The notes under the pieces were generated by a model that made no database searches, had not been told where the DNA came from, and saw nothing but the letters and a program-made list of their open reading frames with translations. A stretch of DNA of 64,000 nt from Fimbriimonadales bacterium (GTDB lineage Bacteria > Armatimonadota > Fimbriimonadia > Fimbriimonadales > ATM1), in the NCBI GenBank assembly GCA_041744215.1, contig JBGTLG010000015.1, forward strand, positions 1 through 64,000, read 5' to 3'. Shown here piece after piece: positions 1-64,000 of the stretch; within the stretch, counting starts at the first letter, position 1, and every line of letters starts with the position of its first letter. The position numbers were made by a program, and so were the translations under genes.

Positions 1-2
1 CC

Positions 3-509
3 GCGTTCATAACGACGGCCGTCCTCGATTTCGTACCCGCCTTCGCCGACCCAGTCGTTGCGACCCGAATGAGAGATCTCTTGTTCGAGATCCACAAGCA
101 CTGCAACGCGCATCTCTTCGGCTTCGTCATCATGCCAGAACATCTTCACTTGATCACGCAACTGCCGCGCTGCATGGACGACAGCGAATTCATGCGGCGG
201 ATGAAAGCTTACTCGGCGAAAGCACTGATCCCACTTCTCGATGTGCGCACTCGCGACCGCTTTTCATCGCAGGCCGGGCTGAATCAACGGCAGTTCTGGC
301 AACGCAGCTTTCGCGCGTTCGAAATCGTAAAGAAGGAGGTGTTTCTTCAGAAGTTGAACTACATCCACCAAAACCCGGTCAGGCGCGGGTTGACGGCCGT
401 AGCAGCGCAATACGAATGGTCGAGTGCAAAGATGTATCTGAATGGCGAAGTCGACTCGGATGGAGCTCTCGTCTCACGCGAACGTAGTCTCAACAGGAGG
501 ACCAGTTGA
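3..509 (+). mobile_element. REP-associated tyrosine transposase (RAYT/TnpA-REP, Y1 HUH family), 5' truncated by the window edge
   Basis: Frame is open from base 3 (AFITT...). HUH motif MPEHLH, plus FWQR, NYIHQNPVRRGL and YEWSS, all typical of RAYT. Confidence 0.9.
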
Positions 510-512
510 GAC
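484..512 (+). repeat. REP-like element: GTAG foot plus palindrome
   Basis: GTAG (484-487) followed by the stem GTCTCAAC/GTTGAGAC around a 10-nt loop, overlapping the RAYT 3' end. Confidence 0.55.
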
Positions 513-742
513 ATCTGAAATAAAGACGAAATCACACCCAAACAAGCATCCCCGCGCGACAGCCTTCTTGCCCCAGCCACCCCGGCGAAGCAATTCTTCC
601 TTGTAGCCGAAGTCACACCGATTGAGCAATCTGAGGTAAACCAAGCTGAAGACTGCATGGAGGATGTCGAATGCCAACGAATTCACCCAAGCCACCGAAG
701 AACGACGCTTTTAACGGGCCACGCCCGCCGCTGCGGTTGCCC

Positions 743-1381
743 ATGCAACTGATTCGAAGACTTCACGGCGCGCTTGCGTTGCTTGCGTTCGCGGCGGCAG
801 GGCACACGCAGCAGCCTCCGACCCAGGTCCCTACGTGAACCGGGTGACCTGGCGAGGGTCAACTGCTCGGTACGGGCAGTCTCGATAAGAAATGGGTGGT
901 GGCGTATCGATTTGCGGATGTGCCGCAGCCTCGTGCGCGCTCGCGCTTTACTGCGGATTACAACTTGGACGACCGCCTGCAACTCGGCTTCGAATACAAC
1001 TTTCCTGTCGGTGAATTTGGCTTTCGCGGCACGTATGTTGTTGCGCATGAGACCGAATCGTGCCCGATGATCCATGTGAACACGTCATCGGATCGCATTG
1101 GGACTCCGCGTGGCCATCAGCAAGTTTCGCTGACGGCGGCGAAGGGCATTCCCGGCACGAACATTGCGCCGTATGTTTCGCTGACGTATTCGGGATTCGA
1201 GAAGGGCTTTGTCTTCCCGTTCGGTCTGAACTATCAGATAGATGAGAATTGGAGCGTTCTGGGGATGAACGACGGGCGCAAGTCTCATGTGATGGTGAAC
1301 TACTCTGCGAAGAGTTTCTATGTGCAGGCGGGGCTGATCTGGATTAAGCACCCCGCGGTGACGGTCGGCTGGGGGTTTTGA
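743..1381 (+). CDS. Candidate UxxU selenoprotein A: signal peptide, U-T-G-U-P-G, probable small outer-membrane beta-barrel (212 aa with readthrough)
   Basis: ATG743 is in frame with ORF 896..1381: MQLIRRLHGALALLAFAAAGHT-QQPPTQVPT-(TGA836)-TG-(TGA845)-PGEG...VTVGWGF, ending in Phe. An alternative in-frame ATG at 671 has GGAGG upstream. Confidence 0.75.
853..884 (+). promoter_or_regulatory. SECIS-like hairpin of gene A
   Basis: Lower stem CGAG/CTCG, bulge GGTCA, upper stem ACTGCTCG/CGGGCAGT, loop GTA. The loop is 22 nt after the second TGA and 31 nt after the first. Confidence 0.6.
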
Positions 1382-1408
1382 ATTGGCGGGCGAAGTTTGG
1401 ACGAGGAG

Positions 1409-2035
1409 TTAGCGAAACAGGCTGAGAAGGATGCCCATTGGACGTCCGTCCGCGCCCCAAAGCGATACTGAGCCGAACTCGAACACGTATCCGATGTAGA
1501 GATTCGTATCGTGGCCGGTGTGTTGAAAGCCACCGTACGCCGGACCGACCGCGAGCTTCGCGCCGTTGATGCCATGCAGATGTTTCTCGTTCGGCCGCTT
1601 CACCAGGCCCGTGTAGATTTCTGCGCGCATATCGCCGCCTAACTGGAACGACTTTCCGACGGTTGCAAACGGCGAAACTTGCGTTTCCTATGTCCCCTGG
1701 AACGCGAATCCGACGGTCACGCTTGGGACGGTTTCTGTTTCGGGAACCAGGCGGTAGTTTCCCATGAGGCGGACGGCCTCGCGGCTCCAGATGTAGGCCG
1801 CGCCTACCTGGAGGCGGGGCACTTGGCGGGGCCTATAGAAGAGAAACGACTGCGTGAGGCGGTCGCCCTTGCCTGGTGCGAAGAACGTTGTCAGTATCCA
1901 TTCGGACTCACGGTCCGACAGGCGGCCCGGCTCTGAGCCGACCCCGCCGCCTGGTCACAACGGTCATCCGCCGCCGGTTCCCTGGCCGTATGCCAGGGCG
2001 GGCAACATCGCAAGGAGAAGCCAGAACGCTTTCAT
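1409..2035 (-). CDS. Candidate UxxU selenoprotein B, paralog of A: signal peptide, U-P-L-U-P-G, beta-barrel (208 codons, with one internal TAG)
   Basis: MKAFWLLLAMLPALAYG-QGTGGG-(TGA 1966-1964)-PL-(TGA 1957-1955)-PGGG...NYRLVPETETVPSVTVG...(TAG 1690-1688). It continues in frame into ORF 1409..1630. Confidence 0.7.
1919..1953 (-). promoter_or_regulatory. SECIS-like hairpin of gene B
   Basis: Lower stem CAGGCGGC/GCCGCCTG, bulge GGGG, upper stem TCGGCT/AGCCGG, loop CAG, 19 and 28 nt after the two TGAs. A second hairpin TCGGAC-CGTGA-GTCCGA follows at 1918-1902. Confidence 0.5.
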
Positions 2036-2559
2036 TCCTACTATTATCAGCCATTAACCGTGGTGCAGAGTCAAGTTGGTGTGGATTAGTTTGTCAGGTA
2101 GGAGCCGAAATGCGTCGTCTTCAAGGCTTTGGGTTTGAATGCGCCGAGTGTGGTTACGCAGCTTCGTTTGCAGCCGCTCCGCCTCGCCGGCTCACCCGCG
2201 TATCCGTCGCAGTCTTAGACGCAGGGGTTTGTTGCTCTCAATGAAGAGACTGTTGTTGTTTGACCGGGTTTTTGTTCGGCTAGGTATCGGTGTGTGAAAG
2301 AGGCGCCGGGGTAGGGGAGGGTGGGGTTTGTGGATGTGCGATGAGATCCGCGAACTGGGCATCGACAGGGTACCGGCCTGCCTCGCTATGCGGCGTGGGG
2401 AACAGAGATGTGCGAAGTCTCGGAAGTAGTTCTCGTCGTATCTCGAACGTGATACACCACAAGAGCGACTGGAAAGCAGTCGGAAAGGATGTGAGCTGGG
2501 ATGACGGTTACGCTTTTGCTGAGGCGATCTGCGCAGCAGTACTCGGATAGTTCTAAACT

Positions 2560-3054
2560 ATGCGCATGGCACGTTCACAACGGGAAAAGTGTTTTTGCCA
2601 ACTTGCAGGGGAGTATTACGTCGCCGCTGAACTAAATCGTCGCGGAATCATGGCGGCCCTCACTTATGGAGCAGCAAAGAGTGCTGATATCATTGCGACA
2701 AACGACCAGAACGGCAAGGCTTGCATTGTGGAAGTTAAGACGGCGCAGGCTCCCAATAAAAGCTGGAGGGTCGTTCCGGATATTGGTGAGAGGCCAAACA
2801 CAGAGCATATGTTTTGGGTGTTGGTATTACTCCCTCTACAGCAGAGCGAGATGCCTCGTTTCTTTGTATTCTCGGAGGCTGGCCTTGCGCCGCTGTACAG
2901 AACTCCAACACAAGAGTATTTGGCAAGATACGAAGCTAAGCACGGCAAGCCATACAGCGGGGCAGGGTATCCCCAAGTTCAATCGAAGCATGTGCCTCCT
3001 GCAGCAGAGGGTCGCTGGCATATCATTACGGATTATCTTGAGATTCGCCGATAG
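2560..3054 (+). CDS. Stand-alone PD-(D/E)XK restriction-endonuclease-like protein
   Basis: GEYYVAAEL...ADII...VEVKT matches the E...D...ExK pattern. Confidence 0.7.
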   Translation: MRMARSQREKCFCQLAGEYYVAAELNRRGIMAALTYGAAKSADIIATNDQNGKACIVEVKTAQAPNKSWRVVPDIGERPNTEHMFWVLVLLPLQQSEMPRFFVFSEAGLAPLYRTPTQEYLARYEAKHGKPYSGAGYPQVQSKHVPPAAEGRWHIITDYLEIRR

Positions 3055-3088
3055 CGGCCAGCTGTGACAACGTTCGCGCCGTTGCGAG

Positions 3089-3967
3089 ATGGCGTAAGGT
3101 AGTTCTATAGAGCGCGTCAAGCAGTTTGCGAGGGCCTTCGGAGTCGAATGGGAGCGGGACAATGTCCCGCGCCTTGCGGCGGCGCTCGCGTACTTTGCTC
3201 TCTTTTCCATCGCCCCGCTGCTGCTGCTTGGCGTCACTGTGCTCACGTTCGTTTATGGGGAAGGGACCGCCCGCCAGCAGTTTATGGAGGTGGTCGGGAA
3301 CTATGTTGGCCAGGCGACCGCCGCCGCCATTGAGGAAATCCTCACCGAAGCTTGGGAGGCCGGTGCAAGTGGGCTCGCGACCTGGGTGGGCCTCGGCGTC
3401 CTGTTGTTTGCCGCGAGCACCGTTTTCCATCAGGTTTATGAAGCTCTCAACACCATCTTCCGCTCGCCGCTGTTCCAGCGGCGCGGCATCCTCAATTTCA
3501 TCATCGGCCGCTCGATCGGAATGCTGTTCGTCATCGGCGCGGCTCTGCTCATCATGGCAACGCTCGCCGTGGGCGCGGCGCTTGCAGCGATGACACAGCT
3601 CGGCGAGGGGGTTGTTCCTCGGGGGCTCGGCCTGTATCGGCTGCTCGACCTCGCTGCGACCGCCGCGATTGTTTGGATGGTGTTTGCTGCGTCGTACCGC
3701 TTGGTGCCGACAGTGAGGCCTGCTGCGTTCGGGGTTTGGATCGGCGCCGCGGTCGCGGCGGTGCTGTTCACTTTGTTTAAGCAGCTCTTCGCCTTCTATC
3801 TGGGCGTGACTAATCCAGGCAACGTGTATGGGGCGGCAGGCTCCGTCGTTGTTCTTCTGCTGTGGGTGTACATTGTCGCGATGATCTTTCTGGTCGGCGC
3901 GGTGCTTGCGAAGGTCATCAATCGCCAGAGACGAGGTGAGGACGACGGGCGGAAAGATGCTCGGTGA
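3089..3967 (+). CDS. YihY/BrkB family inner membrane protein (in-frame TAA at codon 3)
   Basis: DNVPRLAAALAYFALFSIAPLL and YGAAGSVVVLLLWVY motifs. The frame reads ATG3089-GCG-TAA3095 and is then open, so the ORF track start at 3239 truncates it. Confidence 0.85.
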
Positions 3968-4055
3968 TTGGGCTGGTTGATGAGGCCCAGGCAACTTTTG
4001 ACCAGCTAAATTGCGTATAGTTGCGCCAGCTATACCTTGGAGAGGACATTGCAGC

Positions 4056-6644
4056 ATGGCTAACTCTTGTTTGATCGGGCGCGTTCTCGCGTCGGCGCTT
4101 TTTTTCTTGGCTATTGGAGTCGGCGCTGATGCGCAGCCGACGGATTCGGACATCGTCAACGCCGTCCGTTTTAGGTGCATCGGCCCGGGCACTATGAGCG
4201 GGCGCATCGCGGACGTCGACGTTGACCCGCGCGACACTTCGGTCATTTACGTCGCGACCGCGTCTGGCGGGGTTTGGAAGAGCACGAGCGGAGGGACGGA
4301 GTGGACGCCGATTTTTGACAGCCAGCCCATTCAGTCGATCGGCGACGTCGAGGTTTCGCGCGCCGACAGCAACATCGTGTGGGTCGGCGGGGGCGAGCAC
4401 AGCAACCGGAACAGCGTTGCTTGGGGCGACGGCATGTACAAGTCGACGGACGCCGGCGCGACCTGGACGAACGTCGGTCTGAAGGAGACCCAGCAGATTG
4501 CGCGCATCATCACGCACCCTACGAACAAGGACATCGTTTGGGTCGCTGCGATCGGCGCGCTCTGGAATGCGAGTCCGGATCGTGGCGTGTACAAGACGAC
4601 CGACGGAGGTCGCTCGTGGACCAAGGTGCTGTACGCCGACGAGAACACCGGGTGCTCCGACCTCATCATCGACCCGCGGAACCCGAATGTTCTGTATGCT
4701 GGGATGTATGAGCGGCGCAGGTGGCCATGGACGTTCTCGAGCGGGGGCCCGAACGGCGGCATCTTCAAGACAACCGATGGTGGGAAGACGTGGTCGAAGC
4801 TCGGCGGCGGGCTACCGACTGGAGTGACAGGAAAGATCGGTTTGACGATCTTCTTGAAGAACCCTAATATCGTCTACGCGATTGTCGAGGCCGAAGGGCG
4901 CGGAACACCCGCTGACAAGAACGGCGTGTATCGCACCGACGACGCTGGGCGCACCTGGACCCGGCAGGGAACACACGGGACGCGGCCGTTCTACTACCAC
5001 GAGATCATGGTGGACACCGGGAACCCAGACCTAATCTACTCGCTATCGACGCAGATGCAAAGGTCGACCGACGCGGGGAAGACCTGGCGCGCTATGCCGA
5101 ATCGGATTCACGTCGATTACCACGCGCTGTGGATCAACCCTAATGATCCGAAGCACATGTGGGTAGGCAACGACGGCGGGATGGCTGTGACCTACGACCA
5201 GGGCACGACTTGGCGGCACTGCGGGAACATTATCGCCGCGCAGTTCTACGCGATCGGCGTGGATATGGCCGCGCCGTACTGGGTGTATGGCGGCCTCCAA
5301 GACAATGGCACGTGGGGCGGCCCTTCGATATCTCGCAACCGGCGGGGAATAGGGAACTTCGAGTGGTTGAGCATCAGCGGCGGCGACGGATTTCACGCGC
5401 AAGCGGACTGGCTCGACAATGAGACGATCTATTCAGAGAGCCAGGGCGGCGCGATTCAGCGCGTCAACAAGCGCACCGGCGAGCGACGGTCGATCCGGCC
5501 ACCGCAGGAACAGCCCAGGGTTCGATACAACTGGTCATCTCCGATTGTGATGAGCCCGCACAACCCTCGGATCATTTGGTTCGCGGGGAACAAGCTGTTC
5601 AAGAGCGTGGATCGCGGCGACACGTGGACTCCTGTGAGCCCCGATCTCACTACCAACAACGCCGCGAAACTGCGCCCCATGGGCGGGCTAACGCCAGAGA
5701 ACACGGGCGCAGAACTCCATTGCACGATCATCACCATCAGCGAGTCACCCATGAAGCCGGACGTTGTCTGGGTTGGAACCGACGATGGACTTGTTCATTA
5801 CACGCTGAATGGCGGGGTCGACTGGACGAATGTGACGCACAACATCCCAGATTTGCCAGCGAACACCTGGTGTAGCCGCGTAACCGCGAGCAAGTACAAA
5901 CTCGACCGTGTGTACGCGACCTTTGACGGTCATCGGACCGGCGATTACAAGCCTTACATTTACATGTCGGACGACATGGGAAAGACGTGGCGAAGTATCG
6001 TTTCGAACATGCCCGAAGGTTCCGTGTATGTGATCAAGGAAGACCTCGTCCGCGAGGATCTTCTGTACGTAGGCACGGAGTTTGGGACGTTTGTGTCCCT
6101 CAACCAGGGGCTGTCATGGATCCCTTGGCGTGCGAACATGCCTGCCGTCGCGGTACACGACATCGTGATTCACCCGCGCGAAAAGGAGATCATCCTCGGA
6201 ACGCACGGCCGTGCCATTTGGATCGCACCTGTGGAGCACCTACAGTCGCTCAACTCGACTGCTCTTGGGCAGGAGTTTGTCCTCGTTGATCCGGTCAGCG
6301 CTTGGGACTGGCTCGCTGATCTTGGAGGGCGCTATGGCGACGGTCAAGGATGGTTCTATGGCGAGAACCCGCCACTAGGTGCGCGGATTCACTACTACCT
6401 GAAGTCGGCTGCCTCTCCTCTTCGCGTTGAGATTCTCGGCGCCGCCGGTGAAGTGGTCGCGACCATCGCGAACCCACCGGCAACCCCAGGGCTGCACACT
6501 GTTTACTGGAACCTCAGAAGAACGGGACCAGGAGGTGGCGGAGGGGCTGCTGCGACCTTGACGGGCAATTTCGCCGTGCGCCTCACCGTTGGAACTGAGT
6601 CGATGACTAAGCCGCTGGTTGTGAACCCCGACCCGCTACGATAA
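4056..6644 (+). CDS. Secreted VPS10/BNR (Asp-box) repeat beta-propeller protein, glycosyl hydrolase-like
   Basis: Signal peptide, IGPGTMSGRI, many S/T-x-D-x-G-x-T-W repeats, GTHGRAIW. Confidence 0.9.
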   Translation: MANSCLIGRVLASALFFLAIGVGADAQPTDSDIVNAVRFRCIGPGTMSGRIADVDVDPRDTSVIYVATASGGVWKSTSGGTEWTPIFDSQPIQSIGDVEVSRADSNIVWVGGGEHSNRNSVAWGDGMYKSTDAGATWTNVGLKETQQIARIITHPTNKDIVWVAAIGALWNASPDRGVYKTTDGGRSWTKVLYADENTGCSDLIIDPRNPNVLYAGMYERRRWPWTFSSGGPNGGIFKTTDGGKTWSKLGGGLPTGVTGKIGLTIFLKNPNIVYAIVEAEGRGTPADKNGVYRTDDAGRTWTRQGTHGTRPFYYHEIMVDTGNPDLIYSLSTQMQRSTDAGKTWRAMPNRIHVDYHALWINPNDPKHMWVGNDGGMAVTYDQGTTWRHCGNIIAAQFYAIGVDMAAPYWVYGGLQDNGTWGGPSISRNRRGIGNFEWLSISGGDGFHAQADWLDNETIYSESQGGAIQRVNKRTGERRSIRPPQEQPRVRYNWSSPIVMSPHNPRIIWFAGNKLFKSVDRGDTWTPVSPDLTTNNAAKLRPMGGLTPENTGAELHCTIITISESPMKPDVVWVGTDDGLVHYTLNGGVDWTNVTHNIPDLPANTWCSRVTASKYKLDRVYATFDGHRTGDYKPYIYMSDDMGKTWRSIVSNMPEGSVYVIKEDLVREDLLYVGTEFGTFVSLNQGLSWIPWRANMPAVAVHDIVIHPREKEIILGTHGRAIWIAPVEHLQSLNSTALGQEFVLVDPVSAWDWLADLGGRYGDGQGWFYGENPPLGARIHYYLKSAASPLRVEILGAAGEVVATIANPPATPGLHTVYWNLRRTGPGGGGGAAATLTGNFAVRLTVGTESMTKPLVVNPDPLR

Positions 6645-6658
6645 TCCACAGACTGAGA

Positions 6659-6708
6659 AAGGGGGAAGGCACCATCAAGCAATCTAGCGCTGGTCGCCCT
6701 CCCCCTTA
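6659..6708. terminator. Imperfect hairpin after the BNR-repeat gene
   Basis: AAGGGGGAAGGCACCA...TGGTCGCCCTCCCCCTT. Confidence 0.4.
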
Positions 6709-6755
6709 GTTATCGAGCGTTTGCTCATCATAATACATATTATCAGCATCGATGG

Positions 6756-7706
6756 TTGACGACTCAGAAGGTACTCTCGGCAGTGCTCATTGCGGCCCTG
6801 CTCTTCGCCATAAGTGTTCCTGTGGACGAGATCGCGTTCATGAAGGGCGGCGAAGTCTGGATCTGCGACCACGACGGGACGTCCGCTGCGCTGTTAGTGG
6901 ACGACGCCGGGTTCGCGAGGCCGCTGACATGGTCGCCAGATGGAAGGTTCCTGATCCACTGGGGCCACGCGAGTGGTAAATGGGATCTGTACAGGCTTGA
7001 GCTGTCTACTCGAAAGTCGCTCAATCTCACGACTAAGCTGACGGGAGGGTCTCGGTCTCCATCTTTCTCACCTGACGGCAATCAAGTGGCCTTTGTGAAC
7101 GACGGCGAAGCTGCCGGGGTGTACGTGACGAGCGTCGATGGGACGGGCCTCAAGCGGGTCAGTCTAGGGGGGTATCGGGACTTCCCTCCCCAATGGTCGT
7201 CCGACGGGGAGCGACTCGTTTACGCCGAGCAACTTGACGGCTCTGCAATGAGGCTGGTTCTCGCAACCATTTCTTCCGGCGAGATCAAGCCTTTCGCTTC
7301 CGGGTATGACGCGGTTCGGTTACGAAGCCGCGAGTGGTTGGTAGTTTCCTCAGTGACGGATGGCGGGGCGATGATGAAGGTCGTCGAGGAGGAATCGGAG
7401 CATGTGTGGGAGTTCCGTGACCACGCGACCCGGCCGGTCTCTCTCGCAAGGTCGCCTTCAGGTAATCAGTTGGCGTTAGGCGACGGTAACGAGGTCGTCA
7501 TCTTCTCATTTCTGCCTCCCGGCGACCCTCTGCGGTTTGACCTGAAAGGCAAGGTCAAGAGTGTGTCTTGGAGTTCTGACGGCCGCAGGATCGCAGCCAG
7601 CGTGGATGGCGAATCGAGTGAAGTGTGGCTGGTGGAGGTGGAGAGCAAAACGGTGAAGCTCATTGCCGAGGGCGAGTGGGCGTCAATCCGGCCGAGGAAG
7701 CCCTAA
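6756..7706 (+). CDS. TolB-like PD40 beta-propeller secreted protein
   Basis: Signal peptide; repeats WSPDG, PSFSPDG, WSSDG. Confidence 0.85.
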   Translation: MTTQKVLSAVLIAALLFAISVPVDEIAFMKGGEVWICDHDGTSAALLVDDAGFARPLTWSPDGRFLIHWGHASGKWDLYRLELSTRKSLNLTTKLTGGSRSPSFSPDGNQVAFVNDGEAAGVYVTSVDGTGLKRVSLGGYRDFPPQWSSDGERLVYAEQLDGSAMRLVLATISSGEIKPFASGYDAVRLRSREWLVVSSVTDGGAMMKVVEEESEHVWEFRDHATRPVSLARSPSGNQLALGDGNEVVIFSFLPPGDPLRFDLKGKVKSVSWSSDGRRIAASVDGESSEVWLVEVESKTVKLIAEGEWASIRPRKP

Positions 7707-7915
7707 CTCGACGACCTTGACACGTCCTTGACGAGCGTGTCCAGCTCGGCGGCCTTCGTTTTGCAGAATTCGACCATATCGTCAATCATCCCATCAACCG
7801 ACTGTGACTTACTCTTCATCCGCTTTACGTAGACAACCGCAGCTGCTCCAACTCCGACCACCGCAGCAGCCAGAGCGAGAAGCATTTTCCAGTTGGTACC
7901 TGTTGATTCCGACAT
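7703..7915 (-). CDS. Small single-TM hypothetical protein
   Basis: N-terminal hydrophobic helix; last gene of the rho cluster. Confidence 0.65.
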   Translation of the reverse strand: MSESTGTNWKMLLALAAAVVGVGAAAVVYVKRMKSKSQSVDGMIDDMVEFCKTKAAELDTLVKDVSRSSS

Positions 7916-7952
7916 TTTTCTTATCTATCGGACGACAGTCGAGGAAACTCCA

Positions 7953-8363
7953 TTACGAGATTTCGTATCTTTTGGGGCCGTCGCCGTCGCCACCCGCGAT
8001 GATACGTTTGATAAATGTGACCAGTTCCATCGGGTTGAACGGCTTGGTGAGGTAGACGTCTGCGCCAAAGTGGTAGCCCTCGAAGACGTCCTTATCCTGT
8101 GCCTTTGCCGTCAGCATGACGACGGGCAGGTTCTGGAACTCGGGATCTCGGCGGAGAGTCTTCAGCACTTCGAACCCATCCATGTAGGGCATCATCACGT
8201 CGAGTACGATGATGTCCGGCTTTTCATCCTGAATCTTCTCCAGTCCTTCTTTGCCGTCGTAGGCGGTCACAACGGTCCAACCTTGGCGCTCAAGGTTGAC
8301 CTGGATCAAGCGAACGATACTGCGTTCATCATCGCAGACAAGAATTTTGACGGATTTAGCCAT
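7953..8363 (-). CDS. Single-domain response regulator receiver
   Basis: ILVCDDE, LDVMMP, MLTAK, YLTKPF. Confidence 0.95.
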   Translation of the reverse strand: MAKSVKILVCDDERSIVRLIQVNLERQGWTVVTAYDGKEGLEKIQDEKPDIIVLDVMMPYMDGFEVLKTLRRDPEFQNLPVVMLTAKAQDKDVFEGYHFGADVYLTKPFNPMELVTFIKRIIAGGDGDGPKRYEIS

Positions 8364-8410
8364 AGCTCCTCCGGGAAAGGGTCGGTGCGAATCCTACCTC
8401 AAAAGCGGCC

Positions 8411-8899
8411 TCATAGCCCATCGTTATAGGACTCGAGAATGGACTCGATGACGTAAATTCTGGCTCCCATGCGTAGCGCCACCGCTATCGCGTCGCTTGG
8501 CCGACAATCAACCTCGAGCTCTTCGTCTTTCGTCTGGATGTAGAGTTTGGCATAGTATGTTGACTGCCACAAGTCATCGATCACCACGCGGTCAAGCGTC
8601 GCGTCGAGCTTTTCGAGGATCGCTTTTATGAGGTCATGGGTCAGCGGCCTTGACACGGAAGCCCCGGTCTGCGCAATATGAATGGCCATGGCTTCGAAGG
8701 GGCCGATGGCTATCGGGAGCTCCCGGCCTGAAGAGTCAAGCAGTCGCACGAACCGGTGGATGGTCCCGCTTTCCTCGTGACTGTAGACGCCCTCGATCTC
8801 AACGTGTATGGGTTCGCCCACCACGTTTCGACCGTTCAGCTCTTTGGCGAAGAAAGGCGGCGGTTCCTCGAAGTCTTCTTGATCGAACTCGTCCGGCAT
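8411..8899 (-). CDS. Bifunctional nuclease domain (DUF151) protein
   Basis: LPIAIGPFEA, RPLTHDL, DCRPSDAIAVALR. Confidence 0.93.
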   Translation of the reverse strand: MPDEFDQEDFEEPPPFFAKELNGRNVVGEPIHVEIEGVYSHEESGTIHRFVRLLDSSGRELPIAIGPFEAMAIHIAQTGASVSRPLTHDLIKAILEKLDATLDRVVIDDLWQSTYYAKLYIQTKDEELEVDCRPSDAIAVALRMGARIYVIESILESYNDGL

Positions 8900-8917
8900 C
8901 GTTTTCTTTAGTTTGAC

Positions 8918-10321
8918 CTATGCGCCGCGTGTCTTTTGCAGTACCGAGACCAAGAATTCGGTATTGGAGCTTGTCCGCTTAAGCAACTTGATGAGAGATT
9001 CGGTCGCTTCGACATTGTCTTTTTGGTTTGCCAGCAGCCTGTGGAGGTTATAGACGGCCTCCAACTCCTCAGGAGCAAACAACTTCTCTTCGGCCCTTGT
9101 GGACGATCTCTTTACATCGATCGCCGGCCAAATGCGGCGCTCAGCGAGGTCACGGTCGAGCACCAATTCCATGTTGCCGGTTCCCTTGAACTCCTCGAAG
9201 ATCGCGTCATCCATCTTGGATCCAGTGTCAATCAGCGCCGTAGCGATGATCGTCAAGCTCCCTCCCTCTTCGATGTTGCGGGCCGATCCAAAAAATCGCC
9301 TCGGACGATACATAGCTGCCGGATCAAGGCCACCCGACAACGTTCTGCCGCTAGGGTTCACCGTTAGGTTGCTCGCGCGAGCCATCCGGGTGATCGAGTC
9401 TAGCAATACGACCACGTCGTAACCGACCTCGACCAGCCTTCGCGCCTGCTGGAGGCAAAGCTCTGAAACGCGCATGTGATTCTCCGGGGGCTCGTCAAAC
9501 GTCGAGCTGACGACTTGACCGCGAACAGTCCTGCGCATGTCGGTGACTTCTTCCGGTCGCTCGTCGACCAGGAGCACCATCAGTTTGATTTCTGGGTGAT
9601 TCGCTTCGACGGCGTTGGCAATCGTCTTAAGAAGCGTCGTCTTTCCTGCTTTCGGCGGCGAGACGATTAATCCGCGCTGCCCCTTCCCTATCGGACAAAT
9701 GAGATCGATGATTCTTGCAGAGACTTGGCCAGGGTCAGTCTCCATGCGAATTCGGTCGTTGGGAAAGATCGGGGTAAGGCGGTCAAAATCTGCGCGCTTT
9801 TGGATGATCGGGCTCTCGGTCGCGTAGCCATTGACCGATTCCACCCGCAACATCCCTTGGTACTTCTCGCCTTCCTTAGGGGGTCGAACCTGCCCGAAAA
9901 CGACATCTCCTATCCGCAAGTTGAAGCGCCTAATCTGAGATTGGCTAACGTAGATATCGTCTTGTGAGGGCGCGTAGTTCTTTTGGCGAAGGAAGCCCCA
10001 GCCGTCTGGAAGGACTTCAAGGACTCCGCCACGATATTCGGCGCCTGCCTCACGATTCGTCTCCGCGAGAATCTGCTCGACGATCTGCCCCCTGCTGGTG
10101 CCGTTCAGCTCAAGTTTGAGCTTCTTGGCCTCTTTGACCAGCTCGGCGTCCGACTTTGAGTCGAAGTAAGCATAGTCCAGTTCAGGAAGGAGATCGAGGT
10201 CAGCCTGCGTAAGTGGCATGTCGCGCGGGGCCTTTTCACGAGGCCGCTTCTTGTTGCTTCTTTGGCCTCCACGACGTTGGCCTGGGTCAATTGGATCAGA
10301 ACCGGGTTTCCGGAAGTGCAT
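8918..10321 (-). CDS. rho: Transcription termination factor Rho
   Basis: GFLR, DIYVSQSQIRRF, PIGKGQRGLIVSPPKAGKT, DERPEEVTD, EFKGTGNMEL. Confidence 0.98.
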   Translation of the reverse strand: MHFRKPGSDPIDPGQRRGGQRSNKKRPREKAPRDMPLTQADLDLLPELDYAYFDSKSDAELVKEAKKLKLELNGTSRGQIVEQILAETNREAGAEYRGGVLEVLPDGWGFLRQKNYAPSQDDIYVSQSQIRRFNLRIGDVVFGQVRPPKEGEKYQGMLRVESVNGYATESPIIQKRADFDRLTPIFPNDRIRMETDPGQVSARIIDLICPIGKGQRGLIVSPPKAGKTTLLKTIANAVEANHPEIKLMVLLVDERPEEVTDMRRTVRGQVVSSTFDEPPENHMRVSELCLQQARRLVEVGYDVVVLLDSITRMARASNLTVNPSGRTLSGGLDPAAMYRPRRFFGSARNIEEGGSLTIIATALIDTGSKMDDAIFEEFKGTGNMELVLDRDLAERRIWPAIDVKRSSTRAEEKLFAPEELEAVYNLHRLLANQKDNVEATESLIKLLKRTSSNTEFLVSVLQKTRGA

Positions 10322-10412
10322 AAATCACCTGAAAAAGGGGGATGAGCCGGGGGGTTTGGGCGGGCCTAAACCCGACCGGACAACGAGAGTATATCACGTT
10401 TGCCCGGTATGG

Positions 10413-10943
10413 CTACAACCTTTCGACGATTCCAACGTACGGAAGGTTGCGAAATTCTCCGTTCAGGTCCATGCCATAGCCGACGACGAAGTTCGCCGGA
10501 ACCGGGAACCCAACGAATTCGATGCCGTGCTCCCCCCTGTAGGACTGAGGTTTGAACAGTAGTGTGACCACTCGTATTGACGCGGGTTCGCGAGTTTGAA
10601 GCAGGTTTATGAGTGAGGTGAGCGTCGTGCCCGTGTCGACGATATCTTCCACCAGCAGAACGTGCCGCCCTCGGATATCTGAGCCCAGATCCATGTTAAT
10701 CTTCACGCTCCCGCTCGATTCGTCTGCGCTGTAGCTGCTCACCGCCATGAAGTCCATGGGATATCCCTCGCCGAGCGCGCGCGCGAGATCGGACAGAAAA
10801 AAGACCGAGCCCTTCAGCACCCCCACGAGCAGGGGCTTCTCGTCCCCATACACTTTAGCGATTTCCACCGCCAATTCTTGGATACGGCGGTCGATCTCCG
10901 AAGATGAAATCAGTGTCTTTATCCTTGCAGCTGAGACTCGCAC
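10413..10943 (-). CDS. hpt: Hypoxanthine phosphoribosyltransferase
   Basis: VGVLKGS, VLLVEDIVDTGTT, FVVGYGMD...RNLPY. Confidence 0.97.
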   Translation of the reverse strand: MRVSAARIKTLISSSEIDRRIQELAVEIAKVYGDEKPLLVGVLKGSVFFLSDLARALGEGYPMDFMAVSSYSADESSGSVKINMDLGSDIRGRHVLLVEDIVDTGTTLTSLINLLQTREPASIRVVTLLFKPQSYRGEHGIEFVGFPVPANFVVGYGMDLNGEFRNLPYVGIVERL

Positions 10944-10975
10944 AAAGCGATTTTAGCCTTACTCGACGGGCGAAG

Positions 10976-12106
10976 CTAAATGACCATCGGCTCTACCGTC
11001 ATCTCTCCCTCGGCGAACCGAGCCAGACGGAGCGCGTGCAAGTCGAACGTCTCGCATGCCCCCGCTACCACCAGCTCAGCTGCTGCGCGGCCTGCCGCGG
11101 GCGAGTGCATGATCCCATGGCCACCAAAGCCCGAGCAAATGACGGTGTTCCCTATTCTGTCGATGATTGCGTGCCGGTCTGGCGTCTCAGCATAGAAGCC
11201 GCCCCAGCACTTCTTCGTGTCGAAACCAACGCTCTCCAACAACGGCAATCGGTGGAGCCCAACCTCTGCCATTCGCTCAAGGAAGCCATAGTCGAACGCA
11301 TCGTTGGAGCCGGTCATATCTGCCTCAGGGTCATTGAAGCCGATCAGCAAACCCCTCCCCTCCCGCCGGAAGTGAAAGCTAGTCGCAAGGTCAACCACCA
11401 TTGGCAACTCTTCGGGCAGCCCTGCTGCGCTGTCCGTCATTGCAAGCTGATGCTTCTCCGCTGCCACTGGCAGGTCGACACCGAAGATGTTTGCCACTGC
11501 AGACGACCAGTGTCCACACGCAATCACGACAACTTGCGCTTCGAAGTCACCGACAGAAGTTTCGACACGTCCGGGTGCACCCGAGAGGACTTCCGTCGAG
11601 TAGGGCGCCTTTGCGCCTAACTCCCGAGCCTGGCGCTCGAAGGCCTGGCACACCGCGTACGGGTCCAGGTAGCCGTCGCTCCACGAGACGGACCCCGAAA
11701 TGATGTCGGTGCAGTTTAGATACGGAGCAATCGTTGCGACCTCACTGCCTGTGAGCCGTCTAACCGGCACGCCCCGCTCTTGCTGCATCCCCACGACGGC
11801 GTCCAGATAGCTGTCAGTTGGCTCTGTGGAAGCCACGAAGAGATAGCCGTACTGCTTGAAACCGATGTCGTTGCCCCGGGCAGCTAACTCCTCAAACTGC
11901 CGGATCGAGTAGAGCGAGAGGTCAACATTGATAGGTGTACCGAATTGCGCCCTCACGCCACCTGCTGCACGACCGGTACTCCCCATCCCGAACGTCGGCT
12001 CTTTCTCGAACACCGCGACTTGGAGCGCCGGAGCAACCCGGAGGACATTCAGCGCAACTGACCACCCGATCACCCCGCCCCCAAGGATAGCAACGTCATA
12101 GTCCAT
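10976..12106 (-). CDS. FAD-dependent oxidoreductase (DAO / sarcosine oxidase beta-like)
   Basis: GGGVIG, GSTGRAAGG, TPD, GFGGHG. Confidence 0.9.
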   Translation of the reverse strand: MDYDVAILGGGVIGWSVALNVLRVAPALQVAVFEKEPTFGMGSTGRAAGGVRAQFGTPINVDLSLYSIRQFEELAARGNDIGFKQYGYLFVASTEPTDSYLDAVVGMQQERGVPVRRLTGSEVATIAPYLNCTDIISGSVSWSDGYLDPYAVCQAFERQARELGAKAPYSTEVLSGAPGRVETSVGDFEAQVVVIACGHWSSAVANIFGVDLPVAAEKHQLAMTDSAAGLPEELPMVVDLATSFHFRREGRGLLIGFNDPEADMTGSNDAFDYGFLERMAEVGLHRLPLLESVGFDTKKCWGGFYAETPDRHAIIDRIGNTVICSGFGGHGIMHSPAAGRAAAELVVAGACETFDLHALRLARFAEGEMTVEPMVI

Positions 12107-12207
12107 CGCATTGATTATGAATGCGGGGAAGCCTCAGCCATCGCCTCACGAGGATTGTGAGATTCCGAAGCCGAATCGGGCTCGCTTGTCGTATCATTAG
12201 ATAGTTC

Positions 12208-12879
12208 ATGCGAAGGAAAGGGTTTACGGTTATCGAGCTGTTGGTGGTGATCGCGATCATCGCCATCCTGGCGGCTTTGCTCTTTCCGGTTCTTATGCGC
12301 GCGAAGAATTCGGCGAGACAGTCGGCTTGCATGAGCAACCTCAAGCAGATTGGCGGCGCCTTCGCTCTCTACATGAACGATTTCGACGACCTCTGGCCGC
12401 TGGGCCTCGATCCAGCAGATAAGTACACCCCGCAGATATGGGCCTCGTTCCCTGATTTTCAGCGGCGCATTCCCGAACTGCCGCTGATGCATGACCTGCT
12501 GCAAACCTATCTGCCATTGAGGAGTGTTTGGGAGTGTCCAGCAGACAAGGGTCAGATCATCGACGACATTTCGTTCGAGCTTATGCAAACATCACACAGC
12601 TACCGGCAGTATGGAAGCAGTTACTACTATCGAACTGAGCTAACTGTGCGCCAGTTGAGCGGCACTTCCCTACCTGACATCTCCGCGATCAATGTGTATT
12701 TTGATGGTTCGGGCGCATGGCACACCGGTGCGGATCTGCTTCGACCGGAAGATACATTTCCAGAGATTGACAAGAAGTTTCAGCGGTACCGATACAACGT
12801 GTTGTTTGGCGATATGCACGCTAAGAACATAACTCGACGTCAGTACGAGGATGCGTGGGACTTACCAGTCGTACCCTAA
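12208..12879 (+). CDS. Prepilin-type N-terminal cleavage/methylation protein with H-X9-DG-like C-terminus
   Basis: [24 protein letters not shown]...[19 protein letters not shown]. Confidence 0.9.
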
Positions 12880-14024
12880 GACCAGACGCGATCGTTCAGC
12901 GTGACGGCTCGCTTCACCACGAAGTCGAGGTCACTGTCGAAAATGGCGTCATCACGGCGATTCGGCCTTGGTCACAACAGGACCGCGAGGAAGCAGGCTG
13001 CATCCTTTCACCTGCGTTCGTAAATGCTCATTCGCATCTTGAATACTACGACTTACTCGGAAAACTGGCCGACCGCGAGTACTGGGACTGGATTCGGGAA
13101 TTGACTCGAGTCAAACCGTTGCGGGAAATGGCAGACGTTCAGGACGGGGCAACTCTTGCAGCGCAAAAGAACAGAAGCGTTGGAGTCGCGGCACTCGGGG
13201 AGACCTCCGATTGGCCAGTCAGTGGCATTGCGATGGCTACCGCGAGGCTACAAGGGCGCATTTTTCAGGAGATTATCACCGTTAGAGAATGGGACTCTCC
13301 GACAGAACGCCTCGACCTCCGCAAAGAGTGGGCAGCAAAACAGAGCGCGGAGTCTGGACTGCCAGTCCACTTATCTCCCCACGCCAGTTACACCGTCTCT
13401 CCAGATGTTATGAAGTCGATTGCTGCATCAGGCGATCCTCAGAGCATCCACGTCGCAGAAAGCAAGTTCGAGAACGAAGCGTTCCTACTCGGTACCGGAC
13501 CCATCGCCGAGTTACTTGCTGCGTGGAGTATCGACTTTCGACCTGCCGGCACAACGGCGTTAGGCTACTTGGACATGATCGGCTGCCTGCACGAAAGAAC
13601 GCAAATCGTTCATGCATGCTCTTTCACGTCTGAAGACGTCCAACTTGCAGCAAAGCGCGGCGTCTCGATCGCACACTGCCCGCGATCAAACATTCGACTT
13701 GGCTGCGAAGCTGCCCCGATCGCTCAATTGCGCAGGAAAGGTGTAAGAGTCGGTATCGGAATGGACAGCGCCGCGAGCTCCGGTGACATCGACATGTTTG
13801 CCGAAATGCGAGCCGCAATCGAGGTTTCACAATCCCTGGGAGATCCACTAACGCCAGAAGACGTGTGGCGCATGGCAACATCCGAAGGCGCGGAGTCGCT
13901 GTGGCTTTCGCGAGACTGGTCCATCGAAACGGGCAACGCTCCTCCACTGGTACTTGTGCGCGATTCAATCTCGCTTGCTCACGCAATTGAATCCGGGGCA
14001 AGCGTCGAAGTGATCACCGACTAG
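12855..14024 (+). CDS. Amidohydrolase (MTA/SAH or aminofutalosine deaminase-like)
   Basis: [32 protein letters not shown]. Confidence 0.88.
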
Positions 14025-16714
14025 CGAATGTTCGTCACCACCGACTTGAGCGACCGATCGATTCTCCTTGCCATGTCGCGCAAGTGCATGGAAGTCACGT
14101 CATCACTCGATCCCGCAGCTTCATAACGGCGCTGAAGGCGCACTAACGTGTCCCACGCGATCATTCGAGCATCCTCTTGCAATTGTCCTGGCCGAGCGAG
14201 CGCTTGCACGGTCAGAGCCTCAACAACAAATCGCTGAAGGTCTCTCCGCAGTGGTCCGATGCCACGTCCAGTACCGACTTCACTGAACACAGCTCCTGCG
14301 ATCTTGCCGTACAACTCGCTTAGTGTGAACCTCGCCGGATCTCTGCTCAGCTTGAACGCATTGTTCGCGACGCGGTCAATCGTTTGCGACGAGAGCATCA
14401 TGGTGACGACCATGGCCTGGGAATTCGCTATCACGTCCTTAATCGGTTGATCACTGAAGTTCGGCGAATTCATATCGACAGAGAGATTGAGCAACACCTT
14501 TTCGCTTAGCGGAAACGCATTCTCACTCAACAGCTCGCGAACCACCATGTTCACGGCGTGTCGCTGCAGCGCTGAATCCACTGGCGCGAGCGTGTTTTGC
14601 TCGCCCGGGTCTCCGCGGAAGTTGCGACGACCGTGCAAACCTCCAACAAAGCGAAGCGATGCGATGCCTTCCCTCATCGAACGACGCAGATTCGAATTGA
14701 TTACGCGCGTCAGGTCAGAATACGGTCTACCTGGCAATGGCCACCGATACTCTGCGTTCTTCATCAATCGCTTCGAAACAGCAATCGTCTTTTCGAACGC
14801 ATCGATCGGGTTATTGCTCAAGTCAAATCTAACGACGTACGGATCAAACATATCCGCATTTTCGTCAGTCATGAATGCCAGCCCAGGCAAGCTCGCCTTC
14901 TGTGCGATCCGTGCCAAATGCGGCTGCTGTGCGCGCGGCGTTGAGCCCGGCACGTCGCTGTAGCCCCACTCGATCGCAAGAATGTCGTACTGACCAATCG
15001 TTGGCGAGAAGTAGTCACCGTAGCCTTGCGCAACTGCGGCGATGTTTAGCGGCACGTAATCCATCACGCTCGAACTCGTTCCGTACTTTGCAGTTTTGTT
15101 CGGATCGCCAAGCTCTTCGATGCTGAGTTGCGCCGACGCGACGAAGTTGTGCCTCAAACCCAAGCAATGCCCCATTTCGTGTGCGATCAAGTCAGAGATG
15201 AAGCTCTCGATATACACATCGCGCGACTGTTGAGTCATTCCAGGGAAAAGCGTCTCGAGCGCTGTTAATCCCCACATTGCGCTCCGCAGCTTTTCCGGCC
15301 CTAGGTGACACTCGACGTTCGTCATCCCGCGACCGAGCATCTTGCGCCAGTCGGTCGCCGGCTCAGCCTGCTCAACATGGATGACAGACTCCAGCAGCTT
15401 CGTGGATGACGTCCGAGACGGCGCGGTGATCAGGTCGTATTCTATTCCCGTGTACATCAGAACGCTGTTGTCGCAGTTGATGCTCGCGTTGCGAATCTCG
15501 CCAGTAAACGGATCCGTGCGCACGAGCGCAATTGCGTAACCCGCTTGATCCGAAGCAAAGAATCGAACCACGTTGAACCGCATGTCCGCGTGATCCCAAT
15601 CCTCATCCTCAGGCGCATCGCGAACAACAATGGCGTCCTTGTAGCCGATCGCCTCAAACGCCTTGTTCCATCGCAGAATCCCTTCCCTGACCGCTGGACG
15701 CCATTTCTCTGGAATGCTCCTGTCGATGTACCAAACGATCGGCTCGACGGGTTCGCTAACGGCGTCGTTCGTCTTCTGCTTTAGATTCCAACGATTCACA
15801 AGTCGGGTCGTGCGATCCAACTCCCAAAATCTGCTGTGATCGAAGTAATCCGTCGAGAAGTAGCCAATCCTTGGATCGGCGAGCCGCGGCATATAGTCCG
15901 TCTCACGATGCGGATAGATCAGATAGGAGACGCCAAGAGGGAGACTCCGCGCATCAGCGAGGTGGCTCTTGGCGGTCAGCCCAAGCAGAATCATCAACTC
16001 TTGAAGCGGTCCGCCTCCGCCGCCGCGCGGCGCGCTGTAGAACAAGTCCATCCGCACCAAAACGTTCTCGGGCAACGCGCTGATCTTGTTTACACGACTC
16101 TTGTTGCGATCCAATTGATAGGGACGACCCATGGACGCCGCAATCCTCGTGGACATATCGAAGAGCTCGCCATAGAACAAATCCGTGACGCGAATCATCA
16201 GCGTCTTCGTCTCGGGATGCTCGACCTCGATCTTGTAGCTCTCCAAGACCGCCTCGGGAAATGCGCGTGATGCGGCCAGCGCGAACGGATCGTCCTGCAA
16301 CCAGCGCCACTGGAGATTCGGCGCGTACAGCCACAGATCGTCATCGACGCGTGCAAACCGAAACGCATCGACGATCTGAAAGTCACGGCCAATCGGCATG
16401 CCCGCCGCAAGGTCCTCGTCGTCTGCGCCCATCCGAATAGCGCCCTGAATCAGCCAGTACTTTTCAAGCTGTTCCGGCTTGATCTCCCAATAGATATCCT
16501 TCTTCTTCTGCCACAGCGTGAAGTAGCCGTCAAACTTCGTCGCGTCTTTCGTAAGCTCCTCGTACTTCTTGAGAGCGTCCTCGCGCTGCTTCTCTTCGTC
16601 GGACTTCTCCTGTTTCCCGGCCGACTGCCCAGGATCGGGGATGAACTCGTCTTGAGCGACCGCCGCCGGAAGCACAAGCGCAAACAGGGTCAAGGCAAGA
16701 AAAATCTTTGTCAT
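14021..16714 (-). CDS. Secreted zinc-dependent metalloprotease (DUF5117/DUF4953, EcxA-like)
   Basis: Signal peptide, PRLADPRIGYF, HEMGHCLGLRHNF, SVMDY. Confidence 0.92.
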   Translation of the reverse strand: MTKIFLALTLFALVLPAAVAQDEFIPDPGQSAGKQEKSDEEKQREDALKKYEELTKDATKFDGYFTLWQKKKDIYWEIKPEQLEKYWLIQGAIRMGADDEDLAAGMPIGRDFQIVDAFRFARVDDDLWLYAPNLQWRWLQDDPFALAASRAFPEAVLESYKIEVEHPETKTLMIRVTDLFYGELFDMSTRIAASMGRPYQLDRNKSRVNKISALPENVLVRMDLFYSAPRGGGGGPLQELMILLGLTAKSHLADARSLPLGVSYLIYPHRETDYMPRLADPRIGYFSTDYFDHSRFWELDRTTRLVNRWNLKQKTNDAVSEPVEPIVWYIDRSIPEKWRPAVREGILRWNKAFEAIGYKDAIVVRDAPEDEDWDHADMRFNVVRFFASDQAGYAIALVRTDPFTGEIRNASINCDNSVLMYTGIEYDLITAPSRTSSTKLLESVIHVEQAEPATDWRKMLGRGMTNVECHLGPEKLRSAMWGLTALETLFPGMTQQSRDVYIESFISDLIAHEMGHCLGLRHNFVASAQLSIEELGDPNKTAKYGTSSSVMDYVPLNIAAVAQGYGDYFSPTIGQYDILAIEWGYSDVPGSTPRAQQPHLARIAQKASLPGLAFMTDENADMFDPYVVRFDLSNNPIDAFEKTIAVSKRLMKNAEYRWPLPGRPYSDLTRVINSNLRRSMREGIASLRFVGGLHGRRNFRGDPGEQNTLAPVDSALQRHAVNMVVRELLSENAFPLSEKVLLNLSVDMNSPNFSDQPIKDVIANSQAMVVTMMLSSQTIDRVANNAFKLSRDPARFTLSELYGKIAGAVFSEVGTGRGIGPLRRDLQRFVVEALTVQALARPGQLQEDARMIAWDTLVRLQRRYEAAGSSDDVTSMHLRDMARRIDRSLKSVVTNIR

Positions 16715-16756
16715 GGCGTTTCGCGCCGTATCATACTCGGCGGTAGACTAGCGACG

Positions 16757-17722
16757 ATGGTTCTCGTTGTAGGTGGCGCAGGTTTCGTTGGTTCCCACGT
16801 AGCAAAACTTCTCCGAAAGCAAGGCACACCCCACGTCATCGCGGACAACCTCTCCTCAGGCCACCGCGAGGCCGTTCTCGGCAGCGAGTTCGCCCACTGC
16901 GACCTGAGAGACCCAGCCGACGCCGCCCGGCGCCGCCCCCCCCAGCCGGCCGAGGAAATCATGCTCTGCGCCGGGTCGATCAGCGTGGGGGAGAGCGTCC
17001 GCGACCCCGACATCTACTACAAAAACAACCTCGGCGCAGCCATCAACCTCCTTTCCGCAGCGAAGAAAACGGTCAAGAAGGTCGTCTTCAGCAGCACCGC
17101 CGCCGTCTATGGCGAACCCACCCAAATCCCCATCGCAGAGCAGCACCCAACTATCCCCAAAAACCCCTACGGAGAGACAAAACTCGCCATTGAGCGCCTG
17201 CTCCAATGGTACGCCGCCGCATACGAATTCGAGGCAGTCTCTCTCAGGTACTTCAATGCCGCCGGCGCAGACCCCGAAGGCGAACTCGGCGAGGATCACG
17301 ACCCGGAAGAGCACCTCATCCCTCTCGCTATCGACGCTGCACTCGGACGCAGGCCGCCCCTAACCGTTTTCGGAGACGACTACCCCACGCACGATGGAAC
17401 CTGCATTAGAGACTACATCCACGTCCAAGACCTAGCAGCTGCCCACCTCCTCGCGATGGAGCACCCTTGCCCGCCCGCGATCAATCTGGGCACAGGGCGG
17501 GGCCACAGCGTCAACGAGATCATCCGCGCGGTTGAGCGCGTCGTCGGCCCTGTCCCTCACGAGTTCGGCCCACGCAGAGAGGGAGACCCAGCCCAGCTTG
17601 TGGCGTCCAGCCAACTCGCCAAGCGCGCCCTCGGCTGGGAGCCCGAGAACTCGCTCGAGCAGATCGTCACCCACGCGTACGAGTGGCGAAAGGCGCACGC
17701 CCAAGGCTACGCCACAAAGTAA
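16757..17722 (+). CDS. galE: UDP-glucose 4-epimerase
   Basis: GGAGFVGSH, FSSTAAVYG, NPYGETK, LRYFNAAGA, DGTCIRDYIHV. Confidence 0.95.
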   Translation: MVLVVGGAGFVGSHVAKLLRKQGTPHVIADNLSSGHREAVLGSEFAHCDLRDPADAARRRPPQPAEEIMLCAGSISVGESVRDPDIYYKNNLGAAINLLSAAKKTVKKVVFSSTAAVYGEPTQIPIAEQHPTIPKNPYGETKLAIERLLQWYAAAYEFEAVSLRYFNAAGADPEGELGEDHDPEEHLIPLAIDAALGRRPPLTVFGDDYPTHDGTCIRDYIHVQDLAAAHLLAMEHPCPPAINLGTGRGHSVNEIIRAVERVVGPVPHEFGPRREGDPAQLVASSQLAKRALGWEPENSLEQIVTHAYEWRKAHAQGYATK

Positions 17723-17756
17723 AAGGGCGGCTCGCAAAACTCACATCGCGAGCCGC
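17721..17756 (-). terminator. Intrinsic terminator-like hairpin (copy 1)
   Basis: Stem GCGGCTCGC/GCGAGCCGC followed by TTTT on the minus strand. Confidence 0.55.
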
Positions 17757-17953
17757 AACCTCATTGCTTTCTGCACTCTTCGCATCACCTGCGACGTTGC
17801 ACTCATAAGAGCGACGAAGATCGGTCCGATCCTCTCTCCTCCCCCGGCGTCTTCCGGGGCGGGGGGACCAGCCTGCACTGTGCTCTCGCCAACCATTGTA
17901 AGGCAGAAGTCGGGATTTGGATCAGCCGAAGGCCAATTTTCTTCAAAACACGT

Positions 17954-17992
17954 AAAAATACCGGCTCGCGAAACTCATGCGGCGAGCCGGTA
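17954..17992 (-). terminator. Intrinsic terminator of the PEP-CTERM gene (copy 2)
   Basis: Stem TACCGGCTCGC/GCGAGCCGGTA followed by TTTTT on the minus strand. Confidence 0.75.
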
Positions 17993-18012
17993 GATTACAA
18001 TCAAGAAGGGAG

Positions 18013-18831
18013 CTACTTGCGGCGGCGGCGGGCAGCCAAAGCGGCTAGCCCAAGCCCGATGATCGCAAGCGTCCCCGGTTCAGGAACAACAGCGTGCGAT
18101 GACTGCAGCACCATCGTCTGTCCAGGATTGAGCGAAAACGTCCACTGGACGGCGCCCGTATAGTCGCCAGGACCGAACGGCAATCCCGTGTTGTTGAGAT
18201 CGTCAATCACGGCATTCGCAAGCAGGCCGCGAACCGTCGCGAACGAAGTCACCTGGTACGCGACCGCGTCAATCGCCCGACTCTGAGCGACGAGGCTCGT
18301 GTTCGGATCGGTGATTTGGATCAGGAGTGCCGGGTTGTTGCTCACGAGCGACGCAGAGTCACCGCCAGCTGTCCCGCCCACGTCCCAGTCAGCGTAAGAG
18401 AAGAAAGACATCGTTCGAGCGTTGTTGCCGACGTTAGTGATGATCGCCGTGCTCGTAACAAGTCCAAGCCCTGCGCCCGGCTCTGTGACCGTATAGAGCA
18501 AGTCGACTCGCATCCCTTCCGGCTCAGAGTAATTGAGGGTCGCCATATTTCCAGCCACCGAGTGGCCCGTGTACCCGCTAAGTCCGTGCTCGCGTGTGTT
18601 CACGCCGTGGACGCGATACCACCACCATTGCTGGAACATGTGGTCTGTGGCCGAGCCGCCAACCGTGAAGAATGCGGTCGTGCCGCCGCCCGAGCCGTCG
18701 CGGTTTGCCGCGGCCGTGTAGGCAGATGCCGATGTCCAGCCAAACGACGCCCCGCCCTGGGTGATCGTGATTTGAGCAGCAGCCCCCGCGCAGAGCGCAC
18801 CGGCTACAGCCAAACTAATAAGTTTCCTCAT
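18013..18831 (-). CDS. PEP-CTERM sorting domain surface protein
   Basis: GGAG RBS, signal peptide, C-terminal VPEPGT + TM helix + RRRRK. Confidence 0.95.
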   Translation of the reverse strand: MRKLISLAVAGALCAGAAAQITITQGGASFGWTSASAYTAAANRDGSGGGTTAFFTVGGSATDHMFQQWWWYRVHGVNTREHGLSGYTGHSVAGNMATLNYSEPEGMRVDLLYTVTEPGAGLGLVTSTAIITNVGNNARTMSFFSYADWDVGGTAGGDSASLVSNNPALLIQITDPNTSLVAQSRAIDAVAYQVTSFATVRGLLANAVIDDLNNTGLPFGPGDYTGAVQWTFSLNPGQTMVLQSSHAVVPEPGTLAIIGLGLAALAARRRRK

Positions 18832-18969
18832 ATGCTCTCCTTTGAGATTGGGAGGCCTGTTTCTCCCACTCAACCACGGCCATTATACGAGAACTCTCCT
18901 CAAAAGCAAGCCCTCACCTGTGACTTTTGGGATTTCTAGCAAAAATGCCAGGTACGAGGCCGAATTCTG

Positions 18970-19153
18970 GCTCCGCCACTGCGCCATCACGCTCCTTCAT
19001 TGCGCATTCACGCTCCGTCATTGCGCCATCACGCTCCGTCATTGCGCCATCACGCTCCGTCATTGCGCCATCACGCTCCGTCAATGCGCCATCACGCTCC
19101 GTCAATGCGCCATCACGCTCCGTCACTGCGCCATCACGCTCCTTCATTGCGCA
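18970..19153. repeat. 21-bp tandem repeat, 8 full copies plus 1 partial, consensus GCTCCGTCATTGCGCCATCAC
   Basis: Counted directly: units start at 18970, 18991, 19012, 19033, 19054, 19075, 19096, 19117 and 19138. Confidence 0.97.
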
Positions 19154-19267
19154 GTCCGGAGACAGAAACTCTCAGCGTGCCTCTAAAGTTTTTCTCCAAA
19201 CTTGCCGACAAACATCGAAAGCGGCCGCGCGAAAACGTTCGCGACACTCTGCCGCAAGGAGGACACG

Positions 19268-19915
19268 ATGAGTTCCTACAACAATATGCCCGATGCACAG
19301 TTTCTGACTTTTGCAGAAAACTTTGTTAGCGTCGCGGAACTAAACGCAACGCCGCTCGGCATCGACGAAGGCCAGATCGGACAAATGACGACTGCGCTGA
19401 ATCAGTACGGCAGCGCGCTTACTGGCCAAGCGAATGCACACGACGCGGCAAAGGCCGCAACGATCACAAAAAAGGCGAAGAAGGCAGCGATGCTCGACAT
19501 CGTGCGACTCTACGCCAATCAATGGCAAGCAAATCCGAGCATCAGCAGTACGCTAAAGCAAGAACTCGGCCTGCCGATTCACGACACGACGCCAACTCCA
19601 CGCCCCGTTTTCACTCCGAGCGATCTTTACGTGCGCACGATTTGCAGCGGAACGAACTGGTTACGATGGAATCGCAGCGGCAACTTTCCGTATACATCAT
19701 TCGAGATTCAGTACAGCTACGATGAGCCAAACGCTTGGCAATGGCTTGATGTTACAACGCGATCTGAGTTTCGACACATTGGACAAACGCCGGGCCGCGC
19801 GGTGTACTACCGAGTGCGCGCAAAACGCCCGACCGGTGTTTCCGATTGGTCGAACGTCGGCGTCGCGTATGGCCAATGGCCACCCGTCGAGCTGACGCTT
19901 GAAGAAGCTGCATAG
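19268..19915 (+). CDS. Helical N-terminal domain plus fibronectin type III-like domain protein
   Basis: AAGGAGG RBS, Ala-rich amphipathic helices, C-terminal LRW...TPGRAVYYRVRA...SDWS; no signal peptide. Confidence 0.85.
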   Translation: MSSYNNMPDAQFLTFAENFVSVAELNATPLGIDEGQIGQMTTALNQYGSALTGQANAHDAAKAATITKKAKKAAMLDIVRLYANQWQANPSISSTLKQELGLPIHDTTPTPRPVFTPSDLYVRTICSGTNWLRWNRSGNFPYTSFEIQYSYDEPNAWQWLDVTTRSEFRHIGQTPGRAVYYRVRAKRPTGVSDWSNVGVAYGQWPPVELTLEEAA

Positions 19916-19940
19916 TAGGCCATACTTGCACCTCCTCATA

Positions 19941-19968
19941 ACGCCGCGGATGAATCATTCCGCGGCGT
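19941..19968. terminator. Hairpin between convergent genes (bidirectional terminator)
   Basis: Stem ACGCCGCGGA/TCCGCGGCGT. Confidence 0.7.
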
Positions 19969-19975
19969 CTTCTTC

Positions 19976-22489
19976 TTACTTCTTCGCTGCGTTGAGCACC
20001 ATCTGATAACTGCCGACGCTCATCGCGCGCCAAAACGGATTGAACGCAAACAAAAGCACGCGGCCTTCGCCGACTTTGCATTCAACCAGCGCAGCCTGAC
20101 CCGCGAGTTCTTCTGGGTTTGCGAGCATTCCCGAAACGAGAAGCTGGTTTGCGTTTGCGAATCGCAGCAACACGTTTGGACGCGGCGCTTGCGGCGTTGT
20201 CGCTCCGCCGCGATCTGTGTCGCCTTCTTCGCGCTGCGCTGTGTATTGCGCACGTCCCTGCACGACGTCGGCATCTGTAATCGAGCCGCGCCCGCTGGGT
20301 CTTGTCGCTTGCGCCCCCCCTCTTCCGCCACCACCGCCTGTCGAAAGAATCGGCAGCGAGTTTGCATTGAAATACACCGCAACATTGCTCTCGTATCCTT
20401 CCAGCACATCGCTTTCTTGCGCGAGTTTTTGCGTTAGATACACTCCGCCTGGCGCTTGCAGCGTTTGCGTTTGAGCAACGGTGACGCCGCTTACGATGCC
20501 GTAGTCGATCATCACCGTACACATTCTTCCAATTGCGATGATCGTTCCCCCTTGCTGAGCAAAGTTGCGCAGATTCAGCACCCCTTCGAGCTCGATTCCG
20601 CCGCGGATGTCGTCCGTTGAGTCAGGTCCACCCAAGCTCTCGAGACCTGGCATGGACTTCCAAGGAATCGGTTCCCCGCTCTTAGGAATGCCATTGACGA
20701 TGCTTTGAGCGGTTCCGCGCGCTTGCGGGAGAATGATGACGTCGTACTTTGCGCGAAGGTTCGCGTTGTCGCGCAGTTCATGTACAGAAGTGTAGGTGTA
20801 TGGTACACCGATCATGTCGAACGCTATTCTCACCCAGCCCTCGTCTTGCGTGGATTGCCACGTGTGCACAACGGCGATGCGCGCCAGGTTTTGCGTTTCG
20901 AAGTTTGTCATTGGGATGTTTGCGCGCGACATTTCTTTGTCGAGGATTTCGTTGTCCTTGACGCGCGTTACATTTAGGTCGAACAGCGGCCCGAGCTGCC
21001 AACCTGTGTCGTCGTAACTGCGCGGATCGGTCGGATTGTAGTATTGCTTGTCGAGCATCATGTCGACGAACCGCGAGTACGGCTGATCCATTCGCACGAT
21101 GACGGCCCCGCGCTTGTACTCTTTCTCTGCCACGATAATGTCTTCGTCGAGCTGGTGCAGTTCGATGCCTTGGCGCTGCATCGTTTCCATGAGAATGCGC
21201 AGCTGTGCGGTGCGGTTCTCTCTCGCTTCAATAACGTATGCCGCCGGCCCCTCTTGCCACGGCTTTTGTGTGGACCGAAGCGACTTGAGATAGAAGTTCT
21301 CCATATACTTCTTGCGATCGGTTGCCACTTTGTTGAGTGCGATGAGCGCGCCGCTCTGCATTAGGTTCGTGTTGTTGCGAATCGACCATCTGACGTTAGG
21401 AAATGGCGGGTTGGGGCGATACCACACGCGCTCTGTGTTGCCTGCGCTTCGCACGCCGGTGTCTGCGCCGCCTCCGGAAAACGTTTCGTAGAATCTTCCT
21501 ATCGCGTTGTGCCCGTGGGCGACGGTGAATCCGTAGTTCGCTGCCCATCCGTCGTAGAATCCGTGCGTCCAAACGCCTGGCACTCCGCGCCGCGTCATCT
21601 CACCAACCTCTGCGTATGCGAGTTCGTGCCATTCGTCAATCACGATTGGATCAAGCCACGGGTTGTATGGGCCAGTGCCTGTGCTTACATAGAGATACGG
21701 CACGGATTCGTGCAAGTCGTGGAACACTTGCGGAGTGTATTCGAGCCACTTTCTCGTGACTGCTTTGCTGAGTTCGAGTGTGAGCATCATTCCGTCGCGA
21801 TTGCAGTCGTGCGACACGTACTTTCCCCAATAAACAAGCGGAGGAACGGGCTTGTCTGGATTTGCCTTTCGATAGTTATAGATGTCAACCACACGATCTC
21901 TGCCGTCTGGGTCGAGCGCAGGAGTGATCATGACTATTGCATTCTTGCGGATGTTTTCGATCATCGGATTCTCTGCAGCGGCGAGACGATAGAGGAGTTC
22001 GATTACCATTTCTGGCGGCCCCGTTTCTGTGCAGTGCATTCCCGCCGTGAGCCAGTAGATCGGCAACGCTTCGTCAATCAGCGCTTCGGCTTTGTCCGCG
22101 GATATCTTTCGCGGATCCGCGAGCAGGTTGTTGACTTGCTTGATTCGGTCAAGCCTTGCGAGGTTCACCTCGTCAGAGATGAACACCACGCCGAGTTCCC
22201 TTCCCTCTTCGCTCGTCCCCATGCGTTCGTACTTCACGCGGGGCGAGGCGTCGGCAATGCGCTTGAAGTACGCGAGCGACTTGGCGTAAGGCGTGAGGAC
22301 GTTTGGCGCACCTACGATGTAGCCGAGGTGATCTTTGGGTGTGGGGATGCCTGGCGCGAGCGGGAGGTGGTCGACCATTTCAGTCAGAAAGAACGGCTCG
22401 GTGGTGTATTCGCGGATCAGGCGTGTGTAGTCTTCGTCGATCGGTTGCGATGAGAGGGTGGCGGCGACGGCAAAGGCGGCTGCGATCAT
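19976..22489 (-). CDS. M14 family zinc carboxypeptidase-like secreted protein
   Basis: HCTE zinc motif, DPDGRD, HDCNRD, HDLHE, C-terminal GATase-like domain. Start placed at MIAAAF. Confidence 0.88.
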   Translation of the reverse strand: MIAAAFAVAATLSSQPIDEDYTRLIREYTTEPFFLTEMVDHLPLAPGIPTPKDHLGYIVGAPNVLTPYAKSLAYFKRIADASPRVKYERMGTSEEGRELGVVFISDEVNLARLDRIKQVNNLLADPRKISADKAEALIDEALPIYWLTAGMHCTETGPPEMVIELLYRLAAAENPMIENIRKNAIVMITPALDPDGRDRVVDIYNYRKANPDKPVPPLVYWGKYVSHDCNRDGMMLTLELSKAVTRKWLEYTPQVFHDLHESVPYLYVSTGTGPYNPWLDPIVIDEWHELAYAEVGEMTRRGVPGVWTHGFYDGWAANYGFTVAHGHNAIGRFYETFSGGGADTGVRSAGNTERVWYRPNPPFPNVRWSIRNNTNLMQSGALIALNKVATDRKKYMENFYLKSLRSTQKPWQEGPAAYVIEARENRTAQLRILMETMQRQGIELHQLDEDIIVAEKEYKRGAVIVRMDQPYSRFVDMMLDKQYYNPTDPRSYDDTGWQLGPLFDLNVTRVKDNEILDKEMSRANIPMTNFETQNLARIAVVHTWQSTQDEGWVRIAFDMIGVPYTYTSVHELRDNANLRAKYDVIILPQARGTAQSIVNGIPKSGEPIPWKSMPGLESLGGPDSTDDIRGGIELEGVLNLRNFAQQGGTIIAIGRMCTVMIDYGIVSGVTVAQTQTLQAPGGVYLTQKLAQESDVLEGYESNVAVYFNANSLPILSTGGGGGRGGAQATRPSGRGSITDADVVQGRAQYTAQREEGDTDRGGATTPQAPRPNVLLRFANANQLLVSGMLANPEELAGQAALVECKVGEGRVLLFAFNPFWRAMSVGSYQMVLNAAKK

Positions 22490-22603
22490 GCCAGATTCAT
22501 TCGCCAGGAAAAGGTCGTTCTCCTGCGCAAATGAAGGCGCCCCAGCCACCGAGTGGCCCGGGGCGCCGGATTCGCTGTTCAGCGAATTGGGGCTGGTGGC
22601 TCG

Positions 22604-23656
22604 CTACTTCCCTTTGCTACCCTTTGTTGCGGGCTTCTTGGTGCCCTGTGGGGATTTCCCAACCTGCGCCGGATTGCGGTTGCTACCAGAGACCTTCGGG
22701 GCCTGCTGGGGTTTCGCGAGCTTCGGGGCCTGACCCGGTCTGCCGAGCTGCGCCGGATTGCGGTTGCTACCAGAGACCTTAGGGGCCTGCGCCACTCTTG
22801 AGTTGTTTGGATTCGACGCGATCGATCTCGGGTCGTTGCCGCGGCTCTTGGCGTCGAATGCGCGCTCGCTCACGCCTGTGCTTGTCGCTAGCGGTTGCCC
22901 GGCTCGTGTGCTTACGCGTGCGGCTGGTGCTTGCCGTACTACTGACGCCTGTAGTGGCGGATGTGACCTTGAGCTTTGGCCGCGGAAGAGATTCAGCTGC
23001 TTGGTGTGGCTCGCGGTATGCCCTGCGTAGTGCAGTCTGTTTGACGACCTTCGAAACATTGATGAGTGATCACTGTAGGTGTAGTAGCCGTCACGATAGG
23101 ATTCGTCCTCGTAACTGTAGAATTGGGCGACTCCACCATAGTAGTGGTCGTCGTCGCAGTAGTAGTCATCATCGTAGTAGCGATCGTCGTCACCGTAAAA
23201 CTCGTCCTCGTCAGAGTAGTAGTGGTGGTGACCACAGTAATAGTCTTGATCGTCGATTGACCAATATCGGTCGTAGCGGAAAGTCCGGTCCCAGCCTTCT
23301 TGATATTCGTAGGCGTACTGATAGGTGGGCTCAATCCAGTATCCTCGCTTGACCTTTTTGTGTTTCTTCGTCTTTGCTACGAAGACTGGGTAAGTGTAGA
23401 TCGTCGGCACGACGACCACTGGGTAGTTGACGTAGGCCGGACTCATAGCATACAAGCGATATGGGTCGTAAACCACGTGCGGGGCTGGGAACGGGTTCCC
23501 AAAGCTCAACCAGAATGACCACCCTGCACCGGGTCGGTTACCGGAGCTGAAGGTGAGCCCTCCTGAAGGGCCGCCCGTCGGGGCGTACACCGGAACGACA
23601 GGTTGCGCGTACATCGGCACCGATAGCACGGCCGCCGAGACTATCATCAACGTCAT
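22604..23656 (-). CDS. Secreted low-complexity hypothetical protein (Pro/Tyr-rich, Asp/Tyr/His-rich, then basic repeat tail)
   Basis: GGAGG RBS, signal peptide, YYDDDYYCDDDHYY tract, QAPKVSGSNRNPAQ twice. Confidence 0.7.
   Translation of the reverse strand: MTLMIVSAAVLSVPMYAQPVVPVYAPTGGPSGGLTFSSGNRPGAGWSFWLSFGNPFPAPHVVYDPYRLYAMSPAYVNYPVVVVPTIYTYPVFVAKTKKHKKVKRGYWIEPTYQYAYEYQEGWDRTFRYDRYWSIDDQDYYCGHHHYYSDEDEFYGDDDRYYDDDYYCDDDHYYGGVAQFYSYEDESYRDGYYTYSDHSSMFRRSSNRLHYAGHTASHTKQLNLFRGQSSRSHPPLQASVVRQAPAARVSTRAGQPLATSTGVSERAFDAKSRGNDPRSIASNPNNSRVAQAPKVSGSNRNPAQLGRPGQAPKLAKPQQAPKVSGSNRNPAQVGKSPQGTKKPATKGSKGK
22664..22790. repeat. 43-bp direct repeat (two copies, 84 bp apart) inside the CDS
   Basis: CTGCGCCGGATTGCGGTTGCTACCAGAGACCTT(C/A)GGGGCCTGC at 22664 and 22748. 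Confidence 0.9.
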
Positions 23657-23755
23657 TTCAAGCCTCCTTGGTAGGTTGCCCTACTCAATAACCGGATAGA
23701 CGACCGGCGTGCGCTGTAGGTACGGTGAGCTTCTGGTCGGTGTAGACTCCAGGAC

Positions 23756-26212
23756 ATGCGAGGGATATCCGTTCTCGCGGGGCTGGCTTTCCCCGCATTC
23801 GTCTTCTCACAAGTCACGACACCGCTACAGCACTTCGGGCACGAGGTTGGCGCCGACTACTATCTTTCGAACTTTCAGCAGATGTATGGGTACTGGCGGA
23901 AGCTTGACGCAGAGAGCGACCGTATGCGATTGCAGGTGATCGGCAAAACCGCCGAAGGTCGCGATCAGATCATGGCGATCGTCACCTCTCCGAAGAACTT
24001 CGAGCGGCTCGAAGAGTACCGGCAGATTTCCCGGCGGCTCGCGATGGTTAAGGGCGTTTCGGAAGCTGAAGCCAGAACTCTCTCAAAGATCGGAAAAGCA
24101 GTCGTGTGGATCGACGGTGGGCTTCATTCGACAGAGACTCTCGGACCACAGCAGTTGATCGAGACTGTCTACAGACTTCTTACGAACAACGACGAAGAGA
24201 CGCTTCGCATTCTCGACAACGTAATCATTCTGTTTGTACACGCCAATCCCGACGGAATGGACTTGGTATCGGATTGGTATATGCGCGAGCAGGAACCCGC
24301 TCGGCGCGCGATGAACATTCCGCGCCTGTACCAGAAGTACATTGGGCACGACAACAATCGCGACTTCTATGCCGCAACACAGGTTGAGACTCAAAACATG
24401 AATCACGTCATGTACCGCGAGTGGCTTCCCCAAATCATGTACAACCACCATCAATCTGGACCGCAGGGAACTGTGATGTTCGCTCCGCCGTTTCGCGATC
24501 CGTTCAATCATCGCATCGATCCCGGCGTTATGAGCGGAATCGATTTGGTTGGCGCGGCGATGATGCAGCGTTTTGTCTCTCGCAATATGCCGGGAGTTAC
24601 CACGACAACCGGCGCTTCATATTCGGCGTGGTGGAATGGCGGACTCCGCACAACCGCGTACTTTCACAACATCATCGGCATCCTAACGGAAACGATTGGA
24701 AGTCCCACTCCTTCGCGCATCCCTTTCGTCGCCTCCCGAAGAACACCACAGGGAAACCTTATCTTTCCGATTGAACCCCGCGAGTGGAAGTTCCGCGATT
24801 CAGTTGAGTATTCCGTGCAGGCGAACATGGCGATTCTCGATCTCGCATCGCGATTTCGCGAAAAGTTTCTGATGGACATCTACTTGATGGGTATGCGGCA
24901 AACCCAACTGGGCAGCAAGGATTCGTGGACCGACCTTCCATCCAAGGTCGAGGCAGTTCGATCACTGTCAGATCTGCGCAAGCCAGAACTTCGCAACCCA
25001 CGCGGCTTTATCATCCGGTCCAATCAGCCGGAATTCTACAACGCCATGCGTTTTGTCAACTCACTGATGTCGACTGGCGTGATCGTTCACCGCGCAACCA
25101 GCGACTTCTGGATTCGCACGACTCGCTATCTGGCTGGCTCTCTGGTTGTGCGCTGTGATCAGCCCTTTCGCGCGCATGTTCTCGACATGTTTGAACCTCA
25201 AGACCATCCCAATGATGTTCCGGCACCAGGCGCAGCGCCGATTCCGCCCTATGATGTCGCCGGCTACACGCTCGCGATGCAAATGGGATTCGCCTACGAC
25301 AGAATCCTAGATGCGTTTGGAGGACCGTTTGAGGAAGTCGCATATCCGATTGATATCAAGGAGATTCGACCAACGTTTGATCCGAGTAACACTTGGAGTT
25401 ATCGCGCAGCGTTTGCAGCACTAAAGCGCGGTGGGTCAATCACTCTTGGCGCCCAACGCATCGCAAAGAACCCGCGCATCGCCTTGTGGGATCGTTACGG
25501 TGGATCAATGCCTTCGGGTTGGACGCGTTGGATCTTTGACGAGATGGAATTAGATTACACAGTCGTGTTTCCAAAAGAGCTCGACGCGGGCAATCTTAGT
25601 GAGAAGTACGATGTAATCGTTTTCCCATCAGGCGCAATTCCGACGAATCTGAGCGACCCGCAAACCCCTCAAACCGCGCGCATCCCGGTCGAGTTTCAAC
25701 ATATGGTCGGTGCGGTATCACAAGCCACTCTCCAGCCGTTGAAGCAGTTTCTTGAGGACGGCGGTACGATCGTTACGGTTGGATCCTCAACGTCGTTAGG
25801 TCAAGCGCTTGATGCGGGGATTGAAAACGCGCTCGTCGAAAGTGGCAGGCCAATACCGCGCGCACGCTTTTACATACCTGGTTCGATTCTCGAGGTGCAA
25901 GTAGACAATGCTAATCCCGTCGCCACAGGTATGCGCGACACTGCGATGGTGATGTTCTCAAACAGTCCTGCATTTCGGATTACTGCAAGTAACGCCCGTG
26001 CTATCGCAACGTATGGAGAGGATAACCCGCTCCGATCAGGTTGGATTCTGGGTGCAGAGCACCTGAAACAAACGGTCGCAATGGCAGAGGCCAACGTTGG
26101 TAAAGGGAAGCTGTACCTACTGGGGCCCGAGGTTACGTTCCGAGGTCAATCATGGGGCACGATGAGGCTTCTGTTCAATGCGATCCTGCTGTCAACGAAC
26201 GGAAAAACGTAA
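23756..26212 (+). CDS. M14 family zinc carboxypeptidase-like secreted protein
   Basis: DGGLHSTE, NPDGMD, GHDNNRD, YNHHQ. Confidence 0.9.
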   Translation: MRGISVLAGLAFPAFVFSQVTTPLQHFGHEVGADYYLSNFQQMYGYWRKLDAESDRMRLQVIGKTAEGRDQIMAIVTSPKNFERLEEYRQISRRLAMVKGVSEAEARTLSKIGKAVVWIDGGLHSTETLGPQQLIETVYRLLTNNDEETLRILDNVIILFVHANPDGMDLVSDWYMREQEPARRAMNIPRLYQKYIGHDNNRDFYAATQVETQNMNHVMYREWLPQIMYNHHQSGPQGTVMFAPPFRDPFNHRIDPGVMSGIDLVGAAMMQRFVSRNMPGVTTTTGASYSAWWNGGLRTTAYFHNIIGILTETIGSPTPSRIPFVASRRTPQGNLIFPIEPREWKFRDSVEYSVQANMAILDLASRFREKFLMDIYLMGMRQTQLGSKDSWTDLPSKVEAVRSLSDLRKPELRNPRGFIIRSNQPEFYNAMRFVNSLMSTGVIVHRATSDFWIRTTRYLAGSLVVRCDQPFRAHVLDMFEPQDHPNDVPAPGAAPIPPYDVAGYTLAMQMGFAYDRILDAFGGPFEEVAYPIDIKEIRPTFDPSNTWSYRAAFAALKRGGSITLGAQRIAKNPRIALWDRYGGSMPSGWTRWIFDEMELDYTVVFPKELDAGNLSEKYDVIVFPSGAIPTNLSDPQTPQTARIPVEFQHMVGAVSQATLQPLKQFLEDGGTIVTVGSSTSLGQALDAGIENALVESGRPIPRARFYIPGSILEVQVDNANPVATGMRDTAMVMFSNSPAFRITASNARAIATYGEDNPLRSGWILGAEHLKQTVAMAEANVGKGKLYLLGPEVTFRGQSWGTMRLLFNAILLSTNGKT

Positions 26213-26213
26213 G

Positions 26214-27131
26214 ATGAGCGTTCGGCTTTTTCCGCTGCTCTTGCCTTTGCTCGCGCTCAGCTGCAGTTCGCCACAAGCTGGCGACATTGACAAGCGCATC
26301 TCAGAGCTGCGCGACACGACCGGCAACGTTCAAGAGACGGATCGTGTCATCTCCGAGATTGTTCCCATCGGAGAGTCAGCTGGTCCCAAACTAATCGAAC
26401 TGTTTGAAGACGACGACCAACTACTGAATGAAGCGGCAGTCGAGGCGCTTTCGCGGATGCCGAGTACCCGAACGCATCTTGAAACGGCGATGCTGGATAC
26501 GAGGGCGAGCATCCGCACTCGAACACACTCGATACTGGCCCTCGATCGTATGGCGCACCGTGATACTTTTGAAGCGCTGCTCGTGGCATCGAAAGACCCT
26601 GATGCTCGCGTTCGACCCTATGCGATTCGTGCCATCGGCGCACTGAAACGTCCTGACTCTCTCGATCCTCTCGCTGAAATTCTTAGAAGTGGAACCAAAG
26701 ACGATGCTGCGGCGGCGGCGATCGCGCTCGGCAGATTGGGTGATACACGCGCGACAGCACTTCTTGTCGATGCGTTGACATTCCGACCGCACGAAGCGAA
26801 GTACGCGATCATTACTGCTTTGGGCTCCTTGCGCGACCCTACTTCTGTCGCGACCCTTGAATCGCTGACCGCAAGCGATCGCGCACAAGAAGTGGTAATG
26901 GCCGTCGACTCACTCGGTCGTATCGCAGCAACAGGCGACCCGGGAGCGAGAGATGCGTTGCACCGAATAATCCGAGACACAAGCAGTTTGGGTTGTCTAG
27001 ACGCAATCCAGGCGATAAAGCCGTTCGCAGACGAAGCGGACGTGCCTGCACTTAAATCGGCTCTCAATAGCAACTCGGCTCACATCCGAAGCGCCGCGAA
27101 TGAAGTGCTTGGACTGATTGCAAAAGAATGA
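26214..27131 (+). CDS. HEAT-repeat lipoprotein
   Basis: Lipobox LALSC; repeats of the VR..A..ALG type. Confidence 0.85.
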   Translation: MSVRLFPLLLPLLALSCSSPQAGDIDKRISELRDTTGNVQETDRVISEIVPIGESAGPKLIELFEDDDQLLNEAAVEALSRMPSTRTHLETAMLDTRASIRTRTHSILALDRMAHRDTFEALLVASKDPDARVRPYAIRAIGALKRPDSLDPLAEILRSGTKDDAAAAAIALGRLGDTRATALLVDALTFRPHEAKYAIITALGSLRDPTSVATLESLTASDRAQEVVMAVDSLGRIAATGDPGARDALHRIIRDTSSLGCLDAIQAIKPFADEADVPALKSALNSNSAHIRSAANEVLGLIAKE

Positions 27132-27175
27132 GCGATGCAACGCTGCTGACGCGTATCCCGTAATCAGTTATTGCT

Positions 27176-27430
27176 ATGCATATTTTATGGTGGATTGTTG
27201 TCGGCTTTCTTGCAGGAGCGCTTGCGAAGGCAATCATGCCAGGCAATCACAGGGAGCCGAAGGGTTGCCTAATGACTATCCTTTTGGGAATCGGCGGGTC
27301 GCTTTTGGTCGGGTTCGTTATGCGCACTGTGTTCGGGGCGGAAGGCGCGGGTGGCCTCATTCCCACCATCTTTGGAGCGACGATTGGGGCCGTGGTCCTG
27401 ATTGCTCTATTTAGGAAGTTCTGGAAGTAG
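27176..27430 (+). CDS. GlsB/YeaQ/YmgE family stress-response membrane protein
   Basis: WIVVGFLAGALAKAIMPG, ILLGIGGSLLVG, ATIGAVVL. Confidence 0.93.
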   Translation: MHILWWIVVGFLAGALAKAIMPGNHREPKGCLMTILLGIGGSLLVGFVMRTVFGAEGAGGLIPTIFGATIGAVVLIALFRKFWK

Positions 27431-27433
27431 GGT

Positions 27434-28447
27434 TCAGTCATGATGCTTTGGGGTGTAGGAGCCGCGGATGAAGCCGTTAACTTGCGCGTCCGCCTCACCC
27501 GGCACTCGGGTCTCCCACCCGGACACATTCTGCGAATCGATGCCATCGCCGCGTGATGTTGGCCCTGCGTAGCGCTGTGATCTTGGGGCCGACATCACCG
27601 ACTCGACAAACGCGACATATTCATCCATCCCGATGGTCGTCTCTGTCTGAGCACTGCTCGTCGCCGCTTGAGCCAGGACACCTGTCAGTATTGGACGAAT
27701 CGCTTCCCTGAAGAGAGAAGGGCTCCCGAACAGTTCAAGAGAGATAATCTTTCCGTCGAGCACAATGAGGGCACCCACCACGTCGCTGCGCTTGCTCAAT
27801 TGCGACATCAGCGGGTCCAGGTCGGCTCGACTTCGGGCCCTTGCCTTCTCGCCGAAAAGTCCCTCGCGAATGCTCGTTGACCTTTCACCTGGCAGTTCTG
27901 CACTCGAGTTGTGTTGCTCCACCTCGTCCCAGACATCCATTTGACCACCCAGCACGGCAGCGCTTCGGACCTTCGCAGGTGCAGAAGCCGCGGGGGCGTC
28001 GAACTCCACTGAGTTTCCACCCCACCTGCCCCGCTCTACACAAAACACGCGAACCTCAGCTGACTGTCCGGGCAACACAATCGTGTCTTTCGCGACGACT
28101 CGATCCTGCTTGCCGCCCAACAGAATGTCCCCAGCCAGCAGCAGGATCGGCTTTGCGCCAAGATTTCGGACCAAAACCAACTCCACTTGCCCTGAGCTCG
28201 AGACCTCACTCACTTCGACCCATCCGTTTTCCATAGCCTCGGCAAGGAGAACGTAGCTCTCAGTTTCCTGTCTAGAGCTCCTCTCGGGGAGTGACACCAC
28301 CGGCACAAGGGTCACATTGCCCCGAGTAATCGGCTCGGCAAGGCCAAGCCCACTCGAGTTCGCAATGGGCGTGATGCTTCCTGAACTGAGATGAGAGCTG
28401 CAGCCCGCGGCAGACAGCGCACAAAGAAAGAGAATCCACTTGATCAT
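27434..28447 (-). CDS. DUF6569 / ARPP-1-like domain lipoprotein
   Basis: Lipobox AAGC; NLGAKPILLLAGDILLGGKQDR...VFCVERGRW. Confidence 0.75.
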   Translation of the reverse strand: MIKWILFLCALSAAGCSSHLSSGSITPIANSSGLGLAEPITRGNVTLVPVVSLPERSSRQETESYVLLAEAMENGWVEVSEVSSSGQVELVLVRNLGAKPILLLAGDILLGGKQDRVVAKDTIVLPGQSAEVRVFCVERGRWGGNSVEFDAPAASAPAKVRSAAVLGGQMDVWDEVEQHNSSAELPGERSTSIREGLFGEKARARSRADLDPLMSQLSKRSDVVGALIVLDGKIISLELFGSPSLFREAIRPILTGVLAQAATSSAQTETTIGMDEYVAFVESVMSAPRSQRYAGPTSRGDGIDSQNVSGWETRVPGEADAQVNGFIRGSYTPKHHD

Positions 28448-28538
28448 GACGTCGCTCCTTTGCCGACATGTGAGACCGGCGACAAATCTGTGTCTCTTAG
28501 CGCGCGAAGCGTTCAGTCTGGGCGATAATCGCCACCGG

Positions 28539-29357
28539 ATGATCGCCACTCCAGAGTTGCCGACGACGATCCTGTTGCTCATGGGCCTCGTCGCAGTTGT
28601 GGCAGGAGCTCTCGGTTCGGCAATGGGCGTCGGTGGCGGACTCGTACTGGTCCCTGCCCTAATCACCCTTTTTCACATTGACACTGAGCACGCTCGCGCC
28701 GCTAGCCTCGTGGCCGTTGCCGTGACGAGTATGGGTGGCACGCTGATCTACCTCAAGGAAAAGTCGGTGGACTTCGTAGCAGGGGGCGCGATGCAGTTGC
28801 CAACCGCAGTAGGAGCCGTCGCGGGCGCCTTCTTGGGAAACGCCCTCGACCCATCGGTTGTCCGCGTACTCTTCGCGGCACTGCTTCTCGCTGTCGCTGC
28901 CCGACTTGCGATCCAAGCAAGACGCGAAGCTGGCTCACCGCCTCCCGAAACTCTTCCGCTACCGAGAGACCGCCGTACATGGCTTCTCGCCGGGGCAGGT
29001 TGTCTGGGTGCCGGGCTCGTGAGTTCGATGCTCGGCGTCGGCGGCGGCATCGTGTTCGTGCCGGTCCTCTCTTTGCTCTTGCTGAAGAGTGCGCGAGCAG
29101 CCTCCGCCACCAGCACGTACCTCATTGGCCTCACAGGCGCCGCCAGCGCCCTGATCTATGTTCGTGCGCTAACTTCGGAGGGGCCCGATCCCAAGCTCGT
29201 TGCGATCGCAATCCCCGCTGCGATTGGAATCTTCGTGGGCGCACAACTCGGAGCGAGGCTCAGCAAGCGGATATCCGGTCCGACGCTGAGAACGGCGTTC
29301 TCGATTTTGATGGTTGTCAACGCTGGGATGCTCATATGGAAGGTGGCACATGGCTAA
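28539..29357 (+). CDS. Sulfite exporter TauE/SafE family protein
   Basis: GVGGG motif twice; multiple TM helices. Confidence 0.92.
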   Translation: MIATPELPTTILLLMGLVAVVAGALGSAMGVGGGLVLVPALITLFHIDTEHARAASLVAVAVTSMGGTLIYLKEKSVDFVAGGAMQLPTAVGAVAGAFLGNALDPSVVRVLFAALLLAVAARLAIQARREAGSPPPETLPLPRDRRTWLLAGAGCLGAGLVSSMLGVGGGIVFVPVLSLLLLKSARAASATSTYLIGLTGAASALIYVRALTSEGPDPKLVAIAIPAAIGIFVGAQLGARLSKRISGPTLRTAFSILMVVNAGMLIWKVAHG

Positions 29358-29595
29358 GGAAAGAGTCGGTGTCCTAACCTGGTTTGTCATCGCGGTGGGT
29401 CTTGCTGCATTCCTCCTCCTCGCGCTGTGGCCCGGCATGGGAATAACCGCACTCTACATCGTATTGCTCACGCCTCTCGCCGCTGCCTCGGTCACTGGGG
29501 TGGAGTTGATCTGCGATCGCAGATTGAGATCTGGAAGTATGCTTCTGCTCTCCGTGGTTATAATCGTTGTCGCAGTTTTATGGGGAGTGAGATGA
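29350..29595 (+). CDS. Small membrane protein (possibly DUF1634-like partner of TauE)
   Basis: Three hydrophobic helices, LLTP motif, translationally coupled to neighbours. Confidence 0.6.
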   Translation: MAKERVGVLTWFVIAVGLAAFLLLALWPGMGITALYIVLLTPLAAASVTGVELICDRRLRSGSMLLLSVVIIVVAVLWGVR

Positions 29596-30395
29596 GGGGG
29601 ATCCGGGTAAGGGCGCATGCGAAAATCAACCCAGTCCTTCGCGTTGGCGAAGCCCGACAAGACGGATACCACGATGTTTGGACTGTGTACCAATTGATCG
29701 ATCTGCACGATATCGTTGAGATAACCTCTGCAGAATCTACACGTGTTTTATGCACCGATGAGACGCTTAGTGGAGATTCGAATCTCGCTTCAAAAGCGCT
29801 TCGACTCCTAAGCGAGTGGATTAAGGTGCCGCCCTTGAGAATCTTTATCGACAAGCGGATTCCGATTGAGGCAGGCTTAGGCGGGGGCAGCAGCGACGCT
29901 GCTGCGACCCTATGGGGGGTCAACGAAATCCTGGATCGGCCGCTGCACGCGATAGACCTTGTGCAAATCGCAGCCGCTTGTGGCTCAGACGTTCCATTCC
30001 TAACCTTGCGCACTCCTCGTGCGATTGGAACGGGACGGGGCGAGCAAGTCCAACCCATCGAGGCTGACAGCGAATCACCGATTGTGCTGGCAAAGCCACA
30101 TGTTGGATGCAGCACGGCAAAAATGTACGCAAAGCTCGCGGTGCGATCCGGCGCTGTTCCGCCGGATGATCTCTCGTTACATCAGAATGACTTTGATGCG
30201 ATTGCTCCGAGCGAATCCAGCAAGCTTATCAAAATGCTGAACGGTCACCTTTGTGGCAGTGGAGCCGCGGTCTATTCGCAGGCGTCAACCGCAGCCGATG
30301 CCATTAGCATGGCGCACGGGTTGCAGACAGAAGGCTATTGGGCGGACGCCACGCACACAATTCGGAAGATCTCGGAGGCCGAGTGGATTCAGTAG
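29592..30395 (+). CDS. ispE: 4-diphosphocytidyl-2-C-methyl-D-erythritol kinase
   Basis: AHAKIN, DGYH, KRIPIEAGLGGGSSDAA, GSDVPF. Confidence 0.95.
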   Translation: MRGIRVRAHAKINPVLRVGEARQDGYHDVWTVYQLIDLHDIVEITSAESTRVLCTDETLSGDSNLASKALRLLSEWIKVPPLRIFIDKRIPIEAGLGGGSSDAAATLWGVNEILDRPLHAIDLVQIAAACGSDVPFLTLRTPRAIGTGRGEQVQPIEADSESPIVLAKPHVGCSTAKMYAKLAVRSGAVPPDDLSLHQNDFDAIAPSESSKLIKMLNGHLCGSGAAVYSQASTAADAISMAHGLQTEGYWADATHTIRKISEAEWIQ

Positions 30396-31123
30396 TGTTG
30401 GCTGGGGGAAGGTGCCCAGACGACTTGCGGGCCGCAACAGGATGCGAGTTTCGAGGTGATCTTCCATTTGGAGATCGCCGGATGGTTGAGATTGTAGTTG
30501 ACGCGATCGATGAAATGTTTGGCGGTGAAAATCGAATCATCGTCGTCGGCGCCCATGTTGACGGACGCGAATGCTTGCCGCCCGGAGATTCATTTCTTGG
30601 GAGCCTAAAGAGTGGCGTGGACTCCGCATCCACTGAGCGAGTCCTCATCGCAACCGCAGACATACCCTTCATCACGGTTGGCGCGCTCCGGCACTTCGTG
30701 GAGAATTCCGTTCGGCACGCGATGCTCAATTGGCCCGTTGTTCCCGTAGAGGCGTGCCAGAGGTTGTTCCCCACCATGCGGCGAACCACGATAAAAACGA
30801 GGGAGGGGAGATTCACCGGAGGCAACCTCGGACTGATCGACCGGTCCCGCTTCAATAAGGTCTACCCTGTCATAGAAACAGCCTATCGTCTTCGCAAGAA
30901 ACCGCTCAGACTTGCTTCGATGGTTGGAATTGGAACGCTGCTCCGCCTCATCATTGGGCAAGCACTTCCGTCGACCCTGCCGATCTCAGCCTTAGAATCC
31001 GCCGTCGGGAGGCTTCTGGGGGATCGGGTTCAATCGGTTGTCTCACCATTCGCTGAAGTCGGAACCGACGTGGACAGCCTTGAGCAATATCAAGCGGCGA
31101 CCGAAACACTTCGCGCCCACTGA
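30383..31123 (+). CDS. MobA-like NTP transferase domain protein
   Basis: VVLAGG, ADIPF, FTGGN, DVD. Confidence 0.85.
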   Translation: MDSVVLAGGRCPDDLRAATGCEFRGDLPFGDRRMVEIVVDAIDEMFGGENRIIVVGAHVDGRECLPPGDSFLGSLKSGVDSASTERVLIATADIPFITVGALRHFVENSVRHAMLNWPVVPVEACQRLFPTMRRTTIKTREGRFTGGNLGLIDRSRFNKVYPVIETAYRLRKKPLRLASMVGIGTLLRLIIGQALPSTLPISALESAVGRLLGDRVQSVVSPFAEVGTDVDSLEQYQAATETLRAH

Positions 31124-31162
31124 AGGATTCGGCCCACCGGCCGATGATATCAATGAGCACTG

Positions 31163-31453
31163 ATGAGAAGCGAATCCTTAAGCGTGCCCGGCTGGAGCGT
31201 AGCGAATCTCGCGATGCTTAAGTCAGCGCTCCTGTCACTGCGAGGGGTCACGGATGCATCGGCAATTACGCGCGCGCGCACGGACGGAGTGACACAAGTA
31301 GTAGCATTGGTTACAGTTGAGCCGTGCGCACACCTAGAGCCGCAGGATGTGATGAAAGCTCTCAAACTAAGATTCGAACCGAGCCGGTGCCCGGACCAAA
31401 TTTTGGTTGTCGTGGATTCGCAAGCTCGGGTGCGGTTACGGCCAGCGGCCTGA
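31163..31453 (+). CDS. Hypothetical protein (AMP-binding enzyme C-terminal-like)
   Basis: L..L.GVTDA...VVALV...PDQI pattern. Confidence 0.5.
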   Translation: MRSESLSVPGWSVANLAMLKSALLSLRGVTDASAITRARTDGVTQVVALVTVEPCAHLEPQDVMKALKLRFEPSRCPDQILVVVDSQARVRLRPAA

Positions 31454-31454
31454 G

Positions 31455-31691
31455 CTAATCCTCGTCTTCGTCCTCAGCCTCTTCGCCTTCGGCTAAGGCT
31501 TCTAGCGACTCAACCTCGACGTCGGCGATGACCTCTTCATCCTTGCTGTCATCTTCATCGAGAGCAGGAAATGTCGGGATGACCCCGAGAGTTGATCCCG
31601 GACATGCGTTGCATCTGAAAGTAATCTTTGTGCCGTCCAGCCAGACTGGCACCTTCGGAACCGGGTTTCCACAAATCGAACAATTAGGCAT
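31455..31691 (-). CDS. Small zinc-ribbon protein with acidic tail
   Basis: CSIC...CNAC followed by a D/E-rich C-terminus. Confidence 0.75.
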   Translation of the reverse strand: MPNCSICGNPVPKVPVWLDGTKITFRCNACPGSTLGVIPTFPALDEDDSKDEEVIADVEVESLEALAEGEEAEDEDED

Positions 31692-31989
31692 CTGTACTTC
31701 CTCTTACTTCTTCAGCAGAAGACTGCTTGACGTGACCCGCAAACTCGGCTAGGTACGCCTTGTGACTCACGAGGCCGTTCAACAAAAAGAGAACCGCCGC
31801 TCCGAAATAGATCCAAGGCAGTCGAGGATCAAGCGGATTGACAATGTCACGAATTTGCCCGGGGTCGCCGATCACCGCAGCACCACGAAAAACCCCGACA
31901 AGCCCAACGACGGCGAGCAGGATTCCAAAGATGAAGTAGGTGTTCCAATACCAAGCCTTGGGCCTGGGGGAACGGTTTCGGCGTGCCAC
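31684..31989 (-). CDS. Two-TM hypothetical membrane protein
   Basis: Two hydrophobic helices; overlaps the start of the next gene. Confidence 0.7.
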   Translation of the reverse strand: MARRNRSPRPKAWYWNTYFIFGILLAVVGLVGVFRGAAVIGDPGQIRDIVNPLDPRLPWIYFGAAVLFLLNGLVSHKAYLAEFAGHVKQSSAEEVRGSTDA

Positions 31990-31999
31990 AGGAGGCCGA

Positions 32000-32194
32000 T
32001 TATACTCTCAGGTCGAGATTTTGGCCCAAATGAGATTGCGCGCTCGCCAAGAGCCGCGCATTCTCCTTCTCATGCTCTAAAGCCTTCTTGAGCAACCGAG
32101 CTTCGAACTCAAGTTGAGACGCTTGTGGTGGCGCTGAACCGTACACCCTGGAGACCAACGGGTTCGGGCTTCCCTGAACAGGCTGCGTACTCAT
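32000..32194 (-). CDS. Small protein, YjfB / putative motility protein-like
   Basis: LLKKALE...LL and C-terminal LGQNLDLRV. Confidence 0.6.
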   Translation of the reverse strand: MSTQPVQGSPNPLVSRVYGSAPPQASQLEFEARLLKKALEHEKENARLLASAQSHLGQNLDLRV

Positions 32195-32195
32195 C

Positions 32196-33062
32196 TTACA
32201 GCAAGCACTTTGCGGCTAGAGTCCTTTCAGTCACCGATGACAACATCTTTTCGAAGTCTTGCGGCGTTCGCAGCCCCACCTGATGGAACGATTCCGGGTC
32301 GTACGCACACAAAAGGTGGTCACTGCCCAAGCCGGTAGCTAGAACGGCTGCAAGGCGGTCGGCGACGTGGACGACGTTCACCAAGCCGCGATCAGCTTCA
32401 CAAGCTGAGGGAACATGATGATACAGAATCGGGTTCAGTAGCCTCTCCGGCAGATCCCAGCGGGTGCCCAGTGCATACCCAACTTCAGTGTGGTCGAATC
32501 CGAACGCCCTTCGCTCGGCCTCTGCAATCGTCGCCTTAGACTTGACAGCGAATTCGGGAATCTTCGCCATCCGATCCGGCGAATGAACTGTCAAAACAAT
32601 CTTGCCGACGTTATGAAGAAGTCCAGCGCAAAACGCCTCTTCCGATTGCCCCGGCGCACACGCGTCTGCAACGGTTTCGCTCGCCACGGCGACGGCGACG
32701 GCATGATTCCACAACGGCACAAGCATCTCGCGGCGTCTCGCGTCTTCGTTGTCGTACCACCTTTGTGAGGTTGCGAGAAGCGCCAGGTTGCGGACGCTGG
32801 CTTTCCCTAACAAGCTCACTGCATCGACGACGGCTGCGACCTCCCTGGGGAGCCCGTAATACGCCGAGTTCGCAAGCTGCAAAACCTTTGCAGCGAGTGC
32901 CTGATCCTTGGCGACCGACGCTGCGATTTGAGTGGTCGAACTGTTGAACTCACCGGCCAAACGAACAACCTCGAATACTGCTGTTGGAAGCGCTGGTAGG
33001 TGCGGCGCAGAATCGAGTAATCGCGCGATTTGCTCTTGGGTGTTAACTTGGTTTAGCGCCAT
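32196..33062 (-). CDS. HDOD domain protein
   Basis: LPALP, DQALAAKVLQLANSAYYG, AGLLHNVGK, FDHTEVG, YHH. Confidence 0.95.
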   Translation of the reverse strand: MALNQVNTQEQIARLLDSAPHLPALPTAVFEVVRLAGEFNSSTTQIAASVAKDQALAAKVLQLANSAYYGLPREVAAVVDAVSLLGKASVRNLALLATSQRWYDNEDARRREMLVPLWNHAVAVAVASETVADACAPGQSEEAFCAGLLHNVGKIVLTVHSPDRMAKIPEFAVKSKATIAEAERRAFGFDHTEVGYALGTRWDLPERLLNPILYHHVPSACEADRGLVNVVHVADRLAAVLATGLGSDHLLCAYDPESFHQVGLRTPQDFEKMLSSVTERTLAAKCLL

Positions 33063-33067
33063 GTCGC

Positions 33068-33562
33068 CTAGTTTCTCCCCATCATGAAGAGGGTCTCGCG
33101 CCCATCTCCACTCGTTACGGTCAAGTGCCCGTCAGAAACCCTGAGTGAGCAGGTTCGCCCAAAGGCCCCTCCGACTTCACACGTCACTTCGGATACTCCA
33201 ATCTGCTCCAAATAGCCCTTCGACGACTTGAGAGCAGTCTCCATAACTGGCCATAACAAATCCTCTTCTGGCCCTAGCTCTTGCCGATAGCGGGCACCTC
33301 CCACAATCACGCACCGAAAGTTGCTCTTCGCGGCCCCGGTGGCTGTCAGTAGCTGAACTAATGATTCAAGCCTGTGGTCCGTCTGCGAGCCTAGGTTCGA
33401 ACTCCGTTCCGGAAACGGAATGTGAGCCATCCCTCCCACATGCGAGACGGGCTCATAAACGACGACAGTCACCCCTGACCCCACAGGCGGGGCGACGAGA
33501 CTTCCCTGTTGGCCAGCTATGGCTATGCCGCCAAATGACACGGTTTCTTCGTGAAAACCCAT
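33068..33562 (-). CDS. CheD-like protein lacking the catalytic Cys
   Basis: VGSGV...GGMAH..., VGGA, EVGGAFGR. Start uncertain (33562 or 33601). Confidence 0.75.
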   Translation of the reverse strand: MGFHEETVSFGGIAIAGQQGSLVAPPVGSGVTVVVYEPVSHVGGMAHIPFPERSSNLGSQTDHRLESLVQLLTATGAAKSNFRCVIVGGARYRQELGPEEDLLWPVMETALKSSKGYLEQIGVSEVTCEVGGAFGRTCSLRVSDGHLTVTSGDGRETLFMMGRN

Positions 33563-33766
33563 TGGTGCTTCCTTCCTTGCCTTGATGCGTCTGCGTACCA
33601 CGGCTGTATTCCATTGTCGGCAGGTTCCCCGTGCTGGTAGATACGCCTGTGCTTAGATTGTCGAGATTTCGGCTAGGTGGGCCATCTGGCGCCCAACCCC
33701 AGTATCGAGCAAAATGCTTTGAACTGCCTCGGCCTCAAAGGACACAAATCAACCGGAAAACCCTGA

Positions 33767-34276
33767 ATGGACCCAGTGGCCCAACGCGCAGCGACAGGAG
33801 ATCGCGAAGCTATGGCGGACATCGTACGGCTCTTCTATGCCGACGTCCACCGCTTCTGCTCGCGCTTCGTCGGTGTCGATGCCGCCGAAGACGCCACCCA
33901 AGAGACCTTCATCGCCGCCCACAAGCGGATACGGGGATTCCGAGGTGACTCATCCTTGAAGACCTGGCTATTCGGCATCGCGCTGAACATATCGCGAAAC
34001 GCAAAACGGAAGAGGCAGCCGGTCCCGCTCGCTGACTGGGACTACCCGGCGGAGTCCGACCCAGCTGATCGGTTGATCGAAGCCGAACAGCTTAGATGCG
34101 CCCTCGCTAAACTCTCGCCCGAACACCGCGAAGTCGTCATCCTTCATGAGATGGAAGGCCTCAGCTACGACGAATGCGGAAACCTCATTGGCGTTCCGTC
34201 TGGAACTGTCAAGAGCCGCTTACACCACGCCTTTCGACAACTCCGCTCCCACCTACAAACGGGAGAACCAGCATGA
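33767..34276 (+). CDS. ECF RNA polymerase sigma factor
   Basis: AEDATQETF, KTWLFGIA, EGLSYDE...GTVKSRL. Confidence 0.95.
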   Translation: MDPVAQRAATGDREAMADIVRLFYADVHRFCSRFVGVDAAEDATQETFIAAHKRIRGFRGDSSLKTWLFGIALNISRNAKRKRQPVPLADWDYPAESDPADRLIEAEQLRCALAKLSPEHREVVILHEMEGLSYDECGNLIGVPSGTVKSRLHHAFRQLRSHLQTGEPA

Positions 34277-35448
34277 ACAACGACCTTCGCGAAGACCTGA
34301 AAGCCTACATCGACGGCGAGCTCGAACCTGGAAGAGCCGAACAAATCCGTGTCGCGCTCGAAACGGACGAAACTCTGCGAAAGGAAGAAGAGTTTATGAG
34401 AAGCCTGGGCAGGAGCTTTGCATCCCTCCGCCCGACTTCGGAGGCTTCACCTCAATCAGCGGAGAAGTCTGCGGCTTCATTCATCAGGAAGCGCCGTTCG
34501 ATCCTCGGGTCTCCATGGGTGTGGGCCGGAGCATGCAGCATCCTCCTCATCGTGGTGCTCGCTCGGCCTCTGATCCAGTCCGCGCAGTCCGAACTCAGTG
34601 GCTCGGACAGCCCGAGCCCCTTTCCCGCAGCCTCGAGCAGCGGCAACGCATCTCCTCCCGCGCCCGAGGCGCCAGCGGTAGGAGGCGCCACCGACATGCA
34701 CGAGTCGGAGCCGGGGCGCATCACGCCACAACCCGAGGAATCGTCTATCTCTGCAGCTCCGCCAGGCCCGGCCGGATTTACTCGCGCTCTGATTCGAACT
34801 GGCTCGCTTACGCTCCGCGTTGAAAGCGTTGACGCGACCCGCGACGAGATCACCCAGCGCGTCTCAGCGTGGGGTGGCTACGTCGAGGGCCAAACGAAGC
34901 GTGACTCTCAGGCCAGAGTCGCCGAGGGCGAGATGATCCTGCGAGTTCCCTCGGAACGCTTCGATGAAGCGATGGCAGAACTTGAGTCGCAGGGCGAAAC
35001 CATCAACAGCAACACCACCAGCGACGATGTCTCCGATCAAATCGTCGACTTGGATGCTCGCCTCAAGACGATGCGTGCGCAGGAGGAAATCTACCGGAAG
35101 CTGCTCGGTGAAGCCAAGACTGTCGGCCAAGTGATGCAAGTTCAAGATCGCCTCAGTTCCCTTCGCGCCGAGATCGAGAGCATTGATGCGCGTGCGCAGA
35201 GTTTAAAGAACCTCGCGGCGCTCTCGACCATCCGAGTTCACCTAATCCAGCGGCCAAGCGCATCAGAGGCGGCATCGACATCAGGTTGGGCAGGCGATGC
35301 TTGGGCTAACGCTGTCAAGGGAGTTGCCGGAGCCCTGCAGACTATTGCGACCGCCGTCATCTTCGTCCTTGTCTGGCTACCGATATGGCTGCCATTGACT
35401 TTGTTGCTGATTGTCGTTTATCGCCGTGCACTCTCGCCGAGAACCTGA
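34273..35448 (+). CDS. Anti-sigma-like N-terminus, TM helix and DUF4349 domain protein
   Basis: LKAYIDGEL, TM helix, LRVPSERF, DVSDQIVDLDARL; coupled to the sigma gene by ATGA overlap. Confidence 0.88.
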   Translation: MNNDLREDLKAYIDGELEPGRAEQIRVALETDETLRKEEEFMRSLGRSFASLRPTSEASPQSAEKSAASFIRKRRSILGSPWVWAGACSILLIVVLARPLIQSAQSELSGSDSPSPFPAASSSGNASPPAPEAPAVGGATDMHESEPGRITPQPEESSISAAPPGPAGFTRALIRTGSLTLRVESVDATRDEITQRVSAWGGYVEGQTKRDSQARVAEGEMILRVPSERFDEAMAELESQGETINSNTTSDDVSDQIVDLDARLKTMRAQEEIYRKLLGEAKTVGQVMQVQDRLSSLRAEIESIDARAQSLKNLAALSTIRVHLIQRPSASEAASTSGWAGDAWANAVKGVAGALQTIATAVIFVLVWLPIWLPLTLLLIVVYRRALSPRT

Positions 35449-36680
35449 TGCAGCCCAACCTTCGCCTCGCTTAATAGATAGAAGCTTCCCGAAATCAAAA
35501 TCACGTCAACCTCCGTCGCCTCGTGAATCGCATTCAAAACGGCGTCCTTGACTGAGGTGTGCACCTTGGCAGACTCAGGCAGCGCGCGCCTCAGCGCGCT
35601 CGCCGTCAGTCCGCGCGGATGCTGCATCGGTGCAGCGTGAACTGTGTCAGCGTCAAAAGCGAGCACAGTAGAGCTTGGATCGTGCCCGGATCCGGCGCTA
35701 TATACAAGAATCACCTTTGCGTTGCCATGCCGTTTTCTAATCGCTCCCGAAACAGCGCTGGCTGCCTGATCGTTATGTGCGCCGTCCAAAATGACCGTCG
35801 GCCGGTCGTGGATGACCTCCATTCGTCCAGGCAAGGCTAAGGAAGTGACTACCTGATCGATCACGTCGTCGCTTATAGTTAGACCAACTATGTCGAGAGC
35901 GGCAACCGCAGTTGCCGCATTCCTGCGTTCGTGCACAGCCATCTTGCCAAGGTCCACAGAATGCCTGCGCACCGGAGTGGAGATTCGGTTTAAGCCAATT
36001 CGGATCTCGTCGCCCAAACACCAAATCTCCGATTCGCACATCCGCGCCACATCGAGGATCACCTGTGTCGCACGAGGATCGCTTGTTCCGCAAACGACCG
36101 GTTTGCCTGGCTTAATGATCCCAGCCTTCTCTTGCGCAATCGCCTCAATGGTGTCGCCCAAGTACTGCTGGTGATCCAAACCGATCTCTGTGATAATGCT
36201 AACGAGTGGGTCCACGACATTCGTCGCGTCCAGCCTCCCCCCTAGGCCTACTTCGAGTGCGACGTAGTCACATTTCTGTTCTTTCCAGTAGGTGAATCCA
36301 ACAGCGGTCTTAAACTCAAACTCCGTTGGTCCGCAGAAAATCGACGTCGCCAGCGACTCTGAAATCGGCACCAGCGAAGCAGTGATTCGCGACAAGTCCT
36401 CCTCCGCAATCATTTCGCCGTCGATCTGAATACGTTCTCGAAAATCGTACACGTAGGGCGAAAGAAAACTCCCCGTACGATAGCCGCTTCGAGTTAGCAT
36501 CAACTGCACCAGTGATACCACGGACCCCTTGCCATTCGTTCCGGCAACGTGGAAGAAGTGCGGGCCGGAAAGGTGCGGTTCCCCGAATCGCGCCAACAGT
36601 TCCTCCATCCGATCCAGCCCGAGCCGCCATCCGCGTTTCTCGAGACTGGAGATGTACTCCAGCGCTTGTTGGTACGTCAC
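35418..36680 (-). CDS. folC: Folylpolyglutamate synthase / dihydrofolate synthase
   Basis: HVAGTNGKGS, EVGLGGRLDATN, LDGAHN, GSFYL. Confidence 0.97.
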   Translation of the reverse strand: MTYQQALEYISSLEKRGWRLGLDRMEELLARFGEPHLSGPHFFHVAGTNGKGSVVSLVQLMLTRSGYRTGSFLSPYVYDFRERIQIDGEMIAEEDLSRITASLVPISESLATSIFCGPTEFEFKTAVGFTYWKEQKCDYVALEVGLGGRLDATNVVDPLVSIITEIGLDHQQYLGDTIEAIAQEKAGIIKPGKPVVCGTSDPRATQVILDVARMCESEIWCLGDEIRIGLNRISTPVRRHSVDLGKMAVHERRNAATAVAALDIVGLTISDDVIDQVVTSLALPGRMEVIHDRPTVILDGAHNDQAASAVSGAIRKRHGNAKVILVYSAGSGHDPSSTVLAFDADTVHAAPMQHPRGLTASALRRALPESAKVHTSVKDAVLNAIHEATEVDVILISGSFYLLSEAKVGLHQVLGESARR

Positions 36681-37864
36681 GCGCCTGCGCCGACGAGAGC
36701 GACCTTGGCAATTCGTTCTGCAGCCTCAGCCATGCGCTCACCGTCTTTATCCCCGCTTACAGTGAGGCTCATCCGCACGAATCCTTCGCCAGCCGGCCCA
36801 TACCCGTTACCCGGGATCACAAGGACCTTTGCTTCCTCAAGAAGCCGCTTTGAGAACTCGGCAGATGACTCAGCCGTTGGCACCCGTGCCCAGATGTAGA
36901 AAGCACCCTTAGGCTTATCAACCTTCCAACCAGCAGCTGTGAGCCCATCCACAAGCACATCGCGACGCTTCTTATACAGTTCCATCGTGGCTGAATTGTT
37001 AGCTGAGTCCAACGCGTAAGCACCTGCTTCGGCAATTGCAGCGAACTGCTTGCTGTCGATGTTGTCTTTAAGTCGGCTGAGCGCTCCGATGGCGTCCTTG
37101 CAGCCGCAAGCGAAACCGATGCGCCAGCCCGTCATGTTGTACGGCTTGCTGAGAGAGTGAAACTCGATGGCGATATCCTTCGCCCCTTCGACCTGTAATG
37201 CGGTTGCACACCGGTATCCGTCGTAAGTAACCTGCGCATACGCGAGATCAGCAACTAATATGATGTCGTGATCCTTGCAGAACCGAACCACATCCTCATA
37301 AAAGGAAAGGGGTGCGACGGCACCCGTCGGGTTGTTTGGGTAGCAAGTGAAGAAAAGCTTTGCGTTCTTCGCCACGTCAACTGGGATGTCTTCTAACCTA
37401 GGAAGAAATCCGTTCTCCTCTCGTAACGTAGCGTCAAAGATTTTTGCACCGCACATGTCCGCCTGAATCCTGTAAACAGGGTATGCGGGATCTGGAACGA
37501 TGACTCCATCTCCAGGATCAACGAACGCCCACACCAGGTGTGCGAGCCCCTCCTTGCTTCCGATCACCTCGAGCATCTCTGCCGTTGGATCGAGACTAAC
37601 TCCGTATTCACGCTTGTACCAGCGCGCGCCTGCATCGAGAAACTTGCCCAGCCCTCGCGGCGACTCGTCGTACCGATGGTAGGCAGAATTCTGCGCGGCC
37701 TTCGACAGCGCGTCAATGATCTCGGGAGGAGTGGGTTGATCCGGGTCTCCAATTCCCAAATCGATGATGTCCTCTCCTCTGGCTTTCATCTCCGCTTTGA
37801 CACGGGCAATCTCAGCAAACAGATAGGGCGGAATCTTCTCAAGGCGAGTGGAGCGGGATGGCAT
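36677..37864 (-). CDS. Class I/II PLP aminotransferase, probably LL-diaminopimelate aminotransferase
   Basis: PYLF, LGIGDPD, GSKEG, YPNNPTGA, EFHSLSKPYNMTGWR. Confidence 0.85.
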   Translation of the reverse strand: MPSRSTRLEKIPPYLFAEIARVKAEMKARGEDIIDLGIGDPDQPTPPEIIDALSKAAQNSAYHRYDESPRGLGKFLDAGARWYKREYGVSLDPTAEMLEVIGSKEGLAHLVWAFVDPGDGVIVPDPAYPVYRIQADMCGAKIFDATLREENGFLPRLEDIPVDVAKNAKLFFTCYPNNPTGAVAPLSFYEDVVRFCKDHDIILVADLAYAQVTYDGYRCATALQVEGAKDIAIEFHSLSKPYNMTGWRIGFACGCKDAIGALSRLKDNIDSKQFAAIAEAGAYALDSANNSATMELYKKRRDVLVDGLTAAGWKVDKPKGAFYIWARVPTAESSAEFSKRLLEEAKVLVIPGNGYGPAGEGFVRMSLTVSGDKDGERMAEAAERIAKVALVGAGA

Positions 37865-37880
37865 GCCTCGATTCTACCGG

Positions 37881-38726
37881 TTAGCCGTGACCGCGCACCC
37901 GATCTACGCGAGAGCCCAACGTACGTAGGATCCTCCTCGCCATTTCAACATAGTCTGGCGAAGCATCCTCCATCTCGATAAGCAGATTGCAGTATCGCCT
38001 TGCACTCTCCTTATCCTCCAAATGGAGGTGGCAATAAGCCAACGCTAGGAGCGCATAAGATCTGTCTTCGCCAGTCGTTCCCACGGCGTGGGCACGCTTG
38101 AAGAATGGAATCGCCATCTCCTGCTTTGCACTCAGCTGATACCGGTCGCCAATCGCCAGAAGGGCACGCGCCAAGTGGACGCCTCGGTAACTGGAACGCT
38201 CTGCAGCTTCTAAGTGCGCCTCAGCCTCGTCCGTTCGCTTTCGCGAAGCGCAGATTAGAGCCATGCGCGCATTCGCTTCGCCGTCAGTCGGATCTGACTT
38301 CAGTTTCGCGGCAATTGCAGGATACGATCTGTAATGCTGAACGATCGGCATAAGCTCTGCAGCAAACTCCTCAGCAGCCAAGAGTCCCAACACCTCACCC
38401 CAGGTTTCCTCAGAAGTGTCGACAAAAAGAATCGTCGGATATGTTTCCAGTTTGAACTGCTTTGAAAGTAACTCGCCGTCCGCTTCTACATTCAGCTTCA
38501 CAGGAACGATGTTCTCACAAAGTCTAACAACCCTAGGATCGACAAAAGTCTCGGCCGTCATTTTCCGCCATTCGGGAGACTCGTCAATATAGAAACAAAC
38601 CATCATCAGCTTGTTCGAAAGCTTCGCATTCGCTTTGGCAGTCGGATAGTCTTTCGCCCATGGCAACTCAGCGGCGGCGCTCAATGAGAGGCAGAACGAC
38701 AACAAGGCGAAAAGCAATCCCTTCAT
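37881..38726 (-). CDS. Secreted thioredoxin-like fold plus TPR protein (no CxxC)
   Basis: Signal peptide, FYIDESPEW in place of WCxxC, YPTILF cis-Pro loop, TPR-like helices. Confidence 0.8.
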   Translation of the reverse strand: MKGLLFALLSFCLSLSAAAELPWAKDYPTAKANAKLSNKLMMVCFYIDESPEWRKMTAETFVDPRVVRLCENIVPVKLNVEADGELLSKQFKLETYPTILFVDTSEETWGEVLGLLAAEEFAAELMPIVQHYRSYPAIAAKLKSDPTDGEANARMALICASRKRTDEAEAHLEAAERSSYRGVHLARALLAIGDRYQLSAKQEMAIPFFKRAHAVGTTGEDRSYALLALAYCHLHLEDKESARRYCNLLIEMEDASPDYVEMARRILRTLGSRVDRVRGHG

Positions 38727-39148
38727 GAAACTCCTCCTGGCGACGTGTATTCTGGAGAATCTCGATCGGAACCTGGCGGTCTGTTCTCAAACCAAGTCCG
38801 CACCTCAGGTTTCAGCCACAGAATGCCAACCCAAATCGCAAACGGCAAAGCACAGCAATAGCTCAGCGAAAGCGCAATCAGGACAATGCCAACAACGTAC
38901 CCCCAGAACTTCCGCGGAACAAACGCGCCAACAAGGTAAGGAACTGCGAGTACATAGCACATGATGATTGATACTGTTATCAATGGCGTAACAGCAGCCC
39001 ACTCGGCCAGCTGCCTCTCTCGCTCGATTTCGTTGGGAATCTCGTTGAGCCACGACGGAACGTGCCCAACAAGTGCTTGGATGCCTACCCCAATCGCGAC
39101 CGACATCAACGAAACGCCAATGCAGAGCGCTCGATAGCCTTTCAGCAT
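38723..39148 (-). CDS. Hypothetical membrane protein
   Basis: Three to four hydrophobic helices; lies within an operon. Confidence 0.7.
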   Translation of the reverse strand: MLKGYRALCIGVSLMSVAIGVGIQALVGHVPSWLNEIPNEIERERQLAEWAAVTPLITVSIIMCYVLAVPYLVGAFVPRKFWGYVVGIVLIALSLSYCCALPFAIWVGILWLKPEVRTWFENRPPGSDRDSPEYTSPGGVS

Positions 39149-39164
39149 CCAGGTTCGCCACTGT

Positions 39165-40502
39165 TCATAACGACCGCGTTTTACCTCCTACGAGCCCATC
39201 GTCTACCACAGCGACAGTGTAAGGGCCGTCTGGAATGACCGCGATCGACCGTCCCGAGTGCCTGTTGATCTCCGCCCGCAGCGAGCTCTCGAGGTCGCCC
39301 GAGACAATCTCGATCGGTGAAACCGAGAATCGGCGGAGTTCGTCCGCCGAAAACGTGTCGCATAAGAAACGTAGCCTGGCCGGATCCCCAACCCTTGAAA
39401 GCACCTTGGCGTGCATTTGAAATCCCCACTGGTCGTGAGCGGTCTCAGTGGATGAGGCTAAATGCCTTAGATAGCCGCGCCAATCCCCACCCCACGTCTT
39501 CATGATGTTGGTGAACGACGGGCTACCCAATCCCTCGCTGCATTCGGACGCGCACACAACAATCCCGCCTTCACGCACGATTGGTAAAGCCGAACACATT
39601 CCCTTCCCTGTTTGGTAAAGCGTTTTGTCCAGTGGATGTCCACCGCCGCACGTCACGACGACGTCAAATAGTCGGCCTGCCGATGCACCCGTCCATTCCC
39701 GAACCACTTTAGTCCCGGCAAGCCAAGCATCGACCCAGTCTCCGGCAAAGACAGCCGCCATCTCTTTATCTTCGTTCAGCGCAACATTCACCAGAAAGTC
39801 AATTCCCACCATACTGGCGATGTCCATGGCCTCTTCATGCAGTGGATTCCCTTCTAGTGAGAAATTGGCAGCCAACGGTGAATCCAAGAATTCGAACCCG
39901 TGAAACTTCTGCACCGTTTCTACGTTTACAAGCCCCGGGCAAACTCCCTTTCGGCCTCCGCTGAAGCCAGCCATGAAGTGTGGCTCGATGAATCCGGTGA
40001 CAATCTTGAAGTCTGCTTCACAATACAGCTTGTTTACAAACGCCCGCGTTCCCTTCACGCTGAGTCTCGGCATTTCCAGGAGTTCATCTCTCGCCTCACT
40101 ATGATGATCGACGATCAAGTAGTTAGCCGCTATTTCTGCCCCGACTAACTCGACGCGTTCTTCGGGCGTACTCCCTCGGTGCATCCCAGTCGCAATCAAG
40201 ATCGTCACATCGTCTCGTGATAGCCCGGCGTCATGCAATAGCGAGAGAATCGGCGGAAGAACCTGATAATTTGGAACTGGCCGCGTAATGTCTGAGATCG
40301 TAATCACCGCATTGCTCGGCCTTCGCCTTGCCAACAGCGTGGGGAGTGGTTCGCAGGCGATCGGCTCCAAGAGCGCACATTCGACAGCACCTTGCGGATC
40401 GTCCAGCGGTGGAACCTGCTTTGCTCGCAAAACTACCGCGTCGTCAGGAACTCGGAATCTCAGGCGAGTCTTCCCGTATCTGATGAACGTGCTTTGAGCC
40501 AC
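39165..40502 (-). CDS. larA: Nickel-dependent lactate racemase family protein
   Basis: SDITRP, ATGMHR, EPHFMAGFSGGRK, LYQTGK. Confidence 0.92.
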   Translation of the reverse strand: MAQSTFIRYGKTRLRFRVPDDAVVLRAKQVPPLDDPQGAVECALLEPIACEPLPTLLARRRPSNAVITISDITRPVPNYQVLPPILSLLHDAGLSRDDVTILIATGMHRGSTPEERVELVGAEIAANYLIVDHHSEARDELLEMPRLSVKGTRAFVNKLYCEADFKIVTGFIEPHFMAGFSGGRKGVCPGLVNVETVQKFHGFEFLDSPLAANFSLEGNPLHEEAMDIASMVGIDFLVNVALNEDKEMAAVFAGDWVDAWLAGTKVVREWTGASAGRLFDVVVTCGGGHPLDKTLYQTGKGMCSALPIVREGGIVVCASECSEGLGSPSFTNIMKTWGGDWRGYLRHLASSTETAHDQWGFQMHAKVLSRVGDPARLRFLCDTFSADELRRFSVSPIEIVSGDLESSLRAEINRHSGRSIAVIPDGPYTVAVVDDGLVGGKTRSL

Positions 40503-40522
40503 GTGCGGGATTATGTAGGAAG

Positions 40523-40598
40523 TGGCAGGGGCAACAGGATTCGAACCCGCGACCTGCGGTTTTGGAGACCGCTGCTCTACCAGCTGAGCTATACCCCT
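40523..40598 (-). tRNA. tRNA-Trp (CCA)
   Basis: 76-nt cloverleaf AGGGGTATAGCTCAGCTGGTAGAGCAGCGGTCTCCAAAACCGC...GGTTCGAATCC...CCCCTGCCA with encoded CCA end. Confidence 0.98.
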
Positions 40599-40640
40599 GC
40601 GATACCGCAGATTTTACCCCCGACTCGGGCGACGCACTCC

Positions 40641-41639
40641 TCACGTTGACTCTTCTGCAGAATAGAACCTATCGATCCAGTGCATCACCCGCCTTGCCTC
40701 TTCGATGGTGCAGCCCAGAGATTTGCTTTCGCCGTCGACTGACCGGACAAAATCCGCAATCTCACGGTGATAGTTGAGTTCGCCATCGAAGTTTTCGTCG
40801 GACCATTCGCCCCATCCTGCCGGGTGCCCGCTCTGAGATTCCCGCAAGTAGAGGCGTGTCCAAGGTTTGTGTATTCCGAGGAGCAGTGTTCCCTCCGTGC
40901 CAAAGAGCTGCACATCCCACGTTTCTATCCACTCGTTGGCCTCCCACCCGCAAACATCTCCCGCTACGAGAACGTCGCCGAATTCCACAACTACTGCCGC
41001 AGAATCTTCGTAAGGATGGTCCGGCACTCCGTCAAGTTTTTTCAAACTGCCAGAGATCGAGGTGACTTCACCAAAGAGCACCGTTAGCAGATCCAGCATA
41101 TGACAGAAATCGTTGAAGACAAGCCCACCGCGATCATCTGGATCACAGAACCAAGGGTCGGTTAGCCAGGGCGACATCACAGCGCAGTGAAAACGGCCCG
41201 TCGTTATCCGACCCAGCAGTCCCTGATCGATGATCTGTTTCGCCTTCTCAATCGCAGGGGAGTACCGCAAATGATAACCGACTTGCGCGACGACACCGCT
41301 GATGCGCACCGCATCGCAAACCTGCTGGAGGCTCTTCAGATTGTTCGCTCCGGGCTTTTCGACTAGAAACGGCCGCCTTGCCTCTGCAGCACGTATCGCC
41401 AAGCGAGCACTCTGTATGTTGGTCCCTTCGATAACTACAAGATCTACATCCGCCGACTCCAGCAGTTCTGCATCGCTCGCAAAGGTAGGAACGCCGTAAT
41501 CGGAAGCAACTCGACCTGCGACTTCTTCGTCGGGATCGTACACTCCAGCGATGCTCATCCCGGCCAGCGCGCGCACTGCGCTCATCCGTCCCGCACAGTG
41601 TGGATGAGACACAGCCAAAAAACCAACGCCTATCGACAT
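40641..41639 (-). CDS. Gfo/Idh/MocA family oxidoreductase
   Basis: VEKP, GYHLRY, GGLVFNDFCHMLD. Confidence 0.92.
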   Translation of the reverse strand: MSIGVGFLAVSHPHCAGRMSAVRALAGMSIAGVYDPDEEVAGRVASDYGVPTFASDAELLESADVDLVVIEGTNIQSARLAIRAAEARRPFLVEKPGANNLKSLQQVCDAVRISGVVAQVGYHLRYSPAIEKAKQIIDQGLLGRITTGRFHCAVMSPWLTDPWFCDPDDRGGLVFNDFCHMLDLLTVLFGEVTSISGSLKKLDGVPDHPYEDSAAVVVEFGDVLVAGDVCGWEANEWIETWDVQLFGTEGTLLLGIHKPWTRLYLRESQSGHPAGWGEWSDENFDGELNYHREIADFVRSVDGESKSLGCTIEEARRVMHWIDRFYSAEEST

Positions 41640-41648
41640 GCGGACACT

Positions 41649-42314
41649 TTACTCTCGAAACTCTGCTATAGCTTCGATCGGTTTTCTCTTGATGTTGGGG
41701 ACAACGCAATTCAAGCTTGGATATCCGACCGGCATAAGCACGAACGGCTTCTCACTCATGGGGCGGCCACAAAGCTCTCGCAGAAACGTCATAGGTGCAG
41801 GCGTGTGCGTTAGTGTCGCAAGACCAGATCTGTGTAAAGCCTGGATGAAGAAGCCCACAGCAATCCCGACCGACTCGGTCATATAGTAGTTCTTGATTCT
41901 GCGCCCATCGGGAAGCTCTTCGTAGTCCCTTCGGAACACGATCACCACCCAAGGTGCGACAGTGAGGTAGTCCTTGTTAAAGTCGGTCCCGAGTGGCTCA
42001 AGCGCCTCCAACCATTCTGGCGTCGCTCGCCTTTCGTAGAAATCGATCTCCGCCCGCTCGACTTCAGCGCGCATTCGCTCCTTAAGCTCGTGGTTCGAGA
42101 TAGCCACGAAGTGCCAAGGTTGGCGGTGCGCTCCACTGGGTGCGGTGCCCGCGATTCGGATCGCATTCGCTATGAGTTCTCGTGGCACCGGGTCGTGCGA
42201 GAACATCCTCACAGACCGCCTTCCATTCGCAACGTCTAGGTCTCGCCGCGATACCTCGAGGGAATCGTGAAGGCTCATTCGGTCAGGCCGATAGGCGACA
42301 GGTTCGTAAGCCAT
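41649..42314 (-). CDS. Nitroreductase family protein, iodotyrosine deiodinase (IYD)-like
   Basis: RRSVR, AGTAPSGAHRQPW, FY..R...W...L.PLGT, ESVGIA, TLTHTP. Confidence 0.85.
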   Translation of the reverse strand: MAYEPVAYRPDRMSLHDSLEVSRRDLDVANGRRSVRMFSHDPVPRELIANAIRIAGTAPSGAHRQPWHFVAISNHELKERMRAEVERAEIDFYERRATPEWLEALEPLGTDFNKDYLTVAPWVVIVFRRDYEELPDGRRIKNYYMTESVGIAVGFFIQALHRSGLATLTHTPAPMTFLRELCGRPMSEKPFVLMPVGYPSLNCVVPNIKRKPIEAIAEFRE

Positions 42315-42357
42315 CTGGGCAGTTTTCCATAAGTTGCCTGGGGTGTAGAATCGAATC

Positions 42358-43122
42358 ATGGATCCCCTGCTCACCGAGCGACGCGGCGACGTCGTCCACA
42401 TAACGCTTAACCGGCCGGAAGTTAGAAATGCGTTTGATGAAGACCTGATCGCACGAATAACGAGTGAGTTCAATGCAGTAACGACCGAGAGAGCCGTCAT
42501 TCTAGCGGGCGAAGGGATGACGTTCTGCGCAGGTGGCGATCTCAATTGGATGAGGCTTTCCGTTCACCTCTCTGAGCACGAAAACAGGCAGGATGCATTG
42601 CGACTTGCCCAGATGTTCCGAGCTGTCGACGAATGTCCGTGCCCCGTAATCGCGGTCGTGCAAGGTGCAGCATTTGGGGGCGGCCTCGGACTCGTGTGTT
42701 GCTCCGACATCGTCGTGGCAGCCAACGATGCCAAGTTTTGCTTCTCGGAGACAAAGCTGGGCCTTGCCCCGGCCGTTATCGCTCCGTTCGCAGTAAGGAA
42801 GATCGGAGTGTCAAATGCGCGCCGTTACTTCCTGACCGCTGAGGTTCTGAATGCGGACGAAGCCATGCGCCTCGGCATCGTGCACGAAATCGCCAACTCT
42901 TCCGACATCTACGAGCGGGCGCAGTCAATCGTCGCGGCACTCCTCGCAAACGGCCCTCTGGCCGTCAAGGAGGCAAAGAGACTGATCCGTGAAGTTGCGA
43001 CACGCCCTATCGACGAGGCGCTCGATGCTGCCGCTGACGCTATTGCCAAACTGCGCGTCTCTGAAGAAGGACAGGAAGGCGTGATCGCCTTTTTGGACAA
43101 GCGTCCACCCTACTGGCACTAG
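42358..43122 (+). CDS. Enoyl-CoA hydratase/isomerase (methylglutaconyl-CoA hydratase-like)
   Basis: LNRPEVRNAF, FCAGGDL, AFGGGLGL, SETKLG. Confidence 0.92.
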   Translation: MDPLLTERRGDVVHITLNRPEVRNAFDEDLIARITSEFNAVTTERAVILAGEGMTFCAGGDLNWMRLSVHLSEHENRQDALRLAQMFRAVDECPCPVIAVVQGAAFGGGLGLVCCSDIVVAANDAKFCFSETKLGLAPAVIAPFAVRKIGVSNARRYFLTAEVLNADEAMRLGIVHEIANSSDIYERAQSIVAALLANGPLAVKEAKRLIREVATRPIDEALDAAADAIAKLRVSEEGQEGVIAFLDKRPPYWH

Positions 43123-43156
43123 ACACCATCGAGCCTTTACCTCCGTCTAAGCGATT

Positions 43157-43459
43157 ATGAATTGGTGGAGAGGGCTCGTGGTCATGGGCTTGGTTCTGAT
43201 TTTAGGCCGGATTGGATTTGGAGCCGCGCCGACGGACTCGGGCGCTTGGGTTCCTGACCCCCTCAGCGGCTACGGATGGATTCGATGCGAGGTAGACGCA
43301 CTCGAGTTTTTGAGTCCGCAGAGCGAACAAGTTGATGTCGGCCCCTACCCTGATCTGCCACAGGATCACTGGGCATACGAAGCGGTCATGAGCCTCAAAC
43401 GACTCGGGATCATGGTCGGTTACCCTCCCGCTTCTCCGGCCGGTCATCGAATAAGGTAG
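43157..43459 (+). CDS. Small secreted protein with a single SLH motif
   Basis: Signal peptide; YPDLPQDHWAYEAVMSLKRLGIMVGYP. Confidence 0.75.
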   Translation: MNWWRGLVVMGLVLILGRIGFGAAPTDSGAWVPDPLSGYGWIRCEVDALEFLSPQSEQVDVGPYPDLPQDHWAYEAVMSLKRLGIMVGYPPASPAGHRIR

Positions 43460-43528
43460 CTCCGGCGAGGAACGATCGCTTCGCCTTACAGCGTATCCTC
43501 CCAGAATTCGCCGCGCCAAGCCCTAACC

Positions 43529-44557
43529 ATGAACGCTCTACTCTTTCCAGCCCTACTTCTTGCGTCTTCACAAAGCCCGGTACCTGCAGGTTGGATTGAC
43601 GCGCTTTCCACCATTGAGGCTACGCGGCTCCGTTCGATCGTCACTTATCTCGCATCAGATGAGATGGAGGGGAGGGATTCTCCTTCCGCAGGTCTTGATA
43701 AATCCGCCGCGTTCATCGCCAAAGCGTTCGAATCAGCTGGACTGGAAAAAGGCGGCATCGAAGGATACTTGCATACGACCTCGTACACCAACCGACGCGG
43801 CGAAGAAGGGCGCGTTGCAAACGTCATTGGGATTTTGCCTGGAACCGATTCAGAGCTAAAGGACACCTACATACTTCTCACCGCTCACTATGACCACCTC
43901 GGAAAGAATGATCGACTTGAAGGAGATCAGGTTTTCAATGGGGCTAACGACAACGCGAGCGGAACTGCGGGCGTCATGGAAGTAGCTCACATCCTCTCGC
44001 GTGCGAAGTTAAAAACCAAGCGATCCATCATATTCGTCGCGTTCTGGGGAGAAGAGAAGGGGCTGCTCGGAGCGCGCCACTTCATTGAATCGCAGCCGAT
44101 CCCCATTGATAAGATTGTGGGGGTCATAAACCTCGAGCAAATCGGTCGCACAGATGACACTGAAGCCCCGCGAGTCGCCGCAGTCAGCATGACAGGATTC
44201 GACTACTCGACCTTTGGCCCCCTCTTTGCGTCATTGCAAGAAGCGTCTGGGGTCAAGACAGAGATGCATCCCCGTAACAGCGACGCGTTCTTCGTCGCAA
44301 GCGACAACATAGCTTTCGCTCAGAAAGGAATCCCCGCACACACCGTGTGTACCGCATTCATGTTTCCGGACTATCACAAGGTCACCGACCACGCAGACAA
44401 ACTGGACTACGATAACATGGCGAAGATACTCCGCCTCGTCACACTCGGCGTCCTGTCACTCGCAGACTCCGATCAAGAACCACGATGGAATCTCGAGAAC
44501 CCTCGTGCAAAGCGATACCACGACATTCGCTCAGGCGGGGCTGGCAATAAGAAGTAG
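43529..44557 (+). CDS. M28 family peptidase
   Basis: AHYDHLG, GANDNASG, GEEKGLLG, SDN, DYH. Confidence 0.95.
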   Translation: MNALLFPALLLASSQSPVPAGWIDALSTIEATRLRSIVTYLASDEMEGRDSPSAGLDKSAAFIAKAFESAGLEKGGIEGYLHTTSYTNRRGEEGRVANVIGILPGTDSELKDTYILLTAHYDHLGKNDRLEGDQVFNGANDNASGTAGVMEVAHILSRAKLKTKRSIIFVAFWGEEKGLLGARHFIESQPIPIDKIVGVINLEQIGRTDDTEAPRVAAVSMTGFDYSTFGPLFASLQEASGVKTEMHPRNSDAFFVASDNIAFAQKGIPAHTVCTAFMFPDYHKVTDHADKLDYDNMAKILRLVTLGVLSLADSDQEPRWNLENPRAKRYHDIRSGGAGNKK

Positions 44558-44558
44558 A

Positions 44559-45443
44559 CTAATTCACCCGGGCTGCAGTTGGTCTTTCGTCACTCGCCGC
44601 GTTCTGCGACAGGTTCACAACATCGGTGCCGTCGTTTCGCATCCGAAAAATCTCGCCGACTCCAAATGCAAACACAGTCCAGACGATGCTGTTTCCGTCA
44701 GGAGTATAGTGCGGATCAAAGTTCTCGCTGAGGTTCGACGTGAGTTGGACGATGTCCGTGCCTGTGGCCGCCATAGTGAAAATTTGCGGCAACCCTGCTC
44801 GGTACATCACGAAACAAATCCGTCCCCCGCCAGGGCTGTATGATGGGTCACCCGCGTCGTCCGGATCAAACGTCAACCGAAAAACACTTGGCTCGCCGAT
44901 GTTCCAATTGGCTCGGTAGATATCGTAGCTCCCATTCCGGTCGCTCCCAAAGATAATGTGCTGACCATCCGGATGAAATGACGGACTCTGATTATCTCCT
45001 ACGCTAGCAACAAGGGTAAACGTGCTATTGAGGGTGTCGTAGACATATATGCTTCGATCACCGGCGCCCACTGCGAAGCAAAAGGCAATGTACCGTCCGT
45101 TTGGGCTCCATGACGGATCTGTCTCATCCCCGTTATCGCTCGTCCGCTGAAGCAAGGTAGATCCATCAACGTTCATCGTGTACAGTTCCAGGTTTCCGGT
45201 TCCACCGCGGTTCGCAACGAACGCGATCCGATCCCCCCTCGGGCTGATGGCTGGATCTAGATCATCGACCGAGCCGAATGTCATCTGAGTTTGCTCAGTG
45301 CCGGCAATCGACATGATGTACACGTGATAGAAGCTGCTCCGGTTCGATGCGAAAACGACTTTAGTCGGAGCCGTGAATACGCTGCAGCTGCCCAAGGCAA
45401 TTGCTGATAGGATCGTTGCGGCCAAAGCAATCCATCTGGTCAT
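44559..45443 (-). CDS. TolB-like PD40 repeat lipoprotein
   Basis: Lipobox LGSC; PxxSPxG repeats. Confidence 0.88.
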   Translation of the reverse strand: MTRWIALAATILSAIALGSCSVFTAPTKVVFASNRSSFYHVYIMSIAGTEQTQMTFGSVDDLDPAISPRGDRIAFVANRGGTGNLELYTMNVDGSTLLQRTSDNGDETDPSWSPNGRYIAFCFAVGAGDRSIYVYDTLNSTFTLVASVGDNQSPSFHPDGQHIIFGSDRNGSYDIYRANWNIGEPSVFRLTFDPDDAGDPSYSPGGGRICFVMYRAGLPQIFTMAATGTDIVQLTSNLSENFDPHYTPDGNSIVWTVFAFGVGEIFRMRNDGTDVVNLSQNAASDERPTAARVN

Positions 45444-45536
45444 TTCGTTCTCTCCCTGGGTTCCCAGTTCTTAGGCGGAAACCTCTTTTTCTACTGACGT
45501 ACCCGACTGGCTCCCGATTCGCCGACCTGCGAGGCT

Positions 45537-45569
45537 AAAAAAGAAAAGCCCCGCCAGTCAGGCGGGGCG
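45537..45569 (-). terminator. Intrinsic terminator after rpsT
   Basis: Stem GCCCCGCC/GGCGGGGC followed by TTTTCTTTTTT. Confidence 0.85.
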
Positions 45570-45586
45570 CGGGTCTAATCGTTGAG

Positions 45587-45865
45587 TCAAGCCGCGGAAG
45601 CGGCCTTGTTTGCGGCCCTCGCCATTCGGCTTTTGCGCCGCGCAGCCTGATTCTTGTGGATGATCCCACGCTCAGCGGCTTTGTCGATGGACTTAGCGGC
45701 CAAGGACACGATTGCGGGATCACCGCTCGCTTTGGCTTTCTTGACAAGCGTCTTGAGGGCGCTCTTCGTACTCTGGTTCCGGAGCCGAAGGCGCTCATTT
45801 CTCTCAAGCGCACTCCGCCACTTGCTGCGGCGAAGATCCTTTTGCGACATTTTCTTTTGAGACAT
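45587..45865 (-). CDS. rpsT: 30S ribosomal protein S20
   Basis: RN...[27 protein letters not shown]. Confidence 0.96.
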
Positions 45866-45944
45866 TGAAATCCTTGTAGAGGGTGGGATTCACCCTTAAT
45901 CTGCCCGAATTCTGGCAGGTCTAGGGGTCAATTTTCAACCCGAC

Positions 45945-47762
45945 CTACTTTTTCATGAACTTGCGCTTGGCCTTGTCAAAGCCCTGATCGACCTTCTTTG
46001 AGTCGAAATGCCAGACTGGGGAGCCGCTCCTCTGGAAGAAGCAGTGGTAGCCAACCAAGATTGACGCAACCATACGGCGAGACATTCGCCGCACCACGTT
46101 CGCCTCCGCCAAGATCGTTAGATAGTCAGCCCCTTTTGAATAGTGGCCAAGCACGTCCATCAGGATTTCATAGTTCGAAAGCTCGGTGGCACGGGCAGCG
46201 AGATCGCGAAGTTCTTCCATCCGTTCAGACGAAATGAACAGGAGCGGGTCACTGTCGTCGACCCAGGCGAACTCGTATACATTGGGCCGCTGCGTCCTGC
46301 TCAAGCTGAAAACTGCGCCGCTCTCAACAGGTTGCTCGAACCACCAGTCGATTAGGTTGAACATCAGCCTGGCCTCGTGGTTCACCCAAACGTTCAACTC
46401 GCGACCTCCCGATTCAACCAGCACGATCTCTTGAACGTTTGGCTCTGCGCCAAGCCAGCCTGTCGGGAACTGGCACATAGGGAATGTCCCGATCTCTCGG
46501 TGGAGTGACTTCAGCACGAGCCGAATCTGCTCTGGCTGCTTCTTGGCCTTCGGAAGCACGTCCTCATCAAGGACGTCCATCGCGAGCGGGTTGCCCATCT
46601 CTTTGCGGATCGCGCTCGTGAATCCGTCGTCCGTTAACTCAACGTCGATCGGCTCACCGTCATCGTCCAAAAACTCGCTCTCAGGGAAGTGGAAGAATTC
46701 TGGCACCGCGTAGATGAATTCGGGCGCAGACTCCGGCTTCCGGAAGCGGTCTCCGCCGACAAACCAAACACGCTCATCCTTCAGAAGGCCTGCCATTGCA
46801 TTTGCAAGGTCCTCGGACCATGTCCGATCAGCGGGCGTGAGCTCGTATTTGTCCTCCAGCATCTTCGCGACGCTGAATGACACATCTGTGCGGAGAATCT
46901 TCTCCACGATGCCGTCTACGTCTTCGGATGAGAACTCGAGCGGCGCGGCCTCTTCAGTCTCGATGACTGGCACGGCCTTCTCTGCTTCCTTCAAAGCCTC
47001 TTTCAGCCACTTCTGGGCCTCAGACTCGGGGTAGACGAACCCGTCAGCAGCTAGCAGGTAACCCGGCTGAGCGACTATCGCATCGAACAGCGCCACAGTA
47101 TCAAAGAGGCTCTCTTCATACGGGTCGCTGGTCGCCAATTGCTTCCAAGCGCTATAGCCGACTGCCTTCAAGCTAAAGGGCGCAGACTTGACGACTTCTT
47201 TAGCTGCTCGCGTGATATCTTTGAAGTTCACGCTGCCGAACTGATCCAGCGCAGATTGCGCCTCCGCAGCGGACATATCGTTCAAAAACAGCGCATCCTC
47301 TTCGCTCTCGCGATCGGCGAGGAAGACCCAACTCGATAACCCTGCCAACCCAGATTCGGTGACGAACGTTTGGCGGCTGCTCGTCAGCATCGCCGGCAAG
47401 CGGAGCGCAAGTGTGTCGGCATCGAGCTTCTTGGTGGCGGCAATCTCGACGGCGAGGTCATCCACCGCCATCGGTCCGCCAAAGTTCTCAAGCGTCTTAC
47501 GAGCTAACTCGAGCACGGGTCCATTGCCAGCTTCAACCCGCGAAGTCGGCAGCCAGCGGCGGTCGTGATACACGAACACCCTGGGATTCGAGGCCAAAAG
47601 CCGTCGAAGATCGGTGAGACTCAGCCCGTTCTTCGAAACTTGTTGGGCCAGGTCGCCCAATCGGAGCGTCGAAGAAACTCGGGCGAAACCTGAAAGGACG
47701 ATCTGGTCGGCGTATGCACGCGCGACTCCCTTGCGATCGGATTTTTTGGAAGCGGTTGCCAA
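45945..47762 (-). CDS. Conserved-looking acidic hypothetical protein (605 aa)
   Basis: Long ORF with normal codon use; no family recognised. Confidence 0.85.
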   Translation of the reverse strand: MATASKKSDRKGVARAYADQIVLSGFARVSSTLRLGDLAQQVSKNGLSLTDLRRLLASNPRVFVYHDRRWLPTSRVEAGNGPVLELARKTLENFGGPMAVDDLAVEIAATKKLDADTLALRLPAMLTSSRQTFVTESGLAGLSSWVFLADRESEEDALFLNDMSAAEAQSALDQFGSVNFKDITRAAKEVVKSAPFSLKAVGYSAWKQLATSDPYEESLFDTVALFDAIVAQPGYLLAADGFVYPESEAQKWLKEALKEAEKAVPVIETEEAAPLEFSSEDVDGIVEKILRTDVSFSVAKMLEDKYELTPADRTWSEDLANAMAGLLKDERVWFVGGDRFRKPESAPEFIYAVPEFFHFPESEFLDDDGEPIDVELTDDGFTSAIRKEMGNPLAMDVLDEDVLPKAKKQPEQIRLVLKSLHREIGTFPMCQFPTGWLGAEPNVQEIVLVESGGRELNVWVNHEARLMFNLIDWWFEQPVESGAVFSLSRTQRPNVYEFAWVDDSDPLLFISSERMEELRDLAARATELSNYEILMDVLGHYSKGADYLTILAEANVVRRMSRRMVASILVGYHCFFQRSGSPVWHFDSKKVDQGFDKAKRKFMKK

Positions 47763-47830
47763 ACTGCAGTAACCTCGGTGAAATCATCGCCGGGTGGCCC
47801 CAGCGAGAGCCTCAGAGTATGGCACATCGC

Positions 47831-49036
47831 CTACTCGAAGCGCATGGCCTCTACCGGGTCCTTCCCAGCTGCTCGCAACGCAGGCAGTAACCCAAAAACG
47901 CATCCCACCCCAATGCTCAACCCAAAGCCGAGCATGACAATAGGGAACGTGAGACTGGCCTGGATAGGGGTGAGAGCCTCGATCAAGAGGATCGAGGCCC
48001 AAGTCGCAACGAGGCCGAGTACACCGCCACCGCTGGTCAGGATTACTGACTCCAGTAGGAAGTGAACGAATATGTGCGACCTCCTCGCACCAACGGTCTT
48101 TCGAATGCCTATCTCGCGCCTCCGCTCATTGACGTTCATCAGCATCACAGTCATGATTCCAACCCCTCCCACGAAAAGTGCGATGGCGCTGATCCCGACA
48201 ACCAAGTAGGTGAGGATGTTTAGCACTTTGAAAATTGCCTGCAGCAGTTCATCATGAGTAAGAACCGAGAAGGTCTCCTCGCCGCCCTGACTCGCCAGTA
48301 CTGCAACCTTGATAGCTGATTTGATCCTCGCTGGCTCCATCGTCGGATTTGTCTCAACGAAAATGCGGTCGATCTGCACCCTCCCTTTAGCCACGGTCTC
48401 AACGGCCGCTTTGAAAGGAATGTAAAGGATTCTCGAGAATGGGTTTCCGCCAAAGACGCCGCCCGAGCCGGACTCGGTGGTGACGCCGACGACACGAAAT
48501 CGGAACCCGTTGATTATCACTATGCGGCCAACGGCCCCCTCGTTCCCAAACAGGCTCTGCTTGGCCGCATCGCCGATGATGGCCTCCGCAGCCATAGGCG
48601 AACTAAACCCACCGCCTTCGCTGTACTCGTGCGGTCGCATATCAAACCAGCTGACATCAACTGCTAAGGCGAATGCCTGGCCGGGCTCTCCTCCTTCTGC
48701 AGCAACGGTGCCGCCAACGAACGTCCACTTAGCCGTGTTCATCACCCCCGTCACGGAACGAACCGCGGCTTCGTCTTTTTCAGTCAACGGGCTCAACCCG
48801 ATGTTCCCGCTGTTACCGAACGGCGAGGAGGTGTCTATCCGACCCGGTACAACGATCACGTTGTTTGCGCCAAGTGAACCAACCTGCTTGGTAACCTCCT
48901 CCCGAACGCCCTGCGCTATCGAAATGAGGAGCATCACCGCCAGCGTCCCAACCATGATTCCGATCGCGCTCAGAAGAGATCGGGACCAGTTCTCGCGTAC
49001 GGAAGCGATCGCATCGGAAACGACTGGTGGCAACAT
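47831..49036 (-). CDS. ABC transporter permease, MacB/FtsX family
   Basis: RSLLSAIGIMVG, VGGVGIM, ERRREIGIRKTVGA, PA.RA...DPVEAMR. Confidence 0.95.
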   Translation of the reverse strand: MLPPVVSDAIASVRENWSRSLLSAIGIMVGTLAVMLLISIAQGVREEVTKQVGSLGANNVIVVPGRIDTSSPFGNSGNIGLSPLTEKDEAAVRSVTGVMNTAKWTFVGGTVAAEGGEPGQAFALAVDVSWFDMRPHEYSEGGGFSSPMAAEAIIGDAAKQSLFGNEGAVGRIVIINGFRFRVVGVTTESGSGGVFGGNPFSRILYIPFKAAVETVAKGRVQIDRIFVETNPTMEPARIKSAIKVAVLASQGGEETFSVLTHDELLQAIFKVLNILTYLVVGISAIALFVGGVGIMTVMLMNVNERRREIGIRKTVGARRSHIFVHFLLESVILTSGGGVLGLVATWASILLIEALTPIQASLTFPIVMLGFGLSIGVGCVFGLLPALRAAGKDPVEAMRFE

Positions 49037-49203
49037 CGGAGACGGCTATTGTACGACGTGAACCCAAAGTCGCGCCTGCCCACAGCAAAACCGCCGGTTT
49101 TGCCGCCTGTCCTCGGGAGAGATCTAAGAAAAGGTGGAAAGAGACCAATAAGAAAGGTGGATAGAGTTCACCTTCCTTGGGGCTTGCGGTCTTTGCTCTC
49201 CTT

Positions 49204-49728
49204 TCACCGCAGGCCCCCTTTTTCTTTACCTCGTCGTTTCTCCTTCAGGTACTGCTCCGCATCCGTGGGGCTAAGCACGCGAACCATCGGCTTCCCCTCT
49301 TGGATGAACCGTTCGAACTCGCGCTCGTCCAGCAAACCCTGGTTCACAAACTCCTCGAAGACCGTTCGCAGCACAGTCCCCTCGGTCGGCGGATAAGGAT
49401 AAGCGTCGATCCACAGTCCTGGCCCCTTCTTCGTTTCGTAAGCCACAGCCGCAACATACGTGTCCCCCGCAAGTTGCTCCAAATGCTCGAGCGAGGCGTC
49501 GGTCACCCACATACCTCGTAGAGTCGCGAAGCCTCGCGATTCCAAATCCGCAATACCGTCCTTTTCAGAGCCAAACTGCATAGACACGACCTGAACCCCT
49601 AGTTGTGGATTCACGTAAGTAAAGTGCGTTGAATCGCCGACGCGGCGGTACATGACGCAGCATTCGCCGTCACTCTTGAACTGCGTCACTGCTTCCGGGA
49701 ACTCAGCAAAATCGACAACAAGCGTCAT
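49204..49728 (-). CDS. Hypothetical protein
   Basis: Globular-looking ORF; start placed at MTLVVDF. Confidence 0.75.
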   Translation of the reverse strand: MTLVVDFAEFPEAVTQFKSDGECCVMYRRVGDSTHFTYVNPQLGVQVVSMQFGSEKDGIADLESRGFATLRGMWVTDASLEHLEQLAGDTYVAAVAYETKKGPGLWIDAYPYPPTEGTVLRTVFEEFVNQGLLDEREFERFIQEGKPMVRVLSPTDAEQYLKEKRRGKEKGGLR

Positions 49729-49866
49729 GGGTGCCCCCCGTGCGCGACCGTCACGTTGCCGAAGGACAAGCCGCTGGCAGATCCGGCCGCTGGCACAACT
49801 GCGTTCAAATGCATTTCTTTCAAACCACTCACGGGTTCGCCGCTCAAAGCCCGCATTCCTGCTCGG

Positions 49867-49895
49867 TTGCATTGGCATCATTAGTGCGGTACACT
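49867..49895 (+). promoter_or_regulatory. Sigma70-type promoter of the his operon
   Basis: TTGCAT-17 nt-TACACT, ending 7 nt before the leader GTG. Confidence 0.7.
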
Positions 49896-49902
49896 TACTG
49901 CC

Positions 49903-49959
49903 GTGCGAAGCAAGGTTTGGTTTATCCACCATCATCACTCGGCCGTGCGGCCGGCGTGA
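49903..49959 (+). CDS. hisL: His operon leader peptide MRSKVWFIHHHHSAVRPA
   Basis: 18 codons including four consecutive His codons, directly upstream of the terminator and hisG. Confidence 0.85.
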   Translation: MRSKVWFIHHHHSAVRPA

Positions 49960-49994
49960 TCCTTCGCTTCGTCTGAAATCTTCAACTTCAACGT

Positions 49995-50034
49995 AGCCAG
50001 CGCCGGTCGAGAAATGACCGGCGCTGGCTTTTTT
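49995..50034 (+). terminator. Attenuator terminator before hisG
   Basis: 14-bp stem AGCCAGCGCCGGTC/GACCGGCGCTGGCT plus U tract. GCCGGCG (49950-49956) can pair with CGCCGGT (50001-50007) as an antiterminator. Confidence 0.9.
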
Positions 50035-50045
50035 GGTGTCCCAAA

Positions 50046-50915
50046 GTGAAACTAAACGATTCAGTCATCAGAATGGGCCTCCCTAAGGGCCGCATGCAAG
50101 AAGGTGTCTTCCGCCTCATGGCAGAGGCAGGCATCCCTTTGACCGCGGGCGACCGAGGCTATCGGCCGTCGGTACCTCTCGACGGGTTTGAGGCAAAAGT
50201 CTTGAAACCTCAGAACGTCGTTGAGATGATCGATCTTGGTTCCCGCGATGTGGGCTTCGCTGGCGCCGACTGGGTAGCTGAACTCTCCGCGAACGTCGTT
50301 GAGTTGCTTGACACAGAACTTGACCACGTACGCCTGATCGCGGCGGCACCGCCAGGCACACTAGACAGCGACCGTACTGTGCGTGGTCAGCTAGTCGTCG
50401 CAAGCGAGTACGAACAACTGACGAAGAAGTGGATTGCACAAAGAGGCCTCGATGCGATCTACATGCGCTCATACGGCGCAACTGAAGTGTTTCCACCTGA
50501 AGACTCCGACATTATCGTCGACAATACAGCGACAGGAAGCACTCTGCGCGCGAATGGCCTTCAAGTCATCGACGAACTCATGACGTCATCAACGAGACTC
50601 TATGCAAATCCGAAAGCGCTAGCAATGCAAGCTAAGCGCGAGCCAATCGAGAGGCTCTTACTCCTGATCCGATCCGTGCTTGATGCGAGAAAGAGAGTCA
50701 TGCTCGAAGTAAACGTCTCCGCGGGCTCACTGAACAGCCTCATTGCTATTCTCCCGTGCATGCGTGAACCTACGGTATCACCATTGCATGGTGCTACCGC
50801 ATTCGCTGTGAAGTCTGCAGTGCCACGGGCAGTTCTACCCAAGCTCATTCCAATCATCAAATCAGCTGGCGGAACCGACATCGTCGTTTCCGAACTCGCG
50901 CAGATCGTTCCATAA
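50046..50915 (+). CDS. hisG: ATP phosphoribosyltransferase (long form)
   Basis: LPKGRM, YGATE, DNTATGSTLRANGL, C-terminal regulatory domain PTVSPL. Confidence 0.96.
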   Translation: MKLNDSVIRMGLPKGRMQEGVFRLMAEAGIPLTAGDRGYRPSVPLDGFEAKVLKPQNVVEMIDLGSRDVGFAGADWVAELSANVVELLDTELDHVRLIAAAPPGTLDSDRTVRGQLVVASEYEQLTKKWIAQRGLDAIYMRSYGATEVFPPEDSDIIVDNTATGSTLRANGLQVIDELMTSSTRLYANPKALAMQAKREPIERLLLLIRSVLDARKRVMLEVNVSAGSLNSLIAILPCMREPTVSPLHGATAFAVKSAVPRAVLPKLIPIIKSAGGTDIVVSELAQIVP

Positions 50916-50919
50916 AGCC

Positions 50920-51507
50920 ATGAAACCACGAAACTCAACTCACGAACGCACAACCGGCGAGACCAATGTCAGAGTCTCCGTTACGCTTGACGGATCCGGC
51001 AGCGTGGAGTGCGATACAGGAATCGGCTTTCTCGATCATCTCATCTCTTCGCTCGGGAAGCACGCTAAGTTAGACCTCACAGTTAGTTGCGACGGAGACA
51101 AGCACGTGGACGATCATCACACTGCGGAAGACTGCGCGAAAGCGATCGGAGCTGCTATTGACGCGGCGCTAGGCGATCGTGCTGGCATTGGCCGTTTTGG
51201 CAGCGCGTACGCTCCTCTTGATGAGTCACTTGCTAGAGCAGTCGTGGATCTGTCAGGGCGTGGCAACTCGTTTATCACGCTTGACCTCTTACGGGATCGC
51301 CTGGGCGAGCTTTCCTGCGAAAACATTCCTCACTTCATTGCCTCGCTTGCAGCGGCGATGCGCTCGACGATCCACGTCGACGTACTTCGCGGAGAAAACG
51401 ATCATCACAAAGCAGAAGCTGCGTTCAAAGCTCTCGCGCTCGCGATTAGAACTGCCGTTCTCCGTGATGATAGCCGCGACGTGCCGAGCACGAAGGGCGT
51501 GCTATGA
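50920..51507 (+). CDS. hisB: Imidazoleglycerol-phosphate dehydratase (monofunctional)
   Basis: TGIGFLDH, DDHHTAED, NDHHKAEA, PSTKG. Confidence 0.97.
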   Translation: MKPRNSTHERTTGETNVRVSVTLDGSGSVECDTGIGFLDHLISSLGKHAKLDLTVSCDGDKHVDDHHTAEDCAKAIGAAIDAALGDRAGIGRFGSAYAPLDESLARAVVDLSGRGNSFITLDLLRDRLGELSCENIPHFIASLAAAMRSTIHVDVLRGENDHHKAEAAFKALALAIRTAVLRDDSRDVPSTKGVL

Positions 51508-52097
51508 ATGAAGTCGTCATAGTACCGACCGGTTCAGCCAATCTCGCGTCAGTCAGAGCAGCCTTCGCGCGGCTATCCATGGCCTCACGGTTGGCACAAT
51601 CCGCCGCAGATATTGACTCTGCAGAACGTATCGTTTTGCCCGGGGTCGGTGCGTTTGGGGCGGCGATGGAGGAGCTTAGACGCCAAGGTTGGACGCGCGC
51701 TCTGAGCTCTCGGATTGAGCAAAGGAAACCGACGTTTTGCATATGCCTTGGTCTACAGCTACTCTATGCATCAAGTGATGAGTCGCCAGGCATCGAGGGG
51801 CTTTCGATGATCAAATCATTGATCAGTCGGCTTCCCAGCACAGTTGTCGTTCCGCACATGGGCTGGAACGAAGTGAAAGTGCAAGATCGAGGCGGGCTAG
51901 TTCGGAGTGGCCACGCCTACTTCGCTAACTCTTTCCGCGCGACCGACGCACCCAACGAGTGGATTGTCAGCCGTACCGACTACGGCGGAGAAATGATAGC
52001 AGCGCTTGAGATCGGCCCCGTCGTCGCGTGCCAGTTCCACCCCGAACTGTCTGGGGAATATGGTCTCACGCTGCTGGAGGATTGGCTGGCGTGTTAG
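51504..52097 (+). CDS. hisH: Imidazole glycerol phosphate synthase, amidotransferase subunit
   Basis: LPGVGAF, ICLGLQ, PHMGWN, QFHPE. Confidence 0.97.
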   Translation: MNEVVIVPTGSANLASVRAAFARLSMASRLAQSAADIDSAERIVLPGVGAFGAAMEELRRQGWTRALSSRIEQRKPTFCICLGLQLLYASSDESPGIEGLSMIKSLISRLPSTVVVPHMGWNEVKVQDRGGLVRSGHAYFANSFRATDAPNEWIVSRTDYGGEMIAALEIGPVVACQFHPELSGEYGLTLLEDWLAC

Positions 52098-52846
52098 CAA
52101 CCAGAGTTATTCCCTGCCTTGACTTCCTTGACGGACGCGTTGTGAAAGGCGTGAAGTTTCAGGGCCTCCGGGACTCGGGCGAGCCCGCACCGCTCGCAAA
52201 AAGATACGAAGCAGAGGGCGCGGATGAACTCGTTATGCTCGACGTCGCGGCAACGTCGGAAGGTCGTAAGAATGCCGCTGAAACTGTTGCGAAGGTTCGA
52301 TCCGTCCTTTCGATCCCGCTGACCGTAGGCGGCGGAGTGCGCTCTGTAGATGATGCCGCGCGTTTGATGGACGCTGGTGCCGACAAACTCGCAGCGAACA
52401 CCGCCGCAGTCGAGTGCAATTCGCTCCTCTCCGAGATCGCAGGTCGATTCGGCGCCCAGTGCGCAGTCGTCGCCATTGACGCTGCGGTTCATGATGATAG
52501 GTGGGTTGTACTTACTCGCTCAGGGACCACGGTCACTGAACTTGATGCAATCGAATGGGCCGTCAAGGCAACAGAATTGGGCGCAGGGGAGATTCTGCTA
52601 ACGAGCTGGGATCGAGACGGTACACAGTCAGGTTACGACAATGAGCTGATCTACGCGGTCGCATCTCGTGTGCGAGTTCCTGTCATTGCATCGGGCGGAG
52701 CCGCGAATCCGCAGCACATGATCGAGGCAATCAGGGCAGGGGCAAGCGCAGTGCTTGCGGCCTCCATTCTCCACACCGAACAGTTCAGCGTATCTGACAT
52801 TAAGCGCGCCATGCGCGAGGCAAACATCGAGGTGCGATTGCGATGA
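52091..52846 (+). CDS. hisF: Imidazole glycerol phosphate synthase, cyclase subunit
   Basis: RVIPCLD...VVKGVKF, GAGEILLTSWDRDGT, IASGGA. Confidence 0.97.
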   Translation: MLATRVIPCLDFLDGRVVKGVKFQGLRDSGEPAPLAKRYEAEGADELVMLDVAATSEGRKNAAETVAKVRSVLSIPLTVGGGVRSVDDAARLMDAGADKLAANTAAVECNSLLSEIAGRFGAQCAVVAIDAAVHDDRWVVLTRSGTTVTELDAIEWAVKATELGAGEILLTSWDRDGTQSGYDNELIYAVASRVRVPVIASGGAANPQHMIEAIRAGASAVLAASILHTEQFSVSDIKRAMREANIEVRLR

Positions 52847-54099
52847 TCATTCCATCCATAGACATTGTGAAAGGTAGCGCGGTTCAACTGGTCGGCGGCG
52901 TAAAGTTGGAGATCAACGCTGGAGATCCTCGACCAATCGCGTCCAAGTTTGCTCTTGCCGGGGAAATCGCAGTGGTCGATATTGATGCTGCTCTCGGCAA
53001 ACCCCCAAACACTGAAACAGTCTTGGATCTGCTCAACCTTGCAGACTGCCGCATCGGAGGAGGTCTCCGGGACATCGACACAGCGATCCGGTGGCTGGAT
53101 GCAGGCGCAACGAAAGTCGTCATTGGCACAATGGCGACGCCGGAGTTCCTTAGCGGTCTGCCCCGGGGACGGGTCATCGCCGCACTCGATGCGCGAGACG
53201 GAGAGGTTGTGGTCGAAGGATGGACGAAGAGAACTGGAAAGAAGGTACTTGATCAGATTGAGAAACTATCCCCGTACGTCAGTGGATTCCTTGTTACGCT
53301 TGTCGAACGTGAAGGCAAATTGCAAGGCTACGATCACGAGTTTGCCATTCAGATAGTGAAAGCAGCGGGCGACCGACGAGTCACGATCGCCGGCGGAGTC
53401 ACAACACCCGAAGACATCGCTGCGCTCGATCAAATCGGCGCAGATGCGCAAGTCGGAATGGCGCTCTATACAGAACAACTGTCGCTATCCGACGCGATCG
53501 TCGCGCCACTGACGAGCGACCGACCAGATGGGCTTTGGCCAACGGTCGTCGCGGATGAGGCTGGCGTTGCACTTGGCCTAGCATATTCGAGCATTGAAAG
53601 CGTTCGACAGGCTGTTGAGTCTCGGGCCGGCATCTACCACTCTCGACGCAAAGGCATATGGACCAAAGGCAGTACCAGCGGCGCCCGACAAGAGCTGCTT
53701 AGGATCGACGTCGACTGCGATCGTGATGCGCTGCGATTCACTGTAAAGCAGCATCCTCCAGGCTTTTGCCACGAAGGCACGCGCACTTGCTGGTCAGACA
53801 ACCCAGGTCTCGGCCAGCTAGATCGCACTATCGAGGACCGAATCCGAACCGCGCCAGAAGGTTCTTACACTCGCCGCCTGCTTTCTGATAGGTCGCTACT
53901 CGGCGCAAAAGTGCTTGAAGAAGCGGCGGAGCTAATCAACGCAACCTCTGCGACTGAAGCCATGGACGAGGCAGCTGATCTGCTCTACTTCGCTCTCGTG
54001 AAGGCTCGAACCCTTGGCGCAACACTCACCGACATCGAACGTGTTCTCACGAAGCGCGCCAGGAAGGTAACAAGGCGTGATGGAGGGCGCAAATTGTGA
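52843..54099 (+). CDS. Fused HisA-like isomerase, phosphoribosyl-AMP cyclohydrolase (HisI) and phosphoribosyl-ATP diphosphatase (HisE)
   Basis: HisA: IIPSID...AVQL, GGGLR, VVIGT. HisI: DCDRDAL...FCH...TCW. HisE: GSYT, KVLEEAAE, EAADLLY. Confidence 0.92.
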   Translation: MIIPSIDIVKGSAVQLVGGVKLEINAGDPRPIASKFALAGEIAVVDIDAALGKPPNTETVLDLLNLADCRIGGGLRDIDTAIRWLDAGATKVVIGTMATPEFLSGLPRGRVIAALDARDGEVVVEGWTKRTGKKVLDQIEKLSPYVSGFLVTLVEREGKLQGYDHEFAIQIVKAAGDRRVTIAGGVTTPEDIAALDQIGADAQVGMALYTEQLSLSDAIVAPLTSDRPDGLWPTVVADEAGVALGLAYSSIESVRQAVESRAGIYHSRRKGIWTKGSTSGARQELLRIDVDCDRDALRFTVKQHPPGFCHEGTRTCWSDNPGLGQLDRTIEDRIRTAPEGSYTRRLLSDRSLLGAKVLEEAAELINATSATEAMDEAADLLYFALVKARTLGATLTDIERVLTKRARKVTRRDGGRKL

Positions 54100-55331
54100 A
54101 GCGAGTTTCGATTACCGACATTGAGAAGATCCGCAAGCCCGCCTTCAGCACCGAAGCGCTCGCAGTCGCGTCAGCCATTGTAGAAGATGTGCATCAGCGC
54201 GGGGAAGCCGCTGTACGCGAGCACGCGGTGCGCCTTGGTGACATCTCGGAAGACGAGTCGCTGTTCGCGTGTCCGGAGGAGTTAGCTGCAGCGCAGGCAT
54301 CTCTTCCACCTGCCGACATCGAACTTCTCGAACGCACGAAATCTCGAATTCAGACATTTGCTGAGGCACAGCGAAACTGCATAGCTGACCTCTCCATTTC
54401 TATTCAGGGCGGGCACGCAGGCCACACGATCTTGCCGGTCGAAAGAGCAGGATGTTACGCGCCCGGGGGTAGATTCCCCCTGCCTTCCAGCCTCTTGATG
54501 ACAGCGGTAACCGCTCAAGTTGCGGGTGTTCAAGAGATCATCGTGGCTACACCAAAGCCCGCACCGGTCATGCTGGCCGCAGCTCGCGTAGCAGGTGTCG
54601 AACGAGTGCTCAAGATTGGCGGAGCACAAGCCATTGCTGCGCTTGCGTACGCTGCAGGCGAGATTCCGAAATGCGACGCGATTGTCGGGCCGGGAAACAG
54701 ATATGTGACTGCCGCGAAGCAACTCGTCGCTGGGTACGTCGCCATCGACATGCTCGCCGGACCTTCCGAACTCCTGGTGATAGCAGATGACGCCGCGAGC
54801 GCAGACGTATGCGCGGCAGATCTGCTCGCGCAAGCTGAACACGACGTGGATGCCGTTCCAATGCTCATATGCATGAGTGAACAATTCGCGATGAGAGTCG
54901 AGAAAGCGATCGACAAGCAGCTACGGAGCCTCCCCGCAGCAGACACCGCAAGGTCAGCCCTCGAAAACGGCTTCGTCTTCATAGTGCGAGACCAAACAGA
55001 GGCGGCGGGCGCGAGCAATCGCATCGCCCCAGAACATCTACACTTGAACCTCATCGACCCCGATCCATTCCTTTTCAAAAGCTACGGTTCCCTGTTCGTG
55101 GGAGCAAAATCTGCCGAGGTCTTCGGCGACTACGGGGCAGGTCCGAATCACACGTTGCCCACAGGTGGAACCGCGAGGTCCTTCTCAGGCCTGTCGGTCT
55201 TCAACTTTTTGCGAATGCCGACGTGGCTCGAGTTGGAAGACCCCGCCCTCATAGCTCGCGACGTGGCACGCCTCGCCCGACTCGAGTCACTTGAGGGCCA
55301 CGCAAGAGCCGCCGAGCAGCCCGAAAGATAG
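54096..55331 (+). CDS. hisD: Histidinol dehydrogenase
   Basis: YAPGG, GGAQAIAALAY, GPGNRYV, AGPSE, DLLAQAEHD, GPNHTLPT. Confidence 0.97.
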   Translation: MKRVSITDIEKIRKPAFSTEALAVASAIVEDVHQRGEAAVREHAVRLGDISEDESLFACPEELAAAQASLPPADIELLERTKSRIQTFAEAQRNCIADLSISIQGGHAGHTILPVERAGCYAPGGRFPLPSSLLMTAVTAQVAGVQEIIVATPKPAPVMLAAARVAGVERVLKIGGAQAIAALAYAAGEIPKCDAIVGPGNRYVTAAKQLVAGYVAIDMLAGPSELLVIADDAASADVCAADLLAQAEHDVDAVPMLICMSEQFAMRVEKAIDKQLRSLPAADTARSALENGFVFIVRDQTEAAGASNRIAPEHLHLNLIDPDPFLFKSYGSLFVGAKSAEVFGDYGAGPNHTLPTGGTARSFSGLSVFNFLRMPTWLELEDPALIARDVARLARLESLEGHARAAEQPER

Positions 55332-55369
55332 GATTCCCTCTGTCAAACGTCGAATCTCCTGGCGGACGA

Positions 55370-58300
55370 ATGCGAGTCCTATCGCTCATAGCTCTCACCA
55401 CCCTCGCTCCCGCGACGATCTTCGGCGCACGGGATTACTCGTCCACGCTCAAGGACATAAGCCTGCACCGTCTTCGCGATACCATTGACAGGATCGCAGC
55501 CGAAGGCCGACTCGGTGCGCCTTCAGCTTCTACAACCCAGTTCCTGATCGGCGCAAACGGCCTCGGCAGTCTTGGACAAGTTCACAGCGAGCGTTACCCG
55601 CTCGCAATTCCCGACCCGAACGCGACGGCAACGCTCCAACTCGGAGGATCCTCTGTACAGATATTCCCTCTCTGGCCGAACGGTGCGCGAACAAACACGT
55701 GCGAAGTGAGCGGGACGCTGATGGACGCAGGTGATGGAGCCATCGAGCGATTCGACGGAATGGACGTCCGTGGCGCAATCGTATTGATGAACTTCGACAG
55801 CGGTCAGAACTGGAGGAACGCCGCAAAGCTCGGCGCGCGGGCTGTTCTATTCCCAGAACCTGAGTTCGCTACTCGCGCCGATGGTGAAGAGAAGTGGTCG
55901 ACGCTTTCCCTGAACATGCCCAGGTTTTGGATTCCAAATGAACATAAGGAGTCTGTGCGCGCGGCGATCGGTCAAAAGGTCAGTGTCTCATCCCAACAGA
56001 AGTGGAGGCAAATCACCGCTGCGAACCACTGGGTTGTGCTGCCCGGCAACGATCCTGTACTTCGAGACGAGTACATATTGGTCTCGGCATACGCCGACTC
56101 AGTCTCCGTCGTGCCCGGTCTCGCGCCAGGTGGTGAACAGGCCGCCGGAGCAGCCGCCCTTCTTGAAATTGCAAAAGCAATCCGTAAAGCTGGCACCAAG
56201 CGCAGCGTGATCTTCCTGTTAACTACGGGGCACTTCCAAGCGATGCAAGGCATCCGGCACTTCATCGAATACAGACTTCGTGACAAATGGAAAGCGACAG
56301 GTGGTCGAACGCCGCAGTTTGCATTCATGCTTGACCTAAGTAGCAAGCACACCGGAATTGCTGCAGAGGCCTTCGGCTGGTGGGTGCAGTATCGAGCAGA
56401 AAACGTTGAAAACGAGCGCGTTGTTGCTCGGTACCTCCGCGAGCGAATGCCAGATATCTCTGCCGCGATGCGTATGCCCAGCACAGAGTTGTTCGCGGAT
56501 GCGGTCAACAATCCCGACGGCCGCCACTGGAAGAACCATGTCCCCGGCAGATTCGCAGCTGAAGCTGAGATCTGCAACCTTGCTGGCCTGAATGCGATCT
56601 CATTCGTGACCGCAGAAGACGCCCGAATGCAGCAAGACTTGCCACTCGATACACCGGATAAAGTGCACATTGGAAATCTTGCTACCCAAGCGAGAACCAT
56701 CGCGTGCTTGCTGCTCCATGCCGCAAACGATCCTACAGACGAGTCCATCCGAAATGCGCCCGTCGCTCCATATCGGGGCGGGAGTCGCATGGCTCGAATG
56801 TCACTGACATCGGGCTTTGCGACGGTAACAGGGCGAGTACTCACGTTCGATCCTCGAAAATCGTTCCTTCCGGACACTTCCGTGCCAGGTGCCATTGCGA
56901 CGATGCCTGGAAGAAACAAATCCTATATGGGCGTACGAGGTTTATCCGTAGCCTTTGCGACCGGCGACAATGCGCGCTACGCCTTCTTTGGAGTTCCAAC
57001 CGTCACGAATTACCCCGTCAACCTCCGCAAGTACGTTGGCGTCCTCGCATATGCTTTCGACGCACAGGGAGACATCTCCCTTGCTGTCGATTACATGGTC
57101 CAAGCTACGAGTGCATTCTCTTCCGAGTTCATGATGACAACGTCTCACCGAGAAACACCGGTGATAGTTTTCGAATGCCGACAGATCGATTTTTACGGCC
57201 TGACAGACCCACACTCACTAAAGCCGCTTACTGGCTTTACAATCCTTGACGCACGAAACGACGCGAGGCCTCGGCAGGGATTCTACGAAGCTGACATCAC
57301 AGAGACTCGCCTCCAGAGCGCGGTCGACGATGCCCTCGTCTACTTCACCCTGCGAGAAACACGTACAAAACTACTCGCATACGGCGTAACGGGAGACGTA
57401 CGTTTTGCGTTGACGAACAGTAGCCCAGAAAACCCAATAGGAGTCGGATTCCCCGCAAGTGAAGTCGCAGGCGAAGACCATCAGCCAGGCGCACCAGTAG
57501 TCTTCCGACACTTAGAGCTTCAAGCCGCAAGGGATCTTTACGCCATCAACGAGTGGAGGCTCGCAAGCCTCCGTAAACACAACATCGTCAATGCTGGATT
57601 AGAGCGGCTTCAAGGTCTAGCGCATGAGGAGATTGGCCGCGCTGAGGATTCCCTGGCAGCCAAGGAGTATGCGGCAAGCGAGCGCAGCGCATTCGCGGCG
57701 TGGGGATTTGCTCTTCAAGCGCACCCAAAGATTCTGGCCGAGACGAAAGACGTGCTGAATGGGCTTCTGTTCTACCTCGCACTGTTGTTGCCCTTCTCCT
57801 ACTTCGCCGAAAGACTTCTCTTTAACGCCAAGAGACTTAGTCGCCAGATACTGGGCGCATCGGGTGTCTTCCTCGTTTCATTTGGCCTGCTAAGGCTGCT
57901 GCACCCCGCATTCGAACTCACCGGCCAAACGATGATGATCTTTGTCGCGTTCACGATGGGCGCACTCAGTCTCCTCGTCACGGTCTTCGTCACTGGCAAG
58001 TTTGAAAGCGGCCTCCAAGAACTCCAAGAAGCACAGGATGGATTGCACTCCCAGAAGGCGGCACGAATCGGCATCGCAATGACAGCGCTCTCGATTGGTT
58101 TAGGCAGCATGAGGCGTCGCAAAGCGCGCACGTTACTCACCTGCGCAACACTTGTACTCGTCACTTTCATTGTGCTCAGTTTTACCAGCGTAGTCTCTGA
58201 TCTGCGGTTCAACGAAGTGGAGGCTCCGGGTTCACCGAGATATGCAGGCCTGCTGCTTAGAGACAAAACGTTTGAGCAACTCGACGACACCGCTCACCGC

Positions 58301-59788
58301 CAGCTACGCGCAGAGTTTAAGAACGAAGGGTCAGTCGCCCGCAGGGTTTGGTTCTTCGGCGCAGAAGTAGGTGCGCAAAGTGTGCTTACTGTGCGCCGCG
58401 ACACTCGGCGCGTCGAGATTACTGCCGCTCTCGGAATGGACCCAGAAGAAGCACAGATACTGCGCCCTCAAGAAGCGCTCCTCGAAGGAGGTCGCTGGTT
58501 TGAACCCGGCGAACATAGATCCGCGATCCTCCCCCAATCTGTCGCAGAGCGACTTGATATCCGGGCTGCTGATGCCGGCCAGAGTTCAGTGGTGTTCGGC
58601 GGTGAAACTTACCTTGTAATCGGCATCGCCCGAGACGTCGACTTAAACAACATCGTCGACTTAGACGACGAATCAGTCCTGCCAGCCAACTTTACACAAT
58701 CGCAACAAATGCGCCAACAAGGACAAGGAGGCGACGACGCATTTCGAAAGTTTGTGCGTCTTGATGCGTCACAGCTGATCATACTTTCATCGCAAGCGTT
58801 GGTTGACCTCGGCGCAGACATTCGTTCGATAGCCGTTGGATTCTCCTCGCAGACTCAAGTAACCGCGGCGATGAATCGCATCATGCCCCGGACTGGGCTC
58901 AATCTGTACGCAAGTGCCAAAGGCGCCGATGGCCCTGAGATTCGCCGATTTAGCACCGTGGCGGCGTCCCAAAGCAGAGGCCTCGAGCTTGTGTTGATCC
59001 CTCTCCTGATGGCGGCCGTAATCGTCCTGAACACGATGATTGCGAGCGTCATTGAGAGGCGAAGAGAAATCGGGATCTTTAGTGCTGTGGGACTCGCTCC
59101 AAAGCAGATCGCTTCGTTGTTCTTGGCCGAGTCCCTCGTCTACGCAGTGATCGGATCGTTTTCGGGTTACCTCATCGCCCAGTTGTTCGCGGCCGTTTCT
59201 TCTGCGACAGGTTGGTTTTCTGGCATCAGCCTGAATTACGGAAGCCTGTCCGCAGTTCTTGCAACATTGCTCGTCGTCGCGATCGTCTTGCTGAGCGCAC
59301 TTTATCCCTCGAACATAGCAAAGAAAATCGCATCGCCATCCGGTTCCGATGATTGGTCAGTCTCATCGCCAGAGGGCGACAATTGGAAGGTACGCCTTCC
59401 GTTCACAGTTTCGAAGGCTCACGCGGGAGGGCTAGCGCAGTTTTATGGCGAGTGGTTCGCAAGCTACCAAGACCACGCCATTGGAGAGCTAGTGACGTCG
59501 GATGTCGAAAGCGGCGCAGATGGAGATGACTTTTTCTGCAGGGCTCGGTGTTGGATTGCACCCTTCGATTTGGGCGTGCAGCAGCAATTCTCCATCAGAT
59601 TTCTTCCCACCGATATGAGGGACATCTACGAAATTGTTCTCGATCTCCGTCGACTTAGCGGCGATCCGGAACATTGGGAAACCCTAAATCGTCGGTTCTT
59701 CACATCGCTGCGAAAGCAGTTCCTTATCTGGCGCACGCTCACCCCTGATCAGAAGACGCCGTACCTATCCCCGGTCCACGCTCAATAG
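55370..59788 (+). CDS. 1472-aa fusion: PA plus M28-like peptidase fold, membrane domain and FtsX-like permease domain
   Basis: Signal peptide, PA insert (DVRGAIVL), YILVSAYADS...GAAALLEIA, TM cluster, RRRKARTLLT, ERRREIGIFSAVGLAP...FLAES. Confidence 0.85.
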   Translation: MRVLSLIALTTLAPATIFGARDYSSTLKDISLHRLRDTIDRIAAEGRLGAPSASTTQFLIGANGLGSLGQVHSERYPLAIPDPNATATLQLGGSSVQIFPLWPNGARTNTCEVSGTLMDAGDGAIERFDGMDVRGAIVLMNFDSGQNWRNAAKLGARAVLFPEPEFATRADGEEKWSTLSLNMPRFWIPNEHKESVRAAIGQKVSVSSQQKWRQITAANHWVVLPGNDPVLRDEYILVSAYADSVSVVPGLAPGGEQAAGAAALLEIAKAIRKAGTKRSVIFLLTTGHFQAMQGIRHFIEYRLRDKWKATGGRTPQFAFMLDLSSKHTGIAAEAFGWWVQYRAENVENERVVARYLRERMPDISAAMRMPSTELFADAVNNPDGRHWKNHVPGRFAAEAEICNLAGLNAISFVTAEDARMQQDLPLDTPDKVHIGNLATQARTIACLLLHAANDPTDESIRNAPVAPYRGGSRMARMSLTSGFATVTGRVLTFDPRKSFLPDTSVPGAIATMPGRNKSYMGVRGLSVAFATGDNARYAFFGVPTVTNYPVNLRKYVGVLAYAFDAQGDISLAVDYMVQATSAFSSEFMMTTSHRETPVIVFECRQIDFYGLTDPHSLKPLTGFTILDARNDARPRQGFYEADITETRLQSAVDDALVYFTLRETRTKLLAYGVTGDVRFALTNSSPENPIGVGFPASEVAGEDHQPGAPVVFRHLELQAARDLYAINEWRLASLRKHNIVNAGLERLQGLAHEEIGRAEDSLAAKEYAASERSAFAAWGFALQAHPKILAETKDVLNGLLFYLALLLPFSYFAERLLFNAKRLSRQILGASGVFLVSFGLLRLLHPAFELTGQTMMIFVAFTMGALSLLVTVFVTGKFESGLQELQEAQDGLHSQKAARIGIAMTALSIGLGSMRRRKARTLLTCATLVLVTFIVLSFTSVVSDLRFNEVEAPGSPRYAGLLLRDKTFEQLDDTAHRQLRAEFKNEGSVARRVWFFGAEVGAQSVLTVRRDTRRVEITAALGMDPEEAQILRPQEALLEGGRWFEPGEHRSAILPQSVAERLDIRAADAGQSSVVFGGETYLVIGIARDVDLNNIVDLDDESVLPANFTQSQQMRQQGQGGDDAFRKFVRLDASQLIILSSQALVDLGADIRSIAVGFSSQTQVTAAMNRIMPRTGLNLYASAKGADGPEIRRFSTVAASQSRGLELVLIPLLMAAVIVLNTMIASVIERRREIGIFSAVGLAPKQIASLFLAESLVYAVIGSFSGYLIAQLFAAVSSATGWFSGISLNYGSLSAVLATLLVVAIVLLSALYPSNIAKKIASPSGSDDWSVSSPEGDNWKVRLPFTVSKAHAGGLAQFYGEWFASYQDHAIGELVTSDVESGADGDDFFCRARCWIAPFDLGVQQQFSIRFLPTDMRDIYEIVLDLRRLSGDPEHWETLNRRFFTSLRKQFLIWRTLTPDQKTPYLSPVHAQ

Positions 59789-60961
59789 TCGGTCGTAACA
59801 CTCAACTAGCACACGCTTTGAATAATCCCAAGCTAGCATCGACTCGACGCGCTTCCTCCCGATCTCACCCATCCGTTTCCTCCCTGCCTCATCGAGCACC
59901 AGCGCCTTCATAGCAGCGCCCATCGCCTTCGCATCATCGTTCGCGATGTAAACAGCCGCCTCGCCTGCGCTGTATCGAGACTCCTTCAGGTCGAAACTGA
60001 CAACCGGAAGCGACATTGCCATGTACTCAACGATTTTGTTCATAGTGCTGACGTCGTTTAAGGGATTCTTCGGATCCGGCGCGATCCCGAACGTGGCAGT
60101 CGATAGATACAGCTTCAACTCCTCGTCCGAAATCCTTCCCGTGAAGCTAACGTAGTCCTCAAGCCCCAACTCTTTATGCTGGGCGACAAGATCGTCATAG
60201 CTGTCCCCTGCGCCGATAAAGGCAAAAGCGGTGTCGGCCAATCCCAAATCAATCGCATGCCGAATCGCTCTAAGCGCATAATCGACTCCATCCTGAGGCC
60301 CCATCACGCCCAAATACACGCCAAGGTGCTTCCGGCCCTTCTTTAGCGACTCGTCAGGCTGGACCCGCTGAAATCGCGAAAGCAGCGGACCACTTCTAAC
60401 AACGGCTATGTCTTCTGCCCTCTTTCCTCCCCTCAACATCGCCACCTCCTTGTAACTTTCGTTGGTGGAGATTACAGCATCCGCTGTCTCGAACTGCTTA
60501 CGCTCCAGCCACAAGAGCATTCGATACAAGGCATCCTGACGGTCGTACTTTGAGACATAGAGTTCCGGACACAAGTCGTGATGGTCAAAAACAAACTTTA
60601 CGCCCCTCCGCTTGTACCCTTTCGCAATCTTCCAAAACGTATCGGGCGGATTGCACGAGTGAATCACATCAAACGGATCCTCGCACCAAATGCGTTTGGA
60701 GAGTCGCTTGGTTTGTTGATAGCAATACCAAAACTCCTGTATGAAGCTCAGCTTGCTCTTCGTCGGCTGCGGCATTGGGTATCGATAAACATGAATCCCT
60801 TCGATGATTTGGTCAGGCTCGTCACTATGCTGCGGTGGACATGGCGAGATAACGCTCACCTTGTAGCCTGCCTCAGTAAGCGCAAGCGATTCCATCCACA
60901 CTCGCCTGTCAAACGGAACCGGCAAGTTCTCAACGAGTATGAGAATATGTCCCTTTCTCAC
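59765..60961 (-). CDS. Glycosyltransferase family 4 protein
   Basis: PVPFDRRV, NPPD, DHHDLCPE, KIVEYMA. Confidence 0.93.
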   Translation of the reverse strand: MRKGHILILVENLPVPFDRRVWMESLALTEAGYKVSVISPCPPQHSDEPDQIIEGIHVYRYPMPQPTKSKLSFIQEFWYCYQQTKRLSKRIWCEDPFDVIHSCNPPDTFWKIAKGYKRRGVKFVFDHHDLCPELYVSKYDRQDALYRMLLWLERKQFETADAVISTNESYKEVAMLRGGKRAEDIAVVRSGPLLSRFQRVQPDESLKKGRKHLGVYLGVMGPQDGVDYALRAIRHAIDLGLADTAFAFIGAGDSYDDLVAQHKELGLEDYVSFTGRISDEELKLYLSTATFGIAPDPKNPLNDVSTMNKIVEYMAMSLPVVSFDLKESRYSAGEAAVYIANDDAKAMGAAMKALVLDEAGRKRMGEIGRKRVESMLAWDYSKRVLVECYDRLLSVDRG

Positions 60962-62259
60962 CAGTAAAGCCCGTCGTATTCCCCAGCAAACTTCTCCGGG
61001 GACCCCACCTTCGCCAAGTCGAGGACTTTGTGCCGGGTCTCGATTGCAGAAATCAATTCACGATATGGCTCTGCGTCGTGGCCAAACACGATAACGTCGC
61101 CATGAGTTATGGCCTCGTCGGCCGATACCAGAATCCGTTTTAGGTGCGGCAGTTCGTTATCGATGTATGCTTTGTTAGAGCCAAAGAGCGCGGCATACTC
61201 CACGTTTGGGTCAAAGATCCGCAAATCATATCCTTTCCCTAATAGCATTTCAGCCAGGGTCACCAGCGGACTTTCGCGCAAGTCGTCCGTTCCCTCCTTA
61301 AAACTGATTCCCAACATAGCTATCTTCTTGGACCCTTGCGACATGATCCTGTCAGCGGCACGCTCAATCTGGAGTTTGTTGCTAAGCAATGAACCTTCAA
61401 ACATGGGCAGATGAACATCGCTCTCACGGGCTTTGTGCGTGTACGCACGCATATCTTTCGGGAGACAGCTGCCACCGTAGGCGAACCCAGGTTTCATATA
61501 CTTTGTTGAAATGTTCAGCTTTGTGTCGCGGCAGATGATATCGAGCACTTCACGCGAATCCACACCTAAAGTCTTGCATAGCATCCCCATCTCGTTCGCA
61601 AACGTAATTTTCAGCGCATGGAAAATGTTGCATCCATACTTGATCGCTTCGGCAGTCGATAACCTGCAGTGAATGAATTCGCCGGGAATACTCGCGTACA
61701 TTTGCCGGACTCGGTCGAACTCTTCAGGAGAATCTGTGCCGATCACCGTGTAAGGTGGATTGTAAAAGTCGTAGATCGACACGCCTTCTCGCAGAAACTC
61801 GGGATTCATGCTCACCCCAAAGCTCTCCTGTGGCGCTTCCTTTGACAATGCGGGAATCACGAGGGACTCAGTCGTTCCAGGCAGCACGGTGGAGCGAACC
61901 ACAACCGAATGATATGAACCCTTCGCGCGAACCGCCTTGCCAATCTCGCCCGAGACCTTCTCAACATATTCTGTTCGAAGACTGCCATTCGCATTTGAAG
62001 GGGTGCCGACGCAAATCAGCGACAGATCGGTGGTCGCGACAGCAGACATGAAGTCCCCGGTAACGGACAACCGACCGGAAGCCACGCCGGCGGCCATCAA
62101 CTCATCCAGACCCTCTTCGACAATAGGACTCTTGCCAGAACCGATCAGGTCCAATTTTCGAGAATCGGGGTCGACACCGATAACCGTGTGGCCTTCTTTC
62201 ACAAGACAGGCGCCGGTCACGGCGCCTACATAACCCAGTCCAAAAATCGAGATACGCAT
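60958..62259 (-). CDS. UDP-glucose / GDP-mannose dehydrogenase family protein
   Basis: GLGYVG, CVGTPS, NPEFLREG, GGSCLPKD, FKEGTDDLRESP. Confidence 0.95.
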   Translation of the reverse strand: MRISIFGLGYVGAVTGACLVKEGHTVIGVDPDSRKLDLIGSGKSPIVEEGLDELMAAGVASGRLSVTGDFMSAVATTDLSLICVGTPSNANGSLRTEYVEKVSGEIGKAVRAKGSYHSVVVRSTVLPGTTESLVIPALSKEAPQESFGVSMNPEFLREGVSIYDFYNPPYTVIGTDSPEEFDRVRQMYASIPGEFIHCRLSTAEAIKYGCNIFHALKITFANEMGMLCKTLGVDSREVLDIICRDTKLNISTKYMKPGFAYGGSCLPKDMRAYTHKARESDVHLPMFEGSLLSNKLQIERAADRIMSQGSKKIAMLGISFKEGTDDLRESPLVTLAEMLLGKGYDLRIFDPNVEYAALFGSNKAYIDNELPHLKRILVSADEAITHGDVIVFGHDAEPYRELISAIETRHKVLDLAKVGSPEKFAGEYDGLYW

Positions 62260-62328
62260 GAGATTGCTTTGGGGAGCAGCCCGAAGTATACCGGCGCAAG
62301 TTCAAGGCCAGACACAGACAGGTGCTCC

Positions 62329-64000
62329 CTACAAGTAACGCTCAAACCAAGCCAGAATCTCCTGGAGGCGGTGAATTCGCATGTCGACCGGGCCATTTCG
62401 GCTCATGCCATGGCTCGTGTTGCCGGGATATCGGACCAGCTTCGACGGAACTCCAAGCATTTGCAAAAACGTGTACACCTGCTCGCCCTGCTCCACGTGG
62501 CAGCGCAAGTCTCCTTCGCTGTGGATCACCAACGTCGGCGTCTTTACATTCTTAAAGTGCTTGACCGGACTCCTTTCCCACAAGTGCTCCCACTCATCGA
62601 ACGCAGCACCTGGCCATACGCCGTCCGGGACAAACGTGTAGTCGCTGTTGCCGCTCTTGCTAAGAAGATTCGAAACACACCGATCGGTGATCGCCGCACG
62701 GTAGTCAGCCGAATGACTGATCGCCCAGTTAACCATATAGCCGCCATACGAGCCACCTAAGATCCCGATCCGATCCGAGTCCGTATACGGAAGCGCCTTC
62801 GTGAACTCCGTTACGGCTCGCACGTCCGCCCAGTCCGCAACTCCCCAATCTCCCGAAATGCAGCGGGCAAACTCTTCCCCGTAGCCTGTGCTGCCGCGGA
62901 TGTTCGAGAACACAACCACATAGCCGGCCGCTGCCAGCAGTTGCATCTCGAAAAAGAGCGCTGAGTGGTACATCCCATGCGGTCCGCCATGAATCTCGAT
63001 TGCGGCAGGTCTGACGCTGCCAGCACCAGGATGCTGCAGCACCCATGTTTGAATCCGAACCCCGGGCTCCGACTCGACCCAGTGTTCTTCGGGTGTGGCG
63101 ATCTCCACTTCGCCCTCGAGTTGCTCATTGAAACTCGATCTCCACAACTCCCTGCCATTGGGATCCAGCAGCGCAACCTCTGGAAACCCATCTTCGCGCA
63201 ATCGGCAGGCAGCGATTCGTCCGATCGGATCGACGGAACCGAGGAGGCACTCCCCGCGTACGGAGGTGATGCGCGACAACGATCCCGACGCCGCGTCGAA
63301 CGCCGCAATCTGCGTCGAGCCGCGCTCCGACAAACTCGCGAAAACTTGTTTGCCATCTGTTGACCAAACCAGCCTTGGCTCGGGAGCCTCGCGACAGTCG
63401 CCGATGGTGTGGACGCCAACGTCGACATCAGGGCCGGTCAAGACGCGGAACTCCCCCGTCACCGAATCGTACACCGCGAGTAACGTCGACTTGATCCCGA
63501 AGTGGTCAGCGCTCCGATCCTGATACATCATCGCGACCGAGCCTCCGCCCGGCTGAAGAGCGAATGCGCCGAAGTTTCCAGCGGGATACCCGGACATCGC
63601 GCGCTGCTCGCGCGTTTCCACGTCAACAACAAACATCTGCTCATTCCACGGTTCCATCGAGGGTCGATCCGAGACGTTGTAAGCAACTAACAGCGATCCC
63701 GAATCGGCAGTCCAGCAGAACGCGTACTCGCCATCTGCAGCCGAATTGAGGACGCTCCTGTGGGTTCCAGCCTCGACGTCAAGCACACACAGTTCGAACC
63801 TGTCACCGCCGAAAACCCCGTCCCCGTCCATCCGCCAGATCAAAGTGTCGACCTCCCACGGAGGTTCACTCTCACCAGACTCTTCCCTCGTCTTCTTCGC
63901 AGCCGCGGTTCTGTTCGGAGACTTGGCTCGGAACAAAAAAGCAATCATTCGTCCATCCGGAGACCACTCAAATCTACCGACTGACCCTTCAGGCAATCTG
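62329..64000 (-). CDS. S9 family peptidase (acylaminoacyl-peptidase-like), 5' end beyond the window
   Basis: IHGGPH, GGSYGG, EGDLRC, SHG catalytic triad; N-terminal propeller. Confidence 0.93.
   Translation of the reverse strand, partial: RLPEGSVGRFEWSPDGRMIAFLFRAKSPNRTAAAKKTREESGESEPPWEVDTLIWRMDGDGVFGGDRFELCVLDVEAGTHRSVLNSAADGEYAFCWTADSGSLLVAYNVSDRPSMEPWNEQMFVVDVETREQRAMSGYPAGNFGAFALQPGGGSVAMMYQDRSADHFGIKSTLLAVYDSVTGEFRVLTGPDVDVGVHTIGDCREAPEPRLVWSTDGKQVFASLSERGSTQIAAFDAASGSLSRITSVRGECLLGSVDPIGRIAACRLREDGFPEVALLDPNGRELWRSSFNEQLEGEVEIATPEEHWVESEPGVRIQTWVLQHPGAGSVRPAAIEIHGGPHGMYHSALFFEMQLLAAAGYVVVFSNIRGSTGYGEEFARCISGDWGVADWADVRAVTEFTKALPYTDSDRIGILGGSYGGYMVNWAISHSADYRAAITDRCVSNLLSKSGNSDYTFVPDGVWPGAAFDEWEHLWERSPVKHFKNVKTPTLVIHSEGDLRCHVEQGEQVYTFLQMLGVPSKLVRYPGNTSHGMSRNGPVDMRIHRLQEILAWFERYL

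Follow-up and report, generated by a model that had tools for sequence, protein, structure and literature searches.

A conserved pair of in-frame UGA codons, predicted to encode selenocysteine, in a putative outer-membrane barrel of a Fimbriimonadales bacterium

Gene A and its surroundings

The window analyzed here, a stretch of 64,000 nucleotides from a Fimbriimonadales bacterium, opens with a mobile repeat (1..731), followed by gene A on the forward strand (743..1381) and by a convergent paralogue, gene B, on the reverse strand (1409..2035). Under translation table 11, gene A appears as an ORF of 161 amino acids (GTG896..1381), which ends in VTVGWGF and has no hydrophobic N-terminus. The preliminary description had remarked on this lack of a signal peptide and had placed the true N-terminus upstream, where a signal peptide is encoded in the same frame from ATG743 and is separated from the ORF by two TGA codons alone. 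Both observations proved correct. The 212 codons from ATG743 to TGA1381 form a single frame, interrupted only by TGA836 (836..838, codon 32) and TGA845 (845..847, codon 35), and no other stop precedes the terminal TGA at 1379..1381. With TGA rendered as U, the product of 743..1381 reads MQLIRRLHGALALLAFAAAGHTQQPPTQVPT-U-TG-U-PGEGQLLGTGSLDKKWVVAYRF...VTVGWGF-stop. A second sequencing run (X2) yielded contigs whose letters across both TGAs are identical (piece 618-969, 0 differences).

The signal peptide, MQLIRRLHGALALLAFAAAG (743..802), was judged by eye: an RR n-region precedes a core of ALALLAFAAA, and small residues stand ahead of the predicted cleavage site. In support, AlphaFold2 models residues 3-18 as a helix, and the peptide aligns with the signal peptides of the orthologues, which end in a nearly invariant Gln. 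At the other end of the frame, the stop that follows the last conserved aromatic residue is TGA in 9 of 30 orthologue loci and TAA or TAG in the other 21, in keeping with the terminal TGA as the true stop of gene A.

The repeat upstream of gene A exists in multiple copies and carries a fragment of an IS200-like transposase (ORF 3..509; Pfam Y1_Tnp match, E 3.3e-10). When positions 1-760 were compared with the genome by blastn, parts of them recurred on contigs C7, C18, C20, C25, C26, C33, C34, C35 and others; contig breaks and an increase in read depth are seen at 600-650, and the copies diverge past about position 731, so that the repeat ends some 12 nt before ATG743. An in-frame ATG671 preceded by GGAGG (659-663; together 659..673, forward strand) had been offered as an alternative start. 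The codon and its GGAGG are indeed present and in frame, but both lie within the repeat, and the same GGAG-ATG start of a short ORF is found in the copies on C26, C35 and C25, where it runs into unrelated DNA. ATG671 lies in a multi-copy mobile element and has no counterpart in the orthologues, and is therefore not the native start; on the sequence comparison, the native start of gene A is predicted to be ATG743. A scan of 400-2300 for promoters and terminators found none.

Gene B belongs to the same superfamily as gene A. It encodes a signal peptide followed by GGG-U-PL-U-PGGG, with TGAs at 1966-1964 and 1957-1955, and has a further in-frame TAG at 1690-1688 which is reproduced in the contigs of runs X2 and X3. 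Close orthologues of gene B with two in-frame TGAs (L052-L056, L058 and L059) have no TAG. The TAG makes gene B a probable pseudogene in this genome. The surroundings of gene A, and those of a third paralogue in the same genome, contain no informative neighbors.

Conservation of the UGA pair, its hairpin and the selenocysteine machinery

Within the order, 62 of 151 genomes contain a match to gene A. Among the 60 best-scoring of these matches (E <= 3.8e-33, counted by hand), 58 have exactly two in-frame TGAs, one has a single TGA and one has none. The motif VP[TSA]-U-x-G-U-PGEG, placed after a signal peptide and before the barrel, appears at all 30 loci taken from elsewhere in the order. Among 80 loci of named public genomes, 78 show this layout too (signal peptide, U-x-G-U-PGEG, barrel); the remaining two (L131 and L138) are aligned only from query residue 97, with their N-termini out of view. 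These loci span Armatimonadota, Thermoanaerobaculia, Pyrinomonadaceae and Vulcanimicrobiota, and the two TGAs of gene A are conserved across two phyla. A single scan of 185,579 species genomes confirmed 450 relatives. In the superfamily alignment of 45 sequences, no column apart from glycines and the two U/C positions is invariant, and gene A retains all 28 residues that are invariant across its family. The proposal that the protein begins upstream of both TGAs is borne out by these N-termini: none of the homologues begins near position 896, and the upstream signal peptide and the U/CxxU/C motif are conserved.

Cys replaces the first U in the CxxU homologues (L157 and L167), the second in the UxxC homologues (L158 and L163-L166), and both in the CxxC homologues (L151-L155). 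The exchange partner is always Cys and never Trp or Gly.

A hairpin of the SECIS type follows the UGA pair within the coding sequence (862..880, forward strand), with a stem of 7 bp (862-868/874-880), a loop GGUAC (869-873), an MFE of -9.9 kcal/mol and a z-score of -4.65. Its loop starts 21 nt past the second UGA and 30 nt past the first. In the orthologue alignment (columns 42-48/54-60; consensus by RNAalifold, with the pairs counted), 95.2% of cells are paired, compared with 45-65% in slid controls, and 3 of the 7 pairs are compensatory; double-changed cells number 27 against 9.7 in shuffles, none of 500 shuffles reaching 27. C48, T51 and G54, all synonymous positions, do not vary, and a stem of at least 5 bp is found at this site in 26 of 27 orthologues. 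The hairpin lies inside the conserved coding stretch L-L-G-S-G, and part of its conservation is therefore at the level of the protein. The first UGA is 23 nt from the stem, a gap wider than the spacing which is optimal in E. coli fdhF. The UxxC forms, in which the first codon alone is UGA, keep the hairpin at the same columns (7, 5, 6, 7 and 7 of 7 pairs), which indicates that the same distance serves the first codon too. The CxxC forms, expected to lack the hairpin, retain 2, 3, 6, 3 and 6 of the 7 pairs at these columns, and do not form a clean control. The model of the bacterial SECIS given in PMC13188914 allows a loop of 3-9 nt with G in its first two positions, a spacing of 16-37 nt and an MFE of -7.5 kcal/mol or lower; by that description the hairpin at 862-880 is suitably placed and shaped for both UGAs. 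An Rfam search of 600-2100 (E <= 10) returned just two chance-level matches (a miRNA and a snoRNA), neither of them on the hairpin.

The genome also encodes all that selenocysteine insertion requires: a tRNA-Sec (78.4 bits; called SeC (tca) by ARAGORN), SelA (471 bits), SelB (356 bits) and SelD (339 bits). Its selD contains an in-frame TGA of its own (VDCAGUASK), i.e. is itself Sec-containing, and is followed by a hairpin of the same design as that of gene A (stem of 7 bp; loop AGUUG; distance from the UGA, 15 nt). When the whole genome was scanned strictly for this design, three sites emerged, namely selD, gene A and one other. Both selA and selB are free of internal stops, and this, along with the interchange of TGA, TAA and TAG at the C-termini of the orthologues, argues against general use of TGA as a sense codon here. 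Readings of gene A as a product of an alternative genetic code or as a pseudogene were considered and rejected on the hairpin, the Cys exchange, the Sec machinery and the intact frame.

Comparative sequence evidence of four kinds (conserved UGAs, a bSECIS-type hairpin, Cys homologues and the Sec machinery) thus makes gene A a well-supported candidate for a bacterial selenoprotein gene, in which both UGAs very probably specify Sec. The earlier suggestion that export of the barrel would depend on reading both UGAs as selenocysteine is supported by the same body of evidence, and selenium-dependent production would follow logically from it.

The barrel and its presumed partners

The C-terminal part of gene A (residues 51-212, 893..1378, ending in Phe) had been guessed to form an outer-membrane barrel, and the AlphaFold2 model and fold searches agree with that guess. 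The model (pLDDT 86.5, pTM 0.80; 91-96 in the barrel part) contains about 12 barrel strands, counting as one broken strand the stretches 155-157 and 160-165, which bring the DSSP elements to 13. VIA matched it to FapF (Z 16.2; 168 residues aligned, rmsd 2.6), to KdgM and the COG4313 channel (Z 15.6 each) and to NalP (Z 15.5), and Foldseek matches also support a barrel. Gene A resembles these proteins (FapF, 5o65; KdgM/NanC, 4pr7 and 2wjr; COG4313 channel, 4rl8; the autotransporter β-domain of NalP, 1uyo) in fold and strand number, with Z of 13-16 and rmsd of 2.5-3.0 over 150-169 residues, yet shares only 5-16% identity with them and belongs to no Pfam family. Searches of Pfam and NCBIfam assigned neither gene A nor gene B to a family (for gene A, 0 families at E <= 1 in each), and the KdgM/NanC porin and other named Pfam barrel profiles likewise gave no match to gene A at E <= 1; among the fused relatives, Pfam gave only YjbH matches below threshold. 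Having a signal peptide (judged by eye), 12 antiparallel strands and a C-terminal aromatic residue, the modeled product of gene A is very likely an outer-membrane barrel.

The Sec motif falls in residues 19-50, which are coil-like in the model and of low confidence (pLDDT 57-67), and for this reason the position of the pair is inferred. Outer-membrane barrels with an even number of strands have their N-terminus in the periplasm, and the Sec-x-x-Sec pair would therefore lie at the barrel's periplasmic mouth. In several 12-stranded barrels an N-terminal segment fills or plugs the lumen; the model aligns with that part of the known barrels from residue 23 or 34 on, at low pLDDT. To our knowledge, none of FapF, KdgM/NanC, COG4313 and NalP has a Sec or Cys pair at its N-terminus.

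The genes adjoining members of the family, and the domains fused to them, hint at its function. A TlpA/ResA-like thioredoxin with a WCxPC motif is the partner conserved next to them or fused with them. At 12 of 27 loci a redoxin/thioredoxin gene lies directly downstream on the same strand, and 10 of these 12 have a weak YHS match, below the Pfam cut-off (20-25 bits vs 30.3); one further redoxin, without a YHS match, lies directly upstream of a locus. An ArsR/SmtB regulator (NF033788, 85 bits) is found beside 5 of the 27 loci. Fusions in a single chain take the forms YHS-UxxU-barrel, YHS-TlpA-UxxU-barrel and Trx-UxxU-barrel, and the CxxC forms have N-terminal YHS domains and carry the source name 'YHS domain-containing protein'. 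By Pfam, the YHS/TRASH domain (PF04945) is absent from gene A itself, being present in these fused relatives and neighbors. No TlpA/YHS gene and no ArsR gene lie beside gene A in this genome. A search of the genome with the TlpA partner of an orthologue returned generic thioredoxin-like matches, the best of which is a 192-aa WCGPC protein without YHS.

The adjacency to or fusion with a YHS and TlpA-like module, in some cases under ArsR/SmtB, suggests a metal or redox role for the family. For gene A, a role in handling a metal or metalloid has perhaps an even chance on this genomic context, and a purely redox role appears rather unlikely. TlpA, ResA and CcmG are periplasmic thiol-disulfide reductases which act on CxxC or CxxxC metal sites (Sco1, CoxB and apocytochrome c). 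The family of gene A may be analogous to such systems, in that its partner is TlpA/ResA-like and the client would presumably be a dithiol or diselenol site, maybe a metal-binding one. It differs from them in that the client would be an outer-membrane barrel with Sec, and the partner has an extra domain of the YHS/TRASH type.

Proposed mechanism, alternatives and related selenoproteins

The protein of gene A would comprise three parts, namely a signal peptide, a flexible VPT-Sec-Thr-Gly-Sec-PGEG segment and a 12-stranded outer-membrane β-barrel. SelB and tRNA-Sec would decode both UGA836 and UGA845, directed by the one hairpin at 862-880 within the coding sequence, which lies at a legal distance from each; UGA1379 has no such hairpin and would cause termination. 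Without selenium or decoding only a peptide of 31 residues would be made and the barrel could not be exported, while a start at GTG896 would yield a barrel without a signal peptide. This reading of gene A, as an exported outer-membrane barrel whose two UGAs are decoded as Sec through a single hairpin, is considered highly probable on the sequence evidence. The Sec-x-x-Sec pair is probably a selenol/diselenide site, which may bind a soft metal or metalloid or relay reducing equivalents, and a periplasmic TlpA/ResA-like thioredoxin with a metal-binding YHS (TRASH-type) domain may keep the pair reduced or load it. More tentatively, and with somewhat less than even confidence in the whole, the relatives of gene A may make up an unrecognized cross-phylum selenoprotein family: a small outer-membrane channel with a selenol/diselenide pair at its periplasmic entrance, served by a YHS-TlpA module often under ArsR/SmtB, and depending on selenium to gate or trap a soft metal or metalloid or to relay electrons for it. 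In such a family one SECIS would serve two UGAs nine nt apart, which may have arisen stepwise, from CxxC through CxxU or UxxC to UxxU, with Sec prevailing at both positions.

It is unlikely, though it deserves the most weight among the alternatives, that gene A was built as a selenoprotein gene and is now a silent or decaying remnant, its native leader replaced by the mobile repeat, its partners gone and its paralogue broken. The end of the repeat some 12 nt before ATG743, the lack of a promoter-like site in 400-2300 and the recurrence of the gene B TAG in the contigs of three DNA runs, all of a single study, are all in line with such decay, but gene A itself has acquired no frameshift or extra stop, has kept every one of the family-invariant residues and an intact hairpin, and could receive an outward promoter from the repeat. 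Similarly, the absence of a TlpA/YHS or ArsR gene beside it, as against the redoxin directly downstream in 12 of 27 orthologue loci, is offset by the 15 of 27 loci which also lack an adjacent redoxin, and by the TlpA-like, DsbD-type and stand-alone YHS proteins encoded elsewhere in this genome. Taken together, the lost neighbors, the proximity of the repeat and the TAG in gene B mean that the locus may be poorly expressed or decaying in this genome.

Passage of the UGAs without Sec, by near-cognate insertion of Trp or Cys or under a variant genetic code, is far less probable. Sequence alone cannot separate read-through from Sec insertion, but a dedicated, covarying hairpin at SECIS distance, homologues which always exchange to Cys and a complete Sec machinery speak against such passage; moreover, TGA terminates gene A and 9 of 30 orthologues, and is absent from the interior of selA and selB. 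Least credible of all is the public annotation itself, a 161-aa protein from GTG896 with the upstream frame a separate short ORF or untranslated. All 40 homologues in the database are indeed called at 121-175 aa (covering no more than 81% of the read-through protein), labeled 'hypothetical protein' and started after the second TGA, but such calls are what a standard gene finder is bound to give at an in-frame TGA. Upstream, the frame is conserved across phyla through the signal peptide, VPT-U-TG-U-PGEG and the stretch linking to strand 1, the same region lies clearly within one protein in the Cys forms and fusions, and a barrel without a signal peptide is unable to reach the outer membrane.

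With gene A read as a two-Sec barrel, its nearest parallels are found among known bacterial selenoproteins. As far as the reviews PMC13188914 and PMC9312934 describe them, UxxU or UxxC/CxxU motifs occur in a thiol:disulfide oxidoreductase of the Prx-like type, a UxxU metal-binding protein (NF041115) and a UxxU protein of the FmdB family. By those descriptions they share with gene A a Sec pair two positions apart, UGAs nine nt apart, an in-frame bacterial SECIS and Cys homologues, and NF041115 shares also a presumed soft-metal site. Gene A differs from these proteins, as described there, in that its motif lies not in a thioredoxin or HMA fold but in the flexible N-terminal segment of an outer-membrane barrel, and in that Sec dominates at both positions of its family, Cys forms being the minority. 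It matched none of the Pfam and NCBIfam models of these UxxU families, nor is it a thioredoxin-fold UxxU selenoprotein (Prx-like or SelL-related), Pfam and NCBIfam having found no thioredoxin or redoxin domain in it. Term searches of the two sources returned, within the text available, a single outer-membrane barrel, the GSU2204 family or MtrB-PioB β-barrel selenoprotein (NF041027). That family is alike in being a Sec-containing outer-membrane β-barrel; as portrayed there it is a much larger barrel with CXXCH and one Sec, compared with the 12 strands and UxxU pair of gene A, which gave no match to NF041027 in NCBIfam (0 families at E <= 1). A search of the literature on bacterial and outer-membrane selenoproteins and on selenocysteine in Armatimonadetes/Fimbriimonas found no description of the gene A family.

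Should the Sec reading hold, the public records of hundreds of genomes lack the family's signal peptide and its sole invariant functional residues. For selenium biology it would add a family with two near-universal Sec residues on an outer-membrane barrel, one other predicted case having been found in the parts of PMC13188914 and PMC9312934 searched. The natural UxxU/CxxU/UxxC/CxxC series with its hairpin at a fixed position makes the reach of one bacterial SECIS directly testable, and the link to YHS, TlpA and ArsR/SmtB, seen in gene context, suggests that the outer membrane of Armatimonadota and Acidobacteriota has a metal or redox function not yet studied.

The branch of gene B shows a comparable range of Sec and Cys forms, its 19 loci comprising UPxU (9), CPLU (9) and CPLC (1). 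Its hairpin gives a weak consensus of only 4 pairs in a mixed alignment; the gene B copy in the window and its closest orthologues do not fit the RGUNN loop type, and a stem of at least 5 bp around such a loop is present in 8 of the 19 sequences.

Reading frame, start codon and decoding machinery of gene A

Translated from ATG743 on the plus strand with TGA read as selenocysteine (Sec, U), gene A gives MQLIRRLHGALALLAFAAAGHTQQPPTQVPT-U-TG-U-PGEGQLLGTGSLDKKWVVAYRF...AVTVGWGF in a single frame, followed by TGA1379-1381. Its internal TGAs, at 836-838 (codon 32) and 845-847 (codon 35), are the only interruptions of what is a single 212-codon gene; the table-11 ORF (GTG896..1381) comprises 161 aa. 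A GGAGG at 659-663 precedes the in-frame ATG671. The preliminary description had placed the frame, both TGAs, the ORF and ATG671 correctly, as a re-reading of the sequence confirms. Within the same study, a second run yielded contigs that are letter-identical over positions 618-969, and the TGAs are thus not the error of a single assembly.

The signal peptide proposed from ATG743 is borne out by the orthologues, whose signal peptides align with this form; by this alignment, ATG743 is the native start. The alternative start once suggested, ATG671 with its GGAGG, does not belong to gene A. Positions 1 to about 731 form a multi-copy repeat of this genome containing an IS200-like transposase fragment (ORF 3..509; Y1_Tnp), parts of which are found on at least 10 other contigs, often at contig ends. 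The copies on contigs C26, C35 and C25 are similar through ...GGGCCACGCC[C/G]GCCG (about 716-731) and divergent beyond. Each carries the same GGAG-ATG start of a short ORF, reading outward into unrelated flanking DNA, which assigns ATG671 and GGAGG to the repeat. A repeat-derived transcript could nevertheless initiate at ATG671, giving 24 extra residues ahead of the signal peptide. The locus has been rearranged by this mobile repeat, and the neighbouring paralogue is broken.

The genome (2.68 Mb in 42 contigs, 93% complete) codes for tRNA-Sec (78.4 bits; called SeC by ARAGORN, anticodon tca), selB (356 bits), selA (471 bits) and selD (339 bits). The selD gene (L018, G000:C16:75837-76805, minus strand) is itself that of a selenoprotein, with one in-frame TGA at the classical VDCAG-U-ASK position. 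No internal stops occur in selA and selB, gene A itself terminates in TGA, and in 30 orthologue loci the last conserved aromatic residue is followed by TGA in 9 and by TAA or TAG in 21. TGA therefore acts as an ordinary stop in this lineage rather than being read generally as sense.

Conservation of the two UGAs and of a SECIS-type hairpin

All 40 gene A homologues retrieved from a large protein database are 121-175 aa long, and none covers more than 81% of the read-through protein, as expected of gene callers that meet an in-frame TGA. Among 151 genomes of the same order, a six-frame search gave matches in 62; of its best 60 rows (E <= 3.8e-33), counted by hand, 58 have exactly two TGAs, one has a single TGA and one has none. 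The signal peptide, VP[TSA]-U-[TV]-G-U-PGEG and the barrel follow in frame, in this order, in all 30 fetched loci. Profile searching at the level of the phylum detected the family in 59 of 301 genomes, mostly with two TGAs. Scanning of 185,579 species, with one genome each, confirmed 450 relatives, of which the best 80 were kept. By record titles, these belong within the Armatimonadota to Fimbriimonadales, Chthonomonadales and Abditibacteriaceae, and otherwise to Thermoanaerobaculia and Pyrinomonadaceae (Acidobacteriota), Vulcanimicrobiota and a few bins labelled otherwise. U-x-x-U-PGEG occurs in 78 of the 80; the alignments of the remaining two begin at residue 97, their N-termini lying outside the view. 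In the 45-sequence alignment of both branches of the superfamily, those of gene A and of its convergent neighbour gene B, only the two U/C columns are invariant, apart from glycines. One row in each of the alignments A1, A2 and A3 (27, 45 and 23 rows), and one of the 30 loci in the motif count, derives from a genome marked unpublished (locus L026 of G037); no claim depends on it.

A cysteine homologue is the classical test of a Sec codon. In the gene A branch, CxxU forms appear as C-A-G-U-PGEG (L157) and C-P-G-U-PGEG (L167), UxxC as U-A-G-C-A[GA]EA (L158, L163-L166) and CxxC as C-A-G-C-AGEA (L151-L155). The 19 loci of the gene B branch comprise U-P-x-U (9), C-P-L-U (9) and C-P-L-C (1). Cysteine is the sole residue ever found to substitute for U among these homologues. 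By every sequence-based criterion, the two UGAs of gene A are selenocysteine codons. The production of the exported barrel should thus depend on selenium and SelB, as the preliminary description had predicted.

An ungapped alignment of 27 distinct orthologue stretches, each beginning 15 nt ahead of the first UGA and extending 75 nt beyond it, reveals a consensus hairpin of the type that directs Sec decoding (SECIS) at columns 42-48/54-60, corresponding to 862-868/874-880 on the plus strand. Pairing is retained in 95.2% of cells and drops to 45-65% when the partner is shifted by 1-3 columns as a control. Three of the seven pairs vary on both sides (GC/CG/AU, UA/CG and CG/GC/UA), with 27 double-changed cells versus 9.7 in column shuffles, none of 500 shuffles reaching 27. 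An uninterrupted stem of at least 5 bp stands at exactly the same place in 26 of the 27 sequences. No variation is seen at the third-codon positions C48, T51 and G54, a sign that the RNA is under selection in addition to the protein; the conservation is partly shared with a conserved peptide stretch.

The 19-nt hairpin of gene A has a free energy of -9.9 kcal/mol (z -4.65), a value equalled by none of 200 shuffles, and its loop, GGUAC (consensus RGUUC), starts 21 nt past the second UGA and 30 nt past the first. The bacterial SECIS consensus, as given in section 5 and the Fig. 2 legend of PMC13188914, comprises a loop of 3-9 nt with a G in its first two positions, a stem of 4-16 bp, a UGA-to-loop distance of 16-37 nt and an MFE <= -7.5 kcal/mol; the hairpin at 862-880 agrees with this published model in all respects for both UGAs. 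The selD hairpin, an internal reference, shares its design (7-bp stem, loop AGUUG, 15 nt past its UGA). No Rfam family matches the hairpin.

Homologues with a single UGA retain this hairpin at the same columns, with 7, 5, 6, 7 and 7 of 7 pairs in the five UxxC forms, where only the first codon is UGA, and 7 of 7 in the CxxU form L157. One fixed place would thus serve the first codon, the second, or both, and the single hairpin of gene A is positioned to serve both of its UGAs. The five CxxC homologues, intended as a negative control, are not a clean one, forming 2, 3, 6, 3 and 6 of 7 pairs. Sec decoding by this route is already known from bacteria.

A strict whole-genome scan for the selD/gene A design gives three sites only: selD, gene A and one on contig C6 (plus strand, about 193145). 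The latter fits TGA, 11-18 nt, a 7-bp stem and an RGUWS loop, lies in the open frame ...AKPRA-U-TPTSGF... and may be a further selenoprotein gene.

Fold, genomic partners and possible role

Pfam and NCBIfam give no family match to gene A, and its matches in the ESM Atlas are unnamed clusters from Acidobacteriota and Armatimonadota. The AlphaFold2 model, computed from the 45-row alignment with U entered as C, has a mean pLDDT of 86.5 and a pTM of 0.80. It comprises a signal-peptide helix (residues 3-18), a low-confidence stretch (residues 19-50, pLDDT 57-67) and about twelve strands (residues 51 to 212, pLDDT 91-96). Foldseek matches include FapF, designed 10- and 12-stranded transmembrane barrels, NanC and KdgM. 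The matches tabulated from an exhaustive structural search are all 12-stranded outer-membrane barrels: FapF (5o65_A; Z 16.2, 168 aligned, rmsd 2.6), KdgM (4pr7_A; Z 15.6, 152, 2.5), the COG4313 channel (4rl8_A; Z 15.6, 167, 2.8), NalP (1uyo_X; Z 15.5, 169, 2.7), and EstA, AIDA-I and LpxR (Z 14-15). These proteins resemble gene A in fold, yet their sequence identity is just 5-16%. The model thus places a signal peptide ahead of a 12-stranded outer-membrane barrel, in support of the earlier guess of such a barrel. Several structural matches align from model residue 23 or 34 onward, a region equivalent to the segment that occupies the lumen in FapF and autotransporters. Since pLDDT is low there, this is only a hint that the pore could admit the Sec segment.

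The flanks of 27 orthologue loci contain 232 ORFs, 58 of them on the same strand within 450 nt, and 41 of these 58 were scanned against Pfam. In 11 loci, a secreted redoxin/thioredoxin protein of 216-226 aa is encoded 3-16 nt downstream of the barrel gene; L023 adds another downstream redoxin (12 of 27 loci), and in L022 a redoxin lacking a YHS match lies directly upstream. The best models for these partners are ResA/TlpA, with scores under the cut-offs of those models; WATWCxPC is invariant among them, a CxxC...C module is conserved at their N-terminus, and 10 of the 12 give a weak, sub-threshold YHS match. An ArsR/SmtB-type regulator adjoins the barrel gene in 5 of the 27 loci (HTH_5; NF033788, 85 bits vs a cut-off of 55).

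Forms in which these parts are joined in a single chain also exist: signal peptide-YHS-UxxU-barrel (L120, L126, L139), signal peptide-YHS-TlpA(WCxPC)-UxxU-barrel (L141, L142, L149; about 430-495 aa) and thioredoxin-UxxU-barrel (L145). Their two TGAs lie midway in long genes, so that gene callers must split them. The hosts are Vulcanimicrobiota, Thermoanaerobaculia, Abditibacteriaceae, Pyrinomonadaceae and bins labelled otherwise. In the CxxC forms, two YHS-type modules are discernible by eye ahead of the motif, and the 64 database relatives of one such form match mostly PF04945, under the source name 'YHS domain-containing protein'.

In the genome under study, none of the redoxin, YHS or ArsR partners adjoins gene A; other parts of the genome encode TlpA-like proteins, a DsbD-type membrane reductase and stand-alone multi-YHS proteins. 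One stand-alone secreted protein (G000:C41:203380-203793, plus strand) has three YHS/TRASH-type modules with no barrel at its end and resembles, by eye, the N-terminal half of the CxxC fused forms. A thioredoxin-like match at G000:C2:27976-28326 (minus strand) carries one in-frame TGA and may be a Sec-containing redoxin.

Even-stranded barrels have a periplasmic N-terminus, and the motif of the fusions comes immediately after a periplasmic thioredoxin domain; the Sec-x-x-Sec pair would therefore lie on the periplasmic side of the outer membrane. There it may alternate between diselenide and selenols, or bind a soft metal or metalloid, with the YHS-TlpA module as its putative reducer or loader and the ArsR/SmtB sensor presumably controlling some of the operons. 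We give even chances to a role in metal(loid) handling, as a trap or gate, or as a point where the metal(loid) would be handed over on its way through the barrel. A purely redox role of the Sec pair seems less likely.

Known and predicted prokaryotic selenoprotein families are listed with their models in two reviews (PMC13188914, 2026; PMC9312934, 2022). Their searched passages include UxxU selenoproteins (a Prx-like oxidoreductase, the metal-binding protein NF041115 and an FmdB-family protein), a YHS selenoprotein with a GxU motif (NF041384) and, as the sole outer-membrane barrel, the GSU2204/MtrB-PioB family (NF041027). None of these models matches gene A at E <= 1, and NF041384 reaches just 17.7 bits, versus a cut-off of 70, on the YHS part of a fused relative. 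The word 'Armatimonad' is absent from both reviews, and no description of the gene A family was found in full-text searches of article main texts. The novelty lies in the family, with its fold and location, in the almost universal double Sec and in the YHS-TlpA module linked to it.

Gene B and a third paralogue

Gene B, convergent with gene A (2035..1409, minus strand), reads MKAFWLLLAMLPALAYGQGTGGG-U-PL-U-PGGG..., a signal peptide followed by U-x-x-U-P. It is a second signal-peptide, U-P-L-U and barrel gene of the same superfamily. An in-frame TAG (1690-1688) interrupts it; contigs of two further runs (X2, X3) show the same TAG, those close orthologues that have two in-frame TGAs lack it, and gene B is therefore probably a pseudogene in this genome. 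Genes A and B are distant paralogues, judging from searches in which each query retrieves members of the other branch. A third paralogue is intact and has one Sec (L156, G000:C30:154252-154851, plus strand; ...EAR-C-P-L-U-VAGG...), with an RGUUC-loop hairpin at the same offset; its neighbouring genes offer no functional clue. In several genomes, gene A-type and gene B-type barrels occur within about 1-2 kb of one another, and in one of these (G123) a thioredoxin gene lies between them.
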